DNA of 41,158 nucleotides from Octopus bimaculoides (GCF_001194135.2 NC_069000.1:1116468-1157625); one strand, 5' to 3'; shown: positions 1 through 41,158, numbered from the stretch's first letter. Numbers and translations: made by a program. Notes: a model not told the origin generated them from the sequence alone.

Positions 1-1082
1 TATATATATATTGGAGCAGGCAGAGGCGTTGCTGTGTGATAAAACGTGTGTGAATCTGAGAGGGGAATATGTTGGATAAAATCATAATTAACTGATCCTC
101 TTGCATTTTCTTTTAACCAAAGCCAGGAACTTTTCAGCACCCTTTCGCATACACACACACGCACACACACAGAGCCACTCGCGCGCTCACACACACACTT
201 ACACATACACAGAGCGGGAGAGGGGGGGAAAAAGGAAGAGAAAAAAAGAGAGAATTATATGTTGCCTAAAATAACCAGCCTGATGAACTTTATATAGCGA
301 GAAGCAGAGTTTCACATCAACGAAACTGAAATATGGAACAAGAGCCAGCAACATTTACGAAGCGACCGGGCCAAGTGTTGCAATTAACAGTTCAAAATTA
401 ATGTCTTCCATGTATCCACGCTCGCCCCTCCCACCTCTTTCTTCTCACACACACACACGTCTTTTCCCGCCTCTGGTGCTGCTTCATTATCTTTCGCATA
501 CTGAGGTCGGTGTTAACAATGGCGAAGCGAACTACCGTCGCTGTGCTTTTCCTTTGGCGTCATGTTTTAATTGTGTAATTTCATGCGAAAGGGCACCGCC
601 CAAGATCTTTCGCGATGTCTTCTTCGTGCTGGTGGAAGCGTGGGAGGGAGGGAGGGAGTTGTGCTCAGACCAAAGAATTAATCAATTGTAACGCCTTGCG
701 ACATGCATAGCCCACATTAATGTACGCACGCACGCACACACACACATNNNNNNNNNNNNNNNNNNNNNNNNNNNNNNNNNNNNNNNNNNNNNNNNNNNNN
801 NNNNNNNNNNNNNNNNNNNNNNNNNNNNNNNNNNNNNNNNNNNNNNNNNNNNNNNNNNNNNNNNNNNNNNNNNNNNNNNNNNNNNNNNNNNNNNNNNNNN
901 NNNNNNNNNNNNNNNNNNNNNNNNNNNNNNNNNNNNNNNNNNNNNNNNNNNNNNNNNNNNNNNNNNNNNNNNNNNNNNNNNNNNNNNNNNNNNNNNNNNN
1001 NNNNNNNNNNNNNNNNNNNNNNNNNNNNNNNNNNNNNGTGGGAAGTTATAAGAAATTAAAACATGGATTAAAAAAATTATTG

Positions 1083-1396
1083 TATTCACACCTTTGCTCA
1101 AGGTGGCGTTCTTGTGAGGCTGTTTAAAGAGTGACAACTGTTTCGGCCGCTGTTTTCTCCGGCAGAAAACAGAATTTTATGGAAGCCCGGTGGTCCTTCG
1201 TTTCAGCCATCGCAAAAATCGACGAACAGGAGAGAAGCACTGCAAAACAAAGGCGCACCACCTACCAGTATGACTTCCCCCAACAACGCCGGTCGCAGAC
1301 TGATGTCCGGGGGTCGCATCTAGCAATGGAAGCCTGAACTACCACGGGTTTGTCCCACAGAGAACGTTTCCGCTTACTTTTGGGTATCCATTCGTA
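1083..1396 (-). mobile_element. Mariner DNA transposon 5' end (TIR plus degraded transposase N-terminus)
   Basis: Minus strand from ATG at 1210 reads MAETKDHRASIKFCFLPEKTAAETVVTL*TA, then after a frameshift KNATLSK. This matches the mariner HTH start (xEQRAxIKFCFxLGKTAAETxxML..AY...LSK). TIR-like TACGAATGGATACCCAAAAGTAAGCGGAA with a terminal TA at 1395-1396. Confidence 0.8.
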
Positions 1397-2339
1397 TATT
1401 GTATGTCTTCTATGTACAAATGGACGTACGCCTGCTAGTGTCTTATGTTTAGAGATCTACGTAGATTACCATTGTCCAGTCTGCTTCCAGTAAAGAGATT
1501 AAGCAACTCCTATTCCGAGTAGTGTTACTAGTGATGATATACAGATCAAATTGTGGAAAAACTGTGATAAACCAGAGTTTGTATTATTAGTTTCCTATGA
1601 ACGTTTCATCATTGCAGCTGTTTGGAAACTCTACATTGAATGTTCCAAGTGCCAAGGGATGCTAAACCAAAACAGATCATCAGGGAACACTTTATTGCAT
1701 TATGTTAAGGAGAACAAACGAATAAATGAATTATTAAATAATAAATGAATAATTAAATAATAATTGAATCTACTGCCATATGCACCCTTTCACATACAAA
1801 CATGCATATGTTTGTATATGCACATCTATACACGTGTGTGCATGATGCATGTATATATGTGTGCGTAAGCGTGTGTGAGTGTGCGCGTGTATACGCCTAC
1901 ACACACACAACTATTCCACAAGTCACACAATAAAAGCATACACAACACAACAGAGCGAATATGTTTTCATCTTATCAAACTGTACATTGACTGGTTATAG
2001 CGTATAACTGTTGAGAATGATGCCATTGGTTTCGTGTCGAAGTCGTCCGCTGGCATTCAGACCAGTTGTACGCCACAACCGATTATATATTGGTCGGTGA
2101 CAGTCCGGCAAGATGGCAGCCTCGTTAACAATAATAATTTTAACAATAAATAATAAATAAAGGGAGAAACCGATCGGCTTCGCTGCTTTTCTGAGTTAAC
2201 AAAATGCTACAATGACGTCGACGAGCGTAACACCATCCTCTCTTTTCCCACGAGTTCTGACGGTTTGGGATTTGCTAAGAAAACCTCATCTTCGAATGTC
2301 CTTACTTTTCACACGCTATTCTGACACATACGTGCGTGC

Positions 2340-2341
<2 letters not shown>

Positions 2342-2382
<41 letters not shown>
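2342..2382. repeat. (TG)n microsatellite
   Basis: Direct reading. Confidence 0.95.
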
Positions 2383-2384
<2 letters not shown>

Positions 2385-3165
2385 CAGCATATATGCATGT
2401 TTCAATGTTTGAATGTATGTATGTATTAACACACATACATACACATACATATGTATGTATGTATGTATGTAGAGTGACGTGCATGCATGTGCGAATGCGT
2501 ATGTGTGTGCATGCACGTGTATGAATGAGTGCGTCTCTCATTTGTCTTCTGCCTCATACATGTAACAGATCTCAACTTCAATTTCAAGCCGGATTCATTA
2601 TTTTCCAATTACGGTAAATCTTAAACAAGAACCGGGTCGCCCAGACTGAGCGATGACATCGTGGAAAAACAACAAATAAACCTACCAATGGCGCTCAACG
2701 ACTAACATTCCATATTCATGCAACAACGTCAGCAAAAAAGGTGTCGACTGCAAATCAGTTAAATTTTTAAATAAGATAAACTCAGCAAGAGAAGAGGACT
2801 GATGGGGTGTGACGAACAATAAAACAGAGGAATGGACAGACGAAGGTGGGCATGCGTTCATGTCAGGCCCTGTTCAATACAGTTTGTAAGACGAACGACT
2901 CCTACCACGTTAAAGACTACTTCATGATAGCTGACCCTTGCCGCCATTCACTCGCTCGAGCAGCTGAGCGATATGTGTCTCCATTCTTACTACATCAGGT
3001 GGCACGCATTTTTACCAGCCAGACGACCCAGGAAGACAGCTAAGACAGATGGTATAGACAGACGACAGGAATTTCTGTCGCCACGAATATAGCACAATTG
3101 TTCCCAATTCTGGTGGGCAAGACTCAGGTTGCCGTATCACTAACTTGTTGTAAACTCCAAGCAGT

Positions 3166-3166
3166 A

Positions 3167-3222
<56 letters not shown>
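3166..3222. repeat. (TC)n microsatellite
   Basis: Direct reading. Confidence 0.95.
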
Positions 3223-3225
<3 letters not shown>

Positions 3226-3245
3226 ATCTAATTATTGCTGTTGTT

Positions 3246-3754
3246 AACTGTAAAAGGCCAATGCAATTTGTCTTTCTGTGCGATAATAAAATCTTCTGTT
3301 AAATGTTCGCGATTGGTGTTCAGTTACTTCTATTCGCAGCCCAAGAGGCATATTCAGTCAGTGACCACCACAAACCGACCAACAACCTTCAGACCGCGAC
3401 AATAGATTTTAGGGATTTCCGCTGAAATCTTTCGTGTTGATTCGGGGTCCGGGCGTCAGATGAGAATAGTCGGGTTGTGAAGACCATAGCATCATAAATG
3501 CTAATCTTGATGGTAAGTTTCAAGTCCCAGTCTAACTGTTCTTGTTTTTTCAGTGACTCCAAAACAATGGAAAACTTCTCAATCTCCAAACCGATCTCAG
3601 AGTCTAGGGACCCATTTTTGAAGACAGGAAGACTGACATACTGAGGACGAATCCACCACATCGAGTCTGGTTCCTTGCAGAAACATATTTGGTTCCACAC
3701 GCAGTGCAGGTGTAAAAGTCACTACTCACCTTAATTTTCTCCAAGCTTATTGCA
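3246..3754 (-). mobile_element. RTE-clade LINE reverse transcriptase C-terminal fossil
   Basis: Frameshifted minus-strand peptides ISLEKIKV / EPNMFLQGTRLDVVD / NGSLDSEI...DLKLTIKISIYDAMVFTTRLFSSDARTP...ERFQRKSLKSI / QKDKLHW follow the RTE/BovB pattern (ISLxKTKV; GSLDxEIxxRI; TKIxVYxAxVxTxLLYxSExWT; ERFHQxCLRxI; QLRW). Confidence 0.82.
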
Positions 3755-3768
3755 CATACACACATACA

Positions 3769-3800
<32 letters not shown>

Positions 3801-4559
3801 CACATACATACATACAAAAATACTATGTTGTTGATGTTGATATTTCAAGGAAGGAGTCTTGACTCTAGGATAGAAACCGACTCTTTCTCTGTTGGCAAGA
3901 AATCTTGAAATAAAACTGAACAATTACATACAGTTATGAAGAAACGCGGATGTTATGTGCACATGCGCACACAGATAAACAAACGTAGGCATGTCCCCAT
4001 ATAAGCGCAAACATGTGAGTATATAAACAAACCACAAACTTACACACACACACACACACACATAAACAGATACACACAATTACATGTACACACTTCGACA
4101 TATGCACACAAACACACATCTATGCAATCACACCCACCCACCCACNNNNNNNNNNNNNNNNNNNNNNNNNNNNNNNNNNNNNNNNNNNNNNNNNNNNNNN
4201 NNNNNNNNNNNNNNNNNNNNNNNNNNNNNNNNNNNNNNNNNNNNNNNNNNNNNNNNNNNNNNNNNNNNNNNNNNNNNNNNNNNNNNNNNNNNNNNNNNNN
4301 NNNNNNNNNNNNNNNNNNNNNNNNNNNNNNNNNNNNNNNNNNNNNNNNNNNNNNNNNNNNNNNNNNNNNNNNNNNNNNNNNNNNNNNNNTGACTGCGGTG
4401 GTGGTGTCAACAGCTGCCGACTGCTGTCATCCGTTAAGTCGAGGTTGTTAAAGAAAGCCAACAGACTGAAGATGGTCCCTTAAGCGCAACCGCGCATCAA
4501 AAACGGAGGAGTGTTTGGGTGACGACGACGACGACGACGACCATGGCTGGAATTTGGAA

Positions 4560-4876
4560 GACAAAACCTAAAGAAGCCCGTTGTGTGTATTGGTCAGAGG
4601 TAGATTTTGCGAGTGTGTGTGTGTGTGTGTGTGTGTGCCTGTGTGCGTGTGTGTCTTTCTGTCTGTGCTTGTCTACCACCACCACCACTTGATAACCGGT
4701 GTTGGTGTGTTTCGTCCCCGTAATGTAGCGGTTCGGCAAAAGTACTCGATAGAATAAGTATCAGGCTTTAAAAAAATAAGCACTGAGGTCTATTTATTCG
4801 ACTAAAAATTCTTCAAAGCAGTGACCCAGCATGACCGCAGTCTAATGACTGATACAAGTAAAAAAAAATAAAAGAT
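4560..4876 (+). mobile_element. CORE-type SINE, 5'-truncated
   Basis: AAAGAAGCCCGTTG, then (TG)n, then the same tail as the 11780 copy, ending in an A-rich tract. Confidence 0.8.
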
Positions 4877-5399
4877 ATATATAAAACAAATCAATTACAA
4901 AAAAAAACAACCCAAAAGCAATACATGTTCAAGTGACGTTCACAGCTAATTTTATTAGGTTGATGCTCAAAGAAGGGACAAAGTAAGTCATAGAGTGACA
5001 GTATAACGTTTCGGATAAAATTGTTTGTCGAATACAAAAGGAAATTCTAAAAGAAAAGAAAAGGAAGGAAAGAGCCAGGGAAAAAAAGACACAGATTGGT
5101 TATTTCATATGTTCGATTTCTAACCGGAAATGTAAGATGTAACTGTGGTTTTTAATGACAAGAGAGTGTGCGTGTGAATATGTGCACGGGTGAATGCGCG
5201 AGGATGTATGAAAGCAGATGTATATATTGTGTGCATATGTATTTGCATGTGTTATTTGTATGTGTGTCCGTCTGTGTCCATGTGTGTATAGGAGGTACGA
5301 GTAGTGTTTGTGTGAGTGTAAGAGAGAGTGCTTATATACATAATTAAATACAGAGATATATAAGTGATGGATTCTCTCGTCGTGAACGACAAATGAGGA

Positions 5400-5990
5400 T
5401 TGTTCCATGTTTGGGACATTGACTTTCTCTGGGGTGATGGCCTCCCTGCGGCGCTTGCCTCCCTGTGTGATGCTCGTCGTTTATCATAAGTATTCGTTCA
5501 CGAATGCCTGCAGCCGTTTTACCTGTTTGCGATATGTCAGCCATGCCTCTACCCTTATAACCGAGCGGGTCACACTTGTACCCGCGATACTTCGTCCATC
5601 ACTTGGATTGAAAAATATTATTTCTTCCACGCTTGTTCTTTTAACCTTCCAAACACCCGGTTGGCTTTGCTCACCCTGCGATCAAATCCGTCTGACGAGG
5701 TCACCATCATAACTAATTATTCAACCCAGATTGGTAAAGTGATTAGCTTCTTCAAACCCCTTCTTTTTGATATTGGTAGATGAGCGTAAGTTGCGATGTC
5801 TGGTTAGAGTTTGTGTTAGTTCTCCAGGATGTCGATTTTTCCACGCGAAACTTTTACCGTGCTGTATAGAGGAAAGAAACCATCAAGTTGTACTTGTCCC
5901 CGGCGCGATGAGGTCCAAACCCTCTTCTGCTTTCGCACCCAAGCACTCATAAAAAGTTCCTTCCTGAAAGAGTTTTATGATCAATTCGCG
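5400..5990 (-). mobile_element. Second RTE-clade LINE RT fossil, heavily degraded
   Basis: Minus-strand peptides EANHFTNLG*IISYDGDL / DRRVSKANRVFGRLKEQAWKK / VEAWLTYRKQVKRLQAF match FxYLGSxISxDG / RIxKAxxxFGRLxxxVW / EAWTxYRxxxKxLxAF. A possible SFDRVEH motif near 6075 could extend it to about 6180. Confidence 0.75.
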
Positions 5991-6297
5991 TGTCAGAGTG
6001 ACTAAGAAAGAATTCGTATCCTGTTCGTAACCAACTTTTAAGGCGGTTCTCGTAGTTTATTGCTTTTATGTTCCACTCGGTCAAAGCTCATCTCACAGTC
6101 CGTCCACTCTTTATCTTTTTACTGTAGTTTCTTCACATGTCCACCTATTTCTTATATAGATTCCTCGCACGGAGGAACAGCTGAATTCTTTTGCTATCAT
6201 CGGAGCTTCAAACAGTTCTACTCTGGAAACAAAAGCTTCTGGAAATTGCTGCTGCTGCTGCTGCTGTTGTCCACTTTCTCCCTTGAATGACTGTTAC

Positions 6298-6510
6298 TGA
6301 CGATTGAACGTTCGAGCTTTCGGGAAAATAAGTACTTTTCAGTATTTGTTCCGGCTCTTTTTATGTTCTGAGTTCAGCCCCCATCGATGCCAACTTTCCT
6401 TTCATTTTCTCGAGGACGATAAAAGAAAGAACCAGTCAAGTACTGGAGTCGCTGGCATTGACATCAGCCCCACCCCCATTCCCCTAAAATTACCTTTTTT
6501 TGCCTAAATT
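6298..6510 (+). mobile_element. Nin/Deu-like SINE, degenerate copy
   Basis: GTTCTGAGTTCAG...CAACTTTCCTTTCATTTTCTCGAGGACGATAAAA...ACCAGTCAAGTACTGGAGTCG. Confidence 0.65.
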
Positions 6511-6853
6511 TACTTTTGTGGGTGGACAGATTTAGTAGAAATGGAGGAAGGGAGATAACTTTTATATCTTGCACTATGTATTTATTTCCCTTTATATTCT
6601 TTTTTCTTGTTCCACTCCAAAATAAAACAAGAAACTGTCACAGAATGGAATCGATCCAATCCATTATAGACCTTCTCTACCAATTTATCCCCTTGTAATT
6701 ATTTTGATATAAATTAAAGGCATTTCTTTCAGTTAATAACCACTAATTGAAAGAGAAAAGTGTGTATGTGTGTGTGTGGGGGTGCATGCGGATATAAGCT
6801 CTTCTACAGACTCGGCTATCAGTCCACAAAGTAAGCCATGGCAAAGTAGTGTA

Positions 6854-6890
6854 ATCATCATCATCATTTAATGTCCGCTTTCTACGCTGG
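6854..6890 (-). mobile_element. (GAT)n-tailed retroelement terminal fragment
   Basis: ATCATCATCATCATTTAATGTCCGCTTTCTACGCTGG. Confidence 0.55.
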
Positions 6891-6953
6891 AAGAATGGGT
6901 CCTGAAAATCCGAGCAATAAATTTGTTCTGTGAGGAATATATAAAAACATAGT

Positions 6954-7036
6954 CAGGAGGTATGAGAGTGAAATATAGATTTATTTAACCAAGTGACGTG
7001 ATTGAATAAATCCATATTCATCTCTCATACCTCCTG
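6954..7036. repeat. 83-nt stem-loop (35-nt arms, 13-nt loop)
   Basis: CAGGAGGTATGAGAG pairs perfectly with CTCTCATACCTCCTG, and the stem continues with few mismatches to the loop CCAAGTGACGTGA. Confidence 0.9.
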
Positions 7037-7819
7037 CACACATACAGAGTCTGAATTATATTTCGATGACTATAAATGGCTATTTAAATATAGATTTACA
7101 ACTAGTTATTTCATTTCAAAATACAATTATGGCGGTCTGCATTCCAAGTCTAGGTCCCACTAAACCCAAATTTGTCTTTCGTTCCTTCCAGAGTCGAATG
7201 AATATGATTCAACAGATTTAATATTTGCATAAAGCATTGTCAAAATGGAAATAGTCAAATGTTGAGGTGGTTTGGCCACATGGAGAGGATGGTGGAGGAG
7301 CGGATGGTGAGGAGGGTGATGAAGGCAGAAGTGGTAGGCAGCAGAACCAGAAGCAGACCTTGGTTTGTGTGGATGGATGGATGGATGGAGTGAGGAAAGC
7401 TTTGGTGGTCAGAGGTGTTGGAGNNNNNNNNNNTTTGGTGGTCAGAGGTGTTGGAGTGAGAGAGGCAAGAGAGTTTATAAACGATGGGAAAGCTTGGAGT
7501 GTGTTTGTGGGTGGATGAGTGAATTCGATGTTGCTCAGTGGAGTACGGAACCTGAATGATGCCACGGGGGGGGGGGAACAAACATATGCTGTCGGGGTCC
7601 TCTGCTGAATTTGGGGGTTGCGTTCTATGCCTTGACCCTTTTTTTAGTTGGGAAAGGAATGGAATGCCTGGTGTGTGTCTTGCTGTGGCTACCTCCTCCG
7701 ACACAAAATGGGGAATAGGCCTGGGTACATATAAGAAAAAAATAAAAACATATTTAAAGATCTTCCCAAGGAATATAGACTCATAAAGCCGGCTTTCCAG
7801 TTTCCATGATGCGTCTATT

Positions 7820-7990
7820 CCACCCCTGAACGGGTCGCCGGTCTTTCGCAGAGTGGCTCACTTTGGCCAGCTGAGTGAACTGGAGCAATGCGACATGAAG
7901 TGTTTTGCTCAAGAACACAACACATCGCCTGATCCGGGAATGGAAACCACAATCTTACAACCACGAGTCCAACATCGTAACCACTAACCC
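7820..7990 (-). mobile_element. tRNA-derived SINE, second CORE-like family
   Basis: Reverse complement: A-box TGGGTTAGTGG, B-box GGTTTCCATTCCC, then GTGTTCTTGAGCAAAACACTT...TTGCTCCAGTTCACTCAGCTG. Confidence 0.7.
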
Positions 7991-8057
7991 ACAGCATATT
8001 AAATACAAATGGAATTTTAAGAATAACATACAAGAAATGTAAGACAGAGTGAAAGTA

Positions 8058-8230
8058 TGTTGTAGTTTAATCGAAGACGAAACTTGACCTATGATCAAAG
8101 ATGTTCTAGCCATGACTATCACGACTTTTAAAGATTTTACAGGAATCCATTATTTAATGTTTTGTTCTTCTATAAAACAGACGGATATGATTCGAGAGAG
8201 ATTTGCTTTTTATTTCTAGTAAATCGAGAC
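8058..8230 (-). repeat. GCTAGAAATAGCAG-family repeat
   Basis: TGTTGTAGTTTAA...GACCTATGATCAAAG...GCCATGAC...GATTTGCTTTTATTTCTAGT is the reverse complement of the family. Confidence 0.6.
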
Positions 8231-10204
8231 AACGTAGTCTCCCTACTTCTTAGCTGAATCGTGCGAGTTGATTGTTGTGTATATACGACCCTATTGTATC
8301 TGAGTGAGTAGAAAAATTACAGGGGAAGGGAGTAAGAAATAAATAGAAAAAAGGGAACAGAAGAAAAGAATGGCTTAGCGCGAGTGTGTGTGTAAGAAGG
8401 TTCGTTGAATGTTTATTGAACCAAGAGAAACATGAAATGGATGAAGACGTTTTGATGCCTTATATATATATTTATCTACACTTTACACATTGAGTTAACG
8501 ATTAATATCGAGTGTATATACAACACAACAGTTATAACAGTTGTAAGAACGTTGGTTAAAGCTAGAAATGCAGCAACATTTGTAGTGGTAATAAATAAAG
8601 TTCGGGCAAAATGATTGAGGAAACGACGGCAGAATTGAAGTCAACTGCCATGATGTGTTTTGGGAGAAGATTTAACGAGAAATGCCGGAAAATGACGGGG
8701 AAAAAAATCGTAAATTCAGTCGTAAACAAGGGAGGTAATCGATTAAATTTTTTGAAAAAACAGAAAAAAGGGAAAAAGTGGAACCGTGAATTGATGAAGA
8801 GACAAAAAGGATATTTATTGAGGTGATCCCTTTTATTTATTTAGTGTGGCAGTCTTTTATTGTTTTTGAGGGTTGAGAAAAAAACAAAACGTAAGGAATC
8901 AAAACAAGAGCAGTCGATCGGAATGAAAGATTTAAAAGAGTCCACAGAATGAAAGATACAACAAGAAATGGAACATGTTTAAGAAAACGGAGCCGCTTTA
9001 TCAGCTTTCTCTCCTCATTGATGTTGGCGATTATATAATTGATACAAGAGAACCATGTGTGGTTTGTTAAAATGATGCAGTGGAGTCTGGATTAATCGAG
9101 GATTTAATAAGATGATGATGATGGGTGCAACAATAACAGAAAGAAACAGCGAACGAATGTTGTTGTTTGATGTGATTTGTGTTGTTGGCGGACGGTGTTG
9201 TAATTGTACTGCTATAGCCACGTGAGTAAGTATTTCGCTGCCTTCTCATAAATAACTGTTCTTCTTCTCATCTGGCGGTTACTTGCTTGTTGGTGGGAGT
9301 GGAGATGATACATATAGCAGGGAAGAGAGAGAAATGGTGTAGAAGAATAGAATTAACATTGATGGAAACAGAGAGAGAGAGAAAGAATGTGACAAAACGT
9401 AAAAAGAAAGACTGGAGCCGAGGAGGTTAGATAGGGAATGACGGACTTGAGTGAAGGGAGTTTAAAATAAAATAGACATAGACATCTAAATAATAAAGAA
9501 GGAAAGTGAGAAATGTTTAAAAAGGTAAGAAAGATCCACGGAGAGAGAGAGAGAGTATGTGTGAGAGACCGTTGAGAGGAAGAGAGAGAAAGGGCGGGAA
9601 AGAGAGATTTGTGTGAATCAGAGACAAAGAGAAAGAAACAGAGGAAGAAGGATTCAAACAAAGAGAGGAAGTGAGAGACTTGATTAGACAAAAGGAGAGA
9701 AAGAGAGAAATAAAAAGGATTTCATGCAGGATCGAGAGGTAAATGGAGGAAAGAAATAAACTTCCTTCTAGTTTTTATTTCTTTCGCCTTGTTTCAAGTA
9801 CGCCATCGATTAACTGTGTGAATACATATATAGATAGATAGATAGATAGATAGATATGTGTGTGTAGGTATAGTTCATTGCATCTCTTCTTCCTTCCTCC
9901 TCTCCTTATTTTGCCAAAAGTCGTCATATTTGTTACCACACTCCATTTCTTAATCCGATCTTCAATTCTGCCTTTCTCTCTCTTTGTCACTCATTTGACA
10001 ATATATCCATACACACACACACACACACAGAGTCCTTTCTGCAAAGACAGACTCACACATATGCAGGTACGTGATTGGGGTACACAAAGTGTATATTTAA
10101 GGTCATTGTTTTATCTGCACAAACTTCAGACTTTTGTGTGTTTCGATGATACTTTTGTTCTTCGTTTAAGATGGGACAGACAAGCAGAGAGGCCAATCTG
10201 CAGT

Positions 10205-10386
10205 CGTTCGACCGGCTAGAAACAGCAGGCAAATCTTCCTCAACTCATAAACTGCTGTCTTAAAAAAAAAAGAATACATTGAGAAAATTTAGGGTGTCCA
10301 TGCTTAGAACCTCTTTGATGATGAATCTGTCTCTTCGATCAGGGGCTTACTCCTTTCCCCTAAACGACTGCAACAAAAACAAAAAC
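10205..10386 (+). repeat. GCTAGAAATAGCAG-family repeat
   Basis: CGACCGGCTAGAAACAGCAGGCAAATCTTCCTC...GTCTTAAAAAA...CAACAAAAAC. Confidence 0.6.
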
Positions 10387-10700
10387 ATGGTTCACGAGGT
10401 GTAAATTCATATAATCATTATTTTGTTATAATTCAAACGGAGAGAATATCTGGCGCCATCCGCTGAAGAAACGAGGCGAAAGATCTTTTATGTATTTATT
10501 ATTATTGTTAACAGTAATTTGTATATTGTTATTGTTAGTTTCTGTGGTTTGACGGACGTACTTCACGAAGTACTTGGAAAGAATTTTGAAAAACAAACAC
10601 AGACGTAAATAATTCATAAAAACTACAATTTACGCACAACATTCTCCAGTTAATGATGTGATTAAATTACAAATAACACGTGCTTTTTTCTTGTATCTCG
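10380..10700 (+). promoter_or_regulatory. Possible promoter or first-exon region of the ZNF gene
   Basis: CpG-retaining unique sequence with TGGCGCCATC (E2F/YY1-like, 10451-10460), just upstream of where CpG depletion begins; no TSS evidence. Confidence 0.22.
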
Positions 10701-10982
10701 TGTGTAAGAGACTTTATATAATGTGCGAATGTGTGTGTACGTACACACATACATACATATAACCACAGGTCAGTTCTGATGAAGCAGAAATTGATTAAAA
10801 AGCATTCCAGCCGTGATCACCTCGTATTTTGGGGGTTCAGACATCATATATTTGGGGCTATTTTACTCAATATGTTCCTTTTTTTTTTAAGACGTTAGGG
10901 TGTGATTTGAGGTAGACAATTGTTATTTCTAGTAGGTCGAAGGAAACTAGAAGCCTCCCTTGGCTTGCGTAACATAATATAT

Positions 10983-11000
10983 TCTCTCTCCCTTTCTCTC

Positions 11001-11072
<72 letters not shown>
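10983..11072. repeat. Compound (CT)n(CTGT)n(CT)n(TA)n microsatellite
   Basis: Direct reading. Confidence 0.9.
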
Positions 11073-11073
<1 letters not shown>

Positions 11074-11779
11074 CTAACGAGCGCAAGGATTTCTATGTGT
11101 AACTTTCGTGTGAACATATACTCACACGCACATACATTCGTGTTTGTGTTTATGTGTATGTATATTCTGAGGTACCTCAGTGCACCTGTGTATATGTGTG
11201 CAACACCCAAACAATATTGCGGATAGATATAACAGGGGTTAGTTGGGAAGTTGTTGAAGTGAAGGGATACAAAATTTCCTGTCGCCTGTCATACCTGTTC
11301 ATTAAGGTGCTCTTAGAACCAGAAAATTTTGGCAGGCCACTGATATTATATAATGTAATGCTCAGTATTAAAAAAAAAAGGCTGGATGGTCACCTCTGGA
11401 ATAGCTATAGTTATAGGTTAAATCTGTCATTATGGCTGACTTTAGGGATAAACATTGAATTTTCTTTAAAAAATGTCAAAACTAGGGTTTCTTAGTTTCT
11501 TACATTCGTTTCACAGTCTTTTAAAATGTTCCAAAGTTTCCCTTCATTTTCTGTTGGCAGATCGACAAGATTTGGAGACCAAGTGAAAGGAAATTCTACA
11601 TTCCTTCACTCTTTTAGTCTTTTATTGGTTTCAGTCATTCGGATATTGATCATGGTAGGACACTGAATTCAAGGGTTTTTGTCAAAAACATGAGTCGCAG
11701 ATTTTAATAGTTTGTTTATCAAATGGTTATGTCACCTTTTGGCACAAAGAGATTGAAAACTGCATTGTTTGATACGAAT

Positions 11780-11909
11780 GTACACAAAACATGGTTCTGG
11801 GTTCAGCCCCACTGTGTAGCACCTTGGGAAGGTGTTTTCTACTATAATCTCATGGCGTCCAGAGGCTTGTGAGTAGATTTGGTAGATGGAAACTGAAAGA
11901 AGCCCATCG

Positions 11910-11947
<38 letters not shown>

Positions 11948-12157
11948 AGTGTCTCTTTGTGTCTGAGTTTGTTCCCCACCACCACTTGACAACCAGTGTT
12001 GGTTTGTTTATGTCCCCATAACTTAGCGGTTTGGCAAAAGAGACTGATACAATAAATACCAGGATTAAGAAGAAAAAAAAAGTACTGGAGTTGACTCATT
12101 CAACTAAAATTCTTCAAGGTGGTACCCCAGCATGGCCACGGTCCTAATGACTGAAAG
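11780..12157 (+). mobile_element. Near full-length tRNA-derived CORE-type SINE (head, CORE, internal TA/TG microsatellite, tail)
   Basis: B-box GGGTTCAGCCCC, CORE-like CACCTTGGGAAGGTG, GAAACTGAAAGAAGCCC, (TA)n(TG)n, tail CTTAGCGGTTTGGCAAAAGAGAC...CCAGCATGGCC...AATGACTGAAA; many related copies in the window. Confidence 0.85.
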
Positions 12158-12165
12158 CCTCAGTA

Positions 12166-12215
<50 letters not shown>

Positions 12216-12846
12216 CATTATTCACGATGGAAACAAACTTCTCAAGCACATAACCACAAATTAAACCCTTTTATTGGCATCTACCTAGGCTTGAGTCAAT
12301 GAGAGGCTTCTTACCTGCAGAAACAGGCAAAGATGGACTGAATCCACTAAACAACATCTTTGATTCTTCAGATTTTATTAGCTTTGGTCAACAGTTGATG
12401 TTGTGACTCGTTTGGCATTTACACATGATATTAACTGCTTGAATGAAGGAAAAGCTACAAAGAATGTGTCTGGAATCTAATTAAATCCCATTGATTCCTT
12501 CTCTGTTTCTTTAATGCCACTGAACTCATGCCCAATGCCTTCAGGCTCATTCTGTGAATATGTTTTTTTCCTTAAATATCAAGTGTTTTATGAACAAAAG
12601 TATTGCTGGTTAAAGTTTCCAGCTGGACCGGTCATTGATTCTGTCTACTTCCAAGGGTGAGGCACATAAACAACTGGCCTTTGTCTCTCACTCACTTCAC
12701 ACATTCCAATAAACTCTATTTTGATTATTCAATGCTTTATCTGAATTTTATTTCCAATGTCTCTGTAGTCATCTTTACAAACATGCACTATTGTACATGT
12801 TGGATAGAATTATTATCTGCCAGCTGAGGAGCCTAGAGCATTAAGC

Positions 12847-13007
12847 CAGTCGTGGGCAACCTGTGGCACATGGGGATTTCTAAATGGCACATCTAATGAT
12901 AAATTACTTTGAATTTTTTTTTCTTTTTTCTTTTTACTAGTGCTGCCTGTCTAATGTTGAGCCATGTCTCATGCTCCCTGCTTCTTGAAAAAGGTTGCCC
13001 TTGCCTC
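12847..13007 (+). mobile_element. hAT-type MITE, copy 1
   Basis: Begins CAGTCGTGGGCAACC and ends with the inverted GGTTGCCC; the subterminal GAGCCATGTCTCAT...CCTGCTTCTTGAA is shared with the copy at 18322. No clean 8-bp TSD. Confidence 0.6.
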
Positions 13008-13212
13008 TATTAGAGCATCGGACAAAATACCTGGTGGTGTTTCTTGTGGATCTTTACATTCTGAGTTCAAATCACACCAAGGTCAACTTTGCATTTTTCC
13101 AGCTTCAATGAAACAAAATCCCAGTCAAGTATTGGATGTCAATGCAATCGACGATCCCCCCCCCCAACCACCACCAATTACCGAATTTGTGCTTAAATTA
13201 GGAACAATTACA
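13008..13212 (+). mobile_element. Nin/Deu-like SINE, CpG-decayed copy
   Basis: ATTCTGAGTTCAAATC...GGTCAACTTTGCATTTT...CCAGTCAAGTATTGGATGTCAATGCAATCGAC. Confidence 0.68.
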
Positions 13213-13882
13213 TAGGTAAATACATCTGCATCTAATGACCACCTCATTGATTGTGGTGATGTTGCTCACCAACACACTCCAACTGCTGGCCCACACACAT
13301 ACTGTTACCCTAATAATGGCTTCCACCCATCAAAGCTGCTTGTTTTCCTGGCACCATCCACTCAATCTCTTCTGATTCTCTTCTTTATGCCCCCCCCCTC
13401 TTCATCCCATGACCATGCCATTATTCACTCCTTTCCTTTCCAACAAACAAACTCTCCAGAATGTTCCTTCTGCTATTTTTCTGGGAAAGTTTCCTCTCTC
13501 TCCCTCTCTCTTTTTTTTTTTTTGCCTGGACTGAAGGGAAAGGCTTGTCTTTTTAGCCTGATGTAAAGGGTCAGCTCTCATCTGTCTAACTTTGGCCATC
13601 TTCAGTTTTTGTGTTTTTCAAGTAAAGTGTATCTTGGATTACATTACCCATTGTGTGATCCCTTTTCTTTTCTAAGACGTTAGGACAACTGAATTTTCCC
13701 AAAACAAGCAACTTCTGTGCCAGGGTTCGTTCTGAATAGAAATTCTCTTTTTGTCACATTTGGAGTTTTCAGGAGACATTTGAATCTGTTTGACAGGGGA
13801 AGTAACTGTGTCAGCCATCCAGTTCAGTATTTTCTTGTCAACCAGAAAAATATTTTATCATCTTCATCGTTGACTTTCCCTT

Positions 13883-13990
13883 CCAGGATTTTGTGGATGG
13901 AAACTGAGAGAAGTGTGTGTGTGTATTTTTGTGTCAATGTTGGTGTGTTTACATCCCTGTAACTTAACGGTTCGGCAAAGGAAGTCGATT
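13883..13990 (+). mobile_element. CORE-type SINE internal fragment
   Basis: GATGGAAACTGA...TGTTGGTGTGTTTACATCCCTGTAACTTAACGGTTCGGCAAA. Confidence 0.65.
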
Positions 13991-14020
13991 TGGTTATTCC
14001 TTTACTACGTTAACTATTTA

Positions 14021-14200
14021 CATCATCTTCATTTAACGTCCATGATCCTTGCTGGCACAGATTGGATGGTTTGACAGGATCCAATGGGTCCAAGAACTGC
14101 ATTCTGCTCCAGTTTCTGCTTTGGAATGGATGTCTTTCATAAGATCGACCACTTTACAGAGTGGACTGGGTGGGGTTTCTTTTTCATACCACCCTCACTT
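14021..14200 (-). mobile_element. (GAT)n-tailed retroelement 3' end
   Basis: CATCATCTTCATTTAACGTCC...GGATGGTTTGACAGG...ACCACTTTACAGAGTG. Confidence 0.65.
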
Positions 14201-14585
14201 GTACAACCTCCAAGCAACTCGAAGGTGCAACTTCATGCTAGGAGATGAGGGGTTAAATATGGGTAAATGTATGAGAAAAGGGGTCAGACTAGAACAGGGT
14301 TGTTGCTGTGGAGGAGTTACATGACTATTCACATTTTAAAAGAGAGGGTGGGGCCAGAAAGCAATAGATATGGTGGGAGTGAAGTGCCAGGGTGGACCTT
14401 CAAGATTGAAGGTGGGTAGAAATAAGTGGGGCAGAGAGACCAGGAGTGTGGGTAGGTGGAAGTTGTAAGAGATGAAAGGAGGTACATAATTGCATATTTA
14501 AATTAAGATTTATTAATTAATTTCAGTTGTCTTCCTTTGGTTGATTGAAACATTGTTCAACAATGTTTACTTTTACTTATTACAG

Positions 14586-14670
14586 ATACAGTCTTCATTA
14601 ATTAATTAATCAAAATTATCTCATTTGCCACATGAGACACATCAGCATTTATTTCATGCTCCAGTCAGCA
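14586..14670 (+). other. Candidate upstream 5' UTR exon (85 nt)
   Basis: Acceptor TTTACTTTTACTTATTACAG ending 14585 and donor GCA|GTGAGT at 14671; would give a 326-nt intron to 14996. Confidence 0.5.
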
Positions 14671-14996
14671 GTGAGTTTGGTGCTTCTTTAGCTGTTATTT
14701 CTGCTTTTGTTCTTAACCTCACCCATCGTTTTGCCTGGAAGAGGCTCACTGCCTTTCTCATACCACAGTACAGTGTGCAAATCCCTGTATAATCATTGGA
14801 CCTTCTAGAAATAACAGCCAAATCTTACTCAAATCACATCCCATCGTCTTAGATAATGGCACGTTGAATACTGTGTCCTGAGTTTGCTGTGCATAGGGAA
14901 AAGGCTGACTGACCTGTTTTTCATAAAATACTATATTTTCTTACTATTTTTCTTGAAATTTAATTCAATGTTGACTTTATTTATTTTTCTTTTCAG

Positions 14997-15187
14997 AGTT
15001 TTCCTATCCACCCAGGAACCCAAAACTTTGTCAGTTTCTTCCATCTGTCGTGTTTGTTAAATACCAAGCAGCTGAGCCGACTTTCTTTTCCTGTGGCTTG
15101 TAACGACTCGTAATTCTCAGACAAAAACGACTGAAACCAACTCCCTTCATTGATTCTGTCTTCTTATAAATAAAACAGGCAAAAATC
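14997..15187 (+). other. 5' UTR portion of the ZNF coding exon (3' splice acceptor at 14995-14996)
   Basis: Long polypyrimidine tract ending TTTATTTATTTTTCTTTTCAG at 14996; no ATG between 14997 and the start codon. Confidence 0.7.
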
Positions 15188-17983
15188 ATGAACGAGCAAT
15201 CAGAAAACTGCCAAGTTTGCTGTAATGCTTCCTACAAACAAACGAAAAAATTATCTCCAGACATCAACCCTTACAAATGTGGGATCTGCTTGAAAGGTTT
15301 CCCCAAATTGTCTTTGTTGGCCAAACATGTCAAACTGGACAATTGTCGAGACAACGTGATTGACTGCAACCTTTGCAATGAGTCTTTTGATCATCCCAGC
15401 TTGCCGTTGAGTCATCCTCCTGCACAGCCGAGTCCTTGTCTCATGGAATGCACAAGGCCAAACAAGCCAAATAATTGCTGCAATGTTATTTTAAACAACC
15501 GAAACCCAAAGCAAAGCCCTTGTTGCAAAAAATCACCTTTGACAAAAAAACAGAACCAGCTTGTATCCGGAAATAATAATAATAATAATAATAATAATAT
15601 GGTGAATGAATGTTTTAAAACATCCACCATCTCAAGAAGGAACATGAATGGAAATGTCTCTCGCACCAAACCTTTTAAATGTAAAATATGCTTCAAGAGT
15701 TTTCCCAAAGCATCCATCCTTGCCAACCACACCAAATCTCACACAAAAGACAAATCTTTTAAGTGTGATATTTACAATAAAAATATTGAATCCACTAATT
15801 TCACCAGATATGAGAATAATCATTCGAGTGGTAAGGTTTTCAGTTGTAACATTTGTCACAAAGCTTTCTCTCAGTCCAGCAACCTCACAACACACAAACG
15901 CGTCCATTCTGGGGAAAGACCCTTCCAGTGTTACATTTGTAACAAAGCTTTCACAGAGTCTGGCAATCTTCGTCGTCACATGAGAATTCATTCTGGTGAG
16001 AGACCTTTTAAATGCGATATCTGTGAGAAACCATTCTCTCAGTTGTCCCACGTAGCAAAACACAGAAGCACACATTTTAAAATGAAGCATTTTAAAACTA
16101 AAACACACAATGGTAAGAACCGCATGAAAGCTAACAACGGTGCCAATAAACCGAATCCACGCCCTGGGCGCCGCCGGCAAGTTTCATCAAATGTTATCAA
16201 AATCTACTCTCCTTCCGGAAAAATCTGCTACAAGTGTGCAATCTGTGAAAAAGTGTTCAAAGAATCGGGGAACTTGACTCGCCATTTCAGGACTCACACC
16301 GGGGAGAGACCCTTCCATTGCAGTATTTGCTATAAATCATTCTCGCAAGCATCACATGTCCATAAACACATGAAAACTCACAGTGTTGACAAACCATTTT
16401 CTTGTGAACTTTGTCCGAAAAGTTTCTCAAATTTTGACAGCTTATATGAACATGTGAAGATTCATTCTGGTTTGGATGTTGAAGAACAAGCCAAGATTGA
16501 TATCCTTAGTCCTGCTAATATTGAAGAAACTGCTGTAGCAACCGTTATGGCTTTGGAGGAATCAAAAGACTCACTTGAAGCAATCAAACCTATTCTATTA
16601 CAACCAGAATATGATGTAGCATCTCTCCAGCCCAACCCAACCAGTGGCATCATTGAAGATTCTGCAAACCAGATCCTAATACAAGAACCTCTTACTCAGC
16701 AGTATCTTAACAGTAATTTGCCTCCAGAGTTGGGATTGCTGCCTGACATTCCAAGCGTACCGAAATCCTCGTCTGTTTTTGAATGTCACATCTGTCAAAA
16801 GACTTTCTCTCAGTATTGCTTCCTTACTCGACACAGTAAGATCCATTTGAAACTGAAACCCTACAAATGTAAAACGTGTGGCAAGGCTTTCACGGAGTCT
16901 GGAAATCTCTCTCGCCACATGAGAATACATTCTGGAGAGCGTCCGTACAAATGCAGTGTCTGCAGCAAAGCTTTCTCTCAAGCAACTCATTTACAGAAAC
17001 ACATGAACACACACACAACAGACAAGTCCCATTGTTGTCATTTTTGTCAGGCAACTTTTAGACTTTCGGCTGATTTGACAAAACATTTGAAAATTCACTG
17101 CCAAGAGAAACAGTACCAGTGCCATATCTGCAATAAGGTTTTTACAGAGTCTGGCTCTCTGTCAAGACACATGCGTATTCACTCTGGTTCGCGTCCTTAT
17201 CAGTGTGAAGTGTGTGACAAATCATTTTTCCAGTCTTGCGTCCTCAATAAACACAAACGGATCCATTCGGAAGACAAGCCATTCAAATGTGAAATTTGCA
17301 GGAAGGCTTTTACCGAGTCGGGTAACTTGACCCGTCACTACCGTACACACACGGGTGAGAAACCCTATCGCTGTAATATTTGCAACAAACCTTTTTCTCA
17401 AGCATCACACGTCAACAAACACATGCGCACACATCCTGAGTCGCAATACTTTCAACAAGATTTCACCTGTAGTACTTTGTTGGAAGAGAGTGACCCTTAT
17501 TCTAACATGTCCTTAATAGAGGAAATGATGGCCTCGACAGACACCGGCGCCAATCATGAAGGACCTGTTACTCCGGAGAACTTGGCTGCTCAGTACACAG
17601 ACTTATCTCGTCATGTGCGTTTTTATGCAGACAGCAAGATGTGCAAGTGCACCAACTGCAACACTTCTTTCACCATTTCCCAATACACCGAACATATCAA
17701 CACTTGTCTTGCAAGTGCACCAAATATTGTAAAAACTGATTCTAACACAAATGAGCTGAAGCCAGAAAACTGTGATGGTGGGGGCAGTGTCACTGGTGAT
17801 GCTGTGCTCAACATAAAGACAGCTTTAAATGTTTTGAAAAACCAACAAGAAAACACAACCAAAGAAAACATTCTGCCAGAAGACTCGAATTGTATTCCTG
17901 ACATAACAACAAACAATGGTTGTAATGATGAGGCAGGCAGCACACAGCCTCCTCCCGTCACTGTGAAAACTGAATCTATGTGA
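15188..17983 (+). CDS. C2H2 zinc-finger protein, 931 aa, single coding exon; 15 canonical fingers in three blocks (4+3+8), three degenerate N-terminal fingers and one C-terminal C2HC-like finger
   Basis: Uninterrupted 2796-nt ORF with repeated F/Y-x-C-x2-C-x3-F-x5-L/V-x2-H-x3-H motifs and TGERP/SGERP/TGEKP linkers. The ATG has A at -3 and an in-frame TAA upstream at 15167-15169. An acidic/Pro/Gln-rich spacer separates blocks 2 and 3. Confidence 0.96.
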   Translation: MNEQSENCQVCCNASYKQTKKLSPDINPYKCGICLKGFPKLSLLAKHVKLDNCRDNVIDCNLCNESFDHPSLPLSHPPAQPSPCLMECTRPNKPNNCCNVILNNRNPKQSPCCKKSPLTKKQNQLVSGNNNNNNNNNMVNECFKTSTISRRNMNGNVSRTKPFKCKICFKSFPKASILANHTKSHTKDKSFKCDIYNKNIESTNFTRYENNHSSGKVFSCNICHKAFSQSSNLTTHKRVHSGERPFQCYICNKAFTESGNLRRHMRIHSGERPFKCDICEKPFSQLSHVAKHRSTHFKMKHFKTKTHNGKNRMKANNGANKPNPRPGRRRQVSSNVIKIYSPSGKICYKCAICEKVFKESGNLTRHFRTHTGERPFHCSICYKSFSQASHVHKHMKTHSVDKPFSCELCPKSFSNFDSLYEHVKIHSGLDVEEQAKIDILSPANIEETAVATVMALEESKDSLEAIKPILLQPEYDVASLQPNPTSGIIEDSANQILIQEPLTQQYLNSNLPPELGLLPDIPSVPKSSSVFECHICQKTFSQYCFLTRHSKIHLKLKPYKCKTCGKAFTESGNLSRHMRIHSGERPYKCSVCSKAFSQATHLQKHMNTHTTDKSHCCHFCQATFRLSADLTKHLKIHCQEKQYQCHICNKVFTESGSLSRHMRIHSGSRPYQCEVCDKSFFQSCVLNKHKRIHSEDKPFKCEICRKAFTESGNLTRHYRTHTGEKPYRCNICNKPFSQASHVNKHMRTHPESQYFQQDFTCSTLLEESDPYSNMSLIEEMMASTDTGANHEGPVTPENLAAQYTDLSRHVRFYADSKMCKCTNCNTSFTISQYTEHINTCLASAPNIVKTDSNTNELKPENCDGGGSVTGDAVLNIKTALNVLKNQQENTTKENILPEDSNCIPDITTNNGCNDEAGSTQPPPVTVKTESM
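15572..15598 (+). repeat. (AAT)9 coding microsatellite (poly-Asn)
   Basis: Nine pure AAT codons in frame. Confidence 0.95.
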
Positions 17984-18321
17984 AACAAAGTGTACAGAAT
18001 TGATAAATATTTTAAAATATATGTAAACTAGGGTTGTTGTTGTTGTCATTTTTGTGTCTCTTTTCCCTCCCTTATTCAATGGTTTTGTGTCTCTCTGTGT
18101 CTACATCAGCTGGTACAGATGGAAGATATGTGACACATTACCAACATTTGGGCGTCTGTAAGAAACAGGTAATTATGCCTTGTGTTCTGTGTCTGCACAG
18201 AGAGGATGTGTAAGGTGTAGTGGCAGTTATAGGAAAGCATGTTTCTTCAGCTGTCAGTAATTCCATGGTTTCATTCTCTGTGTGTGAGAGAGAGAGATGT
18301 GAACATGGTACACACATAATA

Positions 18322-18469
18322 CAATTGTGGGCAACATGTGGCCTGCAGTACTTTCTGAATGGCTCATGTAATTAAAAATTACCTTGAATTTTATTTTACA
18401 AGTTAGACCCATTTGATGATGAGCCAAGTCTCATACAGCCTGCTTCTTGAATACAGTTGCCTGTCCCCG
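18322..18469 (+). mobile_element. hAT-type MITE, copy 2
   Basis: Begins CAATTGTGGGCAACATGTGGC; 3' part GAGCCAAGTCTCAT...CCTGCTTCTTGAATACAGTTGCC aligns with copy 1. Confidence 0.55.
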
Positions 18470-18957
18470 ATATCAGATACACCAGGAAACTTGTGTATCT
18501 TCTCTTACTTTTTATTCCATGTTTTCACTCTGTGAATGAACATGGAGGAGATATGAGGCAGACCAGCATTTCAACATCTCTAATAAAAACATGGACCTTC
18601 CTAACTACCATATTTTGTAGTATAGAAGCCACACATTTTTTTGTAGAAAAAATACCTTGAAAATTACTCTACATTTTCCATTATGTTAGTTGAGAAGTTG
18701 TAGTTTTCTTAGGGTTAACTGAAATCAATCTCTTACAAAAACTGTTATTTCATTATTTAGTCATTTCTACCCTATAAATCACTTGATTTAACTAATATCA
18801 TTGATCTAATTACATCTCTTTTTATAAAATCTCTGCTGCAGCTACACAGTCCAGGCTACTTTGCTGTTTCTTTACTAATTGTTCATTCGCTAATAGGCCT
18901 TCATTAGTATCACCAACCATTTCCAGTTCTGCAAATTATCTCCTTTGTCTATGGCAG

Positions 18958-19111
18958 GTGTATCAAGGAGACAAATATAGTGTCACATTTAAACTTGAAG
19001 CAGGTGGGCAGCAATGATGGGTGTTGGTACAATCACCTTGGCATGTCATGGATAATCACAAGAGAATTAAAGCAAAGAGCATAATGTTGTGTATTCTGGT
19101 AATAATACCAG
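18958..19111 (+). other. Candidate non-coding exon downstream of the ZNF stop codon (154 nt)
   Basis: Acceptor CTCCTTTGTCTATGGCAG ending 18957 and consensus donor CAG|GTAAGT at 19112; stops in all three frames. Upstream donor CAG|GTAATT at 18169; downstream acceptors at 19451, 19469 and 19677. Confidence 0.45.
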
Positions 19112-20683
19112 GTAAGTGGCCATTGTTTGGTGATGTTGCTCCACAACAGGCATCAGCACTCCACTGGTTCACCTGCCGATTCTGTTTGATAACAGGTATT
19201 TTACTCCATTCGCATGATCACTGCCTGATTTTGCAGGCAGGACTTTGCTATGTATAAGCGTTTCATCCCCAGAATCACATTTCCAAATTCATCGTGTGTT
19301 CTTCACGATGCAGTGTTTGTCATGCCATAAAATATGTTATTCTATGTTTTTAGTGTATCCACAAAGAGGAATACAAGAGTGAAGCAATCTCCACAAAAGA
19401 AAACATCATTCTATATAATTTTTGTGAATACTTTTTCTCTTCTTTTTGTAGAACTTTGTTTTTTTTCAGAAATATTCTTTATTCAAGTTTCCTGATTGGT
19501 GACAAGAAGGACTTCAAGCTATAGACGATCGTCTCAATAAGTCTCATTCGACCCATACTTGCATGGATATTTTACAACCATGAGCCCAACGCCCCAACCT
19601 CCTAAGCCACATGCCTCCTCCATCCTTGCAGTGATAGTCTGCCAGGATTGCACAAACCATCTTTTTCATTCTTACAGGAAACTGGTGAATGGTTCCTTCA
19701 AAACCTGCCACCAACAATGTCATGGTTAATGAAAATGTGATGAAAAGAATAAAGCAAAATTCTGCTGAGTGTGAACTGATTTCATTTTAAGTTCATTTTC
19801 TTTTTATGAAGCATTTCTTATGACTAAAAGATTGATCTGTTTGACTACTGAACGTCTCGAAACGAAAACTGTACGGAGAGACAAATATGGCTTTGTGTTT
19901 CTAAATACAAGGTACATAACTCTGCTTGTCTTACTCAAACAGAAGACTCCAAGCAAACCAGGGATGTTCTGGTTTGGTAAGTTCAAAATTTTGATGTTAT
20001 GAGAAAATAGAGAACCATTCACCGAAGAACTGAGAATTCTTATTTTACAATTCAGCTGAAATCCAAAGACAAAGGTATCAGAATTTGGTGTTAGTCTTGC
20101 CTAATCTGAAGATACACCACAAACAGTAGTGTTTAGTTCAGTTACCCCTAATCAGGACCCTGCATGTAACCCCCTTTCATACTTCATCGCCATCAAACCT
20201 TTTTTTCCAGTGCCTCAGTCAACCTTACTCCATTGTTTTGATGACCTGAGTCTCTGCAACCCATCCGTTGCCACAACCCATACTTTTATTTCAATGATTC
20301 ATTCAAATCTAATTTAACAAGCTTTAGGCCTGAAAAGGCAGACATTAATACAACGATGATGTTGATGTGCACTTTGTTAAAAACTTGGTACTGTATAACG
20401 ATTTCTTTTTTATTCATGTGATTGTTTTGATGGTTTTGACTGAATTAATTTCATGGGTTAAACCTTCTCATCAAATCGTTGGTGAAACAAGAAAGAAATG
20501 GCAAATCTCCAAGACTCTGTAACCTAAGCTAACATCTTGTGTTGTCCTGATTACAAGACTGGATTTAATAATCATTGGCATTGAATCAAATGTTTGGCAA
20601 GACATTCAGATTTGTGTGTGATTTCAAATAAGAAACCTCATTTTCTGGTGCAATTCGTGTAAATGACTTACTCCACACATACA

Positions 20684-20775
20684 TTGGTACCAACTAGTTT
20701 GAACTGTCTTGGTAGCTTGATATCAACTAGCTCAATTGTCTTGGTATGTTGGTACCAAATAGTTTAATCATATTG
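20684..20775. repeat. Degenerate 32-33-bp minisatellite, about 3 units
   Basis: Units start at 20684, 20717 and 20749, each opening with a palindrome (TTGGTACCAA or TTGATATCAA). Confidence 0.6.
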
Positions 20776-21579
20776 CTAGTATCCTCTACTTTAACCAACT
20801 TAGTACCAGCTCTGGTGACAGGACATAAACCAATGACTGCTCACTTAGTTGTCAGGAATCCCTCTTCTATCTTCCAAGAACTGTTTCATAATGATTACTT
20901 CTATCTGTTGCTGGAAATAGCAGTCAAATCAGTCAAAACAGGCAGCTTTGAATTCGACCCCATTGTGCAGCCCCTCAACCAAGTTTTTTGATCAAAGCAT
21001 TAAGAGTTTATTTGGAAGGTGAAAACTCATGAAACTTTTCAGAAGGACTGTTCTGTTTGTAGATGGAAAGCATAACATGTTGCCCAGTTTAATACCACCT
21101 GAACCCATTAGGGGCCTTTAAAGGAGTCCACACTGCTGTAAAGATTTAGGCTGGATCTTTAGTCTATCCTTGTTCATTCCACCATTAACAAAGGCTCTAA
21201 GAAGAGTAGGAATACTGACCCCTGACTCAGCCATTAAATAAAAAGAAACTCCTTGAAAAGTACCAGTTAAAAAAAAATGGACATATTGTAAAATGTGGTA
21301 AGTAAAGAGGTGGGGGAAGTGAGTTGTTATAGAGAAGATCAAAGAAACCTATTTACCTGGACTCCTCATAACTAATAGTTTGATATCTGTGTGTGTGTGT
21401 GTAGCCCTGTTTTGGCATTTGGTGAGAATCAGCATGATGGGAACATGTCTGGCTAAAGAGAAATATAACTTTGCTGAGAAGACAGGAAGGGCTTTTGAGC
21501 TTTTGAAAATCTGCCTTAATGGATTCCAAGGAATGGGGAAAGTAGACATTAAAATGACAATGATGAAACAGTGATATAT

Positions 21580-21760
21580 ATCATCGCCATCATTTAACAT
21601 CCATTTTCCATGCTGGCATGGGTCAGATGGTTTGACAGGAACCACACAAGGCTCCATAATCTTCTTTGATTTGTTTCTATGCCCTTCCTAGCACCAACCA
21701 CTTCACAGAGTGGTTTTTTTACATGGCACCAGCACCGACAAAATCACCAAGTGTATTTTG
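21580..21760 (-). mobile_element. (GAT)n-tailed retroelement 3' end
   Basis: CATCATTTAACATCCATTTTCCATGCTGGCATGGGTCAGATGGTTTGACAGG...GCCCTTCCTAGCACCAACCAC. Confidence 0.72.
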
Positions 21761-22639
21761 AGGCTGAAGGATTCCTTGGAGACACAAGGCATGATATAGG
21801 AATCTGCCAATTCATTGTAATTTCACAGCATGAGACTAAAAGTAGTCTATATTTAAATGCTCTTTATATTAAATGATAGATATACATACACATATATGCA
21901 TCAGGCTTCAACACAGTTTCCATCTACCAAATCCCACTGACAAAGTGTTGCAAACAAGGCCTCATGTAATGGGATCAGTCCCACAATCTTTCAATTACAA
22001 AAAAAACAACTTCTTACCAACACAGACGCCATGCCTGCATCTATCTCTAGAATTACTTATCTTCAAGCTTGTCTCTCTGCCTGGCCTTTTTGTTTGTGTG
22101 TCATTCTTATTTGCCAACAGAAATGTCAGTCGATACACAGAGATTCACACACATACACACATATGTTAACAAACACACTCTGGAGAGAGAAACATTCTCA
22201 TCATTGTCTTTTGTTGTTGTTTGTTTCTCTAATGACATGTTAAGGCTAAATTCAACAGTGAATAATGTATTATTTTTATTCCCATTAAATTCTCATTTTT
22301 ATATAAATAACCAGGAGACTGCACAATAACATATGCAGAAAAAAGAGATTTTCCTATATATGTGTATGCATGTGATTATTTATNNNNNNNNNNNNNNNNN
22401 NNNNNNNNATATATATATATATATACATGCATGTGTGTACGTAAATATGTGTATGTGTAAATATATGAATGCATGTATAAATATATGAATGCATGTATAA
22501 ATATATGTACGTTTTTATGTGTGTGTATATATATATATATACACACACGTGTATGTATATATATATACTTATACACTGCCCTACCTGTAAGTAATAGGGA
22601 TGAATTCAACAGGGATTGGCAAAAACCAGTCACATAAAA

Positions 22640-22830
22640 TCATCATCATCATCCTTTAACGTCCGTTTTCCATGCTGGTATGGGTCGGATGGTTTGACCA
22701 GAGCTGAGAAGCAGCACCAGGTCCCAGTCTGATTTGGCTTGGTTTCTGTGGCTGGACACCCTTCTTAACACCAACCACCCCAAGACTGTGCTGGCTGCCT
22801 TTAACGTGGAACTGGCCCAAGACTCTTGCA
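22640..22830 (-). mobile_element. Retroelement 3' end with (GAT)n tail (RTE-type LINE or partner SINE)
   Basis: (CAT)n followed by TTTAACGTCCGTTTTCCATGCTGGTATGGGTCGGATGGTTTGAC; four related copies in the window. Confidence 0.75.
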
Positions 22831-23150
22831 GGCCAATCCCCTTCACCAGGGGCTAGTTAAAGCCCTTTACATTACGAGTTCAGATCCTGCTGAGCTCCTC
22901 ATTACCTTTCGTTCTTCCAGGGTTGGTGAAATTAATTTCCAGCTAAACACGGGTCGATTTATATTCCTTTAACAAAACCTAAAAGTGAAAGCAGAGGGGG
23001 AATAGGCAGAACTATGATGAAATGCTTTCCAGTAATGACCATCCCATTTGTTTTATTACGATTATACAAATCCAGGATGACACGTTCAACTAATATGTTC
23101 TCGTGTAAGACGGTTGGGTGGGAAGTGAGGTAAACTAGGCTGCTATTTCT

Positions 23151-23300
23151 GGTTTGGCAGAATCGTTAGAAAACCAGAGACAAAGCTTAATGTTATGAGT
23201 CCTCACGTTCTGAGTTCAAATCCTGCCCGGTTTAACTTTGCCTTTCATCTCTTCCCAGGGATCGATAAAATAAAGCAACCAGTCGGATCCTGGGAAGCAA
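23151..23300 (+). mobile_element. tRNA-derived SINE with Nin/Deu-like central domain
   Basis: TTGGCAGAATCGTTAG...GTTCTGAGTTCAAATCC...ACTTTGCCTTTCATC...GATCGATAAAATAAAGCAACCAG resembles the Deu/Nin domain GCCTTTCATCC..GGTCGATAAAAT.AGTACCAG. Confidence 0.75.
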
Positions 23301-23684
23301 TTCATAAATCCCACAATGCATCAAAGTAGAAGTGAATAGAATTACAATAAAAGAATAAGGTCGAGTGACCATGGAGAGAGTCCCTTCGTTAGGATGGGAC
23401 GACTCATCCCGACTCACTGCAAACTGGAGTCGAGTGTAGATTTTCAGAGACCCTAGGAGACTTGTCTGTCTGCATGTGTAGTCACTATGGTAACCAACTC
23501 TAGGCTTCACATACTATTCCCCCACCCCCACCCCCGCCTTCTACAGCTTCGTCTACTTTTCATATGTTGTAATTATAAACAGCTTATTGAAACTTGGGTT
23601 TTAGTTTACAATAATTTACGCAGCTCTGTTTGGTTTATTCTAAAAGCAATGGATTGCAGAACAATATAGGATTTCGCATCACAC

Positions 23685-23815
23685 ACTCGAGTCGGCATTA
23701 ATTTGTTCCGGGTGTTGCTAAAATAAGAGCCATTAGCATACTGGAGGTCGATGAAAACGATTATAACCCTCCTCTACAAAAATTGGACGTGTGCTTAAAT
23801 CAAAAGAAATCAATA
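23685..23815 (+). mobile_element. Nin/Deu-like SINE 3' fragment
   Basis: ACTGGAGGTCGATGAAAACGA...CCCTCCTCTACAAAAATTGG...GTGCTTAAATCAAAAGAAATCAAT is similar to the 3' end of the 13008 copy. Confidence 0.45.
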
Positions 23816-24071
23816 TTTTACATACGATAGACTGGCAACGTTTGTATAAGGCATGTAAATGTCTGTTGGAGTACGAATAAGTGTGGATGCACGCATGAAT
23901 GCTTTTCTATGTCTACACGTATGTGCCTCTCCTTATGTATATGTGTGTGTGTGAGTATGTATGTATGTATGTAAGGATAGAATAGATGTGCGAGTTTATG
24001 TAGATGCATTCTACCCTTGTCTGGATAAACCTATGTGCATGTTTTTTTTTCTAATTCAGTGTAAAAGCTAT

Positions 24072-24262
24072 CGTTGCTTATCCCTAGGTCAACGCTGACT
24101 GAGCAGACATAAAATCAGACATTCCTGCCATGACCATCTCCACCGTCTTTTTTTTTTTCCAGGCAAGAACAAACACAAGACTACATTATTCCAAATGTAT
24201 CTTTCCTTATTGAAGACGGTTTGTTGTGATTTTGGCTGCTATCTCTAGCAAATAGAACCACC
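24072..24262 (-). repeat. GCTAGAAATAGCAG-family repeat
   Basis: CCCTAGGTCA...CATTCCTGCCATGACCATC...GACTACATTATTCCAA...TTTGGCTGCTATCTCTAGCA. Confidence 0.62.
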
Positions 24263-25193
24263 CTGCAGAGGTGCTCCATCAGCAGAGATTAAATGTCTAT
24301 GTATAGATGTAATTTCATATATTTTTCAGCAAAATATGTTTATACATATTTCTGATGTTCTTAAACACATGTCCACACATACATGTGTATATGTGTGTGT
24401 GCGTGTAAATAAACGTACGCTTATATGAATTCACGCACAGTGTGTTTGAATAAATCTTTGCCGAAAACGGATAGAAGAGATACGCAAATAAATAATTTGA
24501 GAGATAAAAGGCAAAAAAATAGATAAAATGTAAACATGTTGCGGGTTGAAGATAGATATCTAACATTTAAAGGCGAACCCTTCGTTTGCGTGAGACATAT
24601 TAGCACACAATAAGTGCGTTAGTTCCAACTTAACCCTTTTCTTTCTATGCAAAAGGCGTGTCTGGGTAATTCCCCCCTCCACACACTCACGCACCCGTCA
24701 GTTACTCTATAAACAAACAAGAGATGAGGATGGAAGGGAAGGAGTTATCAAAATAGAAAGAAATCTAGACGTGTGTATAAAGAGAGATAGGAGAAAGAAG
24801 CTGTAAACTCCAACAATAAAACACGCACAACAAAAAGACAACAATGGCAATAATACAACAATTATAGATTTCTTCAAATTTCACAAACAACGCCATCACC
24901 ACCACCACTGAGTGTTATACAGTTGTCTCCCCTTGATCTCATTATAATGTCTGTCATTGATTGAAGAGAGAGGGGCAGGCTATGAGACGAGCAGAGGAGG
25001 AGGAGTGAGAGGAGACGCAGACAGCGAAATAGAGAGAGAGGAAGAAAGGACAGAGAGAGAGAGACGAAAAAATATTGATAGAATGGTGGTGGTGGTGGGA
25101 AGAGGGTGAAGTTTGAGAAGAGAAAGAAACATAAAAAGAGTTGCTGCGAAATACGTACGTAGTATGTGTGTGTGAGAGAGTTGGAGGGAGGGT

Positions 25194-25229
<36 letters not shown>

Positions 25230-25531
25230 NNNNNNNNNNNNNNNNNNNNNNNNNNNNNNNNNNNNNNNNNNNNNNNNNNNNNNNNNNNNNNNNNNNNNNN
25301 NNNNNNNNNNNNNNNNNNNNNNNNNNNNNNNNNNNNNNNNNNNNNNNNNNNNNNNNNNNNNNNNNNNNNNNNNNNNNNNNNNNNNNNNNNNNNNNNNNNN
25401 NNNNNNNNNNNNNNNNNNNNNNNNNNNNNNNNNNNNNNNNNNNNNNNNNNNNNNNNNNNNNNNNNNNNNNNNNNNNNNNNNNNNNNNNNNNNNNNNNNNN
25501 NNNNNNNNNNNNNNNNNNNNNNNNNNNNNNN

Positions 25532-25562
<31 letters not shown>

Positions 25563-27300
25563 GAGGAAGTCTACAGATACAGAGACACATAAAAGAGATA
25601 TGACAGAGGGTAGGCTTCTTTCTGAGAATGGAACTGGTGCCTCAGAGCCAGAGAGATTTATGTAAAAAGTGAGAGAGATACAGAGAGATTGGGGATGTCT
25701 ATCTATCTATCTATTTATCTCTCTCTCTCTTTATAAGTGTATATGTCTGTATATTTGTATGATTAAAAATCAGAGAGAGAAAGTATATGAAAAGTGAAAA
25801 AAAAAAAGGGGGCGGAAAATAAAGGCAATAGAGTCTTGGAGGGGAAAGGACTAGTGAATAAGACATTGAAAGGAAGAACTATAGAATGAAAGAGAAGGCG
25901 AGAATTAGAAGGGTATTTCCCCCCACCCCCACCCAGCAAGCAAGGAGAGCCGGGTTTTTCTTTCATTTCATACACTTCTACCCCATCACCAGAAAAACCT
26001 CTTCAATCACGGACATGTTGAGGAATTACTCTCCAGGAATATCTTCGTTTTGGCAGAGACGTAATAAAAGCAGTGGGGGGAGGGGGAGAACTGGAAACGA
26101 TGGAAACTCCTCTTTCTTTGTTTGTGTCTTCATTAAAGATGAGGAAAAAATATCCCCCCCACATTTAGCTTCAGCACCCCACCAATATCTCAACTTATTC
26201 CGAGGGTTTTTTTCTCTTTAACTCTTCCTCTCTTATCCTTTCCATCTCTCTCTATTACTTTCACATTCTGTTGGGGTACATACACACTCGCACATACGCG
26301 CCCACACACACGCATATACAAATGTGCGAGCGTGCGCGGACACACACACACACAGACGCACGCCCACATAGACACAAAGGCACGCTCACACACATGCACA
26401 AACATAAGCACAGACGCACGCAGTTCTTCCATCTTGTTTTCTCAGACTGACTCTCTCTCTCTCTCTTACTGTCTTCTTCTCTTTCAATTTCTCTATTTTT
26501 CTCTTTGTTTTCGCCATCCCTTTATTCACACTTCCTTTTTTCTCTCCTCCCCCCCTTGTCATTTTTCTGTCTATCACTCTTCCCACTCTCTCTCTCCCTT
26601 TTCATCTCTTCATTTCTCTGCTTATCTCTGCCTCACATTTTTTTCCCTTCATTTTTAATACTTTCACTATTATTTTGCCTCTGTGTAGTACGTGCGTACA
26701 TGGCCGTGTGCATCTCTATATACATACACTTACACATATACGCATATATGTATGTAAGTGTTCATTTGTTTATATATATATATGAATATATACTTACAAG
26801 TCTCCATATATGTGTATGTGTGTGTATATATATATATATGTGTGTATATATACATACATACACACATATATAGATAGATATGTATATATACATATACACA
26901 TACATTCACGCATAATACCTACAACCCCCACCTATCTACCCATCTCCCCCCTCCCACATATATACATACTAACATAAGTGTTTTGAGTGAAATAATGGAG
27001 AATGGGGAGAAATCGTTAAAATAGAAATTGTGTGTGGTGTGTTTCATTGTATGTATATGTGCATGTGTGTATGCTTGCGCGCACGTGTGTGTGTGTGTGT
27101 TGTCTAATTAGAACGACTGTTAATTCGTAAAACGATAAGAACTGATTAAAATATCTCGAGAGAAAAAAAGGAAGAAAGAAACTTCTTTATTCCTTAGTGA
27201 AACTTGAGTTGTTTTTTTTAATTGGAGGGTAGCGGCATGAAAAGACAACAGAAGTGGGAGTTTGTGATGTTCATGCTTTGCCCACGATTATTAACGAAAC

Positions 27301-27400
27301 AGAGGACCCTCTAGCAATCACTCGACCTGGTAGAAATACCAGCTAAATACTCCCCTACCCTCATCATATCATAGCATCTTAAATAGGGAACACAGTATAG
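27301..27400 (+). repeat. GCTAGAAATAGCAG-family repeat fragment
   Basis: ACTCGACCTGGTAGAAATACCAGCTAAATAC. Confidence 0.5.
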
Positions 27401-28497
27401 TTTTATATATATACAAGCCCCATATTTGTGTGTGTGTGTGTGTGCACCCACTAAAAAGATAGAATGGTGTGGCTACGACTAGAAGGCTTTAAATCGAGGT
27501 TTACAATAACGATGACGACGAAAGCTGGAAAGGAGACGAAAAAACAAGGCGTCAAAATACGAGTGAGTTTCAGAGGCGATTTGAAACCTCGTCGGTATGC
27601 ATTACTAGGTAGGGTGTTAGGGAGAGTGTCACGTCGTAAAGCTGGTTCTTTATATACACCAATGTGTTTGCCGCTGAAACAAAAGAAATCATGAAATTGT
27701 GGAACGGAGAAACGAAAAGAGAAAAACCATAGAGAAAAATCGACGAAAAAAGAAAATGGAAGTGAAATAAAGAGTTGAATAATAAAAGACGAAAGAAAGA
27801 AAGGAAAAAGAAAAGAAAATGTACTGCAACTTACTAAAAATTCTGATTGATAGTATGTGTCTCTCTCTATATAGACACATACATGCATACACAAACATGC
27901 ACACTCACGCACACACACACATAACTAACAATTCGGGGGAAAGAACGATCTCGGCGATGTTTTATTTCAAGTGAGATACAAAAGACAGCGGCTATTTTTT
28001 GTCTTCGTTTTCTGTTATTTCGTTGTGATTTCCATTTTCCTCCTCTCTATTTCCCTTATATATCATTCTTTGTTTACTTCTTTCTTTCCTTCTGGTATAT
28101 ATGTCTTTGTTTCTTTCTCGCTTCTTTGCTTGTAATAAATATAAGTGGCGTAGAGAGAGAGAGAGAGAAGCATCTTTCAATGTGATGGTGGTGGCGGTAG
28201 TTAAAACGAGCTGGAAATAATCTGATCTTTTCCCCACCCCTCATCGCATATCTTTCATCCTCTTCAGTCTCACACGTGTATATATATGTATGAATGTATA
28301 TATGTACATATATCGTATCTATTACACGCGCGCGCGCATATGTACAAAGATGCGTGTATACAGAAAAGAAAAACGACGGAATGGACCAATTTCCAGCTAT
28401 AACAGCATACAAAACAAGTACACACACACACACATATATATGCATGTATGTATATACTCCAGCATGGTCGCAGTCATATGACCGAATATATACATAC

Positions 28498-28570
28498 GTG
28501 TGTATATGTGTATATGTGTATATGTGTATATGTGTATATGTGTATATGTGTATATGTGTATATGTGTGTG
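28498..28570. repeat. (TATATGTG)n 8-mer tandem repeat
   Basis: Direct reading. Confidence 0.9.
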
Positions 28571-28910
28571 TGGTACAAACATTTGAAACAAAACTCAATA
28601 CTTGGAGTAGATTGGAAAGGTATGCTTATTATTTATATAAAATGAATGAGTCTACTCGATTTTCGCCTGATGGCTGATAGTAACTGTTGCTGGGATTATA
28701 TATGTATACATGGGGTGGGGGAGGCAAATAAAAAATTTCCAAACAGAAAAAACAACAACAAAAGTCAATTAGATGTTCACAGTGACTATATTAGATTGAC
28801 GCTCAGTGTGGAAATGACGTTTCGAGCACTGGCTCTTCGTCAGAGAGAGAAGAAGAAAGTCTAGAGAGGAGGAAACAGTCTGGAGAAAAGCATCTATCTA
28901 CCTCTCTCTC

Positions 28911-28941
<31 letters not shown>

Positions 28942-29411
28942 TTATGTCCGGTCGCATTGACCGTCCAACAGTCATTCTGTACAACCCGTACATGGTCGAG
29001 GCGTCGCTGACTAAGCCGGTGTCTCCTCCCTGCTTAATAATGGTTGCTATGGACTCAAATCGGACAAAACGATCCCCGTTAAAGGGTCGATGAGCCCAGT
29101 ATTAGAGTCAAGGATTGTCTGGCAGTAAATGCACGCGAACCTTCTGAAAGATCACTTTAGGTGCGATGGACCCCTAGTTCTTGTCAGACCAACCCTAGTT
29201 TTTCTCTTAGACATCTAAAGATCATTCAGCTTTTGGTGGACCAAGCTAATAGTAGTCCACAGGGAGAAAATGTGTTCTTTACGGAAAGTGAGTGGAAATC
29301 TGTGCACGCTTCGTTTCCCAAATCAGTTTTACGATATCGTGCATATGCTGTTTAGATGTTGGCTGAAGAGTTTTCCATTCGTCTAAAAGAGATTAGAGAC
29401 GAAAATAATGA

Positions 29412-30735
29412 CTCTTATACACTGGAGGGGGGGGCACTTTGGGGGTCTGCTGTAGGAAATTAATTTTTGTGAGGTCCGGGGGCGGCAAACGGAAGGGCCA
29501 CCCCAGGTGCGAAATTTTTTTCCCCCGAGAGTTCTGGACCCCAGTTATGAACTCATTTGCATGCAGCCAATCAGAGCTCTATAGAATAGTGTCATAGAAT
29601 TAAATACGATAATTATAATAAATAGATCTATAATTACTACCAATAATATAATAGCACTCACTCATTGTCGTGACTATTTTTTTGTTTTGTTTTTATACAA
29701 AAGCTCATAAAATGAATAAAACTCGTTTTTCGCTGAAGACCACAAGAAAATGCACATGTGGGACTCGGTCAACCAAAGATACATTAACAAAACACTCACA
29801 CGTCCATAATTCGTATCAATGAATCAATGTGTATTTATAAGACCTTCAAGCAGTTTCCCTACATTCATATTCGTCAAAAACATTACATTTTATTGCTATA
29901 ATAATTCAAACTTACCGCTAACCAGCCTGTCTGTTCAGTATCGATGATATTAGCATCTGATTGAGAGCGCAATACAAGATCCTTATGGCGATCAGAGGTT
30001 GCCATTTTGAATGCCAAAATTGTTGACTTGACAAGGTCAAGGTAAGCTCTGATTGGCTGTATGCAAATGAGTTCATTACTGGGGTCCGGGACGGGTAATT
30101 TTCCCCCCACGGGTAATTTTTCCCCCTTGATCTGGTACACAAACAACTACGCAGAGGCAGCCATGCAAATAACAAAGGATCAGACCTGTTCAGCTCTCAG
30201 ATTACGCCCAGACGCAAAGCCCAACATAATATTTGTGAATGTGTTATAAACAAGCAATCTATTGGTAAGACACACTCTACCAAGTAAACTCAAGACGAAG
30301 AACGGTGATGTAAAGCAACCGATCGCAAAGTTATGCCTGATTTTTGAAACAGACAAATAATTAGATAGATTTGCATCTATACCTACAATCGGATTTTGCT
30401 AGGGCCCCATATGGTAAAGATGTGGATGGGGAAAGTGTTGGTAGAGGGTGATGTGCGAGCAACCCTCTCCCCTTCTTACTGTTTTACAAAGTAAACAACA
30501 ACACAAATGACTACGCAGAGGCAACCATGGTTGAAACAAGAACAAGAAAAACAAGCATTATTAAAAGAGAGAGCACGGTCATTCCTTATCCAAGTGACCT
30601 TATCTTATCGCCTGTCACTTGTTATGCGCTCATAAATTAGTTTGATAGTTGAGCTCTGATTGAGTTCATAACTGGAGTCCGGAACTTTCGCGCCTCGGGC
30701 GGTACATGCTCTAGCCAGGCTAAAGCTCTTATACA
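29412..30735. mobile_element. Unclassified non-autonomous element with octamer/CCAAT inverted repeats and flanking 10-bp direct repeats
   Basis: 43-bp inverted repeat 29536-29578 vs 30045-30087 (2 mismatches); a third, internally deleted copy at 30652-30684; CTCTTATACA at 29412-29421 and 30726-30735. Confidence 0.5.
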
Positions 30736-31043
30736 ACTCCAGAGTTGGTTTTACGAAAATTCGTCCTAAGAAATTTCGTTCTAAATGACCTCATCAGGTT
30801 TTGTCTTTAATGGTTGACATTGAATAAAGACTTTTATGAAACCTTTCATCATTCTTTCTTTCTTTTTTATTAAAAAAAAAAAATACTGATATAACAGGCT
30901 TTATAATTGTCCATACGGAGAATTTGTCTTTCGGCGAATCTTCCGGATACATCTTGAGTTGTCGTTCGGGGTGTCAAGATAAGGGGAGCAGCGATCTATT
31001 GAACTCTCGAATGAGCTTTTTATTTTTTTACTTTTTTTATCTC

Positions 31044-31106
31044 ACTTGTTTCAGTCATTAGATTGCGGTCAGGCTGGAGCACCGCCTTGAAGAATTTTTA
31101 GTCGAA
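31044..31106 (-). mobile_element. CORE-type SINE tail fragment
   Basis: CTTGTTTCAGTCATTAGATTGCGG...GGAGCACCGCCTTGAAG is the reverse complement of the family tail. Confidence 0.75.
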
Positions 31107-31204
31107 TGAATCGATCCCAGGACTTACGTATGTGTGTATGTATGTATGTATGTATGTATGTATGTATACACGCATACATACAGACGTACACACACACACA
31201 CATA

Positions 31205-31252
31205 TAGGCGCAGGCATGGCTATGTGGAAAGAAGCTTGCTTCCTAACCACAT
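31205..31252 (+). mobile_element. CORE-type SINE tRNA head fragment
   Basis: TAGGCGCAGGCATGGCTATGTGGAAAGAAGCTTGCTTCCTAACCACATG aligns with the head at 39842. Confidence 0.65.
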
Positions 31253-31477
31253 GACAACTTTCTCTGTCATAGTCAATGCGACGATCACACGCTACACACC
31301 TTCCTTCCAAGCACTGCTGTATACAGCAGAAGTGAGCTAGAACGTCAAAACTTAGTGCACAGGCACAGCAGAGTTCAAGGTCAATTTGTGCCAAGCGGTT
31401 TCACTCTGCATGCTTTAGCTTCGTTACTATGTCAACAGTCCGGATACTTATTGATCAGACCATATATATATGCATAT

Positions 31478-31968
31478 AATCAAAATAAGCAACAAGGATT
31501 TTAAAGATGGTTGCAGTACGCACGTTTCATGCTACTCCATTTATTTAAGTAATGTGAGCATTATATTAAATGCAATATGTAGAACAATCTTCAGCTGCAC
31601 GAAAATGCAGAAAATTACAGTAGAATAGACATATTATAATTGTGGCAACATTTCAAATCCAAGTGGGAGGAAGAATACATAAAAATCCATCTTGACATAG
31701 CCAAGAATACATAAAAATCCATCTTGACTAGCCTGATAGACTTGGCTATGTCAAGATGGATTTTTATGTATTCTTCCTCCCACTTGGATTTGAAATGTTG
31801 CCAAAATTATAATATGTCTATTCTACTGTAATTTACTGCATTTTTGTGCAGCTGAAGATTGCTCTACATATTGCATTTAATGTAATGCTCACATTACTTA
31901 AATAAATGGAGTAGCATGAAACGTACGTACTGCAACCATCTTTAAAATCCTTGTTGCTTATTTTGATT
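31478..31968. repeat. 491-bp foldback palindrome (228-bp arms, 35-nt spacer)
   Basis: 31478-31705 is the reverse complement of 31741-31968 with 6 substitutions and no indels. Confidence 0.97.
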
Positions 31969-32831
31969 TTTTGATCACCTAGTTTTTGGAATGGTTTTTA
32001 TATAATACCATTACTATATTCTGGTGCCTAAACATAAGTACCATATTCAATTTTTGAATCTAAATCTAAACCTTATATATACATATATGTATGTCCATGT
32101 TTGTGTGGGGTGTGTGTGTGTGGGGGGGGGGTGATGCGTACACCACAAACACCCACACGTCCACACATACCCACACTGACACTCACATACGCGCGTGCTC
32201 ACACACACACACATACATACACACACACTCATACACACACACATATTAAGAAAGAGAGGGAAAGAAAGAGGGAGACAAGGACGGGCGATAAGTAAAAAGT
32301 AAGAGTGGGTAAGAGAGAGAGAGAGAAAATACGCAGTGAGAGTGAGAGAGAGATACATAATATGTATATATATCTATATATATCTATATGGAGAGAATTT
32401 CTTGTAGGCTTGTTTTTTTCATTACATAACTACACGACGATAAGAAAAACAGCTCCAAGTATAGAAGTAAAGAAGTATAGAAGTATATATGTACGTGTGT
32501 GTGTGTGTGTGTGTTTAGACATACGTAAAATTATAATGTTTAGGAAACATATTAATAAATATTGATTTATTTTCGTGGACATGGCGACTGCTCTCCAAAC
32601 GTAGTCAGTGTATATAACTTCATCGTCCATTTTCTTACGCTCACTCATTACTTCGTAAACTATATCTCAATATTTCATTCCCTGCTTCATACGCTAAATA
32701 TACATTCCACGTTTCTATTAGAACATTTTCTAGATCTGATATCATATATATATATATATATNNNNNNNNNNNNNNNNNNNNNNNNNNNNNNNNNNNNNNN
32801 NNNNNNNNNNNNNNNNNNNNNNNNNNNNNNT

Positions 32832-33119
32832 ATATTCTTTTACTTGTTTCAGTCATTTGACTGCGGCCATGCTGCAGTACCACCATGAAGGATTTTAGTT
32901 GAACGAAACGACCTCCAGTACTTATTTTTAAGCCTGGTAATATTCCATCGGTTACTTTTGCCGAACCGCTAAGTTACAGGGACGTAAACACAGCAACAGT
33001 TCTCAATTGGTGGAAGTGGAAAAACACTGACACACGCACACGCACGCGCGCACCACGCTGTGGGACTGAACTCCAAACCATGTGGTTGGGAAGCAAGTGT
33101 CTTACCACACAGCCACGTG
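32832..33119 (-). mobile_element. CORE-type SINE with the CORE segment deleted (head joined to tail)
   Basis: Reverse complement gives A-box TGGCTGTGTGG and B-box GAGTTCAGTCCC, then passes directly to a TG-like tract and the tail. Confidence 0.8.
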
Positions 33120-33124
33120 CATAT

Positions 33125-33370
33125 CTTTTATCTTTTATTTGTTTCAGTCTCTTTTGACTGCGGCCATCCTGGAGCACCGTGTTTAACGGTTTTAGTCGAA
33201 TAAATCGACCCCAGGACTTATTTTGTTTAAAGCCTAATACGTTTTCTATCGGTCTCTTTTGCCGATTCGCTAGGTAACGGGGACGTAAGCACACCAACAC
33301 CAGTTGTCAAGCAGTGGTGGCGAGCAAACACTGACACAAACACACACACAGACACACACACACACACACA
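33125..33370 (-). mobile_element. CORE-type SINE tail half, tandem to the previous copy
   Basis: TTTGTTTCAGTC...GACTGCGGCCATCCTGGAGCACC...TTTGCCGATTCGCTAGG...CAGTTGTCAAGC followed by (CA)n. Confidence 0.8.
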
Positions 33371-33741
33371 AGCACGCACTTTATTTTTCCCCTTTTATCT
33401 TTCAATGTGCCACGTGTCACCTCAACCCTGCGGTGAGTGACACCGCTGATAAGTGTGTCGTAGATTCGCCATCACTCACTCTCCTACTCTTTCCATTTTT
33501 TCCGGTTCGTTTTGTCTCTGTATTAGTTTCTCTCATTCATTTAACCCGGAGGAAGGAGTCGCAGCCTTGCAAGGCTGGGGCCACGACCCCTTCCTCCAAA
33601 TCAACCTAATGATGCGGTTAAAGATTGTCTTAAATAACTACAAATCAACGAACGACGTTGCGCTAAAACGGAAGAAATAGGCAGAATGGTTAGTGTAGGG
33701 AATGGAATGGATGGAAGGATGAGAGAGGGAGAGATGAGTAG

Positions 33742-33920
33742 GTCGCACCTGCTAGAAATAGCAGTCAAATCTTCCTCAAGTTACGCTGTTGTCCTGAGAA
33801 AGGGAAAGAAATCACATTTTGCATGATGTAGTCCTAGATATACACTTAAAAAGACAGGGTGGTCATGACTGGAATTCCTTTGATTCACTCAAACATGGCC
33901 GACGTGGAGTTAAGCAGCAT
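33742..33920 (+). repeat. Interspersed repeat (GCTAGAAATAGCAG family, (AAC)n-tailed, probable SINE 3' part)
   Basis: CCTGCTAGAAATAGCAGTCAAATC...ATGTAGTCCTAGATACAC...GGTCATGACTGGAAT; at least seven related copies in the window. Confidence 0.7.
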
Positions 33921-33959
33921 CTTAATGTTTAAACCATACACATTGTCTATTTTACAAAT

Positions 33960-34170
33960 CTGCTTGACAACAAGTGTTGGTGTGTTTATGTCCCCAAAAC
34001 TTAGCAGTTCGGTTAAAGAGACCGAGGGAATAAACACTAGGATTAAAAAGAAAATAACTCCTGGGGGGGTCGATTCGGTCGGTGAAAAAATCCTTCAAGG
34101 CGATGCCCCAGCATGACCGAAGCATGGCTGCAGCATGGCCGAAACAAGTAAAGGATAGAAAATAAAAAAT
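33960..34170 (+). mobile_element. CORE-type SINE tail half
   Basis: GCTTGACAAC...CTTAGCAGTTCGGTTAAAGAGACC...CTTCAAGGCGATGCCCCAGCATG...GAAACAAGTAAA. Confidence 0.78.
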
Positions 34171-34279
34171 ACAATCCATCTGACGGGCTTCTTTACAGTT
34201 TCCTTTTACTCGAACTATATTATTTACTCTAAAGTGAACCACGAGAAACAAAGAAGAAAAGATGTGGGAACCACTTCTC

Positions 34280-34430
34280 TGTTGCTAAAAAACAAGGTAG
34301 ACACATTAGATAATGTAGTCTTAGATACACTTAGTTTGGAAAAATGACAAGATTGTCGTGACAAGAGTACATTTCACCGGTGGTCTACTCAATAACAACT
34401 AACCTAGGGTTAAACAACAACAAAAACAAT
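34280..34430 (+). repeat. GCTAGAAATAGCAG-family repeat 3' half
   Basis: GACACATTAGATAATGTAGTCTTAGATACAC...CCTAGGGTTAAACAACAAC. Confidence 0.6.
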
Positions 34431-34611
34431 AATTCTTGCTAAGTCACGCTTTCTATGGCGATCCCTGTTTAACACACCACATCGCACCACAATATACATG
34501 ATCAGCAAACCATTTATTTGCTGATGTCTACCAAACAGATACTAATTCATGGAGTGCACGCAGAACAACGAGAATCCAGACTTGAATAATTTACAAATTA
34601 AGAAAAATAAT

Positions 34612-34739
<128 letters not shown>

Positions 34740-34746
34740 CATACTT

Positions 34747-35337
34747 GATCATATTGTGATATTAGAAAGAGAAGCTGCATTTGTGAGAATAGTAACTTCA
34801 AAAAGGTAATTGTAGACATTTTCTTAGTTTTGAAATGAATAAAGGACAGGATCCAAGTATTTTTGTGAAGATGGTCCAAGAATTAAGAAAAGAATTTTCA
34901 TTTCGTTTTGCTGATTTTCGCTTGCCTGCTGCAAATGAATGAGCTGAAGCCGTTTATTACTGCATTTGATGTGGACGTGAACAATACATCAGAAAATTAT
35001 CAAATGAAATTGATTGAAATGAAGTAAGACGACGACATATTGCGATCGAAATTTCATTGGAAAGATGCGTTAGTGCTTGACTTCTATAGGAAATATATTC
35101 ATCCAAGAGGGAATTATCCAAACTTAGCTATCCATGCAAAAAAAGTTGGCAATCATTGTTTGACCAGTAGTCGTCTGTATGGGCAATTATTTTCAAAAAT
35201 GAAGCTCACCAAGAACCATTTGAGAACAAAATTGACCGATGCCTATTTGGCTAATGTCTTGTTTATTGGCATCAAAAAGTCTGAAACTCAATATGGAGGA
35301 ATTTTCGAGCGACAAACAGCATCAAATTTCACAGTGA
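34747..35337 (+). mobile_element. hAT transposase C-terminal fossil, SPIN/GTF2IRD2/Buster-like
   Basis: Peptides KLHL*E**LQKGNCRHFLSF / VQELRKEFSFRFADFR / FDVDV...YQMKLIEMK*DDDILRSKF / DFYRKY...YPNLAIHAKK / QLFSKMKLTKNHLRTKLTDAYLANVL / DKQHQISQ* are colinear with the hATC dimerisation region (LxxEFxxRFxDF; QMELIELQ; EQLFSxMKxxKxxxRSxLTDxHL; KQCQxSH). Contains stops and frameshifts. Confidence 0.85.
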
Positions 35338-35581
35338 TTCATCGGTTGTTTGCATTAAAATTCAATCATTTTCTTTTTTATCCTAAATTTATCGCCATTC
35401 AAAGCATCCTGTTCGTTTTGAAGATTTGTTGTGTCTTTTAACAGATTCCAAAGATACTCTGATTCTGACGAAACCGAGTTCTTTGATTAAGTGGTAGCCT
35501 TCAGAAATCAGGAAAAACATTTTTTCAACAATGTGTTATTCATTTCATGACAAATATAAGATGTATTTCAATAGATAATTC

Positions 35582-35582
<1 letters not shown>

Positions 35583-35645
<63 letters not shown>

Positions 35646-35990
35646 GAATGAGAGAGCAGTGCATGCCATCAGAGTGACACCGGGGTACAAATATACGAAA
35701 CCCAATATACCCATCATGACTACCCGTCTGACAAGGTTACGCCAGGCACAGGCATCACAACCATGAGTGATGTATTCAGACAGAGATCGATGTGCTCATT
35801 GCATTTTGGGACACACGGAGAAACATGCCGCGGTGTGTAGCAAGCATGTTCACAGATCGGTTCTTTACCATTAAATATCCACATTTTGCCTCATCACGTG
35901 AGGGTGGAGTCCCTCCAGCTTTACGCGGGATGTCCACCCCATCACATGACACACCAGCCAAGCGTGCTACCCTCAGCTACACATGGGGAG
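35583..35990 (-). mobile_element. Probable non-LTR retroelement 3' end with (AAT)21 tail
   Basis: A perfect (ATT)n tract at 35583-35645 abuts GC-richer unique sequence; read on the minus strand this is an element ending ...CTCTCTCATTCAATAATAAT. No second copy in the window. Confidence 0.45.
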
Positions 35991-36523
35991 TCTTCCTGCT
36001 ATTTCCTGCAGAGAGGTGGGTTTTGCACGATGGAGTTCTGATCTTTGGCAGAGAGCAGTTATTTCGCAGGCAACCACAGCTCTTCCTTCGTCGCATACAT
36101 TGTTCCTGGCCTCCAGCAGAAGTTATATCTCGTATTTGTGTTTCCTGTTCTATTCAGCATACGTCATCATTATGTACCAACTGAATGTGTATAATTTCTG
36201 GCCGTTCCTTCAAGATGTTTCTTTCCAGTTTTGCCGTCTTTAATGCTTTTAACGGATTGAATAAATCGTCGCACTTAATCCTGATTTCCTCGTTCTTCCT
36301 TTATCTTTACCTACAGCCATATTGAAACCAGCATGATTTATCAACTCAACTTTCAGCCGTTAAAGGTGCAGCAAAAATATTCAACTTTTCTAAATATCCG
36401 GGCATTTTCTGAGTCATCTAAAAAAAAAGAGAGAGAACAAAGAAATAGACATTCGCGGCACACCTGCGGTTTCATACACGGCACACATTGTACGACGGGG
36501 CACAAAACGTGAAAGCATCGGTT

Positions 36524-36569
<46 letters not shown>

Positions 36570-37119
36570 NNNNNNNNNNNNNNNNNNNNNNNNNNNNNNN
36601 NNNNNNNNNNNNNNNNNNNNNNNNNNNNNNNNNNNNNNNNNNNNNNNNNNNNNNNNNNNNNNNNNNNNNNNNNNNNNNNNNNNNNNNNNNNNNNNNNNNN
36701 NNNNNNNNNNNNNNNNNNNNNNNNNNNNNNNNNNNNNNNNNNNNNNNNNNNNNNNNNNNNNNNNNNNNNNNNNNNNNNNNNNNNNNNNNNNNNNNNNNNN
36801 NNNNNNNNNNNNNNNNNNNNNNNNNNNNNNNNNNNNNNNNNNNNNNNNNNNNNNNNNNNNNNNNNNNNNNNNNNNNNNNNNNNNNNNNNNNNNNNNNNNN
36901 NNNNNNNNNNNNNNNNNNNNNNNNNNNNNNNNNNNNNNNNNNNNNNNNNNNNNNNNNNNNNNNNNNNNNNNNNNNNNNNNNNNNNNNGGGGGGGGGGGAG
37001 AAAGAGCGAATAATGGAGACAAGATTAGAGAGAATAATCAGGTAAGAGGAGATGGAGAGAGATTTTTTAGTTGAGTGAAATACAGCAGAAGATGCACACA
37101 CACAAACAAAGAGGAAGAC

Positions 37120-37166
<47 letters not shown>

Positions 37167-37577
37167 AAGATAAGTTGATAGAAAGATAGGTAGATAAGGA
37201 GAGAGACGGAAAGAAGGGGAGGAGAGAGAGGCATGTAGAAAAAGGCAGTGGGAATGGAAAAAAAATCACAGAATAACATAAGGAAAAGAGATAAACAAAG
37301 AGAGAGGGGGAAAGAGACAAAAAGAGAGAGACGGGAGAAAAACGAAGAAAAGGGGGGAAGAGGGGGGAGAAGGAAGAGAAGAGAAACAAAAAAAGAAAAG
37401 GAAAATTAATCATTGAATGTTGACAGTAATGTCTTTTTTTTTTGTTTCAGTAAATTTCTGTCGGGTTTTCGCCATCTTGACACATCTGCATCCTTTTTAG
37501 GAGTTTAAACGTTTTATCCATCACCTCTAGAGCGGCGGCGGAGGGGAGGGGGAGATGGGGGTCTTTAAGTGGTTACA

Positions 37578-37720
37578 GGATTTGCTAGAAATGGTAGACA
37601 GATCTCACTTGAAATATAATCATCGCATAATTTAACATGTTGCAGATGGAAAGGACGCAGTGAATTAAGTAGTCTTAAGACATTTCCTTAAAAAATACGT
37701 GAAGGTCACGGTTAGAATTC
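37578..37720 (+). repeat. GCTAGAAATAGCAG-family repeat, degenerate
   Basis: TTTGCTAGAAATGGTAGACAGATCTC...AAGTAGTCTTAAGAC...GGTCACGGTTAGAAT. Confidence 0.4.
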
Positions 37721-38402
37721 TTTTGGGGGTTTTGCTAAATGTCTTCTAATCAAGTTTTTCAAATTCTCACCGGATTATTTTCAATAAATAGAATTCTCGT
37801 TTACCTTTTGCCTAATGAAATTGGTAATAAGAATATTGCAATAGTTGAAAATTATGTAATCTTACCCAATCGGAAGCCTCTATTTTGGCAGTCCTGGAAG
37901 TCGTGACTCTATCCCCACTTCGTACGTACGTATGTATGTATGTATGTATATACGTACGTGTAAATATATATATATTGATGAAGTGCCTCTCCAATGTCTA
38001 AACCCACAAATATTATGTGATTTTTCATATAGAAATGGAGATGGTACGGAAACATTTGTAACTTATATGAACGTTTGCATGTGTGTATGCACGCAGGAAT
38101 GCTTGCATGTATGTATGTATGTTTGTATGTATATATGTATGTGTGTATCTGTGTATGTATGTATACATGCATACATACATAGAAGTGTACATTCAGACAA
38201 GCATACATACAAATATATACATAATACATGCATACATGCATAGATACATACGTACATAGAAATATAAATACATAAGCTTAAAAGAAATGTTTCTGAATGA
38301 AGGGATGTTTCCGAAACGTCATATCTCTCTTCCCCCAACAGCAGGGAATTTATCTTGACTCATACACCTTAGAGAACAGAACACATATAAACTCTCCAGG
38401 TC

Positions 38403-38590
38403 GGTTGTCTGACAGCCATGACTGGGTTCTCTTGCTTGTGTTGCATGGTGCAGAGTCCTGTTTCCAGACATAGGGTGTTCCAGCAGCCACCCTCTTGACC
38501 CAGGGCAGCACTTCCTCTAAGCACTTGATGTGTTGTGTCTGAGGCCGAGTGGGAAGATGAATGGAGACATAACGTCGCCATCACGAGTGC
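38403..38590 (-). mobile_element. Tc1/mariner superfamily maT (DD37D)-type transposase fragment
   Basis: Minus strand reads DGDVMSPFIFPLGLR, then after a frameshift HIKCLEEVLPWVKRVAAGTPYVWKQDSAPCNTSKRTQSWLSDN; this carries the second catalytic Asp in the QQDSAPxH-type motif. Confidence 0.85.
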
Positions 38591-38610
38591 GGTACATGGT
38601 TTGAGGACTT

Positions 38611-38814
38611 CACTGCTTGACAACTAGTGTTGGTACATTTACGTCTCCGTCACTTAGCAGATCAGCAAAGAACACCGATGAATTAAGTTCCAAGGTTTAA
38701 AAAATGACAACTACTGGGGTAGATTCATTTGCACGAGAACTCTTCAAGGCGGTGCCCCAGCATGGCCACAGTCTTAATGACTGAAACAAGTAAAAGCATA
38801 AAAGAAAAAAAAGA
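38611..38814 (+). mobile_element. CORE-type SINE tail half
   Basis: GCTTGACAAC...CTTCAAGGCGGTGCCCCAGCATGGCCACAGTCTTAATGACTGAAACAAGTAAAAG. Confidence 0.8.
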
Positions 38815-38829
38815 ACATGTTTCCCTCTT

Positions 38830-39010
38830 CGTAGTGGTGTAGGGCAAACCGGAAGTTTAAGCCCACCAACCAATCTCCGCTGAGGATTTCGCACTCATTT
38901 CGTTTTACCTCCGTCGCTTGGCTCGGGCATCAGCGTCAGCCCCGCACCCACCATCTCAGCCACCGTTATCCTGCTTTCTCCGTATGGATTTGAAGCCTTA
39001 TACCCACGGA
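38830..39010. promoter_or_regulatory. CpG-rich promoter-like patch
   Basis: ETS motif CCGGAAGT (38849-38856) and CCAAT (38870-38874) in CpG-rich unique sequence; no linked gene is visible. Confidence 0.25.
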
Positions 39011-39139
39011 AAAAGAAAATCGATATTATTAATTTCCTTCAGAAATATACACGGGCGAAACGCAAACTACAAACCGATAGAATATACATGCAAATGATAA
39101 GCTTCTAGGAGCATTTCCCCATTTCTGAATACAACTGCG

Positions 39140-39190
<51 letters not shown>

Positions 39191-39539
39191 GCGCAAATAC
39201 ATACACAAAGGCATACATTAATAACCTTCGTTCACACACTAATATTTATTAGACTGACACACATGAACATTCCTCGGCGCGTGGAAAAGTCAAGTGTACA
39301 TTCGCAATGCTATTTGTCCATTAACTTCCCTGAATAAGCTCGACTCGTGAACAAGATCCAGTGTCCTGCTGAGTGAAGTCTACAAAATGAGGTTTTAATT
39401 CCCTGAAGACCATTGTTTATTTATGCTCCTCTGCTCCTGACCTTAAGGAGAGACATGAGTACAAACCAGTGTCCCATTCTCCACTCTGCTCTGTAGTGCA
39501 AGGGCTTAGTGAAACTATATAGACGCTCGCGTGCGTGTG

Positions 39540-39570
<31 letters not shown>

Positions 39571-39841
39571 ACACATGTACATGCACATGTTGCATGCATA
39601 CATATATATATATATATATATATACATACACACACACACACACACACAAGATAGCCTTTGAAATTTCGTGATATTGTGCACACATATGCATACATATTTA
39701 CATACATGTATACATAAAGGTATACATACACACATACATACATACATGCGTATATAATTTTGTGGAATTAGATATATATATACGTACGTATGTATGTATG
39801 TATGTATGTATGTATGTATATATGTATGTATGTATGTAAAT

Positions 39842-40012
39842 AGGCGCCGGATTGGCTGTGTGGTAAGTAGCTTGCTTACCAACCACATAGTATGGGTTCA
39901 GTCCCATTGCATGGCACCTTGGGCAAGTGTCTTCTACTATAGCCTCGGGCCGACCAAACACTTGTGAGTGGATTTGGTAGACGGAAGCTGAAAGAAGCCC
40001 GTTGTATATATT
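39842..40012 (+). mobile_element. CORE-type SINE head plus CORE, running into (TG)n; tail absent
   Basis: A-box TGGCTGTGTGG, B-box GGGTTCAGTCCC, ACCTTGGGCAAGT (39916-39928; identical to the MIR/CORE core motif), then GAAAGAAGCCCG. Confidence 0.88.

Positions 40013-40014
<2 letters not shown>

Positions 40015-40104
<90 letters not shown>
40015..40104. repeat. (TG)n microsatellite expanded from the SINE-internal tract
   Basis: Direct reading. Confidence 0.95.
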
Positions 40105-40105
<1 letters not shown>

Positions 40106-40194
40106 AAGCGCATGTGTGTAGCAGCTGTGTACATATATGCTTTGTGCGTGTAGCGTGTGTGCGTTCATGTGTAACTATGTGAGTGTGTGTATGT

Positions 40195-40296
40195 GTGAGA
40201 GAGAGAGAGAAAGAAAGTGAGAGAGAGAGAGAAAGAAAGTGAGAGAGAGAGAGAAAGAAAGTGAGAGAGAGAGAGAAAGAAAGTGAGAGAGAGAGA
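40195..40296. repeat. 22-bp minisatellite GTGAGAGAGAGAGAGAAAGAAA, 4 full copies plus a partial
   Basis: Units start at 40195, 40217, 40239, 40261 and 40283. Confidence 0.92.
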
Positions 40297-41158
40297 CTGT
40301 ACGTAACATAAGCGTCTACATTTATTGATTCTTGATTTTATCCCATTAAAAAGAGTGCTGTTTCTCCGTTAATAAACGGAAACAAACCCCACTCCCCTAC
40401 AGGAGTTTAGATCGCAACCACAGTGACGTTGCAAAAGGCCTTACCTATTTTCATTATATCCTGAATTATCAGCATGTATTACAAGGTCCTTTTCATCGCC
40501 TGAAAATTACAGATCTCTTTCAAGGTTATTACTTGAAACCCTTTTAACAGCAACACGCCTGACACCGACCCTACTAAGATGTTCAGATTTGAATCGTAAA
40601 ATTATGTCCCGAAAATGCAGCGCTGCTCATCGTCAGCAGTTATACAGTCACAGATAGTTTACTTAACTCATCCAAAATCTGATTTACAAAATTATTAAAA
40701 CACATAGGCAATTTATTCATTCTTGCACTCTTAATGCCTTCTGAAACGGGCATTTCACTTGAAATATAAAGACGAAATATTTCTAAGGTAACATTTAAAA
40801 TCCCTTTGTTATCATTAATGTTTAATGTTCGATTTGCATTGATATAAAGTTCTATATAATACATTGATTTCTTACACAGTCTACAATACTTGACATAAGC
40901 TACACCGCTATCTATATTCATTAGAAATATAACCACGAAAAGAAACAGAAACAAGACTGCCAATGATTAAAGGTAGAACAGTGAATTTATAAACTTTATA
41001 CGCTTTAGTTGTCCATAAATATTCTTTATGCCAAGTGTTGCTTAAATGTTTCAATAGTTTGGCAACTGGCGTCCACTTCACTCAACCTTTTGTTTTCTAT
41101 CCGACACATCATTTGTTGGACGTTTTTCTTTATATATATCAGCATATATATATATATA

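What the first reader, a model, noticed from the sequence alone, without database searches (positions are those of the whole stretch)
15920..17432. ZNF built from a five-times repeated di-finger module, conserved in protein but diverged at silent sites
Seen: the recognition helices alternate. Type A reads ESGNLRR (15956), ESGNLTR (16262), ESGNLSR (16895), ESGSLSR (17147) and ESGNLTR (17315). Each is immediately followed by type B: QLSHVAK (16040), QASHVHK (16346), QATHLQK (16979), QSCVLNK (17231) and QASHVNK (17399). The type A helices use different synonymous codons (GAGTCTGGCAAT, GAATCGGGGAAC, GAGTCTGGAAAT, GAGTCGGGTAAC), so they are old duplicates held by purifying selection rather than a recent tandem expansion. 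Established C2H2 code (R6=G, N3=A, E/D-1=C; K6=G/T, H3=G, Q-1=A; antiparallel binding) predicts each pair reads about 5'-(G/T)GAGAC-3'. Inference: the modules are spread over three blocks separated by long linkers, so the protein could bind several copies of one hexamer multivalently, for example dispersed or tandem repeats. GAGAC occurs in the tail of the SINE family that fills this window (AAAGAGAC) and in GA/GACA microsatellites. With no KRAB or ZAD domain, this is a candidate for a lineage-specific, KRAB-independent repeat-recognition factor, in a group known for a very large C2H2 expansion.
Basis: partly seen in the sequence, partly recalled or inferred. Interest (0 to 1): 0.72.

Follow-up and report, generated by a model that had tools for sequence, protein, structure and literature searches.

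The report
Conserved cephalopod zinc-finger gene, repeated two-finger heads
This is an intact, uncharacterised zinc-finger gene shared by octopus and cuttlefish. Four, or in octopus five, near-identical two-finger units have been kept almost unchanged since the two lineages split, so it is more likely an ordinary DNA-binding regulator with a conserved target than a defence against octopus-specific repeats.

Summary
Window 15188-17983 (+) is one uninterrupted 931-aa ORF with 16 C2H2 fingers, and all ten helix coordinates are exact. The A (ESGNLxR) then B (QxSHxxK) adjacency is far from generic. Silent sites between the five modules are saturated.

The window is Octopus, with 95% identity to an O. 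vulgaris protein named 'ZNF271-like'. Collinear orthologues exist in cuttlefish (transcripts found in runs cited by Sepia esculenta papers) and in two other species. None was found outside cephalopods.

- **Conserved modules:** A/B helices of modules 1, 2, 3 and 5 are 52/56 identical between octopus and cuttlefish, against 20/42 for the other fingers.
- **Linkers:** canonical [ST]GE[RK]P linkers are conserved only inside these modules and at F3→A1.
- **Module 4:** it is A-like only in octopus and is relaxed elsewhere.

The predicted 5'-GGAGAC-3' applies the recognition code correctly but is untested. The repeat-targeting idea is not supported:

- KGAGAC is not enriched in the window (27 observed, 34 expected).
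- The SINE-like family carries only AAAGAGAC, internally, in 3 of 6 copies.
- The helices are frozen, whereas octopus SINEs are lineage-specific.

Verdict: a new member of a known kind, of moderate-to-low interest.

The parts
15188..17983 (+). Complete coding sequence (931 aa plus stop) of a poly-C2H2 zinc-finger protein, in one uninterrupted ORF
   Evidence: ORF list. Pfam zf-C2H2 1.2e-80 and zf-H2C2_2 3e-82. 95% identical over its full length to O. vulgaris CAI9738012.1, and in the same 90% cluster as O. sinensis XP_029647798.
15839..15907 (+). Finger F3 (helix QSSNLTT), joined to A1 by a canonical SGERP linker. Together with module 1 it forms a three-finger unit.
   Evidence: Helix is 7/7 identical in cuttlefish. 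The F3→A1 linker is canonical in octopus and cuttlefish; L003 has SGVRP.
15923..16075 (+). Module 1: A1 (ESGNLRR, helix at 15956) plus B1 (QLSHVAK, helix at 16040)
   Evidence: Identity to cuttlefish is A1 7/7 and B1 5/7. The internal linker SGE[RK]P is conserved.
16076..16228 (+). Basic linker 1 (53 aa in octopus, 68 aa in cuttlefish) with a conserved NVIKI..S.SGK motif just before A2
   Evidence: Alignments; linker lengths.
16229..16381 (+). Module 2: A2 (ESGNLTR, 16262) plus B2 (QASHVHK, 16346)
   Evidence: Identity to cuttlefish is A2 7/7 and B2 6/7. The TGERP linker is invariant.
16466..16777 (+). Acidic, poorly conserved linker 2 (about 106 aa) between finger blocks 2 and 3
   Evidence: No Pfam match even at E<=10. 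Low conservation in the alignment.
16862..17014 (+). Module 3: A3 (ESGNLSR, 16895) plus B3 (QATHLQK, 16979)
   Evidence: A3 is 7/7 and B3 6-7/7 identical across species. The SGERP linker is invariant.
17114..17266 (+). Module 4, weak: A4 (ESGSLSR, 17147) plus B4 (QSCVLNK, 17231). A-like only in octopus.
   Evidence: A4 reads ENDKFQC, DPNNFQC and ERSKLQR in the other species, 0-1/7 identical. dN/dS is 0.32-0.37, against 0.10 for the core modules. The linker is non-canonical: SGSRP, SDQRP or TDRRP.
17282..17434 (+). Module 5: A5 (ESGNLTR, 17315) plus B5 (QASHVNK, 17399)
   Evidence: Identity to cuttlefish is A5 7/7 and B5 7/7. The TGEKP linker is invariant in five sequences.
17573..17722 (+). 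Conserved C-terminal core: a degenerate half-finger (YTDLSRHVRFY) followed by an atypical CX2CX11HX3C finger (CTNCNTSFTISQYTEHINTC, 17651-17707; an extra conserved Cys lies at 17642-17644)
   Evidence: Invariant columns in five sequences. Only sub-threshold Pfam hits: Sgf11 at 0.004-0.015, and zf-C2HC_2. The AF2 model is a beta-beta-alpha-like fold with pLDDT 75-83 in the core. No significant fold match.
17963..17974 (+). Near-terminal VKTE (IKTE in the other species), which fits the psi-K-x-E SUMOylation consensus
   Evidence: K, T and E are invariant in all five sequences. The SUMO reading is an inference from the known consensus and was not tested.

Best explanation
The region is the DNA-binding core of an intact, expressed poly-C2H2 zinc-finger gene with a single coding exon. 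The gene is conserved one-to-one between octopuses and decapodiform cephalopods and is annotated only as 'zinc finger protein 271-like'.

It contains four deeply conserved reading heads: F3-A1-B1, A2-B2, A3-B3 and A5-B5. A fifth head, A4-B4, is decaying. Each head is a pair of fingers with a conserved canonical [ST]GE[RK]P linker inside it. The linkers between heads are non-canonical, variable or long.

The heads arose before the octopus/decapodiform split, most simply by internal duplication of a di-finger. They have since evolved independently, with no sign of gene conversion, under strong purifying selection on their specificity residues.

**Inferred mechanism.** Each head docks on the same short DNA word, predicted from the recognition code to be about 5'-GGA-GA(C/T)-3'. 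One molecule could then engage several copies of that word, or use different heads at differently arranged sites. The target is a conserved host sequence rather than a lineage-specific repeat. A conserved C-terminal atypical C2HC finger and a terminal psi-K-x-E motif are the likeliest partner or regulatory surfaces.

**Shown here:** gene integrity, orthology, module anatomy, and the constraint on helices and linkers.

**Inferred only:** DNA binding itself, the motif, multivalency and the effector function.
For: - **Intact gene.** The ORF and 16 fingers are intact, and all coordinates are exact.
- **Orthologues.** Full-length collinear orthologues were found:
  - O. vulgaris and O. sinensis;
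  - P0002, 952 aa and 49% identical;
  - L003 genomic and P0122.
- **Expression.** A 90%-cluster mate of P0002 (P0125) sits on 3.7-6.8 kb contigs in many sequencing runs. Four of these runs are cited in Sepia esculenta larval transcriptome papers. The gene is therefore expressed in a decapodiform.
- **Helix conservation, octopus vs cuttlefish.** Core A/B helices are 52/56 identical, against 20/42 for the other fingers (Fisher p=5e-7). All four core A helices are 28/28 identical.
- **Substitution rates.** Between octopus and cuttlefish, dN is 0.061 in core helices, 0.47 in other helices and 0.67 in non-finger sequence. Between cuttlefish and L003, dN/dS is 0.10 in core helices, 0.32-0.37 in module 4 and 0.44 in non-finger sequence.
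- **Linkers.** Canonical linkers are conserved only at A1→B1, A2→B2, A3→B3, A5→B5 and nearly so at F3→A1 (L003 has SGVRP). All others are non-canonical, and B2→F8 even varies in length.
- **Age of the modules.** Silent sites between modules are saturated. Position-specific features, such as SG vs TG linkers and FKESGNLTRH in module 2, are kept across species. This argues against recent duplication or conversion.
- **Pattern is not generic**.
- **Motif prediction** agrees with published finger modules and with the closest solved di-finger, Aart.
- **Distribution.** An exhaustive profile search with the C-terminal region against 1.84 billion representative proteins found only the cephalopod orthologues.
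Against: - No binding data exist, and recognition-code predictions for natural fingers are often wrong. Glu at position -1 is a weak base contact (my own knowledge).
- Framework similarity among A fingers is only modestly above background. Common descent of the modules is therefore not proven.
- Absence outside cephalopods rests on the C-terminal profile only. The search with the module profile returned only fragments of 90 aa or less and was uninformative. Nautilus and many molluscs may be missing from the databases.
- No effector domain was identified.
- The L003 copy carries three single-base frameshifts. I read these as assembly errors, since two lie in A-runs and there are no stop codons, but that is an inference.
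Confidence: 0.58

Rival explanations
1. One reading: a KRAB-independent repeat-recognition factor. Its iso-specific heads bind GAGAC-containing SINE copies or GA/GACA microsatellites, as part of the cephalopod ZNF-versus-transposon interplay.
For: - Octopus ZNF ORFs as a class are predicted to match transposon consensus sequences more often than expected (PMC10547256).
- AAAGAGAC is over-represented in the window, 7 observed against 1.9 expected, and several copies lie in a SINE-like family.
- Multivalent heads would suit dispersed or tandem repeats.
Against: - The full predicted word KGAGAC is not enriched (27 observed, 34 expected; 94 of 100 shuffles reach 27).
- In the SINE-like family the site is internal, reads A-GAGAC, and is present in only 3 of 6 copies.
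- A 5-mer match is expected by chance in almost any element.
- The specificity residues are frozen between octopus and cuttlefish. SINEs are reported to be octopus-enriched and mostly lineage-specific, while squids carry LINEs (PMC12513265).
- The gene appears to be a one-to-one orthologue with no close paralogue among the top hits, unlike expanding transposon-targeting clusters.
Confidence: 0.1
2. The A and B helices were not inherited from one duplicated di-finger. They converged, or were repeatedly re-selected, on the same residues in unrelated fingers because the protein needs several heads for one word.
For: - Outside the helix, A-A framework identity is only 6.2/12, against 4.0-5.0 for other finger pairs, and B-B is 4.8/12.
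- Silent sites carry no residual signal.
- ESG[NS]L helices arise independently elsewhere, for example in the Dreissena protein P0012.
Against: - Five A fingers, each followed at the same 28-residue spacing by a B finger and each with the same linker type, is most simply explained by duplication of a pair.
- A-A framework identity is still the highest class.
- B-type helices were seen nowhere else among 2424 fingers.
Confidence: 0.15
3. The conserved di-finger heads do not read double-stranded DNA. They bind RNA or protein partners, and the conservation reflects that interface.
For: - Weak Pfam hits to zf-C2H2_jaz (dsRNA-binding type) and to ZNF451-type double fingers.
- Some multi-finger proteins use fingers for protein or RNA contacts (my own knowledge).
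Against: - The most conserved positions are exactly the canonical base-contacting ones: -1, 2, 3 and 6.
- The canonical TGEKP-type linker, associated with DNA-bound finger pairs (my own knowledge), is conserved only inside the heads.
- The jaz and ZNF451 scores are generic cross-hits of C2H2 fingers: 28.7 bits against a 22.6 cut-off with 0 separate stretches, and 27.6 bits, below the 29 cut-off.
Confidence: 0.08
4. It is just one fast-evolving, recent member of the octopus-specific C2H2 expansion, or a decaying copy, with no special conservation.
For: - The N-terminal fingers are degenerate in octopus relative to cuttlefish.
- The automatic name is generic.
Against: - The 931-aa ORF is intact.
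- Collinear orthologues exist in four or more species spanning both coleoid superorders.
- There is strong purifying selection.
- No near paralogue appears among the top hits.
Confidence: 0.02

Closest known systems
ZAS / HIVEP (Schnurri, PRDII-BF1/MBP-1) proteins
   Same: These are large proteins in which widely separated pairs of consecutive C2H2 fingers each bind the same kind of DNA word on their own. Each pair is followed by an acidic region. [quoted passage not shown] Here too, iso-typic finger pairs are separated by long linkers, and acidic stretches follow blocks 2 and 3.
   Different: No sequence relationship was detected. The helices differ. This protein has four or five pairs plus other fingers rather than two ZAS domains, a different predicted word, and is much smaller. 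The resemblance is one of working principle only.
Spalt-like (SALL) double-zinc-finger proteins
   Same: Several mutually similar double-finger modules are dispersed along one protein, with a signature helix repeated in each module (from my own knowledge; not tested here).
   Different: The SALL signature (FTTKGNLK-type second finger, N-terminal C2HC finger) is absent. No SALL protein appeared among the hits. Here the signature is ESGNLxR followed by QxSHxxK.
Engineered poly-zinc-finger peptides built from two-finger units (Moore, Klug & Choo 2001; from my own knowledge), and the designed protein Aart (PDB 2i13)
   Same: Canonical linkers lie inside two-finger units and non-canonical or longer linkers between units, which is the pattern conserved here. 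The Aart fingers QRANLRA+QLAHLRA are the closest solved di-finger to module 5, at 53 bits.
   Different: Those are artificial proteins in which each unit reads a different word. Here the units are natural and apparently iso-specific.
KRAB-ZNF, FiNZ-ZNF and other transposon-targeting poly-ZNF families (for example ZFP568, PDB 5v3m, the best PDB sequence hit)
   Same: Tandem C2H2 arrays with a large coding exon. These are proposed for octopus ZNFs in general (PMC10547256). ZFP568 is the top sequence match in the PDB.
   Different: There is no KRAB or other repressor domain. The gene appears single-copy and conserved across octopus and cuttlefish. Its specificity residues are under purifying selection, not diversifying.
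Human ZNF271 (source of the automatic name)
   Same: It is a multi-finger C2H2 protein.
   Different: The name comes from a best-hit transfer. The best vertebrate alignments cover only about 24% of the protein at 49% identity or less, which is generic finger similarity. There is no evidence of orthology.

Membership tests
Classical C2H2 (Krueppel-type) zinc-finger proteins | Repeated CX2CX12HX3H fingers that pass the Pfam zf-C2H2 and zf-H2C2_2 thresholds | tested here: met
   16 fingers found by pattern. PF00096 scores 261.9 bits against a cut-off of 25.2, and PF13465 scores 266.9 bits against a cut-off of 40.
Classical C2H2 (Krueppel-type) zinc-finger proteins | TGEKP-type inter-finger linkers | tested here: met
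   Present, but conserved only at F3→A1 and inside modules 1, 2, 3 and 5. The other linkers are non-canonical.
KRAB-ZNF | N-terminal KRAB domain (PF01352) | tested here: not met
   No KRAB hit for the whole protein at E<=0.01, nor for the N-terminal 164 aa at E<=10.
ZAD-ZNF, BTB/POZ-ZNF, SCAN-ZNF | N-terminal ZAD (PF07776), BTB or SCAN (PF02023) domain | tested here: not met
   None reported by Pfam. In cuttlefish the N-terminus consists of further C2H2 fingers.
PRDM proteins | PR/SET domain upstream of the fingers | tested here: not met
   No SET hit. The Dreissena hit P0012 that carries ESG[NS]L helices does have SET domains, but it has no B-type helix and no A→B pair.
ZAS / HIVEP | Two ZAS domains (finger pair plus acidic plus Ser/Thr-rich region) in a very large protein that binds GGGGNNNNCC-type sites | tested here: inconclusive
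   The architecture is analogous: finger pairs, with acidic linkers after blocks 2 and 3. No HIVEP protein appeared among the hits and the helices are unrelated. DNA specificity cannot be tested here. It is not filed as a member.
Transposon-targeting, rapidly evolving poly-ZNF clusters | Lineage-specific paralogue clusters with variable or positively selected helix positions | tested here: not met
   One-to-one collinear orthologues. Core helix dN/dS is 0.10 and identity is 52/56 across the octopus/cuttlefish split.
Sgf11-type or UBZ4-type C2HC fingers (for the C-terminal finger only) | CX2CX11HX3C spacing plus a family profile match | tested here: inconclusive
   The spacing fits. Pfam Sgf11 scores only 15-17 bits against a cut-off of 26.4. 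The Foldseek top hits are Sgf11 chains, but at E about 1. The acidic residue I recall as important in UBZ4 ubiquitin binding is N, T or A here.

The most novel reading that the evidence does not exclude
A cephalopod-specific architectural chromatin protein. Its four frozen, iso-specific two-finger heads are joined by flexible basic and acidic linkers. With them it binds several copies of one short word (about GGAGAC) at once and so clusters or bridges distant sites. A new C-terminal C2HC finger and a SUMO-type motif would act as the partner interface. That would make it an invertebrate counterpart of multivalent looping or insulator zinc-finger proteins, arisen with the reorganised coleoid genome.
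Probability: 0.1. Interest if true: 0.65.

Novelty: new member of a known kind. Interest (0 to 1): 0.34.

Why it matters
Cephalopods carry more than a thousand C2H2 genes, almost none of which has a known target. Most are lineage-specific, which makes them hard to study.

This gene is an exception. It is apparently single-copy, shared by octopus and cuttlefish, and expressed. Its putative DNA-reading residues have been held almost unchanged since the two lineages split, which I recall as roughly 270 million years ago (not checked here). The design is simple and testable: several heads predicted to read the same six bases.

That makes it a tractable entry point for a first cephalopod ZNF-to-motif assignment, and for testing whether reiterated iso-specific finger pairs act multivalently.

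It does not by itself change what is known about zinc-finger proteins. It also does not support a link between this gene and octopus SINEs.

Tried and rejected
- **Module-profile search.** The third homologue search, with a profile of 14 modules (A5), was meant to find other proteins with A→B pairs. It returned only fragments of 90 aa or less and not even the known orthologues. None carried an A→B pair. It was uninformative.
- **C-terminal domain.**
  - Pfam at E<=10 gave only sub-threshold hits: Sgf11, zf_Tbcl_Rhp7 and zf-C2HC_2.
  - The PDB profile search gave only generic C2H2 hits.
  - AF2 gave a moderate model with pLDDT 65.
  - Foldseek against the PDB gave nothing with E<0.6.
  - The domain type remains unresolved.
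- **Searches for SRR8281677, SRR29271455 and ERZ21867824 in papers** found nothing. A second set of run accessions identified Sepia esculenta. The species behind L003 and P0122 remain unidentified. I call them decapodiform only because they are 75% and 65% identical to the cuttlefish protein.
- **Rfam and tRNA scans of the window** found nothing, so the SINE-like family could not be typed.
- **ZNF271, ZNF287 and ZNF236 orthology.** Rejected, or not supported for ZNF236.
  - The ZNF287 alignments are short: 49% identity or less over about 24% of the query.
  - The ZNF236 alignments are long but only 24-30% identical and were not followed up.
- **Pseudogene reading of L003.** Rejected as the more likely explanation. 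It has three single-base deletions, two in A-runs, and no stop codons over about 950 codons.
- **Paired KGAGAC sites.** I looked through the 27 listed sites for pairs at the spacing implied by block 3. The only close pair is at 19531 and 19541. No dedicated search was run.
Full report
**1. What is there**

Window 15188-17983 (+) is a single uninterrupted ORF of 931 codons. Pattern matching finds 16 C2H2 fingers.

Pfam reports only C2H2-type families above threshold, apart from low-scoring cross-hits that fall on finger sequence (GAGA, zf-C2H2_jaz). There is no KRAB, ZAD, BTB, SCAN or SET domain.

The fingers form three blocks:
- aa 165-296;
- aa 350-426;
- aa 533-749.

A 53-aa basic linker and a 106-aa acidic linker separate the blocks. 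The rest of the 41-kb window holds no other convincing ORF. It consists of microsatellites, assembly gaps and dispersed repeats. Rfam and tRNA scans are empty.

**2. Is the alternation real and non-random?**

Yes. The five 51-residue modules are at these coordinates:
- module 1, 15923-16075;
- module 2, 16229-16381;
- module 3, 16862-17014;
- module 4, 17114-17266;
- module 5, 17282-17434.

They are 53-73% identical in protein. Their synonymous differences are saturated (pS 0.68-1.08, dN 0.16-0.39).

In 2424 fingers from 122 retrieved C2H2 proteins, A-type helices (ESG[NS]L.[RK]) occur 15 times, and 10 of those are in orthologues of this gene. B-type helices, and the A→B adjacency, occur only in the orthologues.

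Within the protein, helix identity is 5.8/7 for A-A and 3.7/7 for B-B, against 0.6/7 for A-B and 1.5-2/7 for other finger pairs. Framework identity is only mildly raised for A-A, at 6.2/12 against 4.0-5.0. Origin by duplication of a di-finger is therefore the simplest reading, but it is not proven.

**3. Where it comes from and who else has it**

The protein is 95% identical to O. vulgaris CAI9738012.1 ('zinc finger protein 271-like'). It shares a 90% cluster with O. sinensis XP_029647798-800, and the window's own protein is already in NCBI and EukProt. The window is therefore an Octopus genome. I infer O. bimaculoides.

P0002 (952 aa, 49% identical) is collinear from the N-terminus to the last residues.
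- Its 90% cluster has 31 members.
- One member, P0125, sits on 3.7-6.8 kb contigs from many sequencing runs.
- Four of those runs are cited in Sepia esculenta larval transcriptome papers.

This is an expressed cuttlefish orthologue.

A genomic contig (L003) and a partial transcript (P0122) give two further species, 75% and 65% identical to the cuttlefish protein.
- L003 has three single-base deletions, two of them in A-runs, and no stop codons.
- I read these as assembly errors.
- The coding sequence is collinear with genomic DNA in both lineages, so there is a single coding exon.

An exhaustive HMMER search of 1.84 billion representative proteins with a profile of the non-finger C-terminal region found only the cephalopod orthologues at strong E-values. 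No close paralogue and no non-cephalopod protein with the module appeared among the top full-length hits. No paper in the searchable library mentions this gene name together with octopus.

**4. Pattern of constraint**

*Helix identity, octopus against cuttlefish.*
- A1, A2, A3 and A5 are 7/7 identical.
- B1, B2, B3 and B5 are 5-7/7, giving 52/56 for the eight core helices.
- F3 (QSSNLTT) is 7/7.
- The other fingers total 20/42 (Fisher p=5e-7).
- Non-finger sequence is 184/563 identical.

*Substitution rates.* dS between octopus and cuttlefish is saturated.

| Region | dN, octopus vs cuttlefish | dN/dS, cuttlefish vs L003 |
|---|---|---|
| Core helices | 0.061 | 0.10 |
| Core frameworks | 0.162 | 0.10 |
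| Other helices | 0.47 | 0.17 |
| Module 4 | 0.25-0.46 | 0.32-0.37 |
| Non-finger | 0.67 | 0.44 |

*Module 4 is the exception.* A4 is ESGSLSR in octopus but ENDKFQC, DPNNFQC and ERSKLQR elsewhere. B4 has V rather than H at position 3. There are therefore four robust modules and one decaying or octopus-retained module.

*Position-specific features survive in all species.*
- Modules 1 and 3 keep an SGE linker, and modules 2 and 5 keep TGE.
- Module 2 keeps FKESGNLTRH.
- Module 3 keeps QATHL.

The copies have therefore evolved independently since before the octopus/decapodiform split, with no sign of concerted evolution.

*Linkers.* The canonical [ST]GE[RK]P linker is conserved at A1→B1, A2→B2, A3→B3 and A5→B5 in every sequence. 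It is also conserved at F3→A1 except in L003, which has SGVRP. Every other linker is non-canonical and variable. B2→F8 even changes length, with a poly-Asn insertion in L003.

The conserved functional units are thus one three-finger head (F3-A1-B1) and three two-finger heads.

**5. How it most likely works**

The most conserved residues are the canonical base-contacting positions, and the canonical linker is kept only inside the heads. This is the signature expected of DNA-reading finger pairs. That linkers of this type are tied to DNA-bound pairs is established knowledge, not tested here.

Applying the recognition code:
- finger A has R6, N3 and E-1, which predicts G-A-C;
- finger B has K6, H3 and Q-1, which predicts (G/T)-G-A.

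This agrees with published modules: DPGNLVR=GAC, TSGNLVR=GAT, QSGNLTR=GAA and QSGHLTR/QRAHLER=GGA (PMC5260015). It also agrees with the closest solved di-finger, Aart QRANLRA+QLAHLRA.

I rate the exact word at about 0.35, because Glu at -1 is a weak determinant and natural arrays often deviate from the code.

The working model is one protein with several heads of the same specificity on flexible linkers. It has a precedent in ZAS/HIVEP proteins, whose widely separated finger pairs each bind the same site (PMC3048431, citing Fan & Maniatis 1990). DNA binding, multivalency and effector function are all inferences.

**6. The repeat-recognition idea**

It is not supported by what can be tested here.
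- KGAGAC occurs 27 times in the window against 34 expected.
- AAAGAGAC is over-represented, 7 against 1.9 expected. In the roughly 190-nt SINE-like family (six copies, 68-76% identical) the site is internal, is preceded by A, and is present in only three of the six copies.
- A 5-mer match has no discriminating power.
- Frozen helices across the octopus/cuttlefish split do not fit a target that is lineage-specific. SINEs are reported to be octopus-enriched, and most cephalopod repeats to be lineage-specific (PMC12513265).

The general proposal that octopus ZNFs match transposons (PMC10547256) remains possible for the expanded clusters. This gene does not behave like them.

**7. Other conserved parts**

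The C-terminal region contains a degenerate half-finger followed by an atypical CX2CX11HX3C finger (core 17573-17722). It is invariant at 27 of 59 positions in five sequences.
- It gives only sub-threshold matches to Sgf11 and C2HC families.
- It folds as a beta-beta-alpha-like unit at moderate confidence.
- It has no significant structural neighbour.
- The nearest outside sequence is P0140, a protein made of 11 tandem copies of a similar finger.

The protein ends with a conserved [VI]KTE, which fits the SUMO consensus (inference). The three N-terminal fingers and one block-1 finger are intact in cuttlefish but degenerate in octopus.

**8. Verdict**

The evolutionary inference, old copies under purifying selection, is confirmed and extended. 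The motif prediction is reasonable but untested. The SINE/repeat hypothesis is unsupported.

The gene is already annotated, though uncharacterised. It is a new member of a known kind, a poly-C2H2 factor with reiterated iso-typic finger pairs. Interest is moderate to low, and its main value is as a tractable, conserved cephalopod ZNF for motif determination.

Noticed in passing
window 17573-17722 (aa 796-845): A conserved C-terminal element: a degenerate half-finger plus an atypical CX2CX11HX3C finger (CTNCNTSFTISQYTEHINTCL). It is invariant at 27 of 59 positions in five cephalopod sequences. It has only sub-threshold Sgf11/C2HC Pfam hits and no significant fold match.
   Followed up: partly
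window 17963-17974 (aa 926-929): A near-terminal VKTE (IKTE in cuttlefish and relatives) is conserved in all orthologues and fits the psi-K-x-E SUMOylation consensus.
   Followed up: no
window 16190-16228 (aa 335-347): The motif NVIKI.S.SGK immediately upstream of finger A2 is conserved across species, inside an otherwise variable, very basic linker. Its role is unknown. The cuttlefish linker also has a KGRPR stretch that looks AT-hook-like.
   Followed up: no
window 15209-15420 and 15758-15826: Three N-terminal fingers and one block-1 finger are intact C2H2 fingers in cuttlefish and L003. In octopus they have lost zinc ligands, for example CDIYNKNI...ENNH.
   Followed up: partly
window 15572-15598: An (AAT)9 poly-Asn tract lies in the coding sequence. 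It is 9 Asn here and 7 in O. vulgaris, and it is absent at this place in cuttlefish. L003 has a different poly-Asn run, between B2 and F8.
   Followed up: no
window 4688-4840, 11985-12137, 32861-33001(-), 33158-33314(-), 33960-34122, 38613-38812: A dispersed SINE-like family of about 190 nt with six copies, 68-76% identical (core CTTGACAAC..GTGTTGGTGTGTTTACGTCCCCGTAACTTAGCGGTTCGGCAAAAG..). Copies are often flanked by microsatellites. ARAGORN and Rfam do not recognise it.
   Followed up: partly
window about 746-1100, 4190-4400, 25200-25560 and 36520-36980, plus a short gap near 7430: Runs of N (assembly gaps), several of them embedded in (AC)n, (AT)n or (GA)n microsatellites. Approximate positions are taken from the X-runs in the ORF list.
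   Followed up: no
L003 7688-10549: The genomic orthologue in ENA assembly ERZ21867824 is split by three single-base deletions, near 7820, 8315 and 9964. Two lie in A-runs. The gene caller reported it as three separate proteins. These are probably long-read assembly errors.
   Followed up: partly
P0140 (608 aa) and P0143 (656 aa): Unrelated proteins that carry the same unusual finger type. P0140 has 11 tandem copies of CSKCERTFGKSQYYEHIKKCG-like CX2CX11HX3C units. P0143 has two C2H2+C2HC pairs (..FHFIQYLREHVVGCL). This may be an undescribed C2HC finger subtype.
   Followed up: no
window 15150-15187: A pyrimidine-rich stretch ending in AG (..ttctgtcttcttataaataaaacag|gcaaaaatcATG) lies 9 nt upstream of the start codon. 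It suggests a splice acceptor, hence a 5'-UTR intron and a single large coding exon. O. sinensis has three transcript accessions that encode the same protein.
   Followed up: no
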